A DNA stretch of 64,000 nt, from assembly GCA_024650005.2 (NCBI GenBank), contig CP122380.1, forward strand, positions 672,001 through 736,000, in the 5' to 3' direction. The notes below the pieces were generated by a model. That model did no database searches, was not told the origin of the DNA, and saw nothing but the letters and a program-made list of their open reading frames with translations. Shown piece by piece: positions 1 to 64,000 of this stretch. Source of the stretch: Candidatus Bathyarchaeum tardum. Its GTDB lineage: Archaea > Thermoproteota > Bathyarchaeia > Bathyarchaeales > Bathyarchaeaceae. A program made the translations under genes and the position numbers. Every line of letters begins with the position of its first letter. Positions within the stretch are counted from its first letter, which is position 1.

Positions 1-457
1 AAAGGAATCTGCCAAAAATTACTGAAATAACTACAAGTAGCCCTACTGCGATTGCTAGCCGTTCTAAGCCTGTTGTGAGATAAATGCTGCTGGTGCCATA
101 ATTTGGGAACAAATAACTTTGTAGTTGCCATATTACGCAGGTTGCAGTTCTTCCTGAAGCGTAGTAACAGGAAAAGGTAGGCACAGTTAAGCCGTCTGGG
201 TATGGTCTTCCTAGGATTTCTTTGCCTATGGTGATGTCTTTGGGTGCTGTCCCAAGGTATGACCACCTTTCAAGTCCGAAAGGTCCAATTATCAGTCCCA
301 GAAAAATCACTGCAACTGCAGCAATCTGGATGAACAGACGTAGTGCACTTAATTTTCTTGTGTTGTTTCTTACCCAGATTAGAATTGCTAGGCTTCCTGC
401 TAGAATCAAGGCTACTGCAATTGTTGCTCGCAATGTTTCTGCGATGATTTCTAGCAT
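1..457 (-). CDS. Membrane 4Fe-4S binding protein (NapH/MauN-like), 3' part runs off the window
   Basis: Not in the ORF track. Manual translation from ATG at 457 gives MLEIIAETLRATIAVALILAGSLAILIWVRNNTRK...SCYYASGRTATCVIWQLQ...VISVIFGRFL, open to the window edge. The GRF-(CGW) motif and N-terminus resemble the 21167..22156 paralog. Confidence 0.75.
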   Translation of the reverse strand, partial: MLEIIAETLRATIAVALILAGSLAILIWVRNNTRKLSALRLFIQIAAVAVIFLGLIIGPFGLERWSYLGTAPKDITIGKEILGRPYPDGLTVPTFSCYYASGRTATCVIWQLQSYLFPNYGTSSIYLTTGLERLAIAVGLLVVISVIFGRFL

Positions 458-470
458 AGTTTTTCTTCCT

Positions 471-1154
471 TTACATTAATTCTATTAAGGCACTAATTAG
501 CACGCTTAATCCCATGACAATAAGGGCGATTCCCCCAATTTTTGACAACCATTTTGTGAACATAGGTGCCTTGTTTAGTAGCCAACCTGTAGCTCCGCCA
601 AGAATCAAAAGAGGCGATATTGCTGTTCCCAATCCAAACAAAACGGCCATTACTGCGGAGTTAACCTGACCAAAAGTTGCCGAATACACAAGAAGCGCAA
701 CCAAGGGAGGACACAAAATGAAGCCTCGGGTGAAGCCCATAAAAAATGCCTTTAGGTCGAATCTGTTGGTTAGGTTTGCGATTCCGAATCTATCTGGGTT
801 TTGTTCTTTGCAGTCACATGAGCTGGTTTGTTTTTTCATTAATATGGTTGCTCCAATGAAGATTATGATTGCACTGAAAACTATAGCAGTGTATTGTTGA
901 TATGCACTGAAAAAATCTTCACTAATTGTGGCACTTACCAGTCCTACAATGGTTCCGATTATTGCGTATGCTACTATGCGTCCAGCGTTGTAAATTGTTG
1001 TAACGATTACCCCTTTTTTGAAGCCTGCTCCGATGCCTGCGATGTAACTGACAATGTATGGCAGACAAGCCGAAGCGCAGAAAGTGAGCCCGTACAGTAG
1101 CCCTAAAACAAGAGAAGCAAGGTACGGATTCGAAATCTGCTCTAGAACAGTCAT
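471..1154 (-). CDS. DsbD_2 / sulfite exporter TauE/SafE-like membrane protein
   Basis: 227 aa, about 6 TM segments, CASAC near the N-terminus, GRIVAY and LCPP...FGLGT motifs. Confidence 0.75.
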   Translation of the reverse strand: MTVLEQISNPYLASLVLGLLYGLTFCASACLPYIVSYIAGIGAGFKKGVIVTTIYNAGRIVAYAIIGTIVGLVSATISEDFFSAYQQYTAIVFSAIIIFIGATILMKKQTSSCDCKEQNPDRFGIANLTNRFDLKAFFMGFTRGFILCPPLVALLVYSATFGQVNSAVMAVLFGLGTAISPLLILGGATGWLLNKAPMFTKWLSKIGGIALIVMGLSVLISALIELM

Positions 1155-1285
1155 GTTAAACTAAGCCCTTGAGCCTTTTAGAGCACAAGATAAGCCCCAA
1201 TAGAATTTAACTATTGTCATAAAACCATCAAAAGTATTGCTTTCTAAAAAACAGTAAAACAAATAATTGGACTACGCTAAAGCAC

Positions 1286-1603
1286 TTAATCTGTTAATCC
1301 CGATTTTTGTTTGTTAGCAAAAATCCATCTAATGTCAACAACAGCCATGAATAAACTAGATACTTGAAGATAATCCAAAGTCCATGACCCCTCTGTAATT
1401 ATGACTTGTTGTTGTTTAATGTCGAAGTACTGATAAGTGGGACGGTAACTCAGAATGCTGTATTCAACTAAGACTACCCTAGTGCTCAGATGATTTTTAA
1501 TATCATATTTCCTCATATTTAAATCAGAATAAACAAGAACCCCACAAAAGCCAATAATCAAAACATTAACTGCAACTAACAAAACCAATGGGTTAATGCG
1601 CAT
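1286..1603 (-). CDS. Hypothetical membrane protein
   Basis: 105 aa ORF with two hydrophobic segments; fills the intergenic space. Confidence 0.55.
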   Translation of the reverse strand: MRINPLVLLVAVNVLIIGFCGVLVYSDLNMRKYDIKNHLSTRVVLVEYSILSYRPTYQYFDIKQQQVIITEGSWTLDYLQVSSLFMAVVDIRWIFANKQKSGLTD

Positions 1604-1740
1604 TTAATCTCCAACTAATTTTCAGTTTAATCACAATATTGCTTTTGCGCTATTTTTTCGGAAAAATCTGCATATCACAAAAATTATTTTTTATACCCTT
1701 TAATAATATCTTTTTATGTTTTTAGTCTGAGGCTGCCTAT

Positions 1741-2541
1741 TTGTCAGACCGTTGGAGACTACTAAAACTTGAAACTGCAGATGCTTACACAAATATGGCA
1801 ATTGATGAAGCAATCCTAACTGCCCGAATACACGGCAAAGTAACTAACACATTACGTTTTTACATGTGGGAACCCTCTGCTGTTTCAATTGGGCGCTTCC
1901 AAACCTTAGAAAACGAAATCAACCTTGGAGAATGCAAAAAACAACAAATAGACATCGTCCGAAGAATAAGTGGCGGCGGAGCTGTTTATCACGACAAAAA
2001 TGGAGAAATTACCTATAGCATAACTGCAAAAACTGCTGACCTAGGATGCAAAAACTTGGACCTTTTAGGCGCCTATCAGAAAATCTGTACTGGACTCAAC
2101 GAAGCTGCAAAGATATTAGGTGCCAAAGCTGATTACCATTCCCCTGACCAAAAACGGTGCCCCAACCTTTCTATTGATGGAAAAAAGATTTCTGGTAACG
2201 CTCAAACCTCAAAAAAAGGGGTTTTAATGCAACATGGCACCTTTTTACTCCAAATAGACTACCCTACTATGTTCAGTATCCTTAGGGTTCCTTGGTCAAC
2301 AAATTTAGAAGAAATTATTGACGTAGCTAAACGCAAACTTGGTTGTATAAAACAGGAAATAAACCCTGATTTTTCCGTTCAAGACGCCTATAATGCATTA
2401 GTTAGGGGTTTTGAGAAAGCTTTGAACGTGGAATTTGTTGAAGAACCCTTAACTGTTTATGAACAAAAACTTGCGGAAAAATTAAAAAAAGAAAAGTTTG
2501 TGACCGAGGATTGGAATTTCCTCGGTAAGTCCTCGTTTTAG
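1741..2541 (+). CDS. lplA: Lipoate-protein ligase A family (catalytic domain)
   Basis: NMAIDEA, RRISGGGAVYHD, KKISGNAQ and QHGT motifs; TTG start. Confidence 0.9.
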   Translation: MSDRWRLLKLETADAYTNMAIDEAILTARIHGKVTNTLRFYMWEPSAVSIGRFQTLENEINLGECKKQQIDIVRRISGGGAVYHDKNGEITYSITAKTADLGCKNLDLLGAYQKICTGLNEAAKILGAKADYHSPDQKRCPNLSIDGKKISGNAQTSKKGVLMQHGTFLLQIDYPTMFSILRVPWSTNLEEIIDVAKRKLGCIKQEINPDFSVQDAYNALVRGFEKALNVEFVEEPLTVYEQKLAEKLKKEKFVTEDWNFLGKSSF

Positions 2542-2549
2542 ATGAGGTT

Positions 2550-4610
2550 CTATAGTAGCGCATACAACACAATTGTCGGTGCAAATACCGAAGCAACCAA
2601 AGCCATTACAGTAATCAACGTGTTCAACGAAGGTCCTGCCGTGTCTTTGAATGGGTCACCAACAGTGTCTCCAACAACAGCAGCTTTATGAGGTTCAGAA
2701 CCTTTTCCGCCAAATGCACCAGCTTCAATGTATTTCTTTGCGTTGTCCCAAAGTCCACCAGCGTTAGACATGAATAGAGCAAAGATAAGCCCTGAGAATA
2801 TGCTGCCTGCAAGAAAACCACCAAGGGCTTGAATTCCTCCAATGAAACCTACTATTAATGTAATGCCAATAGACAAAACACTTGGAAGAATTAATTCCTT
2901 AATTGCACCTTTTGTGGCTATGTCAACACAAGCTGCATAATCTGCTTTGACGCCTTCTTTGCCTTCTAGCAATCCCGGAATTTCTCTGAACTGTCGACGG
3001 ATTTCTTCAATCATACAGGAAGCATTTTTGCCAACGCTGAGCATTACCATTGCTGAAAACACTGCAGGTATTGTAAGACCCACAAGTGCTCCCGTCAAAA
3101 CCAACGGGTCCATCAGATCAAAAGTAATTAATGCACCAGTTTTTTCTTGAACTATAGCTTGGAATGCTGCAAGCAAAGCAATTACTGTTAATCCTGCTGC
3201 TCCAATGGCGAATCCTTTGGTTATTGCCTTAGAAGTGTTGCCAGCTGCGTCAAGACTTGCAGTAATGTCTAGGACTTCTTCGTCAAGTCCTGTTTGTTCT
3301 GCTATACCACCTGCGTTGTCTGCGATAGGTCCAAAAGCGTCACCGGCTACAATCATTCCAACAATCGACAACATTCCGACTGCTGCCATGCCAATACCGT
3401 AAACACCTGCTCCTTCTGCCTCGATGAAATATTCTGCTATCATGTATGATCCTGCAGAAGCGAAACCAATTCCTAGTAATGCTGGGAAAATACTTAGTAA
3501 TCCGTAAGAAAAGCCAGTGATAATATTAACTGCAGCGCCAGTCTGTGATGCTTCAGCTGTTCGTATTACTGGAAACTTGTCTATCGACGTGAAGAAGTCT
3601 GTTGTAATTCCAATAACAACACCTCCAATCAATCCAATTACTGCTGCTGCCCAAACGCCAATGTTAATGTCAAGATAATATGTTGCACCGAGGGTCATCA
3701 AAGCGAAAATGATGCATGTTAGATATGTTCCGATGTTGAGTGCTTTTCCAGGGTTTCCTTTTTTGCCTACTCGAACTATTGCAACTCCCAAAATGGAGGC
3801 TATAATTCCAAGTCCAGCAAACACAAGTGGCACATCGACAAATGATATTGAAACATAACTCGCAGTTTGAGATAGTGCAACACCAAGTGTCATTACTGCA
3901 ATTATACTTGCTACATATGAGTCAAAAAGATCTGATCCCATTCCTGCAACATCACCAACGTTGTCACCAACATTGTCGGCGATTACTCCAGGGTTTCGGG
4001 GGTCATCTTCGGGTATGTCATGTTCAACTTTTCCTACAAGGTCTGCTGCAACGTCGGCTGTTTTTGTATATATTCCACCGCCAATTTTGGCAAACAATGC
4101 TACTGCGCTTGCTCCAAAGCCGAAGCCCAGAACTATTTCTGGATCCATAGTAAAGTAGTAAACTGTGCTTAATCCAAGGAGAGCTAATCCGACTACGGCT
4201 AAGCCCATGACGGCTCCACCACGGAAAGCTATTGGAAATGCTTTGTTCAGTCCTTCTTTTGCGGCGTTTGCTGCTCTGACGTTTGCTTTTAGGGCAACAG
4301 TCATTCCCAAGACACCTGAAAAAGCAGAACAAAGTGCACCAAAAACGAATGCAATTCCCATTAAGTAACTAAATCCAATGTCTGCCACCATAGGAACAAA
4401 GGTTAAGATTACTGCCATGACTGCAACGAAAGTTGCGAGGTATTTGAATTCCACTTTCATGAATGCTCTGGCGCCTTCTTGGATGGCGTTAGAAATCTCT
4501 TGCATTTTTTCTGTTCCAGCACTTTGTCTGTTAATGTAAAAATAAAGATAAAGTGCAACTAGAATCGATATTGTTGCTGTAATAGGCGCAATTGTCCAAT
4601 CAATCATCAT
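2550..4610 (-). CDS. hppA: Membrane-bound H+-translocating pyrophosphatase (K+-independent signature)
   Basis: [36 protein letters not shown] and [10 protein letters not shown] motifs; [10 protein letters not shown] carries Lys/Thr at the K+-determinant positions. Confidence 0.95.
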
Positions 4611-4855
4611 CGTAATTTTTCACACCTTTTTATAGAAGTATTACGGTTCCAGTTTGTTTGTTTTAAGGTTTTCCCTAATATTGATTGAATATCATTATGT
4701 TTGTGTATTTTTTATTATACGTATTTTGCATCTGAATATTATTTCATTATTCAGTGTATTTGTGAGAAAATTTTGTACATAATCTAAGAAACGCTTTTTA
4801 ATAACAACATGGTTCTTCCATCTAAACTCTGCAGATTGGAAAATAGGCGGTTGAA

Positions 4856-7600
4856 ATGAGTTCTGAATACCATTCGATGGAAAAAAAGGAACTTTTAGAA
4901 TCACTGAAAGTCACAGAAAAAGGATTAACAACCGAAGAAGCTGAACGACGACTAAAAGAGTTCGGACCAAACGAGCTTGTAGAAAAGAAAAAAATTAGTC
5001 CTCTTCAGATTTTCTTGGGGCAATTCAAAGACATCTTCGTAATCATGCTTTTGTTTGCGATGGCTGTTTCATTAATAATTGCATTTACCCACGATGGGAG
5101 CGAATACGTGGACGCTGCAACTATCGGTGCTATCATATTTCTTAACGCCCTAGTTGGCTTTGTTCAAGAATATCGTTCAGAAAAGGCAATGGAAGCCATG
5201 AAACAGCTCACGGCTCCCAAAGCCCGGGTGCTCAGGGATGGTCAAGAACAGCTAATTCCCGCAAGGGAAGTTGTCCCCGGAGATATTGTTCTCCTTGAAG
5301 CGGGAGACCGAATACCCGCGGATTCACGAGTTCTTGAAGTTGTAGACCTTAAAACTGATGAAGCAATTCTAACTGGAGAATCTACAGCTGTAGACAAAAA
5401 AGATGTAGTTCTTGGTCCAAAAACTGCTGTAGCTGATCGTAAAAATTCCCTTTTCATGGCTACTCACCTAACATATGGTCGAGGTAAAGCCGTAATAACT
5501 TCCACTGGAATGAAAACCGAATTCGGTAAAGTTGCTGAAATGGTTCAATCTGTAGAACAAACAGAATCACCCCTCAAACAAAAACTAACAAAATTCGCCA
5601 AAAAACTTGGAATCCTAATAATTTTAGTAAGCGCTGCAATATTCACAATAGAACTATACGAAATATTCTTTTTATCTGCAGGAGGCAGTTTTGAATCTGT
5701 TCTTGGTGATTTAATTGTCGCCTTTGAAACTGCAATTGCTCTTGCAGTTTCTGCAGTTCCTGAAGGTTTACCTGCAGTAGTAACTGTGTCTCTTGCTTTA
5801 GGTGCTAGAGAACTTGCAAAACGTAAAGCCCTAATCAGACGACTTTCCTCTGCGGAAACTTTGGGTGCTACAGACATAATTTGTTCTGACAAAACTGGAA
5901 CTTTGACCAAAGGCGAAATGACTGTGCGCAAAATCTACGTCAACGACAAAATGGTTAGCGTATCTGGTGCAGGTTATGAACCTAAAGGCGATTTCTTGGT
6001 TAACGGTAACAAAATAGATGCAACTAAAGAAACTGATCTTGAGTTGTTGCTAAGATCTAGCACATTGTGTGCCAACGCCAATTATGACGGAACTAAAGTG
6101 CTTGGTGACACAACTGAAGGAGCCATAATTGTTGCAGCTGCAAAGGCAGGAATGATTAAAACTGAGTTGGACAGTCAATATCCTCGTCTACAAGAAATAC
6201 CCTTTACTTCTGAGAGAAAACGAATGACCACAGTTCATAAAACACCTGATGGAAAAGTTGTTTCTTATGTCAAAGGTGCTGTTGAAATCCTGTTAGACCG
6301 TTCAGTGAATGTAATCAAAGGCGGCAAAGTAGTCAAATTAACTCAGACCGAAAAAGACCAAATCTTGAAAACCAATGAAGAAATGGCTAATCAAGCCCTT
6401 CGTGTTCTTGCAATTGCTTACAAAGAATTACCTCCAAATGCAAATACCGACTATGATGAAGAAGACCTAGAAAGCAACTTAGTGTTCATCGGTTTGGCAG
6501 GAATGATAGATCCTCCCCGAGATGAAGCAAAAGGTGCAAATGAACTTTGCCGAAAAGCAGGCATCAAGACTGTAATGATTACTGGAGACCACAAGCTCAC
6601 AGCAGTTGCCATCGCAAAAGAATTAACCATAATGGTCGAAGGCGACTTAGCTTTTACCGGTGCAGAATTAGACAAAATGACTGACACAGAATTTGAAAAC
6701 ATAGTTGAAAAAGCAGTTGTATATGCTCGTGTTTCGCCTGAACACAAACTTAGAATCGTAAAAGCCCTCAAAGACAAAGGTCACATCGTAGCTATGACTG
6801 GAGATGGAGTCAACGACGCTCCAGCACTCAAGCAAGCTGACATTGGTATTGCTATGGGAATCACTGGAACTGATGTTACGCGAGAAGCTGCAGACATGGT
6901 ACTGGCAGACGACAACTTTGCCACAATAGTCACAGCCGTTGAAGGCGGACGAGCCATATATGACAATATCCGCAAATTTTCATTTTTCCTGTTACGTTCC
7001 AATTTTGATGAACTTCTAGTAATTGCAGTCTTTGCATTTTTAGGACCCATCTTGGGAACCGAAGAAAGTATACTTCCTCTGACAGCACAAATGATTTTGT
7101 GGATAAATCTTGTTACCGATGGTGGTCCTGCACTTGCTTTGAGCATGGATCCACCTCAGGAAGATTTAATGAGTCGTAAACCACGAAACCCTAATGATGG
7201 GATACTCCATGGAAGAGGCGCTTCAATCATGGCTTCTTTCTTATCACAAGCCCTTGCTACTGGTGGGTTATTTGCTGTAGCATACTTTGTGTGGGGACAC
7301 TCCTTAGCGTATGCCCAGACTATGGCTTTCATGCAAGCCACACTTAGGGAATTGCTCGTCGTCTGGAATTGTAGATCAGAAACAAAGAGCGCATTCAGGC
7401 TGAGCTTTACATCAAATAAATTCCTGTTGTTTGCAGTAATTGCCTCAATGATAGTGTCAGCTGCAGTTCCGTACACCGGGTTACTTGGAACCGTTCCTTT
7501 GAGTCTAATGGATTGGGCTGTAATAATACCCATCTCGATGTCTGGCTTCCTGATTATGCCTGAAATATTCTACGGTCGAAAGATTTGGCGCTGGGGTTAA
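4856..7600 (+). CDS. P-type ATPase, P2A (Ca2+-type)
   Basis: TGES, PEGLP, DKTGTLT, KGA, TGDGVNDAPALK and WINLVTD motifs. Confidence 0.92.
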   Translation: MSSEYHSMEKKELLESLKVTEKGLTTEEAERRLKEFGPNELVEKKKISPLQIFLGQFKDIFVIMLLFAMAVSLIIAFTHDGSEYVDAATIGAIIFLNALVGFVQEYRSEKAMEAMKQLTAPKARVLRDGQEQLIPAREVVPGDIVLLEAGDRIPADSRVLEVVDLKTDEAILTGESTAVDKKDVVLGPKTAVADRKNSLFMATHLTYGRGKAVITSTGMKTEFGKVAEMVQSVEQTESPLKQKLTKFAKKLGILIILVSAAIFTIELYEIFFLSAGGSFESVLGDLIVAFETAIALAVSAVPEGLPAVVTVSLALGARELAKRKALIRRLSSAETLGATDIICSDKTGTLTKGEMTVRKIYVNDKMVSVSGAGYEPKGDFLVNGNKIDATKETDLELLLRSSTLCANANYDGTKVLGDTTEGAIIVAAAKAGMIKTELDSQYPRLQEIPFTSERKRMTTVHKTPDGKVVSYVKGAVEILLDRSVNVIKGGKVVKLTQTEKDQILKTNEEMANQALRVLAIAYKELPPNANTDYDEEDLESNLVFIGLAGMIDPPRDEAKGANELCRKAGIKTVMITGDHKLTAVAIAKELTIMVEGDLAFTGAELDKMTDTEFENIVEKAVVYARVSPEHKLRIVKALKDKGHIVAMTGDGVNDAPALKQADIGIAMGITGTDVTREAADMVLADDNFATIVTAVEGGRAIYDNIRKFSFFLLRSNFDELLVIAVFAFLGPILGTEESILPLTAQMILWINLVTDGGPALALSMDPPQEDLMSRKPRNPNDGILHGRGASIMASFLSQALATGGLFAVAYFVWGHSLAYAQTMAFMQATLRELLVVWNCRSETKSAFRLSFTSNKFLLFAVIASMIVSAAVPYTGLLGTVPLSLMDWAVIIPISMSGFLIMPEIFYGRKIWRWG

Positions 7601-7614
7601 ACTGGTGGAAGTTG

Positions 7615-7667
7615 ACTACCTAGAAATAGGTAGTTCAAATCTTTTTTTTCAATCTTTATTTTTTTTT
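7615..7667 (+). terminator. Hairpin plus T-tracts after the ATPase gene
   Basis: ACTACCTA-GAAA-TAGGTAGT (7615-7634) followed by long T runs. Confidence 0.55.
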
Positions 7668-7713
7668 CATAAGTAAGATAAGGTGTTAGCATAAGGAATA
7701 TTTTTGAAGAAAA

Positions 7714-7941
7714 ATGTTTAAGACACCTTCAAGTTTACGATTCTTGTTTCACAGTTTCGGTCTAGGTTGTGTAAGTAGCGCCATCTTTTTGCAAGTGCTA
7801 GTTTTCTGGGACATTTCACAAACAGGATTCTTCAGAGCTACCGAAAAAAACCAGGCAATACTATCGTTTGAAATATTTCTAACCGTATTTGCTCTAGTAT
7901 ATTTTGTTTACCTATATCAACGATTAATTCGGTCAATCTAG
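7714..7941 (+). CDS. Small 2-TM hypothetical protein
   Basis: 75 aa, two hydrophobic helices. Confidence 0.6.
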   Translation: MFKTPSSLRFLFHSFGLGCVSSAIFLQVLVFWDISQTGFFRATEKNQAILSFEIFLTVFALVYFVYLYQRLIRSI

Positions 7942-8066
7942 TGGTAAAGCTAAAATTCATCTTTTTACAAGGTGCCTGTCTATTTTTTTACTTTTTTCTT
8001 TTATCGGAACTGTTAAATATTTCTCTATTTGAAAAATGAGGGCAGTGGTTTTCAGAGGTAACAGCA

Positions 8067-8735
8067 ATGAAATTCAAGAAATTGTTTGCCCTAATAGTTT
8101 GTGTTTTCCTATTTACTATGAGTTTTTCGGGGATTGTTTGGTCCCAATCTGAGCAAACAAAAAATGTGTACACTCTTGCTTATGGAGGTTTACTCATAGA
8201 CATTGTTGCTCCTGTTCAGTCTTCTCCTGGAGAAACAATAACCATAACTATAACCACTGAAGCTGTAACCCAAGTCCAAGTTGACGTTGAATACATTGAC
8301 GTTTTAGTCTATGGACTTATAAATGCTAAAGACGAAATTTCCCTTGCTGAAATTACACACATTCAAAATATGCCGCTTACTTTCCATGAAGCAAACTACC
8401 AAATATCAGTTCCAAATGATATCTCACCCGGATTGATATATGGAATAATTACTTCTGAATGGGATTTCATGGGTTCTCATCAAAAGATTACTCCCTCTGG
8501 TTTTGCTTTAACTTACATTCAAAACATCGAATTAGAAGAACTGCGGGCCGAATACAATCAACTAAATGCTACTTACCACAATAGTTTGAAGAATTATACC
8601 AACCTAGAATCTGATCTAAGTGTAGAATTAGATTCCACACGAAACTTGATGTATATTTTTGTTGCAACAACAGTTGTCGCAAGTATCACAGTAATTGTTC
8701 TTTTAATGCGAAAACCCAAAAAAATCTGGATTTAA
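8067..8735 (+). CDS. Secreted, C-terminally anchored hypothetical protein
   Basis: Signal peptide, beta-rich domain, short coiled coil, C-terminal TM with basic tail. Confidence 0.7.
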   Translation: MKFKKLFALIVCVFLFTMSFSGIVWSQSEQTKNVYTLAYGGLLIDIVAPVQSSPGETITITITTEAVTQVQVDVEYIDVLVYGLINAKDEISLAEITHIQNMPLTFHEANYQISVPNDISPGLIYGIITSEWDFMGSHQKITPSGFALTYIQNIELEELRAEYNQLNATYHNSLKNYTNLESDLSVELDSTRNLMYIFVATTVVASITVIVLLMRKPKKIWI

Positions 8736-9733
8736 AAACCCAAATTTTTTCTCTCTTTTTCAACCTCTTTTGGCAACAACGAACGTGGATAATTGTACAA
8801 TGGTCCAGATGGTTTTTCATTATAGTATGGTCGATTGCAATCTGGACATCCTGATGTAAGGAAAGGTTCTCCTTTTTGTAACGTTTTCATTAAATCTTCT
8901 TTAGTGACTCCAAAACTTGTAATCTTTCCGTTGTTGTCAAATTCCATTTCTCTAATAGTTGTTTTTCCGTTTGTTAGCAAAAAATTGGCAACTTGTGTTC
9001 GTCGATAATAACTTAGCTGGGGGGGCAGGTTGTTTTCAAGGGCTGTTCCCTTGATTGGCGTGAAAGCAAACAAAGCAGGTTTTATTCGTGAATCAACGCA
9101 CCATTGAATTGTTTGACATAGTTCTTTTTCTGTTTCTCCTAGGCCAACAATAAGATGCGTGCTAACAAACTCATAACCAAAAACAGTAACGGCTTCTTGT
9201 AATGCTTTTCTTTGTTCACTCCATTTGTATTTTGCACCCACATTTGTTCCCTTTATTTTTTCAAAAATTTGTTCTGTAGCTGCATCCAAAGCAATGCATA
9301 TTCGGTTCACCCCTGCTTGAAACATATGTTCCGCTTGTTCTTTGTTTAATGGCTTACAAGAAACTGAAATTGGAACATCCACTTTAGTTTTGATTTTTTT
9401 AACGAGGCACAAAACGTCACCAAAAACCTGTGGATAATTAAGGGACTGAACACAAATCCGCTTAATTTTTGCTGTTTTCGCTGCTTTTTCTATACTTGAT
9501 ATCACTTCTTCAGCAGGAAATTCTGGCCACGTAACCCTAGAAAGCATATTCGCTCTTGAATTGCTATGTTTTGCTTGGGTACAAAAACTACAATTAGCCA
9601 AACATTTTGTGCCTCGCCCCAAAAGCAGATACGCTGTAGTTGGTTTAACATCAATACTGCCTTTTTTCAGATCCAATACAATGGCGGAACCAATAGAAAC
9701 ACGAATTTTTTCAATAATACCTTTCTCTTTCAT
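8732..9733 (-). CDS. lipS2: Radical SAM lipoyl synthase subunit LipS2
   Basis: CxxxCxxC (CLANCSFC) and C-terminal TSGCPDCNRP, matching the TxGCPxC(N/D)RP motif described for Thermococcus LipS2; divergent from lipS1. Confidence 0.85.
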   Translation of the reverse strand: MKEKGIIEKIRVSIGSAIVLDLKKGSIDVKPTTAYLLLGRGTKCLANCSFCTQAKHSNSRANMLSRVTWPEFPAEEVISSIEKAAKTAKIKRICVQSLNYPQVFGDVLCLVKKIKTKVDVPISVSCKPLNKEQAEHMFQAGVNRICIALDAATEQIFEKIKGTNVGAKYKWSEQRKALQEAVTVFGYEFVSTHLIVGLGETEKELCQTIQWCVDSRIKPALFAFTPIKGTALENNLPPQLSYYRRTQVANFLLTNGKTTIREMEFDNNGKITSFGVTKEDLMKTLQKGEPFLTSGCPDCNRPYYNEKPSGPLYNYPRSLLPKEVEKERKNLGF

Positions 9734-9890
9734 CGGTTACACCAGATGTCTGGAAGCTATTAATTGAAATCTTGTATTTAATTATCTTAATTTTTGGGTT
9801 GTATATGTGACCCCAAAAACAGATTCTCTAAAGAACGTTTGGCTATATCCTCAAAACCTTTTTAGAAAACGTAACTGAATGTAAACAAGT

Positions 9891-10877
9891 ATGACAAGTC
9901 TAAACGCCAAAGAAATATGGCAAATGCCCAAAGAAAAATTTGTTTCTTTGCTTGAAAACGGAGCCTTTTCCCCTGAAACACAAACCATCAATTTTTTTGC
10001 TCCAAGTTTTGTTCACTATAAAAACAAGTTTTTTTGTTCTTCTCAGAACAGTTTTCCATCAATTTCTGTTACTGGTTCTTCTTGTGCCCTGAACTGTAAA
10101 CACTGCAACAAAAAAGTGCTAAACACAATGACTCCAGTTAATAGTCCAAAGGACCTTTTTGATGTTTGTAAAAAATTGAAAAACGATGGCGCACAAGGTT
10201 GTTTAATAAGTGGAGGCTGTGGGTTAGATGGCTCGGTTCCATTAACTAATTTTATTGATGCTTTCAAAAAAATAAAAACCGAGTTGGACCTGAAGCTTTC
10301 AGTTCATACTGGGCTAGTTGATTTTATTACTGCAGAAGAGTTGAAGAACGCTGGGGTTGACTCTGTATTAATTGATGTTATTGGTTCAGATGAAACGATT
10401 AAGGAAATTTACAATCTTGATGTTACTGTTACGGTTTATGAAAAATCTTTGAAAGCGTTGCAAGATTCCGAAATTCCGTTTATTCCTCATGTGCTTGTGG
10501 GCTTGCATTACGGTCATCTTAAGGGCGAGTTTAAGGCATTAAACCTGATTTCAAAATATTCGCCTTCTGCAGTCATAATAATTGCGTTTATACCTATCCA
10601 TGGTACGCCTATGGAAAATGTGGAACCCCCTGAACCTGCAGACATTATAAGAACTCTTGTTTGTGCAAAACTATTGATGCCAACTGTTCCTGTTGTTTTG
10701 GGGTGCATGAGACCCAAAGGTGAACATCGCAAAATAACTGACGTTTTTGCAGTTAAAGCTGGAGTAGATGCAATAGCTTTCCCTGTTGAAGATGCAATTC
10801 AAACCGCTCAGTCACTGAATTTAGAAATGCTTTTTTCATCTGTTTGTTGTTCCCAGATTTATGAACTCAATTTTTAG
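9891..10877 (+). CDS. lipS1: Radical SAM lipoyl synthase subunit LipS1
   Basis: CALNCKHC plus GCMRP and C-terminal CC motifs typical of LipS1; followed by gcvH. Confidence 0.85.
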   Translation: MTSLNAKEIWQMPKEKFVSLLENGAFSPETQTINFFAPSFVHYKNKFFCSSQNSFPSISVTGSSCALNCKHCNKKVLNTMTPVNSPKDLFDVCKKLKNDGAQGCLISGGCGLDGSVPLTNFIDAFKKIKTELDLKLSVHTGLVDFITAEELKNAGVDSVLIDVIGSDETIKEIYNLDVTVTVYEKSLKALQDSEIPFIPHVLVGLHYGHLKGEFKALNLISKYSPSAVIIIAFIPIHGTPMENVEPPEPADIIRTLVCAKLLMPTVPVVLGCMRPKGEHRKITDVFAVKAGVDAIAFPVEDAIQTAQSLNLEMLFSSVCCSQIYELNF

Positions 10878-10946
10878 TGATTTTTATGTTGACCTTTTTA
10901 ATAGTTAGCTTTTTAAGATAAACAGATCCCCATACCTAACTGCTAA

Positions 10947-11393
10947 TTGGTGAAAATAATCATGGTCAAGGTTAACGACTACGAAGTACCCGAGAACCTG
11001 TATTACCACAAAGAATACCTCTGGGCAAGCGTCGAAGACGGAAAAGTGAAAATTGGGCTAATCGATTATGCTCAAAAACAAATAAACGACGTGATCTATG
11101 TTGAACTTCCAAGCGTTGGGGACTCTGTAACTAAGGATGAACCCTTCGGTATTTTGGAATCAGTAAAAGCAGTTTCAGACTTGATTGCTCCCGTAAGCGG
11201 CACCATAGAAGCAGTCAACGAAGAACTCGACTCCAAACCCGAATTACTCAACGAAGACCCCTACGGCGAAGGATGGATTATAATCATAGAACCAACTAAC
11301 CTTGAAGAAGACCTAAAAACCCTGCTGTCTTTTGATGCCGCAGTGGAATGGCATAAATCCCTGGTGAAAGACGAAAAAACTGACCAAGAATAA
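10947..11393 (+). CDS. gcvH: Glycine cleavage H-protein family lipoyl carrier
   Basis: LESVKAVSDL lipoyl-Lys motif and NEDPYGEGW; the true start is probably the ATG at 10962. Confidence 0.92.
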   Translation: MVKIIMVKVNDYEVPENLYYHKEYLWASVEDGKVKIGLIDYAQKQINDVIYVELPSVGDSVTKDEPFGILESVKAVSDLIAPVSGTIEAVNEELDSKPELLNEDPYGEGWIIIIEPTNLEEDLKTLLSFDAAVEWHKSLVKDEKTDQE

Positions 11394-11476
11394 GGGCTTA
11401 ACCGAAATTGGTGAAAATTTACAAAAAAATAATTCTAAACACCCTATTTAATTGATAAAAGATTTTTTATCTAACC

Positions 11477-11495
11477 TTGACAATTAGTGTGTCAA
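11477..11495. promoter_or_regulatory. Palindrome, candidate operator
   Basis: TTGACA-N7-TGTCAA, 20 bp upstream of the ATG of a small HTH gene. Confidence 0.35.
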
Positions 11496-11515
11496 CAAAA
11501 AGCTGGGATTTCGTA

Positions 11516-11698
11516 ATGGCAAAAATCCATAAAGATATCATCAAACTGATTTCAGAAAAACCAATGACCCTTGTTGAAATTGCAGAAACACTTGAAGTAA
11601 CCGAAAAGAAAACTTACAACGCTTTAAAGAAACTTTTCAGTGACGGAGAAATTGAATCTGACCCTAAAACTCGTACCTACTCTGTTACAAAAAAATAG
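11516..11698 (+). CDS. Small winged-helix protein
   Basis: 60 aa from ATG 11516 (the track starts at TTG 11477); PMTLVEIAETLEVTEKKTYNALKKL HTH pattern. Confidence 0.7.
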   Translation: MAKIHKDIIKLISEKPMTLVEIAETLEVTEKKTYNALKKLFSDGEIESDPKTRTYSVTKK

Positions 11699-11786
11699 AG
11701 AAAAAAGCTTTCTTTGTTCATTTTTTAACTCTAACTATCATTAGAACAAGGTTAATATGGAAACCGTTCTTAACTGATAGCCAGAG

Positions 11787-13139
11787 TTGAAGATTATGCC
11801 CCGAAAAATTGTAATTATTGGGGCCAATGCGGCAGGTGTTGATGCAGCTTCTGCTGCTAGGAAAACCGATAGATCCGCTGAAATCACTCTTGTCACCAAA
11901 GAGGACAAAGTGGCTTATTCACGGTGTGGTATTCCTTTTGTTTTGGGCGGGCAGATTGAGTCTTTTGATGATTTAGTTGTTTTTCCTGAAAGTTTCTTCA
12001 AAATGATGAAATTAAATCTTCTAACTCGAACCACAGTAAATAGTATTGATCCAAAAACAAAGACCGTAACCTTAACCAATGATGCTGGAAACAAAAGCTC
12101 CCTTTCATACGATAGTTTGATTATTGCCACTGGAGCAGACCCACGCGTGCCAAAGATGCATGGTTTAGAAAAGCAAGGGGTCTTTTTTGTTCGAACCATT
12201 GAAGATGGTCAAAGAATTGATAATGCACTTGAAACTGCAAAATCGATAGTTATTATTGGCAGTGGACTTGTTGGATTAGAAGTTGCTGTAGCTTGTCGCG
12301 AACGAGGTTTAAAAGTTACAATTGTTGAATTTTTGCCCTGTGTCTTACCATTTCTTCTTGACAATGACTTGGCTGACCGTGTTCAAAAAAATCTTGAAGA
12401 AAAGAGCGTAACTTTTGTTCTCGGCGAACCCGTTGAAGAAATCCTTGGTTCTACTAAAGTTACTGGAGTTCGTGTTGCACAAAATATTATCCCTGCAGAC
12501 GTTGTAGTGGTTGCCACTGGCGTTACTCCAAACGTTGAATTGGCAAAAAACGCTGGAGTAAAAGTTGGTAAAACAAAAGCAATAAAAACAAACTCTAAAA
12601 TGGAAACCAACATTCCCGACATTTATGCTGCTGGTGACTGTGTAGAATCTGTAAACCTTGTCACTGGCGAACCAATGTTAAGTCAACTTGGAACAACCGC
12701 TGTGAGGCAAGGAAAAGTTGCCGGAACTAACGCTGCTGGTGGGGTATCAGAATTCATGGGGACCTTGGGGTCTTGGATAACTCGACTGTTTGACATTGAA
12801 GTTGGTGGTGCTGGTCTTCCAGGGTTCATGGCTAAAAAATATGGTATTAAATCAGTTTCTGCAACTATTAATTCAAAAACCCGTGCAGATTATTATCCTG
12901 GAGCTTTGCCTATTCGAATTAAACTTGTTGCCGAAAAAGAAACTGGAAAACTACTTAGTGCTCAAATAATCGGCGGCGAAGAAGTAACCCAACGCATAAA
13001 TGCTCTGTCTTTTATGATTCAAAAAGAAATGACTGCTCAAGAACTTGCACAAGCTGAAACATGTTATGCTCCTCCTGTTTCAGAAACTTGGGAACCTATG
13101 GTTTTAGCTGCAGACTTGTTGCTAAAAAAGTTAAAGTAG
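11787..13139 (+). CDS. CoA-disulfide reductase / NADH oxidase family flavoprotein
   Basis: YSRCGIP single redox Cys, GSGLVGLE NAD site, IYAAGDC and CYAPP C-terminal motif. Confidence 0.88.
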   Translation: MKIMPRKIVIIGANAAGVDAASAARKTDRSAEITLVTKEDKVAYSRCGIPFVLGGQIESFDDLVVFPESFFKMMKLNLLTRTTVNSIDPKTKTVTLTNDAGNKSSLSYDSLIIATGADPRVPKMHGLEKQGVFFVRTIEDGQRIDNALETAKSIVIIGSGLVGLEVAVACRERGLKVTIVEFLPCVLPFLLDNDLADRVQKNLEEKSVTFVLGEPVEEILGSTKVTGVRVAQNIIPADVVVVATGVTPNVELAKNAGVKVGKTKAIKTNSKMETNIPDIYAAGDCVESVNLVTGEPMLSQLGTTAVRQGKVAGTNAAGGVSEFMGTLGSWITRLFDIEVGGAGLPGFMAKKYGIKSVSATINSKTRADYYPGALPIRIKLVAEKETGKLLSAQIIGGEEVTQRINALSFMIQKEMTAQELAQAETCYAPPVSETWEPMVLAADLLLKKLK

Positions 13140-13185
13140 ATTCTTTTCTGGTTACTTGTTTAGTTTTTAAACCGTCATTTTCTGG

Positions 13186-13288
13186 CTAAAAAGAAAGCTT
13201 TATTTGGTTAAGTTTTTCCCTAAAGAAATATTGCACTTTTTGTTTTTGTATTTCTTTGGGTGTTTCTAAAAAGAAAGCTTTATTTGGT
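13186..13288 (+). repeat. Perfect 23-bp direct repeat, 80 bp apart (duplicated promoter-like element)
   Basis: CTAAAAAGAAAGCTTTATTTGGT at 13186-13208 and 13266-13288, upstream of mvhG. Confidence 0.85.
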
Positions 13289-13329
13289 CGGGTCACTTTA
13301 TCCGAGTTTCTTGTAAACGGTGGTTCCTA

Positions 13330-14274
13330 ATGGCAAAGGAAAAACTAAAGATCGCTTTTTATTGGGCGGCTAGCTGTGGAGGCTGTGAAGTAGCTGTTCT
13401 AGACGTTAACGAAAAAATCTTAGACGTTGTTGCGGCAGCTGACATAGTTTTCTGGCCTGTAGCAATCGACACTAAATACAAAGATGTCGAAGCTATGCCT
13501 GACCAAAGCATTGATGCATGTTTCTTCAACGGAGCAATCAGAAACTCTGAAAATGAAAAGATGGCTAAACTCTTAAGACAAAAATCCAAAATACTTGTGG
13601 CTTTTGGCTCATGCGCAAACGACGGATGCGTGAAAAGTCTCGCAAACCTTTCGGATAAAGATGGTGTCTTTGAGCGTGCCTATCTTGAAACTCAATCAAC
13701 TGTAAACCCTGAATCAGTTACCCCTCAAACACGTTTCAAAGTAAATGAGGGTGAACTAGATCTTCCCGAAGTCTATGACACTGTGAAAACATTGCCCCAA
13801 ACAGTGGATGTTGACTACACCATATCTGGTTGTCCTCCGCCTGTTCCTTCAATATTGGTAATGTTTAACGCGTTCATTACTGGTGATTTACCCCCTAAAG
13901 GTTCAAGCTTTTTGCCCAACAAAGCTGTTTGTGATGAATGCCCGCGAGAAAAGAAACACAGCGAAATTACTGAATTCAAACGAATTTATGAAATTGAAGA
14001 CGACGGTGTAACCTGTTTCTTGGATCAAGGTGTAATCTGTATGGGTATGGCTACTCGTGCTGGTTGTGGTTGTCAATGTCCAAACGTAAACATACCTTGT
14101 ACCGGTTGTGGTGGTCCAGGTCCTCGTGTAGTTGACCAGGGTGCTGCAGCTATCAGTGCCCTTGCATCTCTTGCTAAGGACATCAATGTTGTGAAAGAGA
14201 TAGTTGACCCTGTTGGAACTTTCTACAAGTATTCATTAGCTAACTCAATTCTTAAGAGGAAAGTGCAAAAATGA
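13330..14274 (+). CDS. mvhG: [NiFe]-hydrogenase group 3c small subunit
   Basis: SCGGC, FGSCA and GCPP motifs plus a C-terminal Cys-rich cluster domain. Confidence 0.9.
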   Translation: MAKEKLKIAFYWAASCGGCEVAVLDVNEKILDVVAAADIVFWPVAIDTKYKDVEAMPDQSIDACFFNGAIRNSENEKMAKLLRQKSKILVAFGSCANDGCVKSLANLSDKDGVFERAYLETQSTVNPESVTPQTRFKVNEGELDLPEVYDTVKTLPQTVDVDYTISGCPPPVPSILVMFNAFITGDLPPKGSSFLPNKAVCDECPREKKHSEITEFKRIYEIEDDGVTCFLDQGVICMGMATRAGCGCQCPNVNIPCTGCGGPGPRVVDQGAAAISALASLAKDINVVKEIVDPVGTFYKYSLANSILKRKVQK

Positions 14275-15728
14275 GAGAAATAGTAATTGACCCAATCACA
14301 AGACTCGAAGGACACGGAAAAATTACAATTTTCCTTAACGACGACGGAAACGTAGAAAACGCATACTTCCAAGTTCCAGAACTTCGCGGTTTTGAAAAGT
14401 TCTGTGAAGGAAGACGCGCAGAAGACCTACCTATAATAACTACCCGAATTTGTGGAGTCTGTCCAGTTGCTCATCACATGGCAGGAGCAAAAGCATTAGA
14501 TGCAGCATTTAATGTGGAACCCACAGAAACTGCCAAAAAATTAAGAGAACTAGAATACTGTGGTTACTTCATTTACGACCACATACTTCACTTCTACTTC
14601 TTGGGTGGCCCAGACTTTGTTGTTGGTCCTGATGCTCCAGCTGCTAAACGTAACATTCTTGGAGTAATAGAGAAAGCAGGTCTAGAAGTTGCGGGTGAAG
14701 TCATAAAACACCGTGCGTTTGGACAAAGAATTACTGGAATCATTGGAGGTCGACCAACTCATCCTGTAAGTGCTGCAATGCCTGGGGGCATCGCAAAAGC
14801 AATAGACGAAGACGAACGCCAAGAAATCGAAGATATGCTAAAGAGTTGTCACGAATTTGCTAAATTTAGTTTGAAACTCTTTGATGATGTTGTTCTCAAA
14901 AACGCTGACTACGTCAACTTGATTACAAGCGACCCCTATAACCTTCCAACATATTACATGGGAACAGTTGACGAAAACAACAAAGTAAACTTTTATGACG
15001 GCAAAGTCCGAGTTGTTGACCCAGAAGGCAAAGAATTCGTAAAGTTTGGTCCTTCAGAATACTTGGATATTATTGAAGAACGAGTAGAGCCTTGGACATA
15101 CGTTAAAATGCCCTACCTCAAAAAAGTTGGATGGAACGGCTTCACCACAGGACCCGACAGCGGAATCTACCGTGTAGGTCCACTTGGTCGACTAAATGCT
15201 TCTGACGGAATGGCAACACCAGTTGCTCAAGCCGAATATGAACGAATGTACAAAACTCTTGGTGGAAAACCTGTTCACGCTACTTTGGCTTTCCATTGGG
15301 CGAGACTAATCGAATTGATGTATGCAACAGAACGTGGTCTAGAATTAATCAAAGATCCTGAAATAACCAGCAAAAACATACGAAACAAACCCGGAAAACC
15401 CGGAGAAGGTGTTGGAATCGTTGAAGCAGCCCGAGGAACATTAATTCATCATTACCAGCTTGATGAAAACGCTCTGGCAAAGAAAATCAACCTAGTAGTC
15501 GCAACAACTCACAATGCACCTGGAATCTGCATGTCAATAAAGAATGCAGCACAAGGAATCATCAAAAACGGCGAAGTCAACGATGGTTTACTGAACAAAG
15601 TGGAAATGGCTTTCCGAGCATACGATCCATGCTGGGCATGTGCAACTCACTTTGCGATTGGTGAAATGCCTTTACAAGTTAATGTTTTTGATAGCCAGAA
15701 AAAGCTAGTAAAGAAAATAACTCGGTAA
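14271..15728 (+). CDS. mvhA: [NiFe]-hydrogenase group 3c large subunit
   Basis: ITRLEGH, RICGVC (L1) and DPCWACATH (L2) with the C-terminal extension typical of MvhA. Confidence 0.92.
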   Translation: MREIVIDPITRLEGHGKITIFLNDDGNVENAYFQVPELRGFEKFCEGRRAEDLPIITTRICGVCPVAHHMAGAKALDAAFNVEPTETAKKLRELEYCGYFIYDHILHFYFLGGPDFVVGPDAPAAKRNILGVIEKAGLEVAGEVIKHRAFGQRITGIIGGRPTHPVSAAMPGGIAKAIDEDERQEIEDMLKSCHEFAKFSLKLFDDVVLKNADYVNLITSDPYNLPTYYMGTVDENNKVNFYDGKVRVVDPEGKEFVKFGPSEYLDIIEERVEPWTYVKMPYLKKVGWNGFTTGPDSGIYRVGPLGRLNASDGMATPVAQAEYERMYKTLGGKPVHATLAFHWARLIELMYATERGLELIKDPEITSKNIRNKPGKPGEGVGIVEAARGTLIHHYQLDENALAKKINLVVATTHNAPGICMSIKNAAQGIIKNGEVNDGLLNKVEMAFRAYDPCWACATHFAIGEMPLQVNVFDSQKKLVKKITR

Positions 15729-15740
15729 ACAAGTTGAATT

Positions 15741-15781
15741 TGACACCTGTCTGGTGTCATTTTTCTTTCTCTTTTTTGTTT
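15741..15781 (+). terminator. Hairpin plus T-tract after mvhA
   Basis: TGACACC-TGTCT-GGTGTCA followed by a T-rich run. Confidence 0.55.
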
Positions 15782-15897
15782 AATGTTTTGTGTAGTTTTT
15801 TGTTCTTGTTTTCGTTTTCTTGTTATTAACAAAAATGTAACAAGCTTAATATTTTGTAATTCGGTATATTTGTACCTCTAAACTTAGGTGATTAAAA

Positions 15898-16911
15898 ATG
15901 GTTAATGCAGCAATAAATGGTTTCGGAAGAATCGGACGGCTTTTGTATAGAGCTGCTCTTGAAACAAATGCTGACATCAATTTTGTGGCAGTCAACGATT
16001 TGACAGATGCGAAAACTCTTGCGCATCTACTCAAGAACGATACTGTTCATGGCAAATTTCCTTTTGACGTAGAAGTCAAAGGGTCATCCCTTATCGTTGA
16101 TGGAAAAGAGTTGAAGATTTTAGCAGAACCAGATCCTTCAAAATTACCTTGGAAAGAAATGGGTGTTTATGTTGCTGTTGAATCCACTGGAAGATTCAGA
16201 TCACGAGAAGCAGTTGCAAAGCACCTGGAAGCTGGTGCAGAAAAGGTTCTTGTTTCTGCCCCAATGAGTCCAGCAAAAAGTGCTGACTTAACTGTTGTTT
16301 ATGGCGTCAACGACAACTTGTATGACCCAAACAAACATAAAATAATGTCTTTGGCTTCATGCACTACTAACTGTTTAGCTCCTGTAGCTAAAGTTCTAAA
16401 TGATAATTTTGGCATCGAGAAAGGTCTTATGACTACTGTACATGCTGTAACTAACGACCAAAGACTTCTTGACATGCAACACAGCGACCTCCGAAGAGCA
16501 AGAGCAGCTGCTTTCAACATGATTCCCACTTCTACTGGTGCAGCTACAGCAGTTGGCTTGGTTCTTCCAGTTCTTGACGGAAAACTAAATGGCATGGCTC
16601 TTCGTGTTCCTATTCCTGATGTTTCAATAGTTGATTTGGTTGCAATCCTAAAGAAAGAAGCAACAAAAGACGAAATTAACGCTGCCCTCAAGAACGCAGT
16701 TGAAGGAAGCCTAAAAGGCGTATTAAGTTACACTGAAGAACCCCTTGTTTCATCCGATCTGATACATAATCCAAACTCAGCAATCATCGATGGAGACCTA
16801 ACCATGGTCATTGGAAACTTGGTTAAAGTTCTTGCTTGGTATGACAACGAATGGGGCTATTCCGTTAAAATGGTTCATATGATCGAAAAAATCTGCAAAA
16901 TGGCTGCCTAA
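15898..16911 (+). CDS. gap: Glyceraldehyde-3-phosphate dehydrogenase, class I (bacterial type)
   Basis: INGFGRIGR, ASCTTNCLAP and WYDNEWGYS motifs. Confidence 0.95.
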   Translation: MVNAAINGFGRIGRLLYRAALETNADINFVAVNDLTDAKTLAHLLKNDTVHGKFPFDVEVKGSSLIVDGKELKILAEPDPSKLPWKEMGVYVAVESTGRFRSREAVAKHLEAGAEKVLVSAPMSPAKSADLTVVYGVNDNLYDPNKHKIMSLASCTTNCLAPVAKVLNDNFGIEKGLMTTVHAVTNDQRLLDMQHSDLRRARAAAFNMIPTSTGAATAVGLVLPVLDGKLNGMALRVPIPDVSIVDLVAILKKEATKDEINAALKNAVEGSLKGVLSYTEEPLVSSDLIHNPNSAIIDGDLTMVIGNLVKVLAWYDNEWGYSVKMVHMIEKICKMAA

Positions 16912-16943
16912 ACTGAACTAATACTAATTGTTTTGGTGATTGT

Positions 16944-18170
16944 ATGGCAAAGTTCCTTACGTTAGATGATTTCGATTTACAGAACAAAACCGTTCTTTTA
17001 AGGGTAGACTTTAACTCTCCCCTTAATCCTAAAACAAAACAAATAATCAACGACAAACGAATTCGTGCCCACGCAAACACAACCATCAAAGAATTAATCC
17101 AAAACGGTGCAAAAACAGTAATCCTAGCCCATCAAGGCAGACCAGGAGATGCAGATTTCACTTCTCTTGACCAGCACGCAGAGCTTCTTGGCAACGCATT
17201 GAACATGTCTGTGGATTATGTGGATGATGTTTTAGGCGAATCTGCCCAGAACGCCATCAAATCATTGAAAAGCGGAGAAGTTTTAGTTTTAGGAAATGTT
17301 CGTGGCATTCCTTCTGAACTAAAAAAAGGAACACCTGAAGAACAATCCAAAACTGATATCGTGAAAACTTTAGCTCCGTTAGTAGACTTATTTGTCAATG
17401 ACGCTTTTGCCGCAGCTCACAGAGCTCAAGTCACAATAATTGGTTTCACACCTGTTTTGCCTAGCGCTGCTGGCAGAATAATGGAAAAAGAACTAAAAGC
17501 CTTAGGCAAAGTTCTGGGCAATCCCGAAAAGCCATCTGTATTCATGATTGGCGGCGCAAAAGGTGACGACTCATTGGACATAACCAGTTATGTACTAAAG
17601 AATAACATAGCAGACAATGTCTTAACTGGTGGAGTAATTTCTCACATTTTTTTGGTAGCTACTGGTGTAAACTTGGGTGAAAGCAACATAAAATTCCTTG
17701 AAAAGAAGGAACTTATGGGTCTAATTCCTGGTATTAAAGAAATTATGAAAAATTATCCTGGAGCTGTAGTTGTTCCTGTGGATGTAGCTACCGAAGTCAA
17801 CAAAAAGCGTCATGAAGTTGCTGTTAGTGAGCTTCCAATTGATTCTCCTTTGTTTGATATTGGGACTGAAACTGCCAAAAAGTTTGGAGAGATAATCCGT
17901 AACGCAAAAACAGTTGTTGTTAGTGGTCCAGTTGGTGTCTTTGAAAATCCAGAGTTTAGGAGAGGCTCTGAGATTGTTCTTCAAGCCGTAGCAGACTGTG
18001 AAGGATTCACTCTTATTGGTGGCGGTCACACTATTGCTGCTGTTGAAAAATTGGGTCTTGCAGACAAAATTTCTTATATCAGCACTGCAGGGGGTGCTTT
18101 GATCGAGTTTCTAATGGGAAATGAGTTGCCCGGAGTTGCTGCTTTAGAACAAGCAGCAAACCGAACCTAA
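16944..18170 (+). CDS. pgk: Phosphoglycerate kinase
   Basis: RVDFNSP, AHQGRPG, VNDAFAAAHR and STAGGA motifs. Confidence 0.95.
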   Translation: MAKFLTLDDFDLQNKTVLLRVDFNSPLNPKTKQIINDKRIRAHANTTIKELIQNGAKTVILAHQGRPGDADFTSLDQHAELLGNALNMSVDYVDDVLGESAQNAIKSLKSGEVLVLGNVRGIPSELKKGTPEEQSKTDIVKTLAPLVDLFVNDAFAAAHRAQVTIIGFTPVLPSAAGRIMEKELKALGKVLGNPEKPSVFMIGGAKGDDSLDITSYVLKNNIADNVLTGGVISHIFLVATGVNLGESNIKFLEKKELMGLIPGIKEIMKNYPGAVVVPVDVATEVNKKRHEVAVSELPIDSPLFDIGTETAKKFGEIIRNAKTVVVSGPVGVFENPEFRRGSEIVLQAVADCEGFTLIGGGHTIAAVEKLGLADKISYISTAGGALIEFLMGNELPGVAALEQAANRT

Positions 18171-18196
18171 TTTTTCCCTTTTTTATTTTTTTTTGA

Positions 18197-21037
18197 TTAC
18201 GGTACATTTACGACTCTAGTATTCCATTCGTTGAAATATTGTTCGTATTCTTCTTGAGTCAATGGATATTGCTCAGTAACTGGATATGGGAAACCGCTCA
18301 TGTCCCGGAAGGGTAATGGTTCTACTGTGAAATCAAAGCCATAACCCCAGTTTCCATAGTGGTCTTTGAACCAAGATGCCACATACAAGAAGTAACTTCT
18401 TTCCATGCCTTCTTCAAGTTCTGGAAGATCTGCCGTGGGGAACTTTAGGTAAATTGTGTCGCCTTGTAATCCAATAACATAAATGTCATCTGTTACGTTA
18501 AGGAGTGCAGTTACGTCGCCGTATTTTGTGAAGTTTCCTGAAGCATTTGTTGTTGTAATTGCAAAACCAATTGGTTCAAGTGTTGCCATTGGCAAAATTT
18601 CTGTAACTGTAATGTTTTTTTGTTTGCTTATGTCGATACCAACGTAATCGAAGGTGACGTTCCAGAAATTGGTTATTCTTATCTTGTATTCTGTTACGTC
18701 TTCTGCGAACAGCCCATTCAAGTCTACTGCAAAAGTTCGGGGAACGTAATCTCCTGGAATTGGCATTTGTCTATCTTGTGATACTCGCACCCAATTTCCT
18801 TGTGCATCCATTACTTCCATGTACGCTGGAGGGTTAATTTGGGTGCCATTTTCTACCAATCCTTGGGCGGCAGCTGTTTCAAATTGTGTTATCCAATCGT
18901 AGTATGGTTGTGCTGGTCCCCAATCTACCATTCCGTTGATTACTAACTTGATTTCTTCTGCGTCAGATAAATCCCCCAAGTCTAGTGTCAATTGGTTGTA
19001 TACTATGTTGTCCCATGATGGGCTTTCAACTCCGTTAGTTGCAGGCGTGAAATCATTGTCAATTTCAGCAATTATATCTAAGACGTCTTCTCCATCTTGG
19101 TTCACTGCTGAAACTGGCTTTAACAAGTTTTGCGGGTCGACTGTGTAAACTTCGTTGTATGCGCCTTTGTTAACGTAATTTACCATTGTTGAGTAAACAT
19201 CAGTATCGTTGGGATGGTCAACTACCACCATGTATGCGCTGTCTACATAGAATATTTCATCCCATTGTTGGAACAGGACAATGTCAAAGTATTCGTAACC
19301 TGTATCATTTTTTGTTGCTAACTGGGCTTTGTCAAGTTTAACATGATCCCATGGGTTGCCTCCACCAAATACGATATCACCTTCGTCAGTGATGTAGTCA
19401 ATGTATCCTAACCATCCTGCGTTTGAGACTTCTGTGATGTATGTGTAGTTGTTTCCGTTCCAAATGTAAAGTGAAGGACAGGAAGCATATCCGCTGATTA
19501 CGATATAGTTTGCTAATACCGACAGATGTCTGTCTAAAGTTATGGTTCTAGTTTCACTAGTTACATCATCGTTCCAATGAGAAAACTCTACTACACCATG
19601 TTGTAGTTCAACAATTTCGTCTGTACTGATTTCATAATCGCCTACTGGTAATAGTGCCGAATATGGGGACTGTAGTGTTTCTCCATCAAGGGTAAATATC
19701 ATTGGTGTGCTACCTCCACCTGACCTATTAATGGAAAGCGTATGGTAACCATTGGGGGCAACTTGGAAATACCCCGTTAACTTGTTTGTTTGGTTTCCAA
19801 CATTAACCAATTCAACTTTGTAACCTGTTGTTTTTCCTTCGGTTGTTTCACCCTCGGCTGTAACTGTAAATTCAATCGGTACATCAGTTTCACCTGCGTT
19901 CAGTGTGTAAGTCAGTATTGTTTGACTTTCTCCTGCAATCATAACTCTAACATGAAGTGTACTGGGTTCATTTACCAGATTATCAGCTTTAGCTTTGATG
20001 ATAACTGTGTCTCCAGTCCATACTTCGTATGGTGAAACCGTTAATCCGCGAATGTGTGTATTTTCTGATGCCTGAGTTAAACCTTCAACAGTGAATGAAC
20101 CCGACAAACCATTCACTTCGACATTATATGTTCCTGAGATTGTTTCTGAAACTCTAAAATGTAATATTTCAGATGCTTGACCTGGTAATGTAACGTCAAT
20201 GGAGTCCCTCAATGTTCCATCAATTTTTAGATTAACTGTATAATGTCCAGTGATTTCTCCAGTGTTAACTACCTTGGCAGAAATTTCAACAATTTCACCA
20301 TCTGTTACTAATGATGGGTTTACCCCCAAGTCTGTTACTTTGAACTCTGCAGGTTCTGCTGGTGGGGCGTCAGCACTAACAATAAAGGAAGTGGTTGTGT
20401 CCTGAACCTTTACTATGTATTCTCCTTCTGTGCTTTTGGAAAAAGCAAAGTATGTTGTTGTGGTTTCGCCGCCATTCAAAGTGATGAATTTAGTTTCTTG
20501 TTTTGTATCGTTCACAAAAAGTTCTAGGGAGAAATCTCCAGTTGTATCTCCAACATTGGTTGACATAACTGAAACTGTTATTTGCTCTCCAATTCCTGCT
20601 ACTTTTCTGCTAGTTACTATGTTAGTTACTTGTAGTTCTCCTTGTTTTGTTGGTTTTTCTGTAGTAACCTTTAGTGTTTCTGTCAAATCATCAATTGTAA
20701 CTGTGTATGTTCCTTCTGTTTGTTCAGTTCTGGTGAAAGAAACTTGAGTTGTTTCTCGTCCAGAAAGTTGCACATCTTTTGACTCCACTGCAACATCATC
20801 AATTATCAAAACAACTGAATAGTTGCCGCTAATGTCTCCAATGTTAGTTACTTCTGCTGTTATTTTTACAGAATCCCCGACTTGAATCCAGTTAGAATCA
20901 AGAATTAAATCTGTAACATGAAACTCTGCAGGGCTTGACACCTGAGAACTAACAAAAAAGTAACCAGGAATTACTACCGCCAGAAGAACTAAGTCTGCTA
21001 GCAAAAACACTTTCATTTTAGTTAATCGAAAACCCAA
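18197..21037 (-). CDS. Large surface protein: N-terminal anchor, about 4 CARDB/Ig-like repeats, uncharacterised C-terminal domain
   Basis: Repeated (V/I)xAxVxNxG...G.Y.V units; C-terminal ~430 aa running from SCPSLYIWNG to TVEPLPFRDMSGFPYP. Confidence 0.75.
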   Translation of the reverse strand: MGFRLTKMKVFLLADLVLLAVVIPGYFFVSSQVSSPAEFHVTDLILDSNWIQVGDSVKITAEVTNIGDISGNYSVVLIIDDVAVESKDVQLSGRETTQVSFTRTEQTEGTYTVTIDDLTETLKVTTEKPTKQGELQVTNIVTSRKVAGIGEQITVSVMSTNVGDTTGDFSLELFVNDTKQETKFITLNGGETTTTYFAFSKSTEGEYIVKVQDTTTSFIVSADAPPAEPAEFKVTDLGVNPSLVTDGEIVEISAKVVNTGEITGHYTVNLKIDGTLRDSIDVTLPGQASEILHFRVSETISGTYNVEVNGLSGSFTVEGLTQASENTHIRGLTVSPYEVWTGDTVIIKAKADNLVNEPSTLHVRVMIAGESQTILTYTLNAGETDVPIEFTVTAEGETTEGKTTGYKVELVNVGNQTNKLTGYFQVAPNGYHTLSINRSGGGSTPMIFTLDGETLQSPYSALLPVGDYEISTDEIVELQHGVVEFSHWNDDVTSETRTITLDRHLSVLANYIVISGYASCPSLYIWNGNNYTYITEVSNAGWLGYIDYITDEGDIVFGGGNPWDHVKLDKAQLATKNDTGYEYFDIVLFQQWDEIFYVDSAYMVVVDHPNDTDVYSTMVNYVNKGAYNEVYTVDPQNLLKPVSAVNQDGEDVLDIIAEIDNDFTPATNGVESPSWDNIVYNQLTLDLGDLSDAEEIKLVINGMVDWGPAQPYYDWITQFETAAAQGLVENGTQINPPAYMEVMDAQGNWVRVSQDRQMPIPGDYVPRTFAVDLNGLFAEDVTEYKIRITNFWNVTFDYVGIDISKQKNITVTEILPMATLEPIGFAITTTNASGNFTKYGDVTALLNVTDDIYVIGLQGDTIYLKFPTADLPELEEGMERSYFLYVASWFKDHYGNWGYGFDFTVEPLPFRDMSGFPYPVTEQYPLTQEEYEQYFNEWNTRVVNVP

Positions 21038-21166
21038 AATAATTCCACCAACCAGAACAGCAAATTGCCTTTTTATTTTGTGTATTAATTCACTGTTGCT
21101 GCTTAAAAGTTTGGTTCCATTCCGTAAAGGAGGACTATCTATTTTTGTATAATGATACTTTGTTTT

Positions 21167-22156
21167 TTATTCAAGCTCTGACGGTTCTAACCAGTTACGG
21201 GATTTGAGAACTGTTTTGTTGCCAAATTTTATTTTTAAGCAGTTGTCGTATGGACACATTTCAACACATCTTGCGCATAGCATGCACATTGATGTCATGA
21301 TTTTTCCTCCTTTCTTTTCGTAGACTTCAGTTACTTGAACTGGACAAACTCGTTTACAAATTCCACATTTTGTACATTTTTCTTCATTCTTGTCCAGATG
21401 CAACATTGGAGCCCATTTGAAACCTTTGATCTTGTTCAAAACAGCTATTGACGCTCCTGTTGGGCAGAATCTGCACCAAAATCTTCTTACAAAAAATGAG
21501 GCGCCAACTGTTAAAGCCAAAAAAACTAGTGCACTGACTGTAGCAAAGTTTTCGCCAGTATATTTGATTACTTCTTGAATGTATGGGTAACTAAAGTATA
21601 TTCCAGCAATTTCAAGAGGTCCTGTCCAAGGTACAATTATTGGTGTCAATGGGCTGAGTAAGATTCCGATGTGTTCAAATGGACCTGCAAAATGCATCAT
21701 CATCATGGTTAAAACGTTCCCTGTTGAAGGGGGATCCATGATGCTGAAAACAGCTCCCAGAATTAAGAAACTAATAATGAGGACATATCTGAGGTTATGT
21801 AACATTTTGTTGAGTCTGTCTGGGATGATTCTGTAGCGTATGTTTGTAGCTTTTCTGAGTACTGTGATTACGTCCATGTATAATCCATACGGGCAAATCC
21901 ATCCGCAGAAAAATCTGCCTAGAACGATTGGCATTATCAAGATTACTGCTGCTATGTAGATTGGTCTTATTGGGTATGAAAATAAGTAAAATGTTCCCAC
22001 TACTGCTAGTACTTGAATTACAAATTTTATGTAAGTAACTTTTGTTGTTCGGCCTTTTTTCCATATCAAAATTGTAAGTATTGCTGCAATTGTTAGTCCT
22101 GCTATTGCCGTTAACTTTAACAGTTCTGCTACTAGTTCCATTGTCATCTTCTTCAC
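21167..22156 (-). CDS. Membrane 4Fe-4S binding protein (NapH/MauN family)
   Basis: GRFFCGWICP and RFWCRFCP motifs; two CxxCxxCxxxCP ferredoxin motifs. Confidence 0.88.
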   Translation of the reverse strand: MKKMTMELVAELLKLTAIAGLTIAAILTILIWKKGRTTKVTYIKFVIQVLAVVGTFYLFSYPIRPIYIAAVILIMPIVLGRFFCGWICPYGLYMDVITVLRKATNIRYRIIPDRLNKMLHNLRYVLIISFLILGAVFSIMDPPSTGNVLTMMMMHFAGPFEHIGILLSPLTPIIVPWTGPLEIAGIYFSYPYIQEVIKYTGENFATVSALVFLALTVGASFFVRRFWCRFCPTGASIAVLNKIKGFKWAPMLHLDKNEEKCTKCGICKRVCPVQVTEVYEKKGGKIMTSMCMLCARCVEMCPYDNCLKIKFGNKTVLKSRNWLEPSELE

Positions 22157-22530
22157 CTAAAATATGATATCTTACTGAAAAACTCTTATGAAACCGATTT
22201 CAGTATACGATGCTGTGTTGAATGTTTTCGGATGAAATTCTGAACTTGTTGTTAACGACATGTGGCTTTTCTCATGAAATTTTGTGCTAACTACTATATC
22301 CGTTTAATTTTTAACAGTTTGTACTATTTGTAGTCAATAACAAATACTTTCCAGAAACTTATTATTGTTTTACAGTAGTACGCCGAGGACATATTCACTG
22401 GGATGCAAGCATGCTACTCATTCAAAGGTAACAAATCTAACTGTGTTACTGCTAAAAACTATATTTTTATTAACCGAATAACGAGTCTATTCGCTGATCC
22501 ATAATACATCGTTTCTGAGAGGAACAATAA

Positions 22531-23739
22531 ATGTCTAAACCCTTTGTCGTGATTACAGCAACTGGAAAAGATAAACCCGGTTTAATAACAGAAATAACAG
22601 AATTGATTGCCTATTCCAAAGGAAACATCGTTGACATCGAAGCCTTCAGTATGAGAGGATTATTTGCAATTTTTATGATAGTTGATTGTCGTTGTATGTC
22701 TGTTTCTTTTGAAAACCTGCGAGAGCAACTCATGGTCATGGGGCAAAAGGTAGGTTTAGATGTAAACATAGAATCCCTTCCGTCTGTACGGAGAAAAACT
22801 GGCAAAAAACTTGTGCTTTTAACAACCTTAGGTAAGGATCAACTTGGAATAGTAGCGAAAGTTTCACGTTTCCTTTCTGAAAATAACGCAAACATTGAAC
22901 GGATACGCATGATTGCTTATGGTGAATTAAACGCCATGGAAATACTTGTAGACATCAACGACCTAAAGGTTCCTGTTCAAGACTTCAAAGAATCCCTAAG
23001 CAAAGAATGCAAGCTAGTTGGGCAAGATGTTGTATTCCAGAAGGATACTGTTTTTCGTAAACCAAAACGATTGATTGTTTTTGACGTAGACGGCACTTTG
23101 ATTGATGCTGAATTTATTGATGAGTTAGCAAAAGCTGCAGGTGTAGGCGGAAAAGTAAGTGAAATTACTTCTCGAGCTATGAATGGAGAACTTGACTTCA
23201 AGCAAGCCCTAAGAGAAAGGGTTGGACTTTTGAAGGGTTTACCTGTTGAAGTCCTTGATTCCATAGTTGAAAACTTGGATGTAACCGCTGGGGCTGAAGA
23301 ATTAATAATTGCCCTTAAAGCGTTGGGTTACAAGATAGCCCTTATTTCTGGTGGTTTCACTCAGTTTGTTGAAAAAATCCAAGAAAAACTTGGAATCGAC
23401 TTTGTTTATGCTAACCAGCTTGTAATCAAAGATGGAAAACTAACTGGTGAGGTTTTAGAACCCATAATTGATGCCGAACGAAAAGCTGAACTGATGAAGG
23501 AGATAGCTAAAAAAGAGAATTTGTTGATGGAACAAGTTGTTGCCGTGGGTGATGGTGCAAATGATCGGTTTATGCTTCAAAACTCTGGTTTAGGGATTGC
23601 CCTTTATCCAAAGGCAGTTCTACAAAAAGTTGCTTCTGGTGTAATAACTAAAGACAATCTTGCTGGCATTCTATACTGTTTAGGTGCACCAGAAGAAAAA
23701 CTCAAAGAATTAGTACCCGACAAAAAACTGGATTCTTGA
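22531..23739 (+). CDS. serB: Phosphoserine phosphatase with two N-terminal ACT domains
   Basis: GKDKPG and GKDQLG ACT starts; HAD motifs FDVDGTL, SGGF and GDGAND. Confidence 0.9.
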   Translation: MSKPFVVITATGKDKPGLITEITELIAYSKGNIVDIEAFSMRGLFAIFMIVDCRCMSVSFENLREQLMVMGQKVGLDVNIESLPSVRRKTGKKLVLLTTLGKDQLGIVAKVSRFLSENNANIERIRMIAYGELNAMEILVDINDLKVPVQDFKESLSKECKLVGQDVVFQKDTVFRKPKRLIVFDVDGTLIDAEFIDELAKAAGVGGKVSEITSRAMNGELDFKQALRERVGLLKGLPVEVLDSIVENLDVTAGAEELIIALKALGYKIALISGGFTQFVEKIQEKLGIDFVYANQLVIKDGKLTGEVLEPIIDAERKAELMKEIAKKENLLMEQVVAVGDGANDRFMLQNSGLGIALYPKAVLQKVASGVITKDNLAGILYCLGAPEEKLKELVPDKKLDS

Positions 23740-23761
23740 AAAAACAGGTAATAAAAATTGC

Positions 23762-24136
23762 TTAAGATTCAAATTGCCTGGTTTTCATTATGTCTTTGTT
23801 TATTTCTTTGAAGGTTTTGTAAATGTCTTCTACGTGTAATGTTGAATTTTTGATTTTAGTCTGAACAAGTCCGGCAACTAAAACCGCACCGCCTATTGTT
23901 TCACTTATGGGAGTGGGTTCTGGGAATGTGATAATTGCCAAAGCAATTTTGATTAATTTTGACTTTTTTTCTCCACGCCATAATTTCTGGGCGTTGTTTA
24001 CGTCTTTGGACATTTCTTGTATAACTTCGAGAGTTTCTGTATAACTTAACCCTAGTTCTTGCAGGATAACAGCCATTCGTTTCAATTCTTTTTGTTCCAC
24101 GATGAACCCCGCTTTGTTGTTAAATAATAAAAACAC
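23762..24136 (-). CDS. Hypothetical protein
   Basis: 124 aa with hydrophobic hairpin FPEPTPISETIGGAVLVAG; start uncertain. Confidence 0.6.
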   Translation of the reverse strand: MFLLFNNKAGFIVEQKELKRMAVILQELGLSYTETLEVIQEMSKDVNNAQKLWRGEKKSKLIKIALAIITFPEPTPISETIGGAVLVAGLVQTKIKNSTLHVEDIYKTFKEINKDIMKTRQFES

Positions 24137-24724
24137 TGTTAATCCTTTCTAGCACAAAAGCTTTAACGCCAATAAAACAGCAAAAAAGTCGATTATCTAC
24201 GGTTTTAACATCAAAAATTTCTATAAACTGTGCAAAAGCAGGTTCTATACACTTCATTTTTTAACTAAAACTTTACAAGTTTTTCCAACAGAAATTTTAA
24301 CATTTTGTCCAATTTTTTCTGATCCCGATGCTTTCGTTAAGTTTTGGGAATTCACTACCGTAAGTATAATTACATCCCTTGTTCAGCTTGGTTTTGCAAG
24401 CTTTTACTTAGTTATAAGATTCAATTTATTGGTTTGACATTTGGTGAAAAAATGGATAGAAAACAACGATGCTAAATTTTAGTCAGACTATGAGGAAGCC
24501 AAACACCATTTTGAAATGGTGATGGGTAAACCCTCCACATCACTTAAACTAGAAATTCCTGCTGGTTTAAAATCATTGGTTCTGATTTTCGTAAACTGAA
24601 AACTGATCAACAATTTCCTGAATAACTATAAGGACTTAATGAAAAAGTGGCTTCTTCTTGATTCTCGCCGTAAACACAATTCTTGCCCATAATTACTATG
24701 TTTTGTTTAGTAACTGTTATGTGT

Positions 24725-25132
24725 TCACTCGTTTTCATCTAACATTTCTTTAAGGGATTCCACTTCTTCTCTGAGGGAAGCAATTTCGTCCTCTAAAGTG
24801 CTTGCTTTTGTTTCACCTATTTTTTTAAGTTCTTCTATCTCTTCTAATAGTTCGGTCCTTTCTTCTTTTAGTTTTTCAATTTTTTCTTTTAAATCCCCCA
24901 ACATGGTTGTTAACTCCTTTTCCACTCCCTTAATTTCTTTAACTGCCCGTATAAAATCCCTTTTGGTTTCTTGTTTTTCTGTAATGCTCAAGACTTTTTT
25001 TTTACATTCTGGGCACACAAAAACACCTAACCTATATTTCATTTTATCATCAGTCATGTTGCCTTTGCCAATCATGGACCCGGTTTTGATTTGATTGTCT
25101 ACTGCTTTTTCACATCTGGGGCATGATGGCAC
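24725..25132 (-). CDS. Zinc-ribbon (Cren7-like) domain fused to a coiled coil
   Basis: CPRC...LGVFVCPEC N-terminus followed by about 70 aa of heptad E/K-rich helix; downstream of tfb on the same strand. Confidence 0.65.
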   Translation of the reverse strand: MPSCPRCEKAVDNQIKTGSMIGKGNMTDDKMKYRLGVFVCPECKKKVLSITEKQETKRDFIRAVKEIKGVEKELTTMLGDLKEKIEKLKEERTELLEEIEELKKIGETKASTLEDEIASLREEVESLKEMLDENE

Positions 25133-25257
25133 TTGTAGTGTTCCTCATTAATAGTTACTGTAATTGTTTAAAATGTTTTTTAACTTTTTATCGCCCAGAT
25201 TTCACTCTGATTTGCATTTTTCGTTTCACTTTTTAGTTAAGAAAAACCGAAATTGGG

Positions 25258-26193
25258 TTACAAATAGATGACGAACTGCAGTCTTTCTACCAGTTCTTTG
25301 TAACGGTTTCGTATGGTTACTTCTGTTACTTGGGCGATTTCTGCAATTTCTCTTTGAGTTTTTCTTTCTCCGGTTAAAACTGAAGCAATGTAACTAGCTG
25401 CTGCTGCTATGCCTGTTGGTCCTCTGCCCGAGGTGAGTTTTAATTCCTTTGCGGTTCCCAGAATCTTGTGGGCGATTTCTTCTACTTTGCCTTGCATGGT
25501 CAATTGGTTTGAAAACTTGGTTACGTATTGGCTAGGTTTTAGCGGTGGGATGAAGTAATTAAGTTCTTTAATCAGGAACCTGTAACTTCGTCCAACTTCT
25601 TTCTTGTTTACTGTTGAAGCTTGGGAGATTTCATCTAATGTTCTGGCGACTCCACATTGTCTGCAAGCAACATAAATCGCGGCAGCAGTTACACCTTGGA
25701 TCGATCTTCCTCTGATGAGGCGTTCTTTAACTGCTTTGCGATAGATGACTGAAGCGGTTTCAAGAATGTTTTTTGGCAAATTTAGATTGTTAGAAATTTT
25801 TGAAATTTCAGAAAGTGCAAAAGCAAGGTTTCTTTCTGTTGCATCTGAAACCCTGATTCGTCTTTGCCATTTTCTTAATCTGTAAATTTGTGCTTTTTGT
25901 CCTGGGGCTAATCTTTTCCCATAAACATCTCTGTCATGCCAATCAATCATTGTTGAAAGGCCTTTATCGTGGATGGTGAATGTTGCTGGGGCTCCTGCTC
26001 TGGCACGTTTTGTTCGTTGTTCATCGTCAAAGGCTCGCCATTCGGGTCCTTGGTCTGCAAGTTTTGCTGCTACGACTACTCCGCAGTTCATGCAGACTAT
26101 TTCGGCACATTCATAGTCCCTCATGATGCGATTACTTCCACATTCGGGACATTTTTGAATTTTTGGTGCCTGTGGGATGCTTTCTTCTTTCAC
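25258..26193 (-). CDS. tfb: Transcription initiation factor IIB
   Basis: Zn ribbon CPECG...CMNCG, GPEWRAF and two cyclin repeats. Confidence 0.97.
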
Positions 26194-26462
26194 TTTTTCT
26201 TCCTATTCCTTCTGTTTTTTACGCCGTCTTTTGTAGGGGTTGCGTAAAGAACTTGATTTTCAAATTGTTCTGGAGTCTGGGTGTAGGGTTTAACTGCGAC
26301 ATACGGGGAAGATATCGGACCAAAGACATCAAAAACGGTTCCCACTGGTTTGAGTTTTTCATTTACTGCTCGGTCACCAATGCGGGGGATATTTTCGGAT
26401 TTCAGAATAAGATTTCTGGTAGTACTTACGTGAAGGACGTTACCGATTCTGTGCAAAACCAC
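26190..26462 (-). CDS. gar1: H/ACA RNP component Gar1
   Basis: [20 protein letters not shown] motif; conserved position upstream of tfb. Confidence 0.9.
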
Positions 26463-26731
26463 TACCCCTCACAAAACCTATGATTCACCCGTTCGGTTTT
26501 ATTTAAACGTTTCTGACTTTTTTGTTAACTTTGCACATTCAATTTTATTTTCGAAATTTATCTGATTCATTTGCGTATTTCGCATGAATGTCGATGTATC
26601 AAAAAGTTTAATTTTTCACGTTTTTGTGCAGAAATTCAAATTAGATTGTAATGTTGCTTGTTTTTGTTTTTGTCTTCAGGGGAAACCACAACTAATAAAA
26701 TGCTCAACATCATTTAGCAATTTAGATTATA

Positions 26732-27016
26732 ATGCGGAAAAAAAACTCAATCGTCTTGTGGTCTAATTACTTTGATTCGACTAAAACCAGAAACGATGGC
26801 AGACGGGTACCAAGAAACTTGGCTGTATCTTCACCAAAAATTGAAGAACTTCAACGGGCTGCCAAACGATTAGGTTTGCAACCTGAAGTTAATCTTGATG
26901 CTGCTCATCCCAGTTGTCCTTGGAGAAAAACTGGGTTTATTGTTCTTCCTAAAACTGAATCAAAAACTGAAACAATGAAAAAAATTGCAAAAGAGCTTTC
27001 TATCTTACGTCGATAG
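26732..27016 (+). CDS. srp19: Signal recognition particle 19 kDa protein
   Basis: WSNYFDSTKTRNDGRRVP...HPSCPW motif. Confidence 0.92.
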   Translation: MRKKNSIVLWSNYFDSTKTRNDGRRVPRNLAVSSPKIEELQRAAKRLGLQPEVNLDAAHPSCPWRKTGFIVLPKTESKTETMKKIAKELSILRR

Positions 27017-27025
27017 AAAAGCTTG

Positions 27026-27418
27026 TTAATCTTCTTTTTTGTCTACTAGAACAGCATTTACTTTGCCGTCTTGCCCTGGGCGTGAAGTTACTCTAGCGGT
27101 TCCCAGTGATGTTGCAATCATTGTTCCTTTGGTGATTACTCCTCGTCTGTCGTAGTCTACGTTAGCTGGGTTTTTGATTACGCGAACAATTTCTACTTTC
27201 TCGGTTTTTCCAGAAGCATCTGAGATATTTGCCTCATTTACTGCTAGCAGGCGTTGTTTTTCGTTACCTCCATGTTTTCGCATGGATTTGCTTTTGTTTT
27301 TGCCAAGTGCAGTTTCTGCTGCGAAGAATCCTCTTTCAAATCTTCTCTTTTTGCGGTTAGCTATTTTTCTTCCGCCAGTAGCTTTGTGTTTATGTTGATC
27401 TCCGTGCCATACTGACAA
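27026..27418 (-). CDS. rps8e: 30S ribosomal protein S8e
   Basis: TGGR, HGGNEK, NPANVDYDRRGVITKG and VTSRPGQDG motifs. Confidence 0.95.
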   Translation of the reverse strand: MSVWHGDQHKHKATGGRKIANRKKRRFERGFFAAETALGKNKSKSMRKHGGNEKQRLLAVNEANISDASGKTEKVEIVRVIKNPANVDYDRRGVITKGTMIATSLGTARVTSRPGQDGKVNAVLVDKKED

Positions 27419-27477
27419 GCTTACATCATCTCATAAGTCTGTTGAGACTACCAAAACTTGACATATAAGCTTATCTT

Positions 27478-28092
27478 TTATTTTTGGCTCTCAGGTTCCT
27501 TTTTTTCTTCTATTTGAGGTTTTTCCAAATCTTTGAAAATGGTTTTTAGTTGCCTTTTCATCGCTCGGAGGTCGTGGCTTAACCCAAAAAAATCAGCAAA
27601 AAACTGTGTTGTTTTGATTATCCTTTTTTTTCCTGTGCCTTCACGGACTATCAAATCCATCTCTTCTAATTGTTTAAGGTGCCCATAAGAGTGGTGCCCT
27701 CTAACGTCAACAACTAGGGTCTGAAAGATTGGTTGCCTAAACGCAATGTAAGACAAAGTTTTCAAAGGTCCAGCAGATAGAAGGGGTCTTGTAGCTAGTT
27801 TTCTAACTTTGCCCGTATAATCACTTTTAAGTTGCATAACAAACCGCTCCCCTTCTACTTCCAGTATTTCAATAGCACTTTCACGGTTTGAATACATTTC
27901 AACTAATTTTCTCGCTAGTTTTCGAACCTTTTTTTTCGAACGAGTCCCTGCTACACTTGCCAATGTTCTCAAATCAAGGGGTCTACCTGATACATACAAT
28001 GCAGACTCCATTAACGCCAGTTGATGCTTAATTTTTTCTACTTTGGCTTTTTCTTGATCTTTCTCAGACAGGTTCTGTTCGTTTTTCGTCAA
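27478..28092 (-). CDS. scpB: SMC-Scp complex subunit ScpB
   Basis: ESALYVSG, LKTLSYIAFRQPI and TTQFFADFFGL motifs. Confidence 0.92.
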   Translation of the reverse strand: MTKNEQNLSEKDQEKAKVEKIKHQLALMESALYVSGRPLDLRTLASVAGTRSKKKVRKLARKLVEMYSNRESAIEILEVEGERFVMQLKSDYTGKVRKLATRPLLSAGPLKTLSYIAFRQPIFQTLVVDVRGHHSYGHLKQLEEMDLIVREGTGKKRIIKTTQFFADFFGLSHDLRAMKRQLKTIFKDLEKPQIEEKKEPESQK

Positions 28093-28756
28093 ATACTGGA
28101 TCTCCTATGACAGTTATGTAAAGCTCTTCTATTTCTTCTTCTTGCCACAGGCCTACTTTTCCCCGTTGGGCAAGAAACAGCAGAATGATGAATGTTTTAA
28201 CTACTTCAATCCTTTCAAGTCCCACAGTGAGTTTAGAGAACGTTATCAATTCTCCTGTGCCAACAAGTTGGCAGAGCTGTTCATACAGATTCTTCATATG
28301 GTCTTCAATTTGTAGTAGATACATGTCCAGTGGTGGAAGAATTTCTGGTGTGGGCAGTATTGGTTCAGGAAGTTTTGGGGGGCGTAAACTTTCTCCTTTT
28401 AGAACTTCGTCTAGTACGTTAAGCAGGTTATCTATGGTTGTTGAAGATAATTCGTAACGTAGGGGCAAGAACAATGGCGGTGGAATAAAATCGGGCATGT
28501 TTTTGGGTGGTGGGGGCGGTTCTTCCAATTTTAGTAGTAGTTGGGTTTTTCTGAGGTAAATGGTACTAGATGAATCCAACGCCATTCCTGAAGCTCTAAA
28601 ATCTACCTCTCCGAATTCTTCCATTTCATCCAAGAACATCTTCAGAAGATAAGAAATGTTAACATCCCACGGTAGCACTTTTTCCAGTCTGTGAATTTCA
28701 AAGAGTATATTTAGTGGCGGCTGAAAATAGAACGGTTTTTTCATTTTTTGAACCAT
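28064..28756 (-). CDS. scpA: Kleisin ScpA
   Basis: PWDVNI N-terminus and FIILLFLAQRGKVGLWQEE C-terminal wHTH; lies between smc and scpB. Confidence 0.88.
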   Translation of the reverse strand: MVQKMKKPFYFQPPLNILFEIHRLEKVLPWDVNISYLLKMFLDEMEEFGEVDFRASGMALDSSSTIYLRKTQLLLKLEEPPPPPKNMPDFIPPPLFLPLRYELSSTTIDNLLNVLDEVLKGESLRPPKLPEPILPTPEILPPLDMYLLQIEDHMKNLYEQLCQLVGTGELITFSKLTVGLERIEVVKTFIILLFLAQRGKVGLWQEEEIEELYITVIGDPVFDEKRTEPV

Positions 28757-31700
28757 TTACGCTGTCACCTCTTTAATTTTAGCTGATACTACGTGAGAAT
28801 AACCGCTGCGTTCGTAAATTCCCCAGACTTTCTTTGCTTTGCTTACCATTTCTGGTTTCAAAGTAATTGCCACAAACTGGGATTTATCTGATAATTCAAC
28901 AAAAAGGTCTCCCAGTCTTGATACGTGAAACGCGTCAAGGTGGGCATCAATTTCGTCAAACACATAAAATGCAGTGGGCATAAAATCTTGAAGTGCAAAA
29001 ATAAATGCAACAGCAGAAACTGACCTTTCTCCACTGCTTGCGCCACTAACAAGGATGGATGCTTTATTTCTAAACTGTACTTGCATGTCCATTCCTCCGG
29101 CGAAGGGGTCTTCAGGATTTTCAAGGACAAGGGATGCCGTTCCGCCGCCTGTTAGTTTTTCAAAATATTTACTGAAACTGCTGTCGATTTTTTCGAATGC
29201 TTCCATGAAAACTTTACGTTTCTTCTTTTCGATTTCTTCCATGAATGCTAGAATTGACTGTTTTTCTTTTTCCAGTTCGTTCATTCGTACAGACAATTCT
29301 TTGTATCTTGAAGCTTGTTCTGCATAATGATCCAAAGACAGCTGATTTACTGCACCCAACCTGCTTAATTCTAGGCGCAACTGTCTAAGAGCTTTCTCTG
29401 CAGTTTCTAGTTGTTTTTGAGAAATTGGCATGGGTTCATCATGACCCAGTTCATCCAATCTGGCATTAAGCTGTTCCAGTTTCATCTGGTTTGTTTGAAG
29501 GGTAAACTGCAACTGATTATAAAGCCTGTCTGAACGTTCATAAATTGAATCTAATTCTCTTAATTTTTTATCTAAATCGTCAAGTTGAACCGTATATTTT
29601 TTGGACTCTTCTTTTGCGTTCAATACTGTTCTAGAAAGTTCTTCTTTGCTGTTTTCCAGTTCTACAACTTCTTTTTCCAGCGAAACTTTTTCTTTAATTG
29701 CGGCGTCAACTTCATTTTCTACTGTAGCAATTTGTTGTTTTATTTTTCTTTGCTGAATTCGAATGTTATCTGCACTTACTTTCAATACGTTACCAAACGT
29801 AGAATCAAGAGTTGCAAGTTTAGTTTCTACGCTGCCCATTTGTTGACGTGAAGTAATCAGTTCTTCTCCGATTTTTTCTCGTTGAATTTCCATTTCTTGA
29901 ATCTGGCTTGTATCCGTTTTCCTGCGTAAATCATTTAACTTTTCTCGTAGGTTTTCAATTTCTTTATTAAGCTGGTTGCGTTGTAAACGCACTTCCCCGA
30001 GTTTATTTTTTTCCTCTTCTCGTTTCTCTTTAATTCTGCTTAGATGTTTCTCGATACGCCTGACGTTTTGTCGGGTGCCTTTGACGTTTTGACGGACTCT
30101 TCCGATTTCCCCGTCAAGGGTGACAATAGTTTCAGCTAAACTAGCCATTTCTTTGCGAATATTTTCAATATCTTCCTCAAAATTGTTTATTTCACTTTCT
30201 CGTTTTGATAAGTGTAACCTAAGGGCAGCAACAGCTTCATCAAGGCTTTTTACTGCATTTTTGCTGGGAATAATCGAAGAATAATCAACTGGAGCCCGGT
30301 AATAGCCACTTTCAAATCCACCCTGTGGCTCATAGAGATCTCCGTTTCTTGTAACTGTTCTACTGCCGTTTCGTGAAGCAGCAATAGCAATTTTCTGATC
30401 ATCTGTTACTAGAGTATCGCCAAAAACAAACCTTACTGCCGGATCATACCTTTTGGAACTTCTAACAAAATCAGCAGCAGTTCCTTCAATTCCTCTAAGT
30501 CTTGGACTATTTATAGAATTAATTTGTGCCATTTCATCAATAGGAATAATTTTAATTCGACCCAGCTTCATACGTTTAAGCGTTTCAGCACACGTAAACG
30601 CAGCGTCATAATTTTGGACAACCATGGCGTCCAACCAGCCAGCTGCAGTTGCTTCTATTGCCCGTTTGTATCCCTTTTCTACCTTAATCAGTTTTTTAAG
30701 ACGCCCATAAACTCCTTTTATTGCACCCAAATCAGAAAGTTCTTCAATGTTTCTCAGGGCAGTTTCTTCAGTAGCAACCTTTTCTGCCATCTCCCTTTGC
30801 GCTGCAAACTCAACTACTGCTTCTCGGGCAGACTCAGCAATTTTTTCTGCCTGAGCCATTTCTATCTTTGTTGATTCATGCAGGGCAAATCTTTTTTCTA
30901 GACTTTTTTCCAAATGAACTGCTTGTTTTTCTTGGTCGCTTTTTACTGCTCTTAGGTCAGCAAACGATTTTTTGAGCATATCAAGGTTTGACTCAAACGT
31001 TGCCTTTCGTTTAACGAGCTCATTTAGTTGCCTTGTAAGAACCTTCAGGGATGTTCGACTTTGGATAACATCACTGCGACGGTTAACAATTTCTTGAGTG
31101 TAGTTCTCTAACTTTTGTTCAATTTCTCTGATGTTTTTGTTGTTTTCTCCCAAGCTTGCCCGAAGTTTAGAGGCTTGATTTGAAATTTCATCATACTGCG
31201 CTTGTTTTTCTGCAATTTCCTTTAAGAAACGTTCTTGTTCACGTTTCAGTTTTCGAATTTCACTTCTGTTGTCTGTTACTTCACTTTGCATGGAACCCAG
31301 TTTCTGCTCGTTGCTTTCCATGACTTTTTTGAGGCCATCAACACTTGCAGTTCCTGCCCCAATTTTTGTTGACAGTTCACTTATTCTGGACCGGGCTTCA
31401 CCAATTTTATATTGAACTTCAAGGAGGCGTGATCCCCGTTGTTCAATCATTTCTGAGCCAAGTTTTCTCCACTCAGACTCAACGTCATACCTTTGTGACC
31501 TAAGTTTGTCTCGTAATTCTCGTGAATCTTCTACCTTGCTGCTAACTGATTCAATTTTAGACGTTACTTCATCAATTTTCTTTTGAACTTCCATAATGTC
31601 TCCAAAAATCTTCACTGCTTCAAATCGTTTGATTTCTTTTTGTAAAAACATGTAACGAAGCAGTTCGTTGCGTTCTCTTTCTAGATTGTCAACTCTTTGT

Positions 31701-32308
31701 TGGACTTCATCTATTCTGCCCATGGCAGTTCGAATGGAAATTTCAGCGGCACGCAGTTTGTCTTCAGCTTCTGCTTTTTCTGCATCGTATTGGGCAATGC
31801 CTACTAGGTCTGCTATCATTTTTCTTCGATCTATTGCAGAAATTTCAGCGATTCGGGCGATGATTCCTTGCAAAACAACGTTATGGCCTGTGGAGCTGAT
31901 TCCAGCCATTGATAAAATGTTGACTATGTGGCTTCGGGAGATTCTTCTTCCGTTGAGGCGATAAAGGCTTTGACCTGCCCTGTTTAGTTCCCTAGAAATT
32001 GTTACTGTTTGGGTGTCAACGGGTAATCTGCCATCGGAATTGTCAAACTGTATTACAACTTTAGCTGTTTTGGCTTTTTTAACGTTCAAATCAGGGTAAC
32101 CGTGATAAACTAGTTTAGAAAGATTCGCAGCTCGCATTCTTCTGGCGCTGAGTTCCCCTAGCCCAAATAGCACTGCGTCTGCAATGTTTGTTTTTCCACT
32201 TCCGTTCGGTCCCGTTATTGCTGTGAAACCTTTGTCCAGTGTAACAGTTGCGGTTTTTGGACCGAAGGACTTGAAGCCTTTAAGCTCGATTTTCTTGATG
32301 TAAGGCAT
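28757..32308 (-). CDS. smc: Chromosome segregation protein SMC
   Basis: GFKSF, Walker A GPNGSGKT, coiled coils, hinge, Walker B FDEIDAHLD. Confidence 0.96.
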   Translation of the reverse strand: MPYIKKIELKGFKSFGPKTATVTLDKGFTAITGPNGSGKTNIADAVLFGLGELSARRMRAANLSKLVYHGYPDLNVKKAKTAKVVIQFDNSDGRLPVDTQTVTISRELNRAGQSLYRLNGRRISRSHIVNILSMAGISSTGHNVVLQGIIARIAEISAIDRRKMIADLVGIAQYDAEKAEAEDKLRAAEISIRTAMGRIDEVQQRVDNLERERNELLRYMFLQKEIKRFEAVKIFGDIMEVQKKIDEVTSKIESVSSKVEDSRELRDKLRSQRYDVESEWRKLGSEMIEQRGSRLLEVQYKIGEARSRISELSTKIGAGTASVDGLKKVMESNEQKLGSMQSEVTDNRSEIRKLKREQERFLKEIAEKQAQYDEISNQASKLRASLGENNKNIREIEQKLENYTQEIVNRRSDVIQSRTSLKVLTRQLNELVKRKATFESNLDMLKKSFADLRAVKSDQEKQAVHLEKSLEKRFALHESTKIEMAQAEKIAESAREAVVEFAAQREMAEKVATEETALRNIEELSDLGAIKGVYGRLKKLIKVEKGYKRAIEATAAGWLDAMVVQNYDAAFTCAETLKRMKLGRIKIIPIDEMAQINSINSPRLRGIEGTAADFVRSSKRYDPAVRFVFGDTLVTDDQKIAIAASRNGSRTVTRNGDLYEPQGGFESGYYRAPVDYSSIIPSKNAVKSLDEAVAALRLHLSKRESEINNFEEDIENIRKEMASLAETIVTLDGEIGRVRQNVKGTRQNVRRIEKHLSRIKEKREEEKNKLGEVRLQRNQLNKEIENLREKLNDLRRKTDTSQIQEMEIQREKIGEELITSRQQMGSVETKLATLDSTFGNVLKVSADNIRIQQRKIKQQIATVENEVDAAIKEKVSLEKEVVELENSKEELSRTVLNAKEESKKYTVQLDDLDKKLRELDSIYERSDRLYNQLQFTLQTNQMKLEQLNARLDELGHDEPMPISQKQLETAEKALRQLRLELSRLGAVNQLSLDHYAEQASRYKELSVRMNELEKEKQSILAFMEEIEKKKRKVFMEAFEKIDSSFSKYFEKLTGGGTASLVLENPEDPFAGGMDMQVQFRNKASILVSGASSGERSVSAVAFIFALQDFMPTAFYVFDEIDAHLDAFHVSRLGDLFVELSDKSQFVAITLKPEMVSKAKKVWGIYERSGYSHVVSAKIKEVTA

Positions 32309-32450
32309 CTTTCTTTAGTTCGCCCTCGGTTTTTGCATATACGGGAATTACCCTGTTTTAATTCACAAGTTCTCTGTAATACCTTCTATAAATAAGCTAT
32401 GTTTTAAAAATTTGATTAAACTAACTGATACAAAAGTTTAGACAACCCGA

Positions 32451-32996
32451 TTAGCCTTTTCTGGACGCCTGAAACTGCTTCGCCATGGCTTTAACAAAAC
32501 TTTTCACGTTTTTTTCATCTCCAAAAACAAGTATGTCACCGTTTTCTTCAACCTTAACTGACACTTCAACATTTTCTGAAAGTTTTTGCACATTTTCAAA
32601 TCGCAATTCATCTGTCGGTTTTATTCGAATCCATTTTTTATCTCGAGAAACTTTTGGTCCAACTATAATTTCCCTCGATTTTGTACAGTTTCTTTTTTCA
32701 GGTTGATTTATTCTTTTTAACCAATCTTGAACCATTTTTGGTCCTTTTTTTTCTGCAACAAAAACCGCATAGGCTTCAACATTCTTCAGATACACTTCAA
32801 CCCGAGAGAGGCTTTCCATGTGGTTTGGATCACGTTTCAAAACTTGAATTATGGTTTTTGCTGAACGCAAATCATTCATAACCTTTGACGGAATTTTTTC
32901 TCCCATCTTTTGGATTTCAATAAGTAAATCTGACAATGTTTTCCATTTATCTTCATAACTCATTGTATTCATCCCAATTAAAATTAGGTTCTCCAA
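32451..32996 (-). CDS. DUF2096 family archaeal protein
   Basis: YEDKWKTLSDLLIEI...DLRSAKTII pattern. Confidence 0.65.
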   Translation of the reverse strand: MENLILIGMNTMSYEDKWKTLSDLLIEIQKMGEKIPSKVMNDLRSAKTIIQVLKRDPNHMESLSRVEVYLKNVEAYAVFVAEKKGPKMVQDWLKRINQPEKRNCTKSREIIVGPKVSRDKKWIRIKPTDELRFENVQKLSENVEVSVKVEENGDILVFGDEKNVKSFVKAMAKQFQASRKG

Positions 32997-33068
32997 CTTT
33001 TCTACTGGCTAAAAAGTAATTAAGACCTTTGATGGTCTGAATAATATTGAAAAATGTTCTAAAAAAGA

Positions 33069-33521
33069 TCATTCGTTGTTTTCTAGTTGCCGTGCCCTTG
33101 TTTTTATCCAATCTGTAACTTTGCTTTCTGTCATCTGGTCTTCTTGAAGTTGTTTTTCCAGTTTTTCTCTTATAAGGGTCAACAATTTTGCAGGTTTTAC
33201 TGGTTTTGTTACGTACGCGTCTGCTCCAAAGTTTAAGGCTTCAATTGAGTTTTCAAGACTGGGGTAGCCTGTGACCATAATTTTTACCGTTTTTGGTGTG
33301 GATTCATGAACTTTAGTAAGTAATTGGGTGCCTTCAATGTCAGGTAGCTTGATGTCTAATAATGCCAGATTGTAAAATTTTTGTTTTATTTTTTGTTCAG
33401 CTTCTTTTCCTGTTTCTGCAACGTCAGTTTCGTATCCGTTTTGTTGAAGGATGCTTTGGATAGTTTCCCGTATGTTTTTATCGTCTTCAACTATGAGTAT
33501 TTTTTGCTTTTGATCTGTCAC
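33069..33521 (-). CDS. Stand-alone response regulator receiver protein
   Basis: VEDD, LLDIKLP (phospho-Asp), TG and KP motifs. Confidence 0.9.
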   Translation of the reverse strand: MTDQKQKILIVEDDKNIRETIQSILQQNGYETDVAETGKEAEQKIKQKFYNLALLDIKLPDIEGTQLLTKVHESTPKTVKIMVTGYPSLENSIEALNFGADAYVTKPVKPAKLLTLIREKLEKQLQEDQMTESKVTDWIKTRARQLENNE

Positions 33522-33606
33522 ATTTTCACCTCCATTGTTATGTCAGTTTCTTTTAACGCCAGAACTTGGTCATTGACATTAATAGAAAAAACTAATAACT
33601 GCAACA

Positions 33607-33939
33607 TCAATTCTCTCTCCTTGCATATTTTATGTAATCTGCAAATTTATAACCTTTTTTTTCTTCATAATTTATTCCTAGTTCAGAATACAAATTCTTG
33701 AGAATATGTTTTTCGATTATGGTTGATGCAGACATCATCAACTTGGCTAAATTGTCTGAAAAAACTTCGGGTTTGTTAGCTATCTCTTCCAATTTAAGTT
33801 GAGCCTGTTTTTCCAAAAAATCATAGATAACTTTTGTTCCCTCTTTTTTGAAAACTTGTTTCAGTGAATCATCTACGATGTCGGCAAAGAAAATGTTCCA
33901 GTCTTTCTGACCTTTTCCAGCGTCAAACCTGTTGCTCAA
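33607..33939 (-). CDS. Small helical archaeal signalling-associated protein (DUF3227-like)
   Basis: 110 aa with IANKPEVFSDNLAKL...IIEKHILKNLY pattern; upstream of the receiver gene on the same strand. Confidence 0.55.
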   Translation of the reverse strand: MSNRFDAGKGQKDWNIFFADIVDDSLKQVFKKEGTKVIYDFLEKQAQLKLEEIANKPEVFSDNLAKLMMSASTIIEKHILKNLYSELGINYEEKKGYKFADYIKYARREN

Positions 33940-34148
33940 TTTTGGTTGACTTCCCGCTTTTACTTCTACTTACAATTGAGTTTTAGTATTGCATTTAAGT
34001 CATATGGATGGATAATATGTATTGCTATAAATTTTCTATTCATATTCAGAATCAAAACATTATAGAAATCCTGTTTTTCTAACTTTGATTTAGTTAATTG
34101 AACCCTTTTTCAAAAGTAATGGAATACTAAACGAATAATGTTTGCTAA

Positions 34149-35720
34149 ATGAGTAATTCCTTTTGTTGCCTTTTTGAAATAGTTTTTATTAGAGCCCTTG
34201 CTTTCTTTCCCTCTATTATTGGTAACGATCTAGAGATGACTCAAATGAACCGCAAAACTGAAGTGATGGTAATCGGAGCTGGCGTCATTGGCTGTGCTAT
34301 CGCAAGAGAATTATCCAAATACAATATTAACACAGTTTTACTCGAGAAAGAAACTGACGTTGGTTCAGGAGTCAGTAAAGGCAACAGTGGGGTTTTGCAT
34401 ACCGGTCTCTATTATCCAAAAGGCAGTTTAAAAGCCAAGTTATGTGTTGAAGGGCGATTAATGTTTCCTGAATTAGCAAAGCAACTTGATGTACCCTATA
34501 ATTTGTGTGGAAAACATGTAGTTGCTCGAACCGAAGAAGAACTCGATGATTTAGACGACCTAAAAGCAGTGGGCGAAGGCAATGGAGTCAAAGGGTTAAC
34601 CATAATATCTGGAGAAGAACTGAAAAAACGGGAACCTAAAATGGATGGGCTTTACGCTTTGTATTCTCCTGTGGCTGGAATTTTTGCTCCTTACCTTTTT
34701 GCTATTGCATTGGCAGAAAATGCCCTGAACAATGGTGTGAAAGTCCATGTTAATACCGAAGTTATGGCAATTAAGCAGTTAAACAACGGTTTTGAAGTAA
34801 CAACTAACAAAGGTGTTTTCCAAACTGACATTATTGTTAACAGTGCGGGTCTTTATGCTGATAAAGTCTCTGCGATGGTTGGTTTAGATAATTACAAACT
34901 GTATCCCTGTCGGGGCGAGTATCTGATTCTGGACAAGAAATGCAACGGATTAATCAACAGCATGATATATCCCGTGCCGCCCAAAGTTGCTGGAGTTTTG
35001 GGAGTTCATCTTACCCCTACGCCTTCTGGAAACATCTTGATTGGACCTAGCGCTGAATTCATTGACTCACGGGAAGATTCAAGAACAACCAAAGAAAAAG
35101 CTCAGCAACTAATTGAAGGTGCAAAGGATTTGCTTCCTTCTATTCCTCTTAATGAGATAATTTATGGGTTTTCTGCTGTGCGGTCTAAAATTACTCCCCC
35201 TGAAGAGAAAACTTCTCGTGATTTCATCATTCAGGAAGACCTTGAAAACTTAATTAACATGATTGGAATGGAGTCACCTGGGCTGACATCTTCTCCTGCT
35301 ATCGCCAAAATGATAGTTGAGATGATTAACCAAAAAATGGACCTGAAACAAAAAGCTGATTTTAATCCTATCCGAAAAAGAATTATGCCTTTCCATGAAG
35401 CTTCACGTGCTGAACAGGCTACTTTAATCAAAAATGACCCAGCCTATGGTGAAATAGTTTGCAGATGTGAACATGTTTCCAAACGGGAAGTTTTGGATGC
35501 CCTAAATAACCCAATTTCTGACAAAACATTAGCTGCCGTGAAATACCGAACCCGTGCAGGAATGGGTCGATGCCATGGAGGTTTTTGTTTACCCCGAATC
35601 GTGCAACTTCTTAAAGAGGAGTATGGTTTGCGTCCTGAAGAAATCAAACTGAAAAATTTGGATTCTACAATGTTTATAGGAAAAACCAAAGACCTACGGG
35701 AGACCGCAAAAGATGAGTAA
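34149..35720 (+). CDS. FAD-dependent oxidoreductase, GlpA/LhgO-like, with C-terminal BFD-like [2Fe-2S] domain
   Basis: GAGVIG, SKGNSGVLH, ESPGLTSSPAIA and CRCE...GRCHGGFC motifs; the true start is probably 34237 or 34246. Confidence 0.85.
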   Translation: MSNSFCCLFEIVFIRALAFFPSIIGNDLEMTQMNRKTEVMVIGAGVIGCAIARELSKYNINTVLLEKETDVGSGVSKGNSGVLHTGLYYPKGSLKAKLCVEGRLMFPELAKQLDVPYNLCGKHVVARTEEELDDLDDLKAVGEGNGVKGLTIISGEELKKREPKMDGLYALYSPVAGIFAPYLFAIALAENALNNGVKVHVNTEVMAIKQLNNGFEVTTNKGVFQTDIIVNSAGLYADKVSAMVGLDNYKLYPCRGEYLILDKKCNGLINSMIYPVPPKVAGVLGVHLTPTPSGNILIGPSAEFIDSREDSRTTKEKAQQLIEGAKDLLPSIPLNEIIYGFSAVRSKITPPEEKTSRDFIIQEDLENLINMIGMESPGLTSSPAIAKMIVEMINQKMDLKQKADFNPIRKRIMPFHEASRAEQATLIKNDPAYGEIVCRCEHVSKREVLDALNNPISDKTLAAVKYRTRAGMGRCHGGFCLPRIVQLLKEEYGLRPEEIKLKNLDSTMFIGKTKDLRETAKDE

Positions 35721-36966
35721 CATTGATTCTCGAAACGTAGATCTGGTTGTAATAGGGGGCGGTCCTGCTGGTCTTGCAGCTGCTATCAGTGCCAAGAAAA
35801 ACGGTATTAACGATTTGGTTATCGTTGAACGTAATGATTGGCTGGGGGGGATTCTTCCTCAGTGTATTCATGATGGGTTTGGTCTTGAGATATTCGACGA
35901 GCACTTAACCGGACCTGAGTACGCTCAACGTTACATTGACGAAGCTAAAGAGCTGCAAATTCCATGTATGCTTAATTGTATGGTTCTTGAAATCACGCCT
36001 GAAAAACAGGTGTTCGTTGCTAGTCCCAAGGGTTTGATTTGTTTTAATGCCAAAGCGGTAATTCTATCCATGGGTTGCCGAGAACGTACCCGTGGTCAGA
36101 TTTGTATTCCGGGGACTCGTCCTGCAGGGGTTTATACTGCAGGGATTGCCCAGAATCTGATTAACTTGAAGAACGTGATGGTAGGTAAAAACGTAGTTAT
36201 TCTGGGTTCCGGAGACATTGGTTTGATAATGGCTCGCCGCCTAACATTGGAGGGGGCTAATGTTCACGCTGTGGTTGAAATTTTGTCCCATACTAATGGT
36301 CTGCCCCGAAACATTCAGCAATGCCTAATTGATTACAGAATTCCTCTTATGTTGTCTCATACGGTTACTGAAATTCATGGGCAAAACAGGGTAGAATCAG
36401 TTACAATCTCAGAAGTTGACGAGAACCTAAAAACCATCAAAGGAACCGAAAAAACAATCGAATGCGACACCCTTCTTTTATCTGTGGGCTTGATTCCAGA
36501 AAACGACTTGTCAACAACTTGCGGTGTACAACTAAATCCAGTAACCCGAGGCGCAATAGTTAATGAAAACCTAGAAACGACTGTTCCCGGAGTTTTTGCC
36601 TGTGGAAACGTTTTGCACGTTCACGACGTTGTAGACTTTGTTACAATGGAATCTGAACAGGCAGGCAAAAGCGCTGCAGAATATGTTCTTGGCAACCAAA
36701 AACAATTACAACGAATCACTGTCCACGCAGGTAACGGAGTGTGCTATGTTTTGCCCAACTGCATATCCAAGAATTCTGACGTCGAGTTGCTGTTTCGAGT
36801 CTTGTGCCCAACACAGGATGCATCTATCGGGTTTTTTGATGGGAAAAAATTGGTGAAAACTAAAAAGTTTAGAAAGGTTCATCCTGCTCAGATGATAAAA
36901 GTAAAACTTAGCAAAACTGAAACATCGGATATTTCTGGATTAAGAGTAGAGGTGCTACAAAAATGA
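35713..36966 (+). CDS. Pyridine nucleotide-disulfide family oxidoreductase (partner subunit)
   Basis: GGGPAG, PQCIHDGFG, GCRER and GSGDIGLIMARR motifs. Confidence 0.85.
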   Translation: MSNIDSRNVDLVVIGGGPAGLAAAISAKKNGINDLVIVERNDWLGGILPQCIHDGFGLEIFDEHLTGPEYAQRYIDEAKELQIPCMLNCMVLEITPEKQVFVASPKGLICFNAKAVILSMGCRERTRGQICIPGTRPAGVYTAGIAQNLINLKNVMVGKNVVILGSGDIGLIMARRLTLEGANVHAVVEILSHTNGLPRNIQQCLIDYRIPLMLSHTVTEIHGQNRVESVTISEVDENLKTIKGTEKTIECDTLLLSVGLIPENDLSTTCGVQLNPVTRGAIVNENLETTVPGVFACGNVLHVHDVVDFVTMESEQAGKSAAEYVLGNQKQLQRITVHAGNGVCYVLPNCISKNSDVELLFRVLCPTQDASIGFFDGKKLVKTKKFRKVHPAQMIKVKLSKTETSDISGLRVEVLQK

Positions 36967-37328
36967 AAACCGAAATGATTTGCATTGGATGTCCTATGGG
37001 CTGTTACCTCACTGTGGACTGTGACGGAAAAACAATAAAAAATGTGGAAGGAAACCGCTGCCAAGTCGGATTGGATTATGCAGAAAAAGAAATTTCCAAC
37101 CCAGAACGGACGTTAACCTCTACTGTGAAAGTAAAAAACGGTCATTTACCCCTTGTAAGTGTGCGAACTAACAAACCAATACCAAAGGACAGGCTTTTTG
37201 ATGTTATGGACTTACTGGCAAAAGTTGAAGTAGAAGCTCCAGTGAAAATTGGAGACGAAATTGTTCCTAACGTTTTCGATACAGGTATTAATATAGTGGC
37301 TACAAAAAATATCTCTATACAAAAATAA
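36963..37328 (+). CDS. DUF1667 CxxC small subunit
   Basis: CIGCPMGC...GNRC; third gene of the conserved triad. Confidence 0.85.
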   Translation: MKTEMICIGCPMGCYLTVDCDGKTIKNVEGNRCQVGLDYAEKEISNPERTLTSTVKVKNGHLPLVSVRTNKPIPKDRLFDVMDLLAKVEVEAPVKIGDEIVPNVFDTGINIVATKNISIQK

Positions 37329-37463
37329 GCTGGCAAAGTGTTAGTTGGTAGAAAATCAGGTCTGTATGGTTTTTTTGGAATCCACAGTAAAAATTATTGT
37401 CTATGACTGTTTGTGTTGACTTTTCCGTCTTCAGTGATATTTTTTTCAAAAAATTTCTTTAAT

Positions 37464-37991
37464 TTAGTTTTTTGTCACAGTTGCTTTTTTGCTCCTGAGT
37501 AATTTTTTGCAAACTGTAACTGCTAGTGTCACGACTGCAAACAAGGGAAGAATTATCAATGATGAAAATTCTGGGACAGAATCGATGTTTTGTTCAATTA
37601 TCATTTTGTAGTAATCCACATTTCCTGTTAGAACATCCATGTAAAATGATCCAGTATTGTTATAGATGGTTAATATCCCCGTTGTTTCTTCTGTGCCATA
37701 AAGTTCTATTTGTTCAAACCATGGCTCACTGCCTTTAATTCCAGTTACTGGGAAAAGATATGCCAGAAAGGCTGTTCTTTCAGAACTGTTACCTGGTGCA
37801 ATCTCCCATTTAATTCTCCAATCAACATGATCAATAGTAAAGGATTTTGTGGATCCAATACCACCCGCTCCAGTTAATGTAGTAACTTCAACCCAATTTT
37901 CAGAAGAAGCAAAAACAACGTTGATGCTACAAAAAGCTACTTGGTTCAATATGATTAGAAAGAAAACATCAAATAATTTCGTTTTGTCCAT
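37464..37991 (-). CDS. PEF-CTERM-type surface protein
   Basis: Probable start MDKTK at 37991 (the track extends to 38078); signal peptide and C-terminal VPEF-TM-basic tail. Confidence 0.75.
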   Translation of the reverse strand: MDKTKLFDVFFLIILNQVAFCSINVVFASSENWVEVTTLTGAGGIGSTKSFTIDHVDWRIKWEIAPGNSSERTAFLAYLFPVTGIKGSEPWFEQIELYGTEETTGILTIYNNTGSFYMDVLTGNVDYYKMIIEQNIDSVPEFSSLIILPLFAVVTLAVTVCKKLLRSKKATVTKN

Positions 37992-38261
37992 GTTTTCAGC
38001 AACATGAATAACTATTGAGCTGACCCGTATAGCTCTCCCTGAAGAACAGAGTCGTTCTTGCAATGGAACGGTTTTCATTTAACAAAATGAATTATCGGAA
38101 TAAATTCAAGTGTTAAAACGTTCCTAGTGTGAGTTGGTAGCGGGGAGTAGCTTTACAAAACCGTTTGAACCACCGGTTTTGTTTCACATATTTTTGTCGA
38201 ATTCTAGTGATCCCTTTGGATGGCTGTCCGAGTTGGTGGCGTGATTTACTTATTAGTTTAG

Positions 38262-39288
38262 GGGTGTGCACAATTTTAAGTGTTCTTAAGTCATATTTTG
38301 TTTTATGGAAGCCTGTGAGGTTGTCAGGCTTTTCGTCAACAAAGCCATAGTTCCAGCCGAGCCTAAAAGACCAGGAAACCCTGGTTATGGACCAGTCAAG
38401 GCACTAAGAGTGCTAGTCTACGCTAGACTCAAAGGCTTGGACAATGACACGCGAGTAGTTGAACACCTCAAAAAACATCAATGGATCGCTAAAACGCTTG
38501 GATTAGGCAGCACCGTACCTGACAGAACTACTGTTGGCAGATGGTGGAGACGCTTCCTTGACATTTTGGAGCAGACTTTCCTAAAGATAACAGACATGCT
38601 TCAACTCGCTTGTCCAACAAAGATTGCAGTTGTTGACTCAACACCGCTGGTAGACTTGTACGATATAGAAGCAGGTTTGGGCATTACTAGCAGGGGAAAG
38701 TTTAGAGGCTTTAAGCTGCATGCCGTCGTTAACCAGTTTGGTTTGCCGCTAAGAGCGATAGTTACGAGGGGTAACCGTTATGATGGCCCATTTCTTCCAA
38801 GGCTGATACAGGATTTGGAGGCTGACTTTGTGTTGGCTGATGCTGGATACGACTCAAAGCAAAACATTAAAGCTGTCGTGGGGATAGCTGCTAAGCCAGT
38901 AATTGCTGATAATCCACGCAGAAAAGGGAAAAGCCGCAAAATTGAGCCCAGTGGACTGTTGAAGGCTAAGCGTTATCTTGTTGAGCAGTTTATTGGGCAT
39001 TTTAAAGCGAATGTTTTGAAGGGTTGTTGGGTGAGGCCTAGGGGTTTGGTGAAGAAGACGGCTATGGTTATGGCTGGATTGATAAGCTATGATGTGGAAG
39101 CGATCAAAGCGCTGATACTTGGCGAGAATAGCCTAAAGACGGTGAGCAAGTATTGGGCTTGACCCAACGACAAATGGTTATGGAGCCCTCATTAGACGCC
39201 AAATCAATGGTGCATCGCGGGTGCCAGCCCAGACTGCTCAAAGAATAACTTAGCAATAAAAACTATAAAAAGCGAATTGTGCACACCC
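38262..39288 (+). mobile_element. Insertion sequence, about 1.03 kb, with perfect 14-bp terminal inverted repeats
   Basis: GGGTGTGCACAATT (38262-38275) and AATTGTGCACACCC (39275-39288) flank a single transposase. The target duplication is ambiguous (possibly TA). Confidence 0.9.
38305..39162 (+). CDS. DDE transposase (DDE_Tnp_1; IS5/IS982-like)
   Basis: VPDRTTV, VDSTPL, FKLH, ADAGYDS and RYLVEQ motifs. Confidence 0.9.
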   Translation: MEACEVVRLFVNKAIVPAEPKRPGNPGYGPVKALRVLVYARLKGLDNDTRVVEHLKKHQWIAKTLGLGSTVPDRTTVGRWWRRFLDILEQTFLKITDMLQLACPTKIAVVDSTPLVDLYDIEAGLGITSRGKFRGFKLHAVVNQFGLPLRAIVTRGNRYDGPFLPRLIQDLEADFVLADAGYDSKQNIKAVVGIAAKPVIADNPRRKGKSRKIEPSGLLKAKRYLVEQFIGHFKANVLKGCWVRPRGLVKKTAMVMAGLISYDVEAIKALILGENSLKTVSKYWA

Positions 39289-40577
39289 TAATTAGTTCTT
39301 TTAACTCGACAAAATGCTTTCTTTTTTGTAATTACTGCAAAAGATGTGGCAACCAGAAACAATGGTAAAAAGAGCCATGAAGGAAACTCTGGAACATTAC
39401 CCATCTCATCGGTTTTAATCAACCAAAAGTCACTGTTTCCAGCTCCAAAAGACGTTGTGTAGCCTGCTATGGCGTATCCTCCATCAGACGTCTCAACCAA
39501 CGATTGAGCATATTCAGCTTCTGCTCCTCCGTATGTTTGGTTCCACTCCACATTCCCGTGAATATCGGTTTTAATCAACCAAAAGTCGCTGTTTCCAGCT
39601 CCAAAAGACGTTGTGTAGCCTGCTATGGCGTATCCTCCATCAGACGTCTCAACCAAAGAATAAGCCTTGTCAGGATTTGTTCCTCCATATGTTTGGTTCC
39701 ATTCCATATTTCCGTTTGCGTCAGTTTTAACTAACCAAAAGTCACTGTTTCCAGCTCCAAAAGACGTTGTGTAGCCTGCTATGGCGTATCCTCCATCAGA
39801 CGTCTCAACCAACGATTGAGCATATTCAGCTTCTGCTCCTCCGTATGTTTGGTTCCACTCCACATTCCCGTGAATATCGGTTTTAATCAACCAAAAGTCG
39901 CTGTTTCCAGCTCCAAAAGACTCTGTTTGACCAGCTATGGCGTATCCACCGTCAGATGTTTCAATCAAAGAATAAGCTACGTCCTTACTTGTTCCTCCAT
40001 ATGTTTGGTTCCACTGAATATATCCATTCGAGTCAGTCTTTATTAGCCAACAATCATCATCTCCAGCGCCAACAGGCGTTGTGTAGCCTGCTATGGCGTA
40101 TCCTCCATCAGACGTCTCAACCAAAGAATAAGCAGATTCAAAAGTTGCTGCTCCTCCATAGGTCCTTTGCCATTGCTCATTCCCAGTTGCATCCGTTTTA
40201 ATTAACCAAAAATCATCTAATCGAACAAGGAAGACATATGTGTGTCCTGCCATTGCGTATCCTCCATCAGAGGTTTCAATCAACGAACGAACATAGCCCG
40301 TCCCTGATCCCCCACCAGTCTTTGTCCACAGCATATTTCCATCTGCGTCAGTTTTAACTAACCAAAAGTCACTGTTTCCAGCTCCAAAAGACGTTGTGTA
40401 GCCTGCTATGGCGTATCCTCCATCAGACGTCTCAACCAAAGAATAAGCCTTGTCAGGATTTGTTCCTCCATATGTTTGGTTCCACATCAACGAAGATGCC
40501 GCAACCGAACTGATTAAAGAAAAACTAAACAAAACGAGAATTAGGATGCTTGAAAATAATAGTTGTTTACAAAGCAT
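39288..40577 (-). CDS. PEF-CTERM surface protein with 7 beta-propeller-like 52-aa repeats
   Basis: Signal peptide; 7 x WNQTYGG...SLVETSDGGYAIAG...DFWLxKTD; VPEFPS-TM-basic tail. Confidence 0.88.
   Translation of the reverse strand: MLCKQLLFSSILILVLFSFSLISSVAASSLMWNQTYGGTNPDKAYSLVETSDGGYAIAGYTTSFGAGNSDFWLVKTDADGNMLWTKTGGGSGTGYVRSLIETSDGGYAMAGHTYVFLVRLDDFWLIKTDATGNEQWQRTYGGAATFESAYSLVETSDGGYAIAGYTTPVGAGDDDCWLIKTDSNGYIQWNQTYGGTSKDVAYSLIETSDGGYAIAGQTESFGAGNSDFWLIKTDIHGNVEWNQTYGGAEAEYAQSLVETSDGGYAIAGYTTSFGAGNSDFWLVKTDANGNMEWNQTYGGTNPDKAYSLVETSDGGYAIAGYTTSFGAGNSDFWLIKTDIHGNVEWNQTYGGAEAEYAQSLVETSDGGYAIAGYTTSFGAGNSDFWLIKTDEMGNVPEFPSWLFLPLFLVATSFAVITKKKAFCRVKRTN
39421..39921. repeat. Intragenic near-identical tandem repeats (156-bp unit; 189-bp exact duplication at 312-bp offset)
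   Basis: 39421-39609 is identical to 39733-39921; further copies extend to about 40484. Confidence 0.85.
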
Positions 40578-40791
40578 TCATAATCTCCCTAAAACGATTC
40601 ATATATTTTCACTTAAGTATTTTTTCGTCAACAAACCTTGACATAAAGTCATTTATCGAGTCAAGAAAAGTTGATGAGACTATTCAATAGTTGAAATCTT
40701 CACTTGGTTATTTAATATCCATTTATCATTCTTGTGAACAACAAAGGTGAAGTTTTTTTTTTTTAAAAAAAATCAAAAAAAGGGGAGGGGG

Positions 40792-41625
40792 TTAGGATTG
40801 TTTTTTGAGTGGTTGAAACCAGGTATTTTGTGTGAGCTCATTCATTGGCAATAGCTCATTCTTGAGAAAACCATCATTGTATTCTTGGAGTTGAACCTGT
40901 GTTTTGTTGTTTGCGCTTATCGCGTCTAGTTGAACCGAGATTGCTCTGTTCGTCATTGTTACGCGACCAATTCTGTGAAATTTAACTGAAATTGTGTTTG
41001 GTTTTCCAGCACTCCATAGACCAAGTCCGTTTTTGTAGTTAGTGTAAGTTCCAAAAGATCCGACTTTTGCACTCAAAAAGGATTCATCATCAGTCCAATT
41101 GAAGCAAAACATCCCGCTCACACCGTCGATGCTATTTTCATCAAACAAATCGTAGATGCCCCTAGTTAAAGCGTTTAATTCCACATCGGCGAAAGAAGGA
41201 TTGCAGTTTGTTCCTGTGAAGAAAACAAAATTTTCAGCGGGTCCTTTGTCGGATACTATAGTGACTTTGAAAACTTCAAGAATAGCGTCGCACAGCACAT
41301 CTTCAACGGTAGGTCGTGTAACGTTGAAATAGACTGCAGAGGGATATTGGCTTAGAGGATGCAATAGAACTCCTTTAGAATCAGTAACAGTAGCGTTTGG
41401 AATGCCTTTGCCCGCATAAGCGTATGTTACATCCAAATTGAACTGTTGTTCAGTTTCTAGAAAGTTGGGAGTGCTGGCTGAAAGGGAACCTGTGGGGTAT
41501 AGACAAAGCATAACAATAATGATTATTACTGCTATTAGTGAAATGCCCGTGAAAATGCGATTGATAGATTCTTTTTTGGCAGATGCTAGTTTCCTAAGCC
41601 CGTGAGAATTACGTTTTTTGTCCAT
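40792..41625 (-). CDS. Membrane-anchored hypothetical protein
   Basis: 277 aa, N-terminal TM, beta-rich extracellular part. Confidence 0.7.
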   Translation of the reverse strand: MDKKRNSHGLRKLASAKKESINRIFTGISLIAVIIIIVMLCLYPTGSLSASTPNFLETEQQFNLDVTYAYAGKGIPNATVTDSKGVLLHPLSQYPSAVYFNVTRPTVEDVLCDAILEVFKVTIVSDKGPAENFVFFTGTNCNPSFADVELNALTRGIYDLFDENSIDGVSGMFCFNWTDDESFLSAKVGSFGTYTNYKNGLGLWSAGKPNTISVKFHRIGRVTMTNRAISVQLDAISANNKTQVQLQEYNDGFLKNELLPMNELTQNTWFQPLKKQS

Positions 41626-41657
41626 ATATCATTCCTTCATGTAAACATGTTCATGGT

Positions 41658-42251
41658 TCAAAAGGTCTCATCCTTCTCATTGACATCACCTGCATACATG
41701 TCCCATGCACTTATGGGCGAACTAATGTAAACATACTGGTTGGTATCAGTATAATTGTAGAAATAGGAGCTACACCGAGCCCCCACCGTATAAGCATTAG
41801 TGGCATAAGTGTATTTGTCATATCGTTGATAATACCCGGGCCATGCATAACCATAAGACCATGTTGGCTGGTTGGAATCATAGTAATAGGAATACGTCCA
41901 ATTGGCCTGATACATGCACGTCATAGAACCACCATTACACGTCCAATCATGGGGCCACATAGTTGGTCCGCCAAAACCTCTCACGTAAATATATGTTACA
42001 TCCGTATAGGCATCGTCTTCGTCATTATACATGGCGTTGATGCCGCAAGATGTGAATGCATTATAAGGGTCAGCACCAGGTGGATCCATCAAATGGTCAC
42101 AACGGGAAGCGGTGACACGATCATCATGCTCAGTTATATTGTAGTGTCCATGTGTAAAGCTTTGCACTATTGGACGGTTTATTATCATCAGAAATATTAC
42201 TAAAGTAGCTAAAGATAGTAACGCGTATATTGCTAATTTATTTTTTTTCAT
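41658..42251 (-). CDS. Secreted Tyr-rich hypothetical protein
   Basis: 197 aa, signal peptide, GAGG SD, many Tyr/Trp and 5 Cys. Confidence 0.7.
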   Translation of the reverse strand: MKKNKLAIYALLSLATLVIFLMIINRPIVQSFTHGHYNITEHDDRVTASRCDHLMDPPGADPYNAFTSCGINAMYNDEDDAYTDVTYIYVRGFGGPTMWPHDWTCNGGSMTCMYQANWTYSYYYDSNQPTWSYGYAWPGYYQRYDKYTYATNAYTVGARCSSYFYNYTDTNQYVYISSPISAWDMYAGDVNEKDETF

Positions 42252-42492
42252 TTTGCTTAACCTCTTGTTTATCCAAATTTTTTGTTCTCTTTCTGTCCCT
42301 CACTTAGGACTAGGCGGTTTCGCGCCTCCGATGCAATAGCCTCGGGTTAAAGTAATGGTGAACCATTCAGCACAACATTACAAAAGTCAGTTATTGCCCG
42401 AATTTGTTTTTAAGGAAGACGAAATGTTTGGGAAATAGAGAGGTGAGTGAAAGTATTCGTTAGTTTTAGTTTCACTTTTCTCTCTCCCTTGT

Positions 42493-42831
42493 TTGTTGTC
42501 TACTTTTTGGTGTTTTTTAAAAGAAGAAATAATCAAAGATGCCTTGGGAGCTGCTTTGGAATTAGTTCAGCTTATAAGTTCGTCATGTAGACGGAAGATT
42601 CTGGAAACATTGTTTAAGGTGAAGCAAACTCATATCATGGATCTTGTGCGTAAGGTAAACAGCACCTATAGGCTGGTGAACAGAAACATGCAAGTTTTAG
42701 AGCATGAAGGCATTGTCAACTCTAATTATTATGGTCGTATGAGACTAATTACGTTGAACAGCGATAATCCTAAGACAGTTGCATTATTGAAAGCTCTTCG
42801 AATATTGAAGAAACAGCAATCTCATCTTTGA
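42493..42831 (+). CDS. Winged-helix (ArsR-like) regulator
   Basis: SSCRRKILETL...IMDLVRKVNSTY...LEHEGIV...GRMRLI pattern; start uncertain. Confidence 0.75.
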   Translation: MLSTFWCFLKEEIIKDALGAALELVQLISSSCRRKILETLFKVKQTHIMDLVRKVNSTYRLVNRNMQVLEHEGIVNSNYYGRMRLITLNSDNPKTVALLKALRILKKQQSHL

Positions 42832-42992
42832 AAATTACTGAATAACCAGCAACTAGCGCCCCCGGAAAGGCGCTAAATTGAACTGCAACCAAGATATAAT
42901 GTATAACTCTGAATACACTCATTAGACAATAAAACAGAAATATGCCAAAAACAAGCCTTATTTTACAAAATATACCTAATTTATGGTTATTT

Positions 42993-43070
42993 TGGTAGCG
43001 GGGAGTTGATTTGAACAACCGATCTCTGGGTTATGAGCCCAGCGGGTTCACCTGGCTACCCCACCCCGCT
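42993..43070 (-). tRNA. tRNA-Met (CAT), initiator type
   Basis: AGCGGGGTGGGGTAGCCAGGTGAACCCGCTGGGCTCATAACCCAGAGATCGGTTGTTCAAATCAACTCCCCGCTACCA: A1-U72 pair, three G-C pairs in the anticodon stem, encoded CCA. Confidence 0.95.
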
Positions 43071-43300
43071 ATGTGTTTTGAGTTAGAAGCCATTGCCAAG
43101 TGATGCTTTCTAGCTCGTTTGATATCTTTTGTCACACTCTTTCTTAAGCTTTGCTTATTGGATTTTTATTTTTTGGTCTAATTGGAGCCATTGTTGAGGT
43201 TAGTAACTTTTGAAACAAAATTTTATAACAGCGTTATAATTATATACAGGAAACCTATTTTAACTATGTATGAACATTTTGAATTATTGGAGGTTTTAAG

Positions 43301-43543
43301 TTGGGTAATCAAACTGAACCTGACAGTAACCTTGATTGTGTTGGTTTATATTGTCCTGAACCGGTTTTTCGAACCCGCCAAGAACTAGACCAACTGGAAA
43401 TAGGTCAAATCTTAGAAGTAGTTGCAGACGACCCTGCTTCTGAAGAAGACATACCCCGTCTAGTTAAACATCTTGAACATAAATTACTAAAAATGTACGA
43501 AAAAAATGGCGAATTCCATTTTCTAATCCAAAAAATGAAATAA
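43301..43543 (+). CDS. tusA: Sulfur carrier TusA family
   Basis: LDCVGLYCPEP and DDPASEEDI motifs. Confidence 0.88.
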   Translation: MGNQTEPDSNLDCVGLYCPEPVFRTRQELDQLEIGQILEVVADDPASEEDIPRLVKHLEHKLLKMYEKNGEFHFLIQKMK

Positions 43544-43559
43544 GGAGTAAAGTTGAGCC

Positions 43560-44735
43560 TTGCCAAAAATTTACATGGACTACGGCGCCGGAAAACCCGT
43601 AGACCCAAGGGTCCTTGAAGCGATGAACCCATATTTTCTGGAAATATATGGTAACGCTTCCTCTGGGCACTCTTACGGGAACGCCGCCAAAGAAGCGTTA
43701 ACATCTTCCCGAGAAAAAATAGCCCAACTAATCGGAGCAGAGAAAGTTCAGGAAATAATTTTTACTTCTGGGGGAACAGAATCCAATAACCTAGCAATAA
43801 AAGGAGCTGCATTCAGGAACAAATCCAAAGGAAACCACATAATCACTACTGCAATCGAGCACATGTCTGTTATTAACATCTGCAAGTATTTGCAAAAAGA
43901 AGGTTTTGAGGTAACCTTTGTGCCTGTAGACGACAAAGGAACAGTAGATCTTGAAAAACTTGAAGCTGCAATAACCGACCAAACAATAATGATGTCTGTC
44001 ATGTATGCGAACGGCGAAATTGGAACCATTCAGCCAATAAAACAAATTGGAAAATTAGCTCAAGAAAAAAACATCATGCTACATGTTGATGCTGTAGCAG
44101 CAGTTGGACAAGTCCCAATCAACGTAGTAGACGAAAACATTGACCTGTTAACCCTTTCTTCAAACGACCTTTACGGACCTAAAGGTGTTGGGGCTCTTTA
44201 CATAAAAAAGGGAACAAGAATTGTGCCCATCGACCAAGGTGGCGGACAAGAAAACGGTTTACGTTCAGGCACTGAAAACATTTCAGGCATAGTTGGCATG
44301 GCAAAAGCAGCTGAACTTGCCCAAACTGAAATGGAAACCGAAAGCAAACGTTTAATCGCATTGCGAGACAAACTAATTGATGGAGTTCTAGACTCGATTC
44401 CTTACTCTTTCTTGAATGGCCATCGGACTCAGCGTTTGCCTAATAACGCGAATCTTAGGTTCAGTTATATAGAGGGTGAATCACTCATTTTAAGTCTAGA
44501 CATGCATGGAATCCAAGCCTCGTCAGGTTCAGCGTGTTCATCAAAAACCTTAGAGCCCTCCCATGTGCTTCGAGCAATTGGATTGTCTCATGAGCTTGCT
44601 CATGGCTCCTTGGCTTTCACTCTTGGAAAACAAAACACCCAAGAAAGCATGGATTACGTGCTTGAAGTAATACCTGAAGTCGTAAAACGATTGCGGGCAC
44701 TTTCGCCCCTTACTCCAAAAGAAATCTTGAGGTGA
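43560..44735 (+). CDS. iscS: Cysteine desulfurase (IscS/NifS type)
   Basis: FTSGGTESNN, HVDAVAA, RSGTEN and SSGSACSS motifs. Confidence 0.92.
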   Translation: MPKIYMDYGAGKPVDPRVLEAMNPYFLEIYGNASSGHSYGNAAKEALTSSREKIAQLIGAEKVQEIIFTSGGTESNNLAIKGAAFRNKSKGNHIITTAIEHMSVINICKYLQKEGFEVTFVPVDDKGTVDLEKLEAAITDQTIMMSVMYANGEIGTIQPIKQIGKLAQEKNIMLHVDAVAAVGQVPINVVDENIDLLTLSSNDLYGPKGVGALYIKKGTRIVPIDQGGGQENGLRSGTENISGIVGMAKAAELAQTEMETESKRLIALRDKLIDGVLDSIPYSFLNGHRTQRLPNNANLRFSYIEGESLILSLDMHGIQASSGSACSSKTLEPSHVLRAIGLSHELAHGSLAFTLGKQNTQESMDYVLEVIPEVVKRLRALSPLTPKEILR

Positions 44736-44745
44736 AAAAAACAAA

Positions 44746-45123
44746 ATGTATAGTGAAAAAGTTATGGATCATTTCAAAAACCCCCGAAACGTAGGCGAAA
44801 TCGAAAACGCCGATGGAGTAGGAACAGTAGGCAACCCCACGTGTGGCGACCTGATGACTATGTACATTAAAGTTAAAGACGAAAAAATTGAGGACATTAA
44901 ATTCAAAACTTTTGGTTGTGGCGCAGCCATAGCTACCAGTAGCATGACCACTGAAATGGCAAAAGGCAAAACCATCGAAGAAGCAATGAAAATCAGTCGG
45001 GCAGAAGTAGCCAATAACCTTGGAGGCCTTCCTCCTATCAAAATGCACTGTTCTAACTTAGCTGCCGATGCATTACATGAAGCCATAAAAGACTACCAAA
45101 AAAAGAAAGAAGACAAAAAATAA
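44746..45123 (+). CDS. iscU: Fe-S cluster scaffold IscU/NifU
   Basis: YSEKVMDHF, CGD, FGCGAAIA and LPPIKMHCS motifs. Confidence 0.95.
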   Translation: MYSEKVMDHFKNPRNVGEIENADGVGTVGNPTCGDLMTMYIKVKDEKIEDIKFKTFGCGAAIATSSMTTEMAKGKTIEEAMKISRAEVANNLGGLPPIKMHCSNLAADALHEAIKDYQKKKEDKK

Positions 45124-45147
45124 TCACGCATTTTTGCGTGATTTTTT
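45122..45147 (+). terminator. Hairpin plus T-tract after iscU
   Basis: AATCACGCA-TTTT-TGCGTGATT followed by T residues. Confidence 0.6.
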
Positions 45148-45632
45148 GTATATTAAGAAAATTTAATGTTGAAAACGGATTTTTTCTATTTTCCAAAGCC
45201 AACAAGTTTTGTTCTTTATTGCAAAATATCAAGTCGTTCGGCTGCGATGCCATCAACGCCTTTTTCTTGTATTTTTCAACTTTCTCTTGCTAGTTTATTG
45301 TCCAACATTAACCTTCAAGGCGTTTTCGTGAGCTTTCATAATGTTTGCATACTGGATAAAACTAAACAATGGCACGAAATATTTTTCATAAGTCTAGGCC
45401 TGTTTGTATCGATTTTGCATGCTGAATATAAATCAGATCTAAATGTTTGGTGAAAAAGTCAGAGGATGAATCCATCAAAATAAGGATTGAAACGTAGTCT
45501 TATGCGTCTTTCTGTCAAATAATTGTTTTTGAATGTTTTTTCTAGACTAATAATTATGGAATGTATCTAGTGACGAGTATTGTTTAAAAATCTCTTATAA
45601 GATTATAACTCCAGCAGTAAGATTGATTTGGA

Positions 45633-46163
45633 TTGTTGAAGGTGGCTAGAAAATCAAAAAAATCTAAAAAAGTTTGTCTCACGAATGAACTAATTCGAGA
45701 TTCTAGCAGAAGTGACCGTGAATTGGCAAAAATTGTAGGGGTTTGTCAACCTACTGTTTCTAGAATAAAAAAATCCCTGTTGAATGAAGGAATTATTGAA
45801 GGGGTTGTAGCTGTTCCTAACTTCAATAAAATTGGATATGAGTTGATGGCTTTGACCTTTGTTAAAATCAAAGCGGTTCTTGCTTCGGAGGAAGAAAGAA
45901 AACAAAATTTTGAAAAAGTAAAAAAATGGATGTCTAAGCAAGATGACGTAATTTTTTGCGCATCATGCAGGGGTCTAGGTTTTCACTCATTTTTTATTTC
46001 TCTTCACAAAAATTATAAAGCCTTTGATGCTTTCATGAAAAGACATGACGTGGAAATAGGTCACGAACTTTTAATTGATCTAGAAAATATTCTGGTTAAT
46101 CTTGATGATGACCAAATATTAAAGCCCTTCAATTTTAAGTATTTAGGAGAAAACGCTCTATAA
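45633..46163 (+). CDS. Lrp/AsnC family regulator
   Basis: DSSRSDRELAKIVGVCQPTVSR HTH and PNFNKIGY linker. Confidence 0.85.
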   Translation: MLKVARKSKKSKKVCLTNELIRDSSRSDRELAKIVGVCQPTVSRIKKSLLNEGIIEGVVAVPNFNKIGYELMALTFVKIKAVLASEEERKQNFEKVKKWMSKQDDVIFCASCRGLGFHSFFISLHKNYKAFDAFMKRHDVEIGHELLIDLENILVNLDDDQILKPFNFKYLGENAL

Positions 46164-46277
46164 TGTTGTGTTTAGTTTTTTTGGTTTTGGGAATCATTTA
46201 TATGAAAGATAATACATATGAAAAATAGTTCATAAAATGTTGATGTATAAAAAGCCTCAACTTTGTGATGTGAAAAA

Positions 46278-46640
46278 ATGACTGATCAACACCCGCGAAT
46301 AACCCGCGAAAAGAAGACCATCAATAAAATGGTTCACATGTACTGCAAAGGAAAACATGACCCCCAAAAAAATGAATTGTGTACTAAATGCACAGAATTC
46401 TTGTCCTACGCTTACAAACGTCTAGATAACTGTCCTTTCCAAGAAGAAAAATCAACATGCGGAAAATGTCTAGTGCACTGCTACCAACCAGTAATGAAAG
46501 AAAAAGCAAAAAAGATTATGCGCTATTCCGGTCCGCGTCTGATTTACAAAAGCCCGATTTTGGCTTTGCATCACGTTTTTGATGGCCGCAAAAAACCATT
46601 AACATTAAAAGAATTAAAAGAGAAAAAACAGAAAAAATGA
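46278..46640 (+). CDS. YgbA family (nitrous oxide-stimulated promoter) protein
   Basis: REKKTI...YC, RLDNCP, CGKCLVHCY and MRYSGPR motifs. Confidence 0.88.
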   Translation: MTDQHPRITREKKTINKMVHMYCKGKHDPQKNELCTKCTEFLSYAYKRLDNCPFQEEKSTCGKCLVHCYQPVMKEKAKKIMRYSGPRLIYKSPILALHHVFDGRKKPLTLKELKEKKQKK

Positions 46641-46644
46641 TTGT

Positions 46645-46998
46645 TTGGTGGTTATGATTTTGGAAATAACAAAAGTAAACGAAACAGAAAGCAAACCAAA
46701 TCCTCACGGAGTGGATGTTCGTCCAATTTATGCCCATGAAAATGCACAAGTAATAGTTTTAACGCTAGCACCTGGTGAGTCGTTACGGCGCCACATAACT
46801 CCAGTTGATGTTTTCTTTTATGTTCTTAAAGGCAAAGGAACCGTAGAAATTGGGGACGAAAAAAAAGAAGTAGAAAAAGACTCCATCGTTCACAGTCCAG
46901 CAAAGATAGTGCACTGTTGGTATAACACATCCGATATGCCTTTGCGAATTCTAGTCGCTAAAACTCCAAAACCAACAGAGTCAACAATTATGCTTTAG
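46645..46998 (+). CDS. Cupin domain protein
   Basis: HITPVDVFFYVLKGKG and SPAKIVHCWYN motifs. Confidence 0.88.
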   Translation: MVVMILEITKVNETESKPNPHGVDVRPIYAHENAQVIVLTLAPGESLRRHITPVDVFFYVLKGKGTVEIGDEKKEVEKDSIVHSPAKIVHCWYNTSDMPLRILVAKTPKPTESTIML

Positions 46999-47014
46999 GC
47001 TTTCCCATTAAGGG

Positions 47015-47351
47015 CTAGTGGGGATCATGCATCTCCATAATAAATAGTCTTTCAACAAATTTCATTGCTCCTGCCTCATCAGCTGGAGCAAAAAACATGC
47101 TCCCTGCAGATAGTTCGAATTCCTGTTTTCCTGCTGTGAAAACTCCGTTTCCGTTGATTACACAAAAACAAGCCCCATATGGTTCAGGATGCAATGGAAT
47201 TTTCTGTTCAGATTCGCGGCATATTACTGCAGCAGTAAAATTTTTGCTTTCCAGTAAATCTTTTTACCTTGAGAAGGTCTTCAAGATTTTTTTTGGTTTC
47301 TTTCTTCTTGGAAAACTCGCAAAGTTTGGTTAAATCAAAAACATTTGCCAT
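47015..47351 (-). pseudogene. Frameshifted cupin gene
   Basis: MANVFDLTKLCEF...LKV continues after removing one A at 47261-47265 as KDLLESKNFTAAVICRESEQKIPLHPEPYGACFCVINGNGVF...MHDPH*; the span is 337 nt (3n+1). Confidence 0.7.
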
Positions 47352-47376
47352 TGTTTTTGGTTCATCCTCTTCTTTT

Positions 47377-47859
47377 TTAAGAAATGGGCATGTTTGCAAT
47401 CGTTGCAGTGTAAGCGCTCAATAATAGAACTGCAATTCCTAATGCGATGTTACAAACTATCATTATTGCTCCACGTTTTTGGGTTGCACGAGTCAATGGT
47501 TTTGTTGCCCTTACAACTAGTTTTGTTCTTACTAATGCCAAACCCGTCATTATTATGATTAAAATGTGTTTGATGCTCAGGGCAAGGGAGTATCTGTTTG
47601 ATGTGCTAAACAGTCCTGTAAATGCGTTGCTCCGGTTGGCTAGTAACATTCCTGTTATCCATAGTCCAACAATGCTTACAAGAACGATTTTGTTCAATCT
47701 TTTTTGGATGCTGTTGCTTAATTCTTTGTCTTGTTCGTTTTGTTTTCGCATTGCAGGAAAAACTATAGTGGCTAAAATGATTAATCCTCCTATCCATATG
47801 GCAGTGAACAAATTATGCAGAAATGTCACTAAAACTGGTATTGCAATCTGTATGCTCAT
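47377..47859 (-). CDS. 4-TM membrane protein (CopD/DUF4149-like)
   Basis: LHNLFTAIWIGG motif and 4 TM helices. Confidence 0.7.
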   Translation of the reverse strand: MSIQIAIPVLVTFLHNLFTAIWIGGLIILATIVFPAMRKQNEQDKELSNSIQKRLNKIVLVSIVGLWITGMLLANRSNAFTGLFSTSNRYSLALSIKHILIIIMTGLALVRTKLVVRATKPLTRATQKRGAIMIVCNIALGIAVLLLSAYTATIANMPIS

Positions 47860-47996
47860 TATTCTCCCTCTGTGGGGCGTTTTTTGTTTTTTTGTTTCAT
47901 TTTTTAACGCCTTTGCTTGTTAGTAACTTTACGTAACTATTTAAACTAGCAAGTGTATAGCAAGTAACTTGGTTTCTCGCACGACAGTGATAAAAA

Positions 47997-48416
47997 ATGA
48001 ATGAAAAAACACAAGACCTGCAAAGTTGTCCCCTTGATGGGGTTATAGACATAATCAGCCGGAAATGGAGTTTTTTAGTTATCAACACCATCGGTAACTG
48101 TGAAAAAATAAGGTTTAAAGAAATCCTCACCCATTTGCACAAGCTGAGTGCAAAGACTCTCTCTGAGACCCTCAAGAAACTTCACAGGGAAGGCTTGGTT
48201 AAACGGGAAGCCTTTTCTGAGATTCCTCCAAGGGTCGAATATTCTCTCACAGAAGAAGGAATCAGTTTATGGAAAGCAATAATTCCCCTTCTAAACTGGA
48301 CAATACAAAGAGGAACATCCTGCGGACAAAAAGAACTTCCAAAAACATGCAAATTATCCGAGGGTCAAAAAAAACTTGTGAATGACGGCTATTCTTCAGG
48401 AGGAAAAAAACTTTAG
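47997..48416 (+). CDS. HxlR family transcriptional regulator
   Basis: CPL...ISRKWS and EIPPRVEYSLTEEG motifs. Confidence 0.9.
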   Translation: MNEKTQDLQSCPLDGVIDIISRKWSFLVINTIGNCEKIRFKEILTHLHKLSAKTLSETLKKLHREGLVKREAFSEIPPRVEYSLTEEGISLWKAIIPLLNWTIQRGTSCGQKELPKTCKLSEGQKKLVNDGYSSGGKKL

Positions 48417-48743
48417 GTTACTTCATGTTCTTATGCGAAATATTGGCAACAAATGAAGTCCTAAATGCTTTAACGTTATAAAAAAGAAAAGAAATTATGT
48501 TTGGGTCAAAAAAACATGTGTAATTCGATTAATAACTGAAAAAAACTGTTATTATAATAAATTAACCTCAAATACTACTCTTATTTGTTTTTATGCTGTG
48601 AATTTCAGCATTTTTCTAATATTGGCTTATTTTAAATGTTTATTTTGAATATAATTGAGTTTTTAGCCAGATTTTTTTGTGCATAATTTTTATTTGATTT
48701 TTATGTGCATCATTTTCTAGGGCACTTACCGGAGGTGGAAGAT

Positions 48744-48809
48744 ATGGTGTTCGAAGAAGACGACTGGGATGATTGGGAAGAAGACGAAGGAGACGAAGAA
48801 GACTGGTAA
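48744..48809 (+). CDS. Acidic micro-peptide MVFEEDDWDDWEEDEGDEEDW
   Basis: GGAGGTG SD at 48731-48737, ATG 48744, TAA 48807-48809; below the ORF-track cutoff. Confidence 0.65.
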   Translation: MVFEEDDWDDWEEDEGDEEDW

Positions 48810-48853
48810 CTGCTCCAAAATATTGCGGCTCATCCCTTTAGGGGGAGGTGAAA

Positions 48854-48910
48854 ATGATGCCCAAAAAAGGAAAGAAAGACAAGAAATCAACCAAAGCAAA
48901 CAAAAAATAA
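48854..48910 (+). CDS. Basic micro-peptide (M)MPKKGKKDKKSTKANKK
   Basis: GGAGGTGA SD at 48844-48851, ATGs at 48854 and 48857, TAA 48908-48910. Confidence 0.65.
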   Translation: MMPKKGKKDKKSTKANKK

Positions 48911-49105
48911 AACAACATAAAAACCACAAGTTTTTTCATCATTTTTCTATTCAAGCCAAAAGAATGTTTTAATCACGTTGCATTCTTTTGGAAGAAACGA
49001 AACTGACTATAATGTGTGGCAACTAAGCAGAGGTTTTGTTTGGTAACATAAATCGGTCAAAAATCAACTGACAAAATATTTGACTTTTGATTTTAAGGTG
49101 TTTAG

Positions 49106-49426
49106 TTAAATTTTATTTTCTAGTGTTAGCCATTTTTTTGTAGCGTCGACTATGTTTTTGCAGTCGTTTTTAGTGAAGTCGTATTCGTCTGTGTCTGGTT
49201 TGTATGTTGCAAGGGCTTCGGCGTAGTTTTTTAGTTTTCCCATATTATATTCAAGAATTTGCAAATCATGAAGGGCGCTGGACTGCTTTTTTTCTTTCTT
49301 AATTAATTCCAAAATCTTGCTGGCAAATTTTTCCAAGGCTGATTCATCAAGGTTTTCCAGTTTAGTTCTGTTGTTCTGGTAAAGTTCAGCAACTTTTTTC
49401 ATGAATTCCTCAGATAATGTTGTCAC
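49106..49426 (-). CDS. Hypothetical helical protein
   Basis: 106 aa, GTG start preceded by GGAGG. Confidence 0.65.
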   Translation of the reverse strand: MTTLSEEFMKKVAELYQNNRTKLENLDESALEKFASKILELIKKEKKQSSALHDLQILEYNMGKLKNYAEALATYKPDTDEYDFTKNDCKNIVDATKKWLTLENKI

Positions 49427-49520
49427 AAAAAATCCTCCAATTATGTTGTATATTATCTTGGATGTTTCTTATATCATGTTGCCCAGATGCGAAATAGCTA
49501 CTGTTTATGTTGTTTTTTGT

Positions 49521-49967
49521 TTACTTGACTATTAATACTGGACAAGGAGAGTGTGAAAGAACCCCATAACTTACGCTTCCCAGGAGGATTTCTCTGATTT
49601 TGCTTACTCCTCTGGCTCCCATTACTATCAAATCGTAGTTTCCTTCTTTGGCTGTTTTGAGGATTTCTTCAACAATGTGTCCCTCTTTTAGAATTGATTC
49701 AACAGGAATTCCTTCAGTTTGAACTATTTTTTTGCCTTCTGCCAGAATTTCTTCTCCTGCTTTACGGATATTCACAACAAAATCAACCAACTGTGACGGA
49801 GTTAACCGAAAGGCACTAATCCAGTACACGTTGATTAACATGATTTTTCCGTCAAATTTTTTTGCGATTTGAACTGCTTTATCTAATGCACGTAATGAAC
49901 TTTTAGAACCGTCTATTGGAACCAAAATATTCTTAAAAACTGACAACATATTCCCCAAATAATTCAT
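49521..49967 (-). CDS. Universal stress protein
   Basis: ILVPIDGS and DLIVMGARG...LGSVS...PCPVLIVK motifs. Confidence 0.93.
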   Translation of the reverse strand: MNYLGNMLSVFKNILVPIDGSKSSLRALDKAVQIAKKFDGKIMLINVYWISAFRLTPSQLVDFVVNIRKAGEEILAEGKKIVQTEGIPVESILKEGHIVEEILKTAKEGNYDLIVMGARGVSKIREILLGSVSYGVLSHSPCPVLIVK

Positions 49968-50054
49968 CGGTAAACGTGCACATATACTTTTGTGTAGCAG
50001 ATTCTAACCAAAAATTAATCTGTGTTTGTTGCATAATATTTAGTAGGGGAGTTT

Positions 50055-50882
50055 ATGCGAGTTTTAAAAGATTTGAAAACAGAGTTCCCTAGCATTGTTG
50101 ATCGTGCATACCGTGAATACAAGCGACATAGAAAAGTTGAAGAAATTATGAGTAAAGACGTTTTAACCATCGGACTTGACACCAAAATGGATGAAGCAGC
50201 AAAAATAATGGGAAATAAGCATGTTGGTAGTTTGATTGTAACAAATTATGAAACACCAGTAGGCATAGTTACCGAACGAGATTTACTAAGCGATATTTTA
50301 GTCCATGATAAAAACCCTGCTGAAATTGCTGCAAAGGATGTTATGTCATATCCTCTAACCACGATAGGTCCAGAGGTTCAAATAAAAAAGGCAGCTCAGA
50401 TTATGATTAAACAAAAAAGTAGGCTTGCTGTTTTTGATTTTGGTCATCTTAAAGGAATCATCACTGCTTCCGATCTTATCCGAAGTCTTCCAGATGCCCC
50501 TGAAACACGCCTTAAAGTTGACGAATACATGTCCAAGCATGTTATCACTGCAGACGAAAAAACCCCAATAAAAACTATAATGAAAATAATGGGTGAAAAA
50601 CGAATTGGTAGTGTCATAATCACCAAAAAAGACCGTCCGCACATGAGTATATTTACAGAACGTGACCTTCTTACGACATTTTTGGCTAAGGGAAAATCCC
50701 TGAATGTTTCAGTGGGCACAGCATCTTCTTCACCGTTGATTACTGCATCTTTAGGAATAAGCGTACACAAAACAGCTTCTATCATGGCGGCAAACAAAAT
50801 AAAACGATTGCCAATAACTGAAAATGGAGAACTTGCGGGAATAGTAACTGCACGCGACTTGGTTGAAGCTTATGCACAATAA
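50055..50882 (+). CDS. CBS domain protein (4 CBS)
   Basis: Repeated GIVTERDL / GIITASDL / GIVTARDL motifs. Confidence 0.9.
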   Translation: MRVLKDLKTEFPSIVDRAYREYKRHRKVEEIMSKDVLTIGLDTKMDEAAKIMGNKHVGSLIVTNYETPVGIVTERDLLSDILVHDKNPAEIAAKDVMSYPLTTIGPEVQIKKAAQIMIKQKSRLAVFDFGHLKGIITASDLIRSLPDAPETRLKVDEYMSKHVITADEKTPIKTIMKIMGEKRIGSVIITKKDRPHMSIFTERDLLTTFLAKGKSLNVSVGTASSSPLITASLGISVHKTASIMAANKIKRLPITENGELAGIVTARDLVEAYAQ

Positions 50883-51132
50883 AAAAGTCTAGAGTTGCAT
50901 GTGAGTGTTCATAATGTGCTCGTTATATTAATAGATCATTTGGTTGAAAGAGCCGTAATGATCCATTAAACTAGGGAACTGTTTCTTGCCTGTGATGTGT
51001 ATGTCAATCTTCTTTCAACAAAGGATATTAATGTCATAACATCGAATGTAAGAAAAAATATAATGATAAAAGCAATCAAGTTAAACTTTATATACAACTT
51101 TTTTCAATGCAACGTGATTTGATGAATATCTG

Positions 51133-51471
51133 ATGGCAAACAGATACAAAATAACGTCAAAAACTACGTTCAATTTGATACTTATCTGGGCGGTAATTAA
51201 CATTGTTTTAATGTTAATGATGTTGCCAGAAGATTTCATGGATTTAAACAATTGGATAGAACTGGCACTTTGGGGTGCTTCGATTCCCTGCTTGCTGTAT
51301 ACAAAAAAATGGGGCATTGCTTTTGTAATTTTCACCTTGTGTTATACTTTTAGCACTAGCGTGGGCATAATAATTTATTATCAAATTTGGCTTAACGCCA
51401 TTCGGATTCTAGTGAACGGATTCAGTATAGTTTATCTTTTCAAAACCCTGATTAATAGCAACTTGAAGTAG
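51133..51471 (+). CDS. Small membrane hypothetical protein
   Basis: 112 aa, about 4 hydrophobic segments. Confidence 0.65.
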   Translation: MANRYKITSKTTFNLILIWAVINIVLMLMMLPEDFMDLNNWIELALWGASIPCLLYTKKWGIAFVIFTLCYTFSTSVGIIIYYQIWLNAIRILVNGFSIVYLFKTLINSNLK

Positions 51472-51503
51472 CAGTTTTAAAACAAACAACAAGGTAAGTA
51501 GTA

Positions 51504-51965
51504 ATGTCAATCTCGATGGATTTCATAAATTTAACTTTAGGTATTGTAGGTACCACTGCCGGTATTGTTTCTCTTGCAGTTCACTTGTGGCGATTAAAGC
51601 GCGAAACACCAAATCTTGTGGTAAAACAAATCAAGTGCACTCATGAATACGAAAAAGAAACAAAGGCTCTTTCTTTTTTAATTGAACTTGAAATCAGAAA
51701 CCTTGGGGACAGAGGAACCAACATTCTTGGAGTGGACCTCAAATTTGATCATAAAAACACAGAATACGTAATGAAAATGGTTAATCAGGACAACGAACCC
51801 GAGAATATAACCATAAAGTGGATACGGTCACACGAGACAATTCGAACAGTTCAAATTGCCTTTACCCGATTCAATGAAAAACCAAAAAAACAAATTCCAT
51901 GTAATTTAACAGTTTATCACACTCATGGGGCAGAACAGCTTAAAGCAACTTCAACTTTGCTGTAG
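51504..51965 (+). CDS. Membrane-anchored hypothetical protein
   Basis: N-terminal TM followed by a beta-sandwich-like region (IRNLGDRGT). Confidence 0.65.
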   Translation: MSISMDFINLTLGIVGTTAGIVSLAVHLWRLKRETPNLVVKQIKCTHEYEKETKALSFLIELEIRNLGDRGTNILGVDLKFDHKNTEYVMKMVNQDNEPENITIKWIRSHETIRTVQIAFTRFNEKPKKQIPCNLTVYHTHGAEQLKATSTLL

Positions 51966-52068
51966 CAACATAATCGTTTCTATTGTTACTTCTATTATCG
52001 AGAATATCTTATCCCAAAAAATAAGAAAAGTGGGAGTCCACTATTAAATACCCTTACAATATCTTAAG

Positions 52069-52713
52069 TTGGGACAACAGATGGCAGATGACAAGCAGAA
52101 TCGTATACCAAAAAATGAGAAAACTGGCACCAATGTTAATATGCAAGAAACTGAAGGGTTGCCCAATTTTGTCACACCAATAATTCCAAAAATGAGTATT
52201 GAAGATCTTCCAAAAGAAGAATCAAATAAACTTCATAAAATTTTAGCTCAAGTAAAGAAGTATCAGAAACCTATTCTAAAACCCAACTCTACTGGATTGA
52301 AAATGGTTCTGTTGTTTGTAGGTTCAAATGGGACTGGCAAAACATTGGTTGCTGAAGCTCTAGCTACTACTTTGGGTATATCTCTTTTTAGGGTCGATCT
52401 TTCCGTCGTGGTGAGTAAATATGTTGGAGAAACAGAGAAGAATCTTGCAAAAATTTTCGAAGCAGCTGAAGAAAGCAGAAGTATCCTGTTTTTTGACGAA
52501 GTTGATGCTCTCTTTAGGAAACATACTGAAGTTCGAGAAAGTCACGATCGATATGCACAAGTGGATTTTGATTTTTTATTGCAAAGGTTGAAGTCATATC
52601 AAGGTCTGCTGATACTGGACACAAAAAAGGTTGATAATTTAGATCCATCATTAAAGAAATGCTTCAAAATGTCAATCTTCTGTTTCCAGAAGAAAAGAGA
52701 TCTAAGATGTTAA
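52069..52713 (+). CDS. Truncated or degenerate AAA+ ATPase
   Basis: Walker A GSNGTGKT, SKYVGETEKNL, Walker B FFDEVDALF and HDRYA; sensor-1 and Arg finger are degenerate and there is no lid domain. Confidence 0.7.
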   Translation: MGQQMADDKQNRIPKNEKTGTNVNMQETEGLPNFVTPIIPKMSIEDLPKEESNKLHKILAQVKKYQKPILKPNSTGLKMVLLFVGSNGTGKTLVAEALATTLGISLFRVDLSVVVSKYVGETEKNLAKIFEAAEESRSILFFDEVDALFRKHTEVRESHDRYAQVDFDFLLQRLKSYQGLLILDTKKVDNLDPSLKKCFKMSIFCFQKKRDLRC

Positions 52714-52900
52714 TTCTGTATAATTGTGATTAAATCGTAACAAAAAATTTTTAAATATGCTAGCGCTCATCGGACAGAAAAAAGTAGATGTGTTTTTGCC
52801 CAAGATTGGAGGCAACCTATGACTTGATACAAAATTTCAACCATAGTAAAATAATTAAAGGGTCAAATGAGTGAATTAAAAATAGACGGGGCGAACTAAT

Positions 52901-54394
52901 ATGAAAACGATTGTCGTAATCGGAGGGGGGATAGCTGGACTGACTGCAGGTATTTTTGCTCAGAAGAATGGTTTTAAGAGCATAGTTCTTGAGAAGAACC
53001 ATACTGTAGGGGGAGAATGCACAGGTTGGGATCGTCAGGGCTATCATGTTGACGGATGTATTCATTGGTTGGTCGGGACAAAAGAAGGTACTCCTTTAAG
53101 ACAGTTATGGGATGAAGTTGGGGCTCTTGACAGCGTGGAAATCTATGATCCTGAAAGCTTTATGGTTGTAGAACATGACGGTGTAACGGTCCATTTTTAC
53201 CGTGATTTGAAGAAACTCAAACAGAGCTGGCTTGAGATTTCTCCCGAAGATAGTGAGAGTATAGAAAATTTTTGTAAGGATATTGAAAAACTTCATTCTT
53301 TCTTGATGCCTGTCGGGAAGCCAATTGACATGATGAACATCATCGAGACGTTCAAGTTTCTCCTTTCAATGAAAGATGCTGGTTATGTGATGAAAAAATA
53401 CGGAAAAATTAGTGTTGTTGGTTTTGCAGAAAACTTCAAACATCCGGCTCTTAGGACAGCAATTGCTTCTTTTCTGCCAGAAGGTGATTTCAGCGCTTTT
53501 TCAGTAATTTTTCCTTTAGGAACCTTTACTGGTGGGCAGTCATCAATTCCTCTCGGCGGTTCAAAGGCACTTGCTCTTCGTATGGCAAATCGTTATCTCT
53601 CTCTTGGAGGTTCAATACAAACATCGTGTGAAGCTATGGAGCTTAGCATTAATGAACCCCGCGTGAAAAGTGTAACATGCCAAAATGGAAGAACTTTTGA
53701 GGCTGATTACTTTGTTGTTGCCTGTGATGCAAAAGTCCTTTATGATTGCCTGCTCAAAAGGAAATATCTCGATCCTCAATTTGAAAAAAGGTACAACGAT
53801 CCCGAAATTTATCCGCTAACATCTAACATTTACATCGCTATCGGATACGCAGGGAAAATGGATAATGTCCCAAGGACATTTAAATTTCCTGTGAGAGCAC
53901 TAAATATAAAACAGAACCAGAAACCGATGGAACACTTACAGATGACCCATTACGGATATGAACCCCGTTTTGCTCCCAAGGGACATACTGTTATAACTGT
54001 CGCTATCAACCAGTTTGAACCAGAACTTTTGCAGTGGGAAAAACTTTCGAAAGATAAAAAAGCATACATAAAAGAAAAAAACCGCATTGGACAAGCTGTT
54101 ATACACGCTATAGAAGCCCGTTTTCCACATATGATAGGTAAACTCGAACTGCTTGATGTTGCTACACCTCATACCTACAAGAAGTACTGTAATGCATACA
54201 AAGGAGCATTTATGGGATTCTGGCCTACCATTCATGGAAAAACAATGGTTCATACAGGCAAGATCAAAAAACTCAAAAACATCTTCTTGAGCGGACAATG
54301 GTTACAACCCCCCGGAGGACTTCCCGTCGCTGCAGTTACTGGCAAGGATACCATAATGAGAATATGCAAAGCAGAGGGCATAGCGTGGAGTTAA
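52901..54394 (+). CDS. Phytoene desaturase-like FAD oxidoreductase
   Basis: GGGIAG, GGECTGWDRQGY, ATPHTY and GQWLQPPGGLP motifs. Confidence 0.85.
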   Translation: MKTIVVIGGGIAGLTAGIFAQKNGFKSIVLEKNHTVGGECTGWDRQGYHVDGCIHWLVGTKEGTPLRQLWDEVGALDSVEIYDPESFMVVEHDGVTVHFYRDLKKLKQSWLEISPEDSESIENFCKDIEKLHSFLMPVGKPIDMMNIIETFKFLLSMKDAGYVMKKYGKISVVGFAENFKHPALRTAIASFLPEGDFSAFSVIFPLGTFTGGQSSIPLGGSKALALRMANRYLSLGGSIQTSCEAMELSINEPRVKSVTCQNGRTFEADYFVVACDAKVLYDCLLKRKYLDPQFEKRYNDPEIYPLTSNIYIAIGYAGKMDNVPRTFKFPVRALNIKQNQKPMEHLQMTHYGYEPRFAPKGHTVITVAINQFEPELLQWEKLSKDKKAYIKEKNRIGQAVIHAIEARFPHMIGKLELLDVATPHTYKKYCNAYKGAFMGFWPTIHGKTMVHTGKIKKLKNIFLSGQWLQPPGGLPVAAVTGKDTIMRICKAEGIAWS

Positions 54395-54852
54395 ATGGTC
54401 AAAATATTAAATATTCTTGAACTCTAATAAACTCAATACTTATCCGAGGCATATTTTCCTTTTCAAGAGCAGGCAGTCCAAAAATTCTGGGACACATGTT
54501 TAATCCTAAATCTATTTGCACACTATTTTTATTCAAAGGCATATCAAATTCCCTTCAAGGTAAACAATTGAGGGAACCAATGAGAACATTGAAAGAACCA
54601 AGGATTTCACTAACATTCAAACCCTGTTTTCATCCAACTTAAACTGCCCCGGAACCAGTTTAGGAACCTGCAACCAGTTCCTGTTCTGCAACACCTTTTC
54701 TTAAAACAAACCTGTAACATACATTTCGTGCTTATTTTACAAATCAGCATATAAACAAATATCAAAACAAATTTTTTCTGTATATTGGATATAGCACAAA
54801 ACCCAAAAATACTAAACAATCATTAACCCTGAAAAGACAAGGAGCCTTTACT

Positions 54853-56634
54853 TTGACTGGTCAACAAATTAGTTGGAATTTAAATGAACTTTTCTCTAGC
54901 CAAGACGACCCAAAAATCAGCCAAGCAATTATTAAAGCTACCCAGTTGGCAAGTCAATTTGAAAAAACTTACCGTGGAAAAATTGTTAACCTCAACACTG
55001 AAGGTTTACTTGAATGCCTGAAAAGCATAGAGTTCTTTAAAATAAAATTTAGCGACCTAAGTTTGTATTCTAGTCTGTGTTTTGCAGCCAACATGACTTT
55101 GCCCCCGAATCAGTCCTTATATGACCGTATTAGCAAACTAAAAGCAACCCTGAACAAGCAGCTTGCCTTTTTTGGAATAGAACTTGGAAAATTGCTAGAA
55201 AGTAATCCAAAAATTATCACTGACCCCAAATTGCAAAATTACAAGCATATGCTTGAACGAGTTTACCGTGACGTAAAACATCAATTGTCAGAAATTGAAG
55301 AACAAATAATAATTGAAAAAGACCAATTCGGCGTAAATGCTTGGCAGGACTTGCAACGTAAATGGCTTAACACCAGAATGTTCAAAGTTACCGTGATGAG
55401 AGAAAAAAAGAACCTGTCCTACGGCGAAGCCAACGGGTTACTAACCCATGTTGACCGTGCCACTCGAGAATCCGCCAACAAATCAATCTATGGAACCCTA
55501 GGACAGGATGGGGAACTCTTTGCTTCAGCCCTGCGTAGCATATGCAACGACTGGGTAACAGTTTCCAAACGAAGAAAATACGACAGCCCTATGCACGCCA
55601 GCTTAATCAGTAATGACACCCAACAACCAATAATTGACAACCTACTACGCACCATCGAAAAAAACGCGAAAATTTACCGCAGTTATCTTGAACTCAAAGC
55701 GAAAATCATGAATCTCCCCCAACTTGGAAACCATGACCTCCTAGCACCATTGCCTGATGCACCCGAACAAAAATTCAGTTTCCAGCAAGCCCAAGAACTA
55801 GTAACACAAGCATATAGTCGTTTGGACTCTGAATATGCTACTGCAGTAAAAGAAATGTTTTCTAAACAACACATTGATGCTTCCCCCCGTTTTGGAAAAC
55901 GCAACGGCGCTTTTTGTGCATGTTACTACAACGGAAAATCTGCTTACATCCTAAGCAGCTTCACTGGAACATTAAGCGATGTTTTTACTCTTGCTCACGA
56001 ACTCGGTCACGCAACCCATGACTGGTACGCCTCACGTAACCAAACTATATCCAATATGAGCATTCCGTCAATCGTTGCTGAAACTGCTTCAATTTTTGGA
56101 GAACTCCTGTTAACTGACCAACTTCTGGATCAAGCAAAAACTAAAGCCGAAAAAACTGCAGTTCTCTGTTTGGTTTTAGACGAAGCCGGAATGACAGCAT
56201 TTCAGGTCAGCGCCCGAGTATGGTTTGAACAAACCCTTTACAGTTCCATTGAAAAAGGTGAATATCTGGATTACCAAACGATCTGTAATCTTTGGACCGA
56301 TGCCCGAAGTCGAATCTACAAAAACGCAGTAACATGGTTGCCCGAAATGGATGCAGAATGGACCATGAAACCTCACTATTTTATGCCTAATTACCGCTTC
56401 TACAATTATCCTTACGTTTACGCCCAAATGTTTGTGTACGCTCTGTATGACCAGTACCTAAAAGAGGGAAAAACTTTTGCACCCAAACTAAAAGAAGCCC
56501 TGTCTGCAGGCAGCAGCGTATCCCCGTTGCAAATAGGCAAAATAGTTAACTTAGATGTTTCTGAACCAAACTTTTGGAACAAAGGGATAAACGTTTTCGA
56601 ACGATTCTTTAATCAGTTACAAGAAATAATCTAG
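54853..56634 (+). CDS. pepF: Oligoendopeptidase F (M3B)
   Basis: TLAHELGH zinc motif, AETAS, KRNGAFC and FYNYPY. Confidence 0.92.
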   Translation: MTGQQISWNLNELFSSQDDPKISQAIIKATQLASQFEKTYRGKIVNLNTEGLLECLKSIEFFKIKFSDLSLYSSLCFAANMTLPPNQSLYDRISKLKATLNKQLAFFGIELGKLLESNPKIITDPKLQNYKHMLERVYRDVKHQLSEIEEQIIIEKDQFGVNAWQDLQRKWLNTRMFKVTVMREKKNLSYGEANGLLTHVDRATRESANKSIYGTLGQDGELFASALRSICNDWVTVSKRRKYDSPMHASLISNDTQQPIIDNLLRTIEKNAKIYRSYLELKAKIMNLPQLGNHDLLAPLPDAPEQKFSFQQAQELVTQAYSRLDSEYATAVKEMFSKQHIDASPRFGKRNGAFCACYYNGKSAYILSSFTGTLSDVFTLAHELGHATHDWYASRNQTISNMSIPSIVAETASIFGELLLTDQLLDQAKTKAEKTAVLCLVLDEAGMTAFQVSARVWFEQTLYSSIEKGEYLDYQTICNLWTDARSRIYKNAVTWLPEMDAEWTMKPHYFMPNYRFYNYPYVYAQMFVYALYDQYLKEGKTFAPKLKEALSAGSSVSPLQIGKIVNLDVSEPNFWNKGINVFERFFNQLQEII

Positions 56635-56908
56635 CTCCAAAACAGACAAGAACAATCCAATCTGCTGTAAGTCCCTTCAATCAACTTTTCTGACAAAGGA
56701 AAAAGAAAAGTGATCCTAAAACCAAAACAACCGAACCCGCTAAGATAACGTTAAAATTAAATTGGGTTACCATCAAAAAACAAGACAACAGCCCCCAAAG
56801 GTCTAAACTTATTTTTAGCATAAATCCACTTGATAATTTTCTCAGTTTAATTTATAAAAGTATCAACAGAACATTTGTCAAGCAACCCCGTTATGGATAT
56901 GCATACAC

Positions 56909-57190
56909 ATGAACTTGATTCAACTTTCAACCCCAATTATTTTACTTATTTTTTTGAACGTAATCTCACTGATAACCTTCGGAGTGGACAAACCCAAAAG
57001 CATGAGCAAACGATGGAGAATCCCTGAATCACACCTTTTATTGGTTGCATTTTTTGGACCCTTTGGAGCGTATGCAGCTATGTTACTGTTTCGCCACAAA
57101 ATCCGCAAAATCAAATTCCTTTTGGTCCCATTATTCGGGTTCATACAACTGTATTTGATAATCAATTTTCAACTCATCCAAATACCCTAA
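56909..57190 (+). CDS. DUF1294 membrane protein
   Basis: FGVDK...WRIPE...GPFGA...FRHK motif. Confidence 0.85.
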   Translation: MNLIQLSTPIILLIFLNVISLITFGVDKPKSMSKRWRIPESHLLLVAFFGPFGAYAAMLLFRHKIRKIKFLLVPLFGFIQLYLIINFQLIQIP

Positions 57191-57304
57191 TTTTCAAGAA
57201 ATCATTAAATTTACATAATCATATCTACTAAGTAACGACTTATTCTTAATTTGAAAAAATAATCTAATTATTGATATTTCCAGTCTTCTTGTTTGCAAGA
57301 ATTT

Positions 57305-57688
57305 TCTTTTCCAATCTTGTTTTTTGAAGTAATAATGAAAACAGACCTAACAGTTTTCTTCTAAACAAATGGTAACCTTTTATCCTCTTTCACTCTTAGT
57401 GTTTTTCTAATCTTGTCAAAGATATTATCGGGTTACCTTTGTGGAAAAATAATGGGATTCACACAAAAAGAACGGCTCTTGTTTGGCGTATCATCAATTC
57501 CACAACTTTCAATTTCATTAGTGGTCACTTTTACAGCATTGGAACCTGGCTTAATAGACGCCAATCTTCAAGTTAGTATAGTATTTTTGTCAGTAACAAC
57601 AATTCTAATTTCCCCTCTTATAGTTGGTATCTTAACCAAAAATCAGAATAACCCTTGGGCAAACACCGCAAAAGAGCTAGAACACTGA
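57305..57688 (+). pseudogene. C-terminal remnant of a Kef-type cation:proton antiporter
   Basis: PILFFEVIMKTDL...*...SKILSGY...PQLSISL, with an in-frame TAA at 57362-57364; the N-terminal part is missing. Confidence 0.6.
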
Positions 57689-57889
57689 CAAAAATATTGG
57701 TTTTACATTTGTAGCTTTAGGTCCTTGTTTTGTTTCCTCAATTTCAAACTGGACTTTTTCTCCTTCTTGAAGATATGCTGCACCCACTAAATCACTGCGA
57801 TGCACAAAAACTCGATCGTTTAGTTTTTTAGTTTCAATAAATCCATATCCTCGATCAGATATCCACTTTTTTACTGTTCCTTTTTTCAT
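57677..57889 (-). CDS. cspA: Cold-shock domain protein
   Basis: GTVKKW, RGYGFI (RNP1), VFVH (RNP2) and GPKATNV; GAGGTGA SD. Confidence 0.92.
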   Translation of the reverse strand: MKKGTVKKWISDRGYGFIETKKLNDRVFVHRSDLVGAAYLQEGEKVQFEIEETKQGPKATNVKPIFLSVF

Positions 57890-58162
57890 TCATTTCACCT
57901 CGTAACGGTTTCAACACTTGTAACAATTCGTTAGAATTTTATTGTTAACGGAGTCTAAGCCTTGAACTTTTGTTTGGCCCGTTAAACAACGTTTTTGCCG
58001 TTTTCCAATCTTTCGCCTTTTTGATTGGATCACTCGTTGTTAAAACGCAAAACGTTCTAAGCATGCTCCCCCGTTAAGTAATGTAAGATATTCTCAGCAC
58101 ATTTTATAAAGATTCTACTGAGGCTAGAAACCACAAACTAGTTCTCTAAAAATAAAATTGCT

Positions 58163-58342
58163 TTAGATGGGTCTTGGTGGTCTGGGGTTAGGTCTAACCG
58201 GATTAAAAGGTACATACGGATTGGCAGGATTTATTGGCTTAAACAGAATAGAATTCTGGTCAACCCCAAATTGTATTGAATTCATTTTTTTCACTTCATG
58301 TAGTTTTGAGTTACAGTCAATTGTTTCTAGTTGCTTGGACAT
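58163..58342 (-). CDS. Proline-rich small protein (59 aa, or 40 aa from ATG 58285)
   Basis: Manual translation: MSKQLETIDCNSKLHEVKKMNSIQFGVDQNSILFKPINPANPYVPFNPVRPNPRPPRPI*; GAAGTGA SD-like element before the second ATG. Confidence 0.5.
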   Translation of the reverse strand: MSKQLETIDCNSKLHEVKKMNSIQFGVDQNSILFKPINPANPYVPFNPVRPNPRPPRPI

Positions 58343-58442
58343 ATTTGTTGATGAACAATCCTAGAATCAAGTCACATTTCAAGTATACAAATATGAAACC
58401 AACAAAGGGTTAATTCCATAACCAAAAAACTAAAAGTGGATC

Positions 58443-59012
58443 TTAATTGTTCAAACTGTTCGACATTAGTTTTGTTATGTTTCCCATTAACTGATTTGTC
58501 GCAATTAGAACTGAGTTGTCATGGTTTTTTGAGAGCACTTTAGCGTTTATTTTCAGTTTCTCTTGACCGAATACAGCAGAAATAATTGTTTCTCCATCTT
58601 CTGTTATCCATTTTAACATTGTTTCACCGTTTGCTTCTGAATAACCTAACCAGCGTAATGTTCCAAACCATCTTCCTTTAAGGTTTGAAACAACTTTTTG
58701 GGTTACCTGCTCTTTTGGAAGCAAAGTTTGCAAGACATTCATGGCTAACCCGGTTTTTTGAACCGAATACGAGTCTTTGAAAAGTTCAGTTGTCTTTGTA
58801 GTCAACGCGTAACCCTCTGGCTCTTTTTTGATAAGGTTTTGTTCCATTAGCCTGTTTAATGTCCTGGACAAGGTTTCAGGGTGCATAACTAGTCTTCTTT
58901 TTAACCCCTCAAAACTAAAATTTGTTAACTTTTCTTCTTGGATCGCCTGAATTACAGTAACATCTTTTTCTTGAAGATCGCCATTACAAACTTTAGGTTC
59001 ATAATTGTCCAT
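58443..59012 (-). CDS. Winged-helix domain hypothetical protein
   Basis: FSFEGLKRRLVMHPETLSRTLNRL HTH followed by a GRWFGTLRWLG domain. Confidence 0.7.
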   Translation of the reverse strand: MDNYEPKVCNGDLQEKDVTVIQAIQEEKLTNFSFEGLKRRLVMHPETLSRTLNRLMEQNLIKKEPEGYALTTKTTELFKDSYSVQKTGLAMNVLQTLLPKEQVTQKVVSNLKGRWFGTLRWLGYSEANGETMLKWITEDGETIISAVFGQEKLKINAKVLSKNHDNSVLIATNQLMGNITKLMSNSLNN

Positions 59013-59191
59013 TATTGAGATTTTCTCCTGCCTTTAAAGAATGGCTTAACCCCTTTTGAATGTTACCTTTTTGTAATAAAATTGCATGTTGAACAAACAA
59101 TCAACTATACATTTAAAAACATCAAACCTCGTTGAACTCAACAAAATTTTAATCTAATATTCACCAACTACTACATCAGTTGGTGTAAAAC

Positions 59192-60250
59192 TTGAAAGCA
59201 TTAGTACTCAGTGGCGGCAAAGGAACCCGGCTGCGACCTTTAACGTTTACTTTAGCAAAACAGCTAATTCCAATGGCTAACAAACCTGTTCTTGGTTACG
59301 TCTTAGACCAGATAACCCAAACAGGAATCAACCAAATTGGTGTGATAATAGCTCCTGAAACTGGACATTACGTTAAAGACTACATCAAAGACGGAAAAAA
59401 ATGGAACTCAAATGTGACATACATTCTGCAAGAACCTTTGGGGCTAGCCCATGCAGTCAAAACTGCTAAACCCTTTCTTGGACAAGACGATTTCATAATG
59501 GGTTTGGGTGATAACTTACAAGGGCAAGGATTAACAAAATTTGTTGAAAAATTCGAAACAGAAAACATGGACGCACTAATCATACTAAAACAAGTAGAAG
59601 ATCCATCAAAGTTTGGAGTTGCAACACTCGACAAAAACTCCAACATAATAAAACTGGTTGAAAAACCCAAAACCCCTGAATCAAACCTTGCAATAATTGG
59701 CACTTATATTTTTTCAAACAAAATTTTCAAAGCAATAGAACAAATTAAACCCTCATGGCGGGGAGAACTTGAAATCACTGACGCTATCCAAGAAATGATA
59801 AACATGGGATTCAAAGTAAAAGCAGAAATTTTGAACAGTTGGTGGATTGACACCGGCAAAAAAGATGACATTTTAACAGCAAACGCTAAAGTTTTGGACG
59901 AATACATGCAACAGCAAATCAATGGAACCGTTGAAAACAGCAAAATTGAAGGACGTGTTGCCATACAAAAAACTGCAAAAATAATTAACTCTACCATTCG
60001 AGGACCTTGTGCCATCGGAAGCGATTGTATTATTGAAAACTCTTTTGTTGGTCCATACACCAGCATAGGTAATGGAACAAAAATTGTTGACAGCGCCATT
60101 GAATACAGCGTTGTTTTAGAAAATGCACAAATAACGGGTGTCGATAGGCTGGAAGAAAGTTTGATAGGAAAAAATGCTAAAATAACTCGAAACCATAAGA
60201 ATGGGTGTTTAAAACTTCATGTGGGTGACTACTCGGAGGTTGAATTATGA
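59192..60250 (+). CDS. rmlA: Glucose-1-phosphate thymidylyltransferase, long form
   Basis: GGKGTRLRPLT, EPLGLAHA, RGELEITD, WIDTG and a C-terminal left-handed beta-helix. Confidence 0.92.
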   Translation: MKALVLSGGKGTRLRPLTFTLAKQLIPMANKPVLGYVLDQITQTGINQIGVIIAPETGHYVKDYIKDGKKWNSNVTYILQEPLGLAHAVKTAKPFLGQDDFIMGLGDNLQGQGLTKFVEKFETENMDALIILKQVEDPSKFGVATLDKNSNIIKLVEKPKTPESNLAIIGTYIFSNKIFKAIEQIKPSWRGELEITDAIQEMINMGFKVKAEILNSWWIDTGKKDDILTANAKVLDEYMQQQINGTVENSKIEGRVAIQKTAKIINSTIRGPCAIGSDCIIENSFVGPYTSIGNGTKIVDSAIEYSVVLENAQITGVDRLEESLIGKNAKITRNHKNGCLKLHVGDYSEVEL

Positions 60251-60762
60251 AAGAATATGCACTTAAAGGAGTAAAAGCGTATCCAATTAACATTTTACCT
60301 GACGAACGCGGATTTTTCAGTGAAGCTTTAAGAACAGACTGGAAAGAATTTCTTGAAGACGAACAAGTAAACCAAATAAACTTGAGTTACAGTTATCCTA
60401 ACATTGTCCGTGCATGGCACAAGCACACACGAGGTCAAATTGACCACTTTTTAGTAGTTCAAGGGGCAATGAAAATCTGTGCCTACGATGAAAAAACTGG
60501 AAAAATGGCTGAAGTTGTTGCAAGCGGCAAAAAACCAACAGTAGTGCGAATACCTGGACAATACTTGCACGGAACAAAAACGGTAAGCAATGAACCGTCA
60601 TTGCTTGTGTATTTTGTTAACCGACTGTATGACTACAACAATCCTGATGAGCTTCGTGTAGCATGGAATGACCCCTGTGTAGTTCCTACAGAAATAAATG
60701 GCAAAAAAAATGATCCCCGTGTAGGCAAACCTTGGGACTGGTATCAATCACCAAACAAATAG
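60247..60762 (+). CDS. rmlC: dTDP-4-dehydrorhamnose 3,5-epimerase family
   Basis: DERGFFSE and VRAWHKH cupin motifs. Confidence 0.88.
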   Translation: MKEYALKGVKAYPINILPDERGFFSEALRTDWKEFLEDEQVNQINLSYSYPNIVRAWHKHTRGQIDHFLVVQGAMKICAYDEKTGKMAEVVASGKKPTVVRIPGQYLHGTKTVSNEPSLLVYFVNRLYDYNNPDELRVAWNDPCVVPTEINGKKNDPRVGKPWDWYQSPNK

Positions 60763-61790
60763 TTGGGGTATACTTGAACATTTTAGTAACTGGCGGAGCA
60801 GGGTACATCGGCTCAGTTATGAGCAGAATCCTCCTAGAAAAAGGCTACAACGTAACCGTTCTTGATCGCCTATTCTTCGGAACCGACTCGTTAAAAGAGG
60901 TAGCTGACCAAATAACCATTGTTAAAGATGACATCCGATTTTTTGACCCAAAACTCCTAGAAAATATTGATGCAGTCTTTGATTTGGCGGCTCTTTCTAA
61001 CGACCCCTGTGGTGAACTTGACCAACAAAAAACCTTGGAAATAAACTACAAAGGACGTGTTCGCGTAGCAAATCTTGCAAAAAAATATAACATCAAAAAA
61101 TACGTTTTTGCAAGCACCTGCAGTGTTTATGGTTTCCAAGATGAAATAATAAACGAAGAATCCGATTTGAATCCATTAACAACTTATGCAAAAGCTAGTG
61201 TGCTCGCAGAAAAAGAAATTATACCCCTTTTTGACAAAAATTTTTCACCAACTGTTCTGAGACAAGCTACAGTTTATGGATTTTCACACAGAATGCGCTT
61301 TGACTTAGCAATCAACGGAATGACATTAGGCTATTACAAAAATGGAAAAATTCCAATAATGCGTGACGGCAAACAATGGAGACCTTTCGTTAACATAAAA
61401 GATACTTCATGTGCGTTTATTAAGGTCTTAGAAACAGAACCTGAATTGGTTAGTGGGCAAATCTTTAACGTTGGAAGCAATGATCAGAACATACAAATTT
61501 TTGACCTAGCCAAACTGGTCGCCGAAGCATGTGACCTGCCCTTTAATTATGAATGGTATGGTGACTGTGACACCCGAAGTTATCGAGTGAGCTTCAACAA
61601 AATCAAAGATGCCTTGAATTTCAAACCTGAAACAACAATTAAACAAGGGGCAAAAAACGTGTTTAATGCTCTTAACAGCGGGACATTAAATCCAGATGAC
61701 CCGAGGATGATAACTGTCAAGTGGTATAAACATCTTTTAGAAATGCAAGAATTCCTTAAGTCAACAGAAATAGATGGCGTTTTATTATGA
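60732..61790 (+). CDS. NAD-dependent nucleotide-sugar epimerase/dehydratase (extended SDR)
   Basis: TGGAGYIG, LAALSNDP and STCSVYG motifs; the start is probably the TTG at about 60774. Confidence 0.85.
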   Translation: MGLVSITKQIVGVYLNILVTGGAGYIGSVMSRILLEKGYNVTVLDRLFFGTDSLKEVADQITIVKDDIRFFDPKLLENIDAVFDLAALSNDPCGELDQQKTLEINYKGRVRVANLAKKYNIKKYVFASTCSVYGFQDEIINEESDLNPLTTYAKASVLAEKEIIPLFDKNFSPTVLRQATVYGFSHRMRFDLAINGMTLGYYKNGKIPIMRDGKQWRPFVNIKDTSCAFIKVLETEPELVSGQIFNVGSNDQNIQIFDLAKLVAEACDLPFNYEWYGDCDTRSYRVSFNKIKDALNFKPETTIKQGAKNVFNALNSGTLNPDDPRMITVKWYKHLLEMQEFLKSTEIDGVLL

Positions 61791-62641
61791 AAATAGCAAT
61801 TATCGGTTCAAACGGACAATTAGGCACTGATTTAGTGAAAATTTTCGAAACTAATCATGAAGTTGTTCCTTTAACTCATAAAGACATTGAAGTAGCTGAT
61901 TATGCCAGTTGTATGGTTTTGAAAAAACATCAACCTGATGTTATCGTAAACACTGCAGCTTTCCATAAAACAGACCAATGTGAAGAGGATTCACTGAAAA
62001 CTTTTTCTGTAAACACATTAGGTGCAAGAAATATTGCGACAATTTCCAAAGAAATCAATGCGATTTCTGTGTACATAAGTACTGACTACATTTTTAATGG
62101 GAAAAAAAACAAACCCTACGCTGAAAAAGATATCCCTAAACCAATAAACACTTATGGAATCTCAAAACTAGCGGGAGAATGTTTCACAAGTCAAAACCCA
62201 AAACACTACATCTTAAGAATAGCCAGCGTATTCGGACAAGCAGGAGCTAGCGGCAAAGGCGGAAACTTTGTGGAAACAATGATAACCAAAGCAAAAAACA
62301 ACGATCCTATAGCTGTTGTTGACGATATGTGGATGAGCCCTACATACACCAAAGATGCTGGGGAAATATTGAAAGGAATGTTGGAACTGAAAATTCCTTT
62401 TGGTGTGTACCATGCAACAAACGAGGGATATTGTTCATGGTATCAGTTTGCCCAAGAAATCTTTCGATTAACTGGATTGACTCCTGATATAAAACCAATA
62501 AAAACAGACCCTAATTATGGAAAAGCCAAACGCCCAGTATTCTCGGGGTTAACAAGTACAAAACTTTGTAAACACAAGTTAGAACCAAGAAACTGGAAAA
62601 AAGCCCTTAACGCATATTTAGTTGAAAAGGGACACATCTAA
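61787..62641 (+). CDS. rmlD: dTDP-4-dehydrorhamnose reductase
   Basis: GSNGQLG, ISTDYIF, YGISKLAGE, SPTYT and AKRP motifs. Confidence 0.92.
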   Translation: MKIAIIGSNGQLGTDLVKIFETNHEVVPLTHKDIEVADYASCMVLKKHQPDVIVNTAAFHKTDQCEEDSLKTFSVNTLGARNIATISKEINAISVYISTDYIFNGKKNKPYAEKDIPKPINTYGISKLAGECFTSQNPKHYILRIASVFGQAGASGKGGNFVETMITKAKNNDPIAVVDDMWMSPTYTKDAGEILKGMLELKIPFGVYHATNEGYCSWYQFAQEIFRLTGLTPDIKPIKTDPNYGKAKRPVFSGLTSTKLCKHKLEPRNWKKALNAYLVEKGHI

Positions 62642-62677
62642 AAAGAACAATTGTAACAATCTTGTGGGGAATCACAA

Positions 62678-63631
62678 TTGCATATTGCTCAGATAGGAAC
62701 TGGAAGAGTAGGGCGACCAACTGCATATACAATTTTATGTTCAGAATTAGCAGATAAAATAACTGTTTGTGACATAAAACCCGGACTGGCAACAGCTTTT
62801 GCTGAAGAACTAAAACACGTAACAGCCAGCCTGAAATTAGATGTAAAAATAACCGCCTGTGAAGCCGATGAAGAAGTGTCTGATGCTGACGTTGTTGTTG
62901 TTTCTGTTGGAAAACCTAGAACTCCAGGCGTTACGATGACTCGACGAGATTTAGCAGTACAAAACGGATCAATCATAAAACACGTTGCCAAGTCCTTAAC
63001 TGCAAATAATCCGAATGCTAAACATGTTATAATAACAAACCCTGTTGACGCTATGGCTATGGTTTACAAAAAATATTCCAACGCAAAATTTGTGATCAGC
63101 ACAGGAACTAATCTAGAAACTTTAAGGTTTAAATCCGGATTAGCTACTTCATTTAACATACCTGTCACATCTGTTGAAGGTTATGTTGGAGGGGAACACG
63201 GGACAAATGCAACAATTCTCTGGTCAACCGTAAAAATCAACAGATTGCCCTTGGATGAGTATATGCAAAAAACCAAAAAACGTCTTATCAAGGACGAAAT
63301 TGACTCATACGTAAAATCCGTTTCAAAACTTATTGTAGATAACATAGGTGGAACAGAATTTGGACCTGCAGCCGCATTTAGAGACATAATTCGAGCAATA
63401 GTAATGGACACTAACGAAATTTTGCCCATTGCTTCATCAACAACTGTTGATGGATTACCCGAACCTGTATTTATAAGTGTGCCACTTCAATTAGGGCGTT
63501 CAATTGGGTATTCATTATATGACAAACTTTCGACCCAAGAAAAAATCGGATTAAAAGATGCAGCAAAAGCAATATACCAAACATACAAAACCACAATTAG
63601 TGCATTAGAAAAACAACACCAAAATTGCTGA
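62678..63631 (+). CDS. LDH/MDH family dehydrogenase (MDH-like Arg at the specificity position)
   Basis: GTGRVG, KPRTPG...RRDL, ITNPVD and GEHG motifs. Confidence 0.85.
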   Translation: MHIAQIGTGRVGRPTAYTILCSELADKITVCDIKPGLATAFAEELKHVTASLKLDVKITACEADEEVSDADVVVVSVGKPRTPGVTMTRRDLAVQNGSIIKHVAKSLTANNPNAKHVIITNPVDAMAMVYKKYSNAKFVISTGTNLETLRFKSGLATSFNIPVTSVEGYVGGEHGTNATILWSTVKINRLPLDEYMQKTKKRLIKDEIDSYVKSVSKLIVDNIGGTEFGPAAAFRDIIRAIVMDTNEILPIASSTTVDGLPEPVFISVPLQLGRSIGYSLYDKLSTQEKIGLKDAAKAIYQTYKTTISALEKQHQNC

Positions 63632-63849
63632 TGGAACTTTTGGTTACTTAGTTAGTAACAGAACCAAACAAAATGACAACTTGCATTTTTCAACACGGAT
63701 AAGTCTAGACAAATTTACTGATGTGCTATTAACTGTAGCTCGTGATTATGAGCAAAAAGCATTTGATTTTACGGTCCACTGAATAAACATCTATAATTAA
63801 ATTCGATATTACTTTATATTTGGAAAAGAGAAGTTTAAACGATTAAAAC

Positions 63850-64000
63850 ATGAAGACTAATATTTTCGCTAAAAAAATCCGGCTTCTAGGCACATTAGCA
63901 GTTTTAATAGTTATTTTAATGGCTCAAACAAACTTAGTGACGGTCAGGGCACAAGATTCAACTGTACCAGTAATTTATATTATTTCTCCTGAATCCACTA
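63850..64000 (+). CDS. Secreted protein, N-terminal part only
   Basis: MKTNIFAKKIRLLGTLAVLIVILMAQTNLVTVRAQDSTVPVIYIISPEST, open to the window end; GAAAAG...TTTAAA promoter-like sequence upstream. Confidence 0.6.
   Translation, partial: MKTNIFAKKIRLLGTLAVLIVILMAQTNLVTVRAQDSTVPVIYIISPEST

Follow-up and report, generated by a model that had tools for sequence, protein, structure and literature searches.

Two micro-genes in an intergenic region

The window analysed here is a 64,000-nucleotide stretch of the Candidatus Bathyarchaeum tardum genome (contig CP122380.1, positions 672,001 to 736,000), and the features below are numbered within it. Two very small open reading frames lie on its plus strand. 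ORF1 (MVFEEDDWDDWEEDEGDEEDW) occupies 48744..48809, from its ATG at 48744 to its TAA at 48809, and encodes a free peptide of 21 aa with no larger protein attached. Asp and Glu account for 14 of the 21 residues and Trp for three, the last residue being Trp, and the net charge is approximately -14. The start codon is preceded by a Shine-Dalgarno (SD) sequence, GGAGGTG (48731..48737, plus strand), with a spacer of 6 nt. A previous sequence-only reading of this DNA had described the acidic micro-gene and its SD, and both are in the sequence, with the ORF starting at 48744 and not at 48745.

ORF2 (MPKKGKKDKKSTKANKK; 48857..48910, plus strand) encodes a Lys-rich peptide of 17 aa with a net charge of about +7. 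Translation from 48854 instead would give a peptide with one more Met (MMPKKGKKDKKSTKANKK), and the ATG at 48857 is the start common to the orthologs and has the same 6-nt SD spacer as ORF1. The second SD (GGAGGTGA; 48844..48851, plus strand) contains GGAGGTG 6 nt before this ATG. The Lys-rich micro-gene and its SD are thus present as previously described, with 48857 as the start that is shared with orthologs. The peptide is purely polar and has no hydrophobic segment.

A 7-bp hairpin (CTC.TCCC / GGGG.GAG; 48829..48847, plus strand) uses the first part of the second SD as its 3' arm. It had been said to abut this SD; the hairpin is real, but it overlaps the first four SD bases. A hairpin of 7-10 bp that occludes the second SD was found in the minimum-energy fold of all six MPKKGKK-type orthologs, and no equivalent was found in the four other pair loci that were folded. 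Such a structure would damp the output of ORF2.

Flanking elements and RNA folding

Two direct repeats of 21 nt, identical at 19 of 21 positions (48670..48690 and 48696..48716, plus strand), flank a TATA/BRE-like box (TTTTTATTTGATTTTT; 48687..48702, plus strand) located approximately 54 nt 5' of the ORF1 ATG. The repeat, which the sequence-only reading had also noted, exceeds shuffle expectation: with up to three mismatches allowed, it has two matches in the window (one exact and one with two mismatches) versus 0.03 expected, and none of 100 shuffles gave two or more. The second repeat copy is absent from relatives in the 18 aligned loci, and the repeat is therefore specific to the window copy. 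The box itself is more widely shared. The motif CTTATTTGATTTT(T/C) is invariant in 15 of the 18 aligned loci, the exceptions being the window copy, L014, and L018, and two other paralogs in the source genome carry CTTATTTGA. From its position, the box is a putative promoter.

Downstream of ORF2, two oligo-T tracts (T6 and T5; 48931..48946, plus strand) have counterparts at a matching position in the aligned loci and are likely to be an archaeal terminator. They are followed by an 11-bp inverted repeat (48956..48991, plus strand), extended to 12 bp by a G-U pair and enclosing a 12-nt loop; its arms (48956-48966 and 48981-48991) are perfect, as had been claimed. This helix is the only one in the centroid fold of 48720-48995. 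By eye, about 8 of 13 relatives have a hairpin with a different stem at the same offset. RNAalifold, applied to the region 3' of the terminator in 13 loci, returned no consensus helix, and hairpins appear in the single sequences. The 276-nt transcript is predicted to fold no better than shuffled sequences (z = 0.69). A search of 48300-49200 against Rfam 15 with E up to 10 gave only two sub-threshold, chance-level matches, the better of which was SNORD36 on the minus strand (20.5 bits versus a gathering threshold of 30, E = 2). The G+C content is 0.44 over 48700-48899 versus 0.215 to 0.33 in the windows on each side. GGAGGTG occurs 123 times in the genome, and 56 of these occurrences lie 4-9 nt before a start codon.

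Conservation and selection

ORF1 with its SD was found in 18 of 24 other genomes of the genus (E <= 1e-10), and a strict pattern of SD, ATG, and GAYTGGTAA was present in 16 of 25 genus genomes, with no match for the reversed control; these counts refer to related genomes rather than independent samples. The alignment covers 18 loci and leaves out L010, L017, L020, and L023, which failed the regular expression for the start of the ORF. Frame and SD of ORF1 are conserved in these genomes, as the sequence-only reading would require of a gene. Codon positions were counted in the 11 ungapped 21-aa sequences among the 21 collected. Variable columns fall at codon positions 1, 2, and 3 in the numbers 4, 4, and 13, so that third positions hold most of the variation, and the pairwise codon differences comprise 148 synonymous changes and 136 Asp/Glu swaps. 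The lengths of indels among ORF1 orthologs are multiples of three. In the wider family, the stop codon varies between TAA, TAG, and TGA, yet it always lies directly 3' of TGG. Orthologs of ORF2 (MPKKGKKGKKKSK..) also vary synonymously (AAA/AAG, GGA/GGG/GGT, AGT/AGC) while the peptide is kept. By these substitution patterns, both ORF1 and ORF2 are under selection at the protein level.

Association of the two genes

A Lys-rich ORF2 is found 3' of ORF1 in 9 of the 25 genomes of the genus, and the pair also recurs in two further genera. It is intact at 7 of 17 assessable orthologous loci and decayed in many, and in one relative it survives where ORF1 has decayed. Among 84 loci of the wider family, six have a Lys-rich ORF no more than 200 nt away, versus approximately 0.6 expected, and the acidic ORF stands without ORF2 in the remaining 78; no ORF2 occurs at any of the ABCE1-linked loci among the 84. 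Because ORF2 is intact at only 7 of 17 loci and absent from ABCE1-linked loci, the pair is dispensable or lineage-specific. The proposal of a co-expressed pair therefore holds in part: the genes are real, co-oriented, and conserved, and they share one promoter-like box and one terminator-like T-tract, but they do not form an obligate unit. A different arrangement is seen on two Thermococcus contigs, where a single ORF has an N-terminal PPKKKK followed by an acidic Trp tail.

An archaeal family linked to ABCE1

We defined the family operationally as SD-led ORFs of 15-50 aa with at least 60% Asp/Glu, interspersed Trp, and Trp as the last residue. With 21 aa, 14 Asp/Glu, three Trp, and a final W, ORF1 belongs to it. 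Within the class, 98 of 401 genomes, belonging to 54 of 131 genera, matched a pattern of W-acid...acid-W-stop, and control matches were absent. Across GTDB species, it is spread over Bathyarchaeia, Thermoprotei, Nitrososphaerota, and Methanomethylicia, and also occurs in Brockarchaeota, Thermococcus, Aenigmatarchaeota, and Asgard lineages. The relatives of the acidic micro-gene in Asgard lineages include stand-alone ones. As a Trp before the stop is built into the census pattern, only the BLAST-derived loci back the terminal Trp independently; of these, 16 of 20 end in W, three end in D, and one is disrupted.

The gene for ABCE1, recognized by alignment of its Fe-S N-terminus, lies downstream on the same strand at 21 of 29 loci in the class sample and at 47 of 89 small-frame loci in the global set. 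The genomic partner that dominates among the acidic ORFs is ABCE1, a link that lay out of view of the sequence-only reading. The distance from the acidic ORF to ABCE1 ranges from 5 to 499 nt (median 113) in the smaller set of 84 loci; the 84 comprise L076-L184 only, and the count of 89 took in all loci up to L224. A position upstream of ABCE1 is typical of the family, not universal, and ORF1 itself does not occupy it. T-tracts and a TATA-like box are present between the acidic ORF and ABCE1 in many lineages, so adjacency need not mean co-transcription, and on its own it does not demonstrate binding. One bridging locus (L173) has a basic PaaX-like gene, the acidic ORF, and ABCE1 in this order. 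The kinship between the D/E-W peptides of the genus and the E-W peptides linked to ABCE1 is suggested by composition, size, SD, terminal Trp, and such synteny bridges; because the sequences are of low complexity, homology is statistically undemonstrable.

Copies in the source genome and their setting

The source genome (2.15 Mb) has 110,632 nested small ORFs of 10-60 aa, and in 12 of them Asp and Glu make up 50% of the residues or more. Four loci of one type account for ten of the 12, with an SD-like purine box before each start. Three of the four copies end in Trp, and each of these has a promoter box, an SD, and T-tracts; the fourth ends in D. The window copy was found at its site, beside a neighbouring 106-aa gene, in none of 11 relatives, and is a dispersed copy. 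It faces a convergent gene. The neighbours of the pair are genes for HxlR, a CopD-like protein, Usp, CBS, Cupin_2, and YgbA_NO, together with the unassigned 106-aa gene; no ATP-grasp gene and no lys or arg genes were found among the scanned neighbours. ABCE1 of the source genome is located at 787342-789114, which is 66 kb from the window copy, and no acidic ORF lies within 600 nt upstream of it.

At the home locus of the genus, the order is a 248-aa gene (pI 10.3), a 176-aa gene (pI 10.1), ORF1, and sometimes ORF2. The predicted structure of the 248-aa basic protein has a mean pLDDT of 60.7, with values below 50 for the first 80 residues. A Foldseek search against the PDB gave no match at E <= 0.001; weak matches were to Cas2 entries and PaaX (E 0.2-0.8), and against Pfam there was only sub-threshold similarity to Cas2/PaaX_M (E 0.009-0.11). 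A Cas2/PaaX-like fold is therefore possible at most.

Database, structure and literature searches

Pfam, searched with E up to 10, contained no family for ORF1 and four relatives, and NCBIfam and the PDB gave no family or structure match for the peptides. A PDB profile search with the 21-position ORF1 alignment (A1) returned no matches. The same alignment, used for a protein-profile search, hit 12 of 201 genomes and missed loci that were already known, and was therefore too insensitive for a census. A homologue search with a 46-aa Thermococcus member returned 325 candidates, none of which scored, and a search of protein representatives with A3, an alignment of five hand-picked peptides of at least 30 aa, found no proteins at E <= 0.001. 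Low-complexity queries can be expected to come up empty, and absence does not follow from these two results. A complex prediction for ABCE1 and a 35-aa member drew on 24 of 25 full-length ABCE1 sequences (A2, with L118 left out; a 24-row alignment) and five peptide rows; its score of 0.00, obtained without controls, gives no answer. In the literature, no paper on such peptides was found, the small-ORF lists of supplements lying outside the scope of the search. Standard gene callers miss both ORFs and no described family matches them, as had been anticipated. The family of ORF1 is a large archaeal family that is undescribed.

Proposed explanation and comparable systems

Starting from the genes, their conservation and selection, and their genomic links, we propose a model whose every step, from transcription and translation through each binding event to the cellular role, is conditional. 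A small stand-alone transcription unit, running from the promoter box through the two SD-led micro-genes to the oligo-T terminator, would yield two peptides. The ORF1 product would act in trans as a disordered polyanion, with its Trp side chains and C-terminal Trp-carboxylate anchoring it on basic, nucleic-acid-binding surfaces. The ORF2 polycation would be its partner, and by binding the acidic peptide or competing with it may set the level of free polyanion. Members of the family usually stand immediately 5' of the gene for the ribosome-recycling ATPase ABCE1, and the ancestral target would be ABCE1 or the ribosome; in this genus, the very basic proteins of the home locus may be targets as well. 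Here the gene would have left ABCE1; it has risen to four copies, and the window copy has kept a Lys-rich partner gene. Support for trans action comes from the four paralogs, the convergent neighbour, the absence of the window copy from this site in the 11 relatives, and an ABCE1 gene without an acidic ORF upstream. We hold this explanation with about even confidence, its functional part being inferred.

Several known systems share features with the pair. A patch on NBD1 of ABCE1 binds the aP1 stalk tail and the N-terminus of eIF3j (PMC7780240), and the acidic N-terminal motif of eIF3j has a conserved Trp (PMC2824034). The C-terminal tail of aP1 and the N-terminus of eIF3j-Hcr1 resemble ORF1 in that they are short and acidic, with key hydrophobic or aromatic residues; both tails are ligands of ABCE1 (PMC7780240). 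Unlike ORF1, they are parts of larger multi-domain proteins, and the Pfam and PDB profile searches revealed no sequence homology of ORF1 to either. DSS1/Sem1 and the prothymosin-alpha/histone H1 system are eukaryotic; these small disordered polyanions of 70-110 aa bind basic partners through charge, and Trp is present in DSS1. The likeness to ORF1 and ORF2, a small polyanion with an oppositely charged disordered partner, is one of analogy only, and neither ORF1 nor its four relatives match the DSS1/Sem1 profile (PF05160) in Pfam with E up to 10.

Other explanations differ in where they place the function. An unlikely one is that the peptide is an Fe-S maturation adaptor, which binds the basic Fe-S domain of apo-ABCE1 and shows its C-terminal Asp/Glu-Trp-carboxylate to a delivery factor. 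The family does adjoin ABCE1, most members end in Trp after Asp/Glu, and there is a parallel in the eukaryotic Yae1-Lto1 adaptor, where a conserved C-terminal Trp of Lto1 serves Rli1 maturation (PMC4523923) by recruiting the CIA targeting complex to Rli1/ABCE1. Both ORF1 and the Lto1 signal end with an acidic residue and then a Trp whose carboxylate is free, and both have a tie to ABCE1, which for ORF1 is one of synteny; the Lto1 signal is the tail of a folded adaptor, whereas ORF1 is a free 21-mer. Moreover, the eukaryotic CIA TCR signal is given as [LIM]-[DES]-[WF]-COO- (PMC10245660), and the E-D-W end of ORF1 fits its last two positions but not the first, as position -3 is Glu rather than Leu, Ile, or Met. 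The genus also keeps four copies far from ABCE1, and some paralogs end in Asp. We know of no eukaryotic-type CIA targeting receptor complex in archaea. The function could instead lie in the act of translation, in that the acidic run destabilises the ribosome, the Lys run stalls it, and ribosome occupancy gates the next gene. As occupancy would gate either termination or read-through, ABCE1 would then be autoregulated by rescue capacity in the ancestral layout. Acidic translation-aborting small ORFs are described as sensors in Salmonella (PMC8092293), and the mgtL-type leaders are, like ORF1, short, rich in acidic residues, and upstream of another gene (PMC8092293). The close tandem spacing to ABCE1 (the median of 113 nt) and T-tracts right 3' of the ORF fit such a cis sensor. 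Leaders of this type act in cis within one mRNA, however, and the window copy and three paralogs have no downstream target on the same strand; within the spacer, many ABCE1 genes are preceded by a TATA-like box of their own; and the composition, periodic Trp, and terminal Trp are kept across phyla, beyond what a stalling run needs. The probability of a cis sensor is low.

It is very unlikely that ORF1 is a free form of the acidic tail found in amino-group carrier proteins of the LysW/ArgW type, with an ATP-grasp enzyme ligating its C-terminus. The LysW/ArgW tail is very acidic, contains Trp, and docks on basic enzyme surfaces, and the terminal Glu of the LysW end motif is used for ligation. 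Both are acidic, Trp-containing C-termini, and our pattern also matched LysW-like zinc-ribbon proteins with Trp-ended Glu/Trp tails in Anaerolineae, Thermoflexus, and Methanomethylicia, one of which (L146) matches Zn_ribbon_LysW at 30.2 bits versus a cut-off of 27. The likeness is confined to the low-complexity tail, though; LysW/ArgW have a zinc ribbon (PF21344) and a terminal Glu, whereas ORF1 has no Cys and no zinc ribbon and ends in Trp, and the scanned neighbours lack an ATP-grasp gene such as LysX or ArgX. We give still less credence to the view that there is no gene pair at all, and that the region is a non-coding tract of RNA or DNA rich in purines, that a 67-aa antisense ORF on the minus strand (48726-48929) is the real gene, or that a longer gene has left decayed tails here. 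The plus strand is indeed purine-rich, which by composition leaves the antisense strand free of stops, and antisense ORFs of 80-100 aa are also present in relatives, but the 13 variable columns at position 3 of ORF1 codons correspond to position 1 of antisense codons. A non-coding RNA is disfavoured by the sub-threshold Rfam score and the fold z-score given above. Decay from a longer gene, a possibility that had been raised earlier, is at odds with the conserved SD, ATG, and stop and with an open frame around ORF1 that spans only 21-50 aa in relatives. Finally, a toxic Lys-rich peptide neutralised by the acidic one, as once suggested, would account for the opposite charges, the co-orientation, and a second gene damped by its SD hairpin. 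This reading found no support and is extremely improbable: ORF1 is without ORF2 at most loci, one genome keeps ORF2 where ORF1 is lost, the Lys-rich peptide lacks a hydrophobic segment, and the pair shows neither the obligate linkage nor the membrane or enzymatic module of type I/II toxin-antitoxin systems.

Meaning of the micro-genes

Free-standing and multiplied copies argue for the peptide, and against the mere act of its translation, as what is active, and the conserved Lys-rich partner gene points to charge-driven regulation. Peptide composition of the ORF1 family is conserved across phyla, and the acidic micro-gene is invisible to gene callers and profile searches. The products of ORF1 and ORF2 would be among the smallest gene products known, and both peptides can be made chemically, so these ideas are directly testable. 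With small probability, the acidic peptide may be an ancient ABCE1 cofactor, a functional forerunner of the Lto1 Trp signal or the eIF3j motif, and in Bathyarchaeia and Asgard lineages part of a genetically encoded polyanion/polycation switch with Lys-rich peptides and very basic proteins; such a switch would tune how ribosomes are recycled or how far nucleic-acid-binding proteins are available. To our knowledge, all archaea and eukaryotes have ABCE1 and cannot do without it, and little is known of the accessory factors that act with it in archaea. A micro-gene at the side of ABCE1, present from Sulfolobales-type archaea and Bathyarchaeia to Nitrososphaerota, would be a factor so far missing from translation termination and recycling, or from the maturation of Fe-S clusters.

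Layout of the locus

The two micro-genes lie in an intergenic gap of 689 bp, flanked by an HxlR-type regulator gene (47997-48416, forward strand) and a convergent 106-aa gene (49106-49426, reverse strand), and all elements listed in the sequence-only reading were found inside it. ORF1, the acidic micro-gene, runs on the forward strand from the ATG at 48744 to the TAA at 48809; its translation is MVFEEDDWDDWEEDEGDEEDW, with a computed net charge of about -14.5. ORF2, the Lys-rich micro-gene, begins at 48854 on the same strand and is translated as MMPKKGKKDKKSTKANKK. The start common to its orthologs is the second ATG, at 48857. Both ORFs have an ATG 6 nt downstream of GGAGGTG, and G+C over the pair is 0.44, compared to 0.215 to 0.33 in flanking windows. 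Upstream of the gap, YgbA_NO (nitrous-oxide-stimulated promoter family) and Cupin_2 genes stand in tandem (46278-46998), adjoining a CopD-like membrane gene and the HxlR regulator.

The reported 21-nt direct repeat was confirmed and is well above chance (2 matches vs 0.03 expected); the 11-bp inverted repeat was also confirmed and is the sole stable helix of the fold ensemble. The hairpin at the Shine-Dalgarno sequence of ORF2 (SD2; 48829-48847) is indeed small, but it overlaps SD2 rather than merely abutting it. The hairpin that follows the T-tracts (48956-48991), itself followed by a purine-rich run, appears to keep its offset in relatives while its stem sequence varies by species, and RNAalifold returned no consensus at this position in relatives. 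It may have a role for the convergent gene.

Evidence that ORF1 and ORF2 are genes

A 361-bp stretch of the locus has a counterpart in 18 of the 24 other genus genomes (E <= 1e-10) and recurs once in G000, the genome of the window. The 18 aligned loci share a 5' part made of the box CTTATTTGATTTT(T/C), unchanged in 15 of them, GGAGGTG, the ATG, and an acidic frame of 19-22 codons in which every indel is a multiple of three. TGG-TAA, a spacer and, last, oligo-T tracts follow, and in some loci a second SD and a Lys-rich frame stand between spacer and tracts. Across 11 ungapped ORF1 orthologs, variable columns at codon positions 1, 2, and 3 number 4, 4, and 13; pairwise codon differences comprise 148 synonymous and 214 non-synonymous changes, 136 of the latter being Asp/Glu swaps. 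ORF2 orthologs preserve MPKKGKKGKKKSK despite AAA/AAG, GGA/GGG/GGT, and AGT/AGC changes. Sixteen of the 25 genus genomes match a strict SD-ATG-...-GAYTGGTAA pattern, for which the reversed control gave no match. Small ORFs with at least 50% Asp/Glu are rare genome-wide (12 of 110,632 nested small ORFs), and 10 of the 12 fall in four ORF1-type loci.

A 67-aa antisense ORF, whose first codon positions coincide with the variable sites of ORF1, was rejected as a gene and regarded as a side effect of the purine richness of the sense strand. Rfam offered no fitting family for the stretch, and the transcript shows no excess of structure over shuffled sequences. The proposal that the two tiny ORFs are genes was borne out by relatives, in which frame, SD, and composition are kept for ORF1, and for ORF2 where it is intact, and synonymous changes occur in both. 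Both are taken here as real genes, and we infer that they are transcribed and translated.

Origin of the window copy

In relatives, the counterparts lack synteny with the window and correspond to the other copy in G000, at 996355. There, a 248-aa and then a 176-aa gene precede ORF1, and a convergent PEBP gene and then an HD-domain gene follow it. That home copy has lost ORF2; the window copy has retained it. In the 11 relatives that carry the neighboring 106-aa gene, no micro-gene lies within 1.5 kb of that gene. These observations make the window unit a dispersed paralog, whose promoter box and terminator were duplicated along with it. Two more paralogs were found in G000. The one at 1155554 has promoter box, SD, and T-tracts. 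The one at 293316 ends in Asp and lacks the promoter box, and its SD-like box, GTGAGGTGG, is weaker. This second type, M.FEEEDDDWEEDDEDEDEDD-like, with an Asp end and weaker SD, is represented by G000:293316-293372 and loci L066, L068, and L073. Multiple copies also occur in other species of the genus, such as G009 with five matches.

The 248-aa and 176-aa genes (G000:994674-996074; L231:675-2072), 275 kb from the window, stand upstream of the home copy genus-wide. They encode very basic orphan proteins (pI 10.3 and 10.1, respectively). The larger protein shows only sub-threshold Cas2/PaaX_M similarity in Pfam; its low-confidence model contains a central beta-alpha-beta-beta-alpha-beta unit, and fold comparison gave no significant match.

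Pairing of the acidic and Lys-rich micro-genes

ORF2 follows ORF1 at 7 of 17 assessable aligned loci, and elsewhere a decayed form of it can still be recognized. The opposite case is seen at the home locus of G017 (L017:1355-1625), where ORF1 has lost start and frame but ORF2 (MTKKGKKDKKSKKQAKE), its SD2, and the promoter box remain intact. Nine of the 25 genus genomes carry the pair (G000, G001, G007, G010, G016, G018, G020, G023, and G024), as do two further genera of the same family (G025, G036), and it occupies several distinct neighborhoods. This recurrence, with losses either way, shows that the pair is real and recurrent, but not an obligate unit. In all six MPKKGKK-type loci, SD2 is masked by a 7-10-bp hairpin in the lowest-energy fold.

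Among 84 distinct loci of the wider family, six have a Lys-rich ORF within 200 nt on the same strand, vs about 0.6 expected from flanks. Three belong to the window's genus, two come with Asgard-type peptides and have the Lys-rich ORF upstream (one is titled Hermod, the other is an uncultured archaeon), and the sixth is from an unclassified uncultured archaeon; none is linked to ABCE1. In Thermococcus, a fused form was found on two contigs (L133:547-684 and L117:4717-4896), as one 46-60-aa ORF in which an N-terminal PPKKKK is joined to an acidic, Trp-rich tail with Trp as last residue. This ORF stands alone beside a MoeA-like gene, without ABCE1 nearby.

The wider Glu/Asp-Trp family and ABCE1

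Weak matches in other genera are SD-led ORFs such as M.FEEEEWEEEEEWEEEEEEEW. A W-acid...acid-W-stop pattern occurs in 98 of 401 class genomes and 54 of 131 genera (reversed control, 0); its final Trp is built in, and independent support for a terminal Trp comes only from the BLAST-derived loci (n = 20: Trp 16, Asp 3, disrupted 1). One species-level GTDB scan returned at least 120 stretches. The first 80 matches listed include Bathyarchaeia, Thermoprotei (an Acidianus strain and a complete Thermogladius chromosome among them), Nitrososphaerota, Methanomethylicia, Brockarchaeota, Thermococcus, Aenigmatarchaeota, several Asgard lineages, and a few bacteria. The bacterial matches among these are mostly tails of longer proteins, LysW-like in Anaerolineae and mostly unrelated elsewhere. 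Of 125 distinct matches, 113 end at a stop codon and 12 at TGG, and 89 lie in frames of at most 80 aa.

The scan also recovered LysW-like zinc-ribbon proteins in Anaerolineae (L124, L135, L181-L183) and Methanomethylicia (L146:6123-6407, above the Pfam Zn_ribbon_LysW cut-off), and cysteine-bearing Thermoflexus proteins (L112, L164). Their Glu/Trp-rich acidic tails end in Trp, in contrast to the usual terminal Glu.

When neighbors were clustered without a prior hypothesis, a single family dominated, that of ABCE1, which is the Fe-S-containing ATPase of ribosome recycling. At 21 of the 29 class-sample loci, and at 47 of the 89 small-frame loci worldwide, ABCE1 lies downstream on the same strand; at four more it is divergent. 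The spacing ranges from 5 to 499 nt (median 113, in a subset of 84 loci). T-tracts and a TATA-like box are common in these spacers, so the acidic ORF and ABCE1 may form separate units. At three Thermoprotei loci (L105, L118, and L127), a small zinc-ribbon gene with two CxxC pairs and an acidic C-terminus lies between them. No such acidic ORF stands within 600 nt upstream of ABCE1 in G000 (787342-789114). Both contexts are bridged at locus L173, where a gene homologous to the basic 248-aa gene (29% identity at E 6e-22) precedes the acidic ORF and ABCE1.

Possible function

The suggestion that no such system has been described agrees with our searches: no literature description was found, Pfam, NCBIfam, and PDB gave no match to the micro-gene peptides, and both micro-genes appear undescribed in the literature and family libraries searched. 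For the ABCE1-linked members, a cis-acting "difficult peptide" sensor is possible, but the window copy does not fit it. Free-standing, multiplied, and fully equipped copies instead argue that the ORF1-type peptide acts in trans.

Functional analogies may be drawn with known systems. In published work, the tail of the stalk protein aP1 and the N-terminus of eIF3j are both accepted by a patch on ABCE1 (PMC7780240). A C-terminal [LIM]-[DES]-[WF] carboxylate is described as the recognition signal of eukaryotic Fe-S clients (PMC10245660) and of Lto1, the Rli1 adaptor (PMC4523923). For ORF1, the [LIM]-[DES]-[WF] rule failed at position -3. ABCE1, the very basic proteins, the Lys-rich micro-gene, and the Thermococcus fused form all point to an ORF1-type peptide that would act as a polyanion docking on basic surfaces, with Trp as its anchor.
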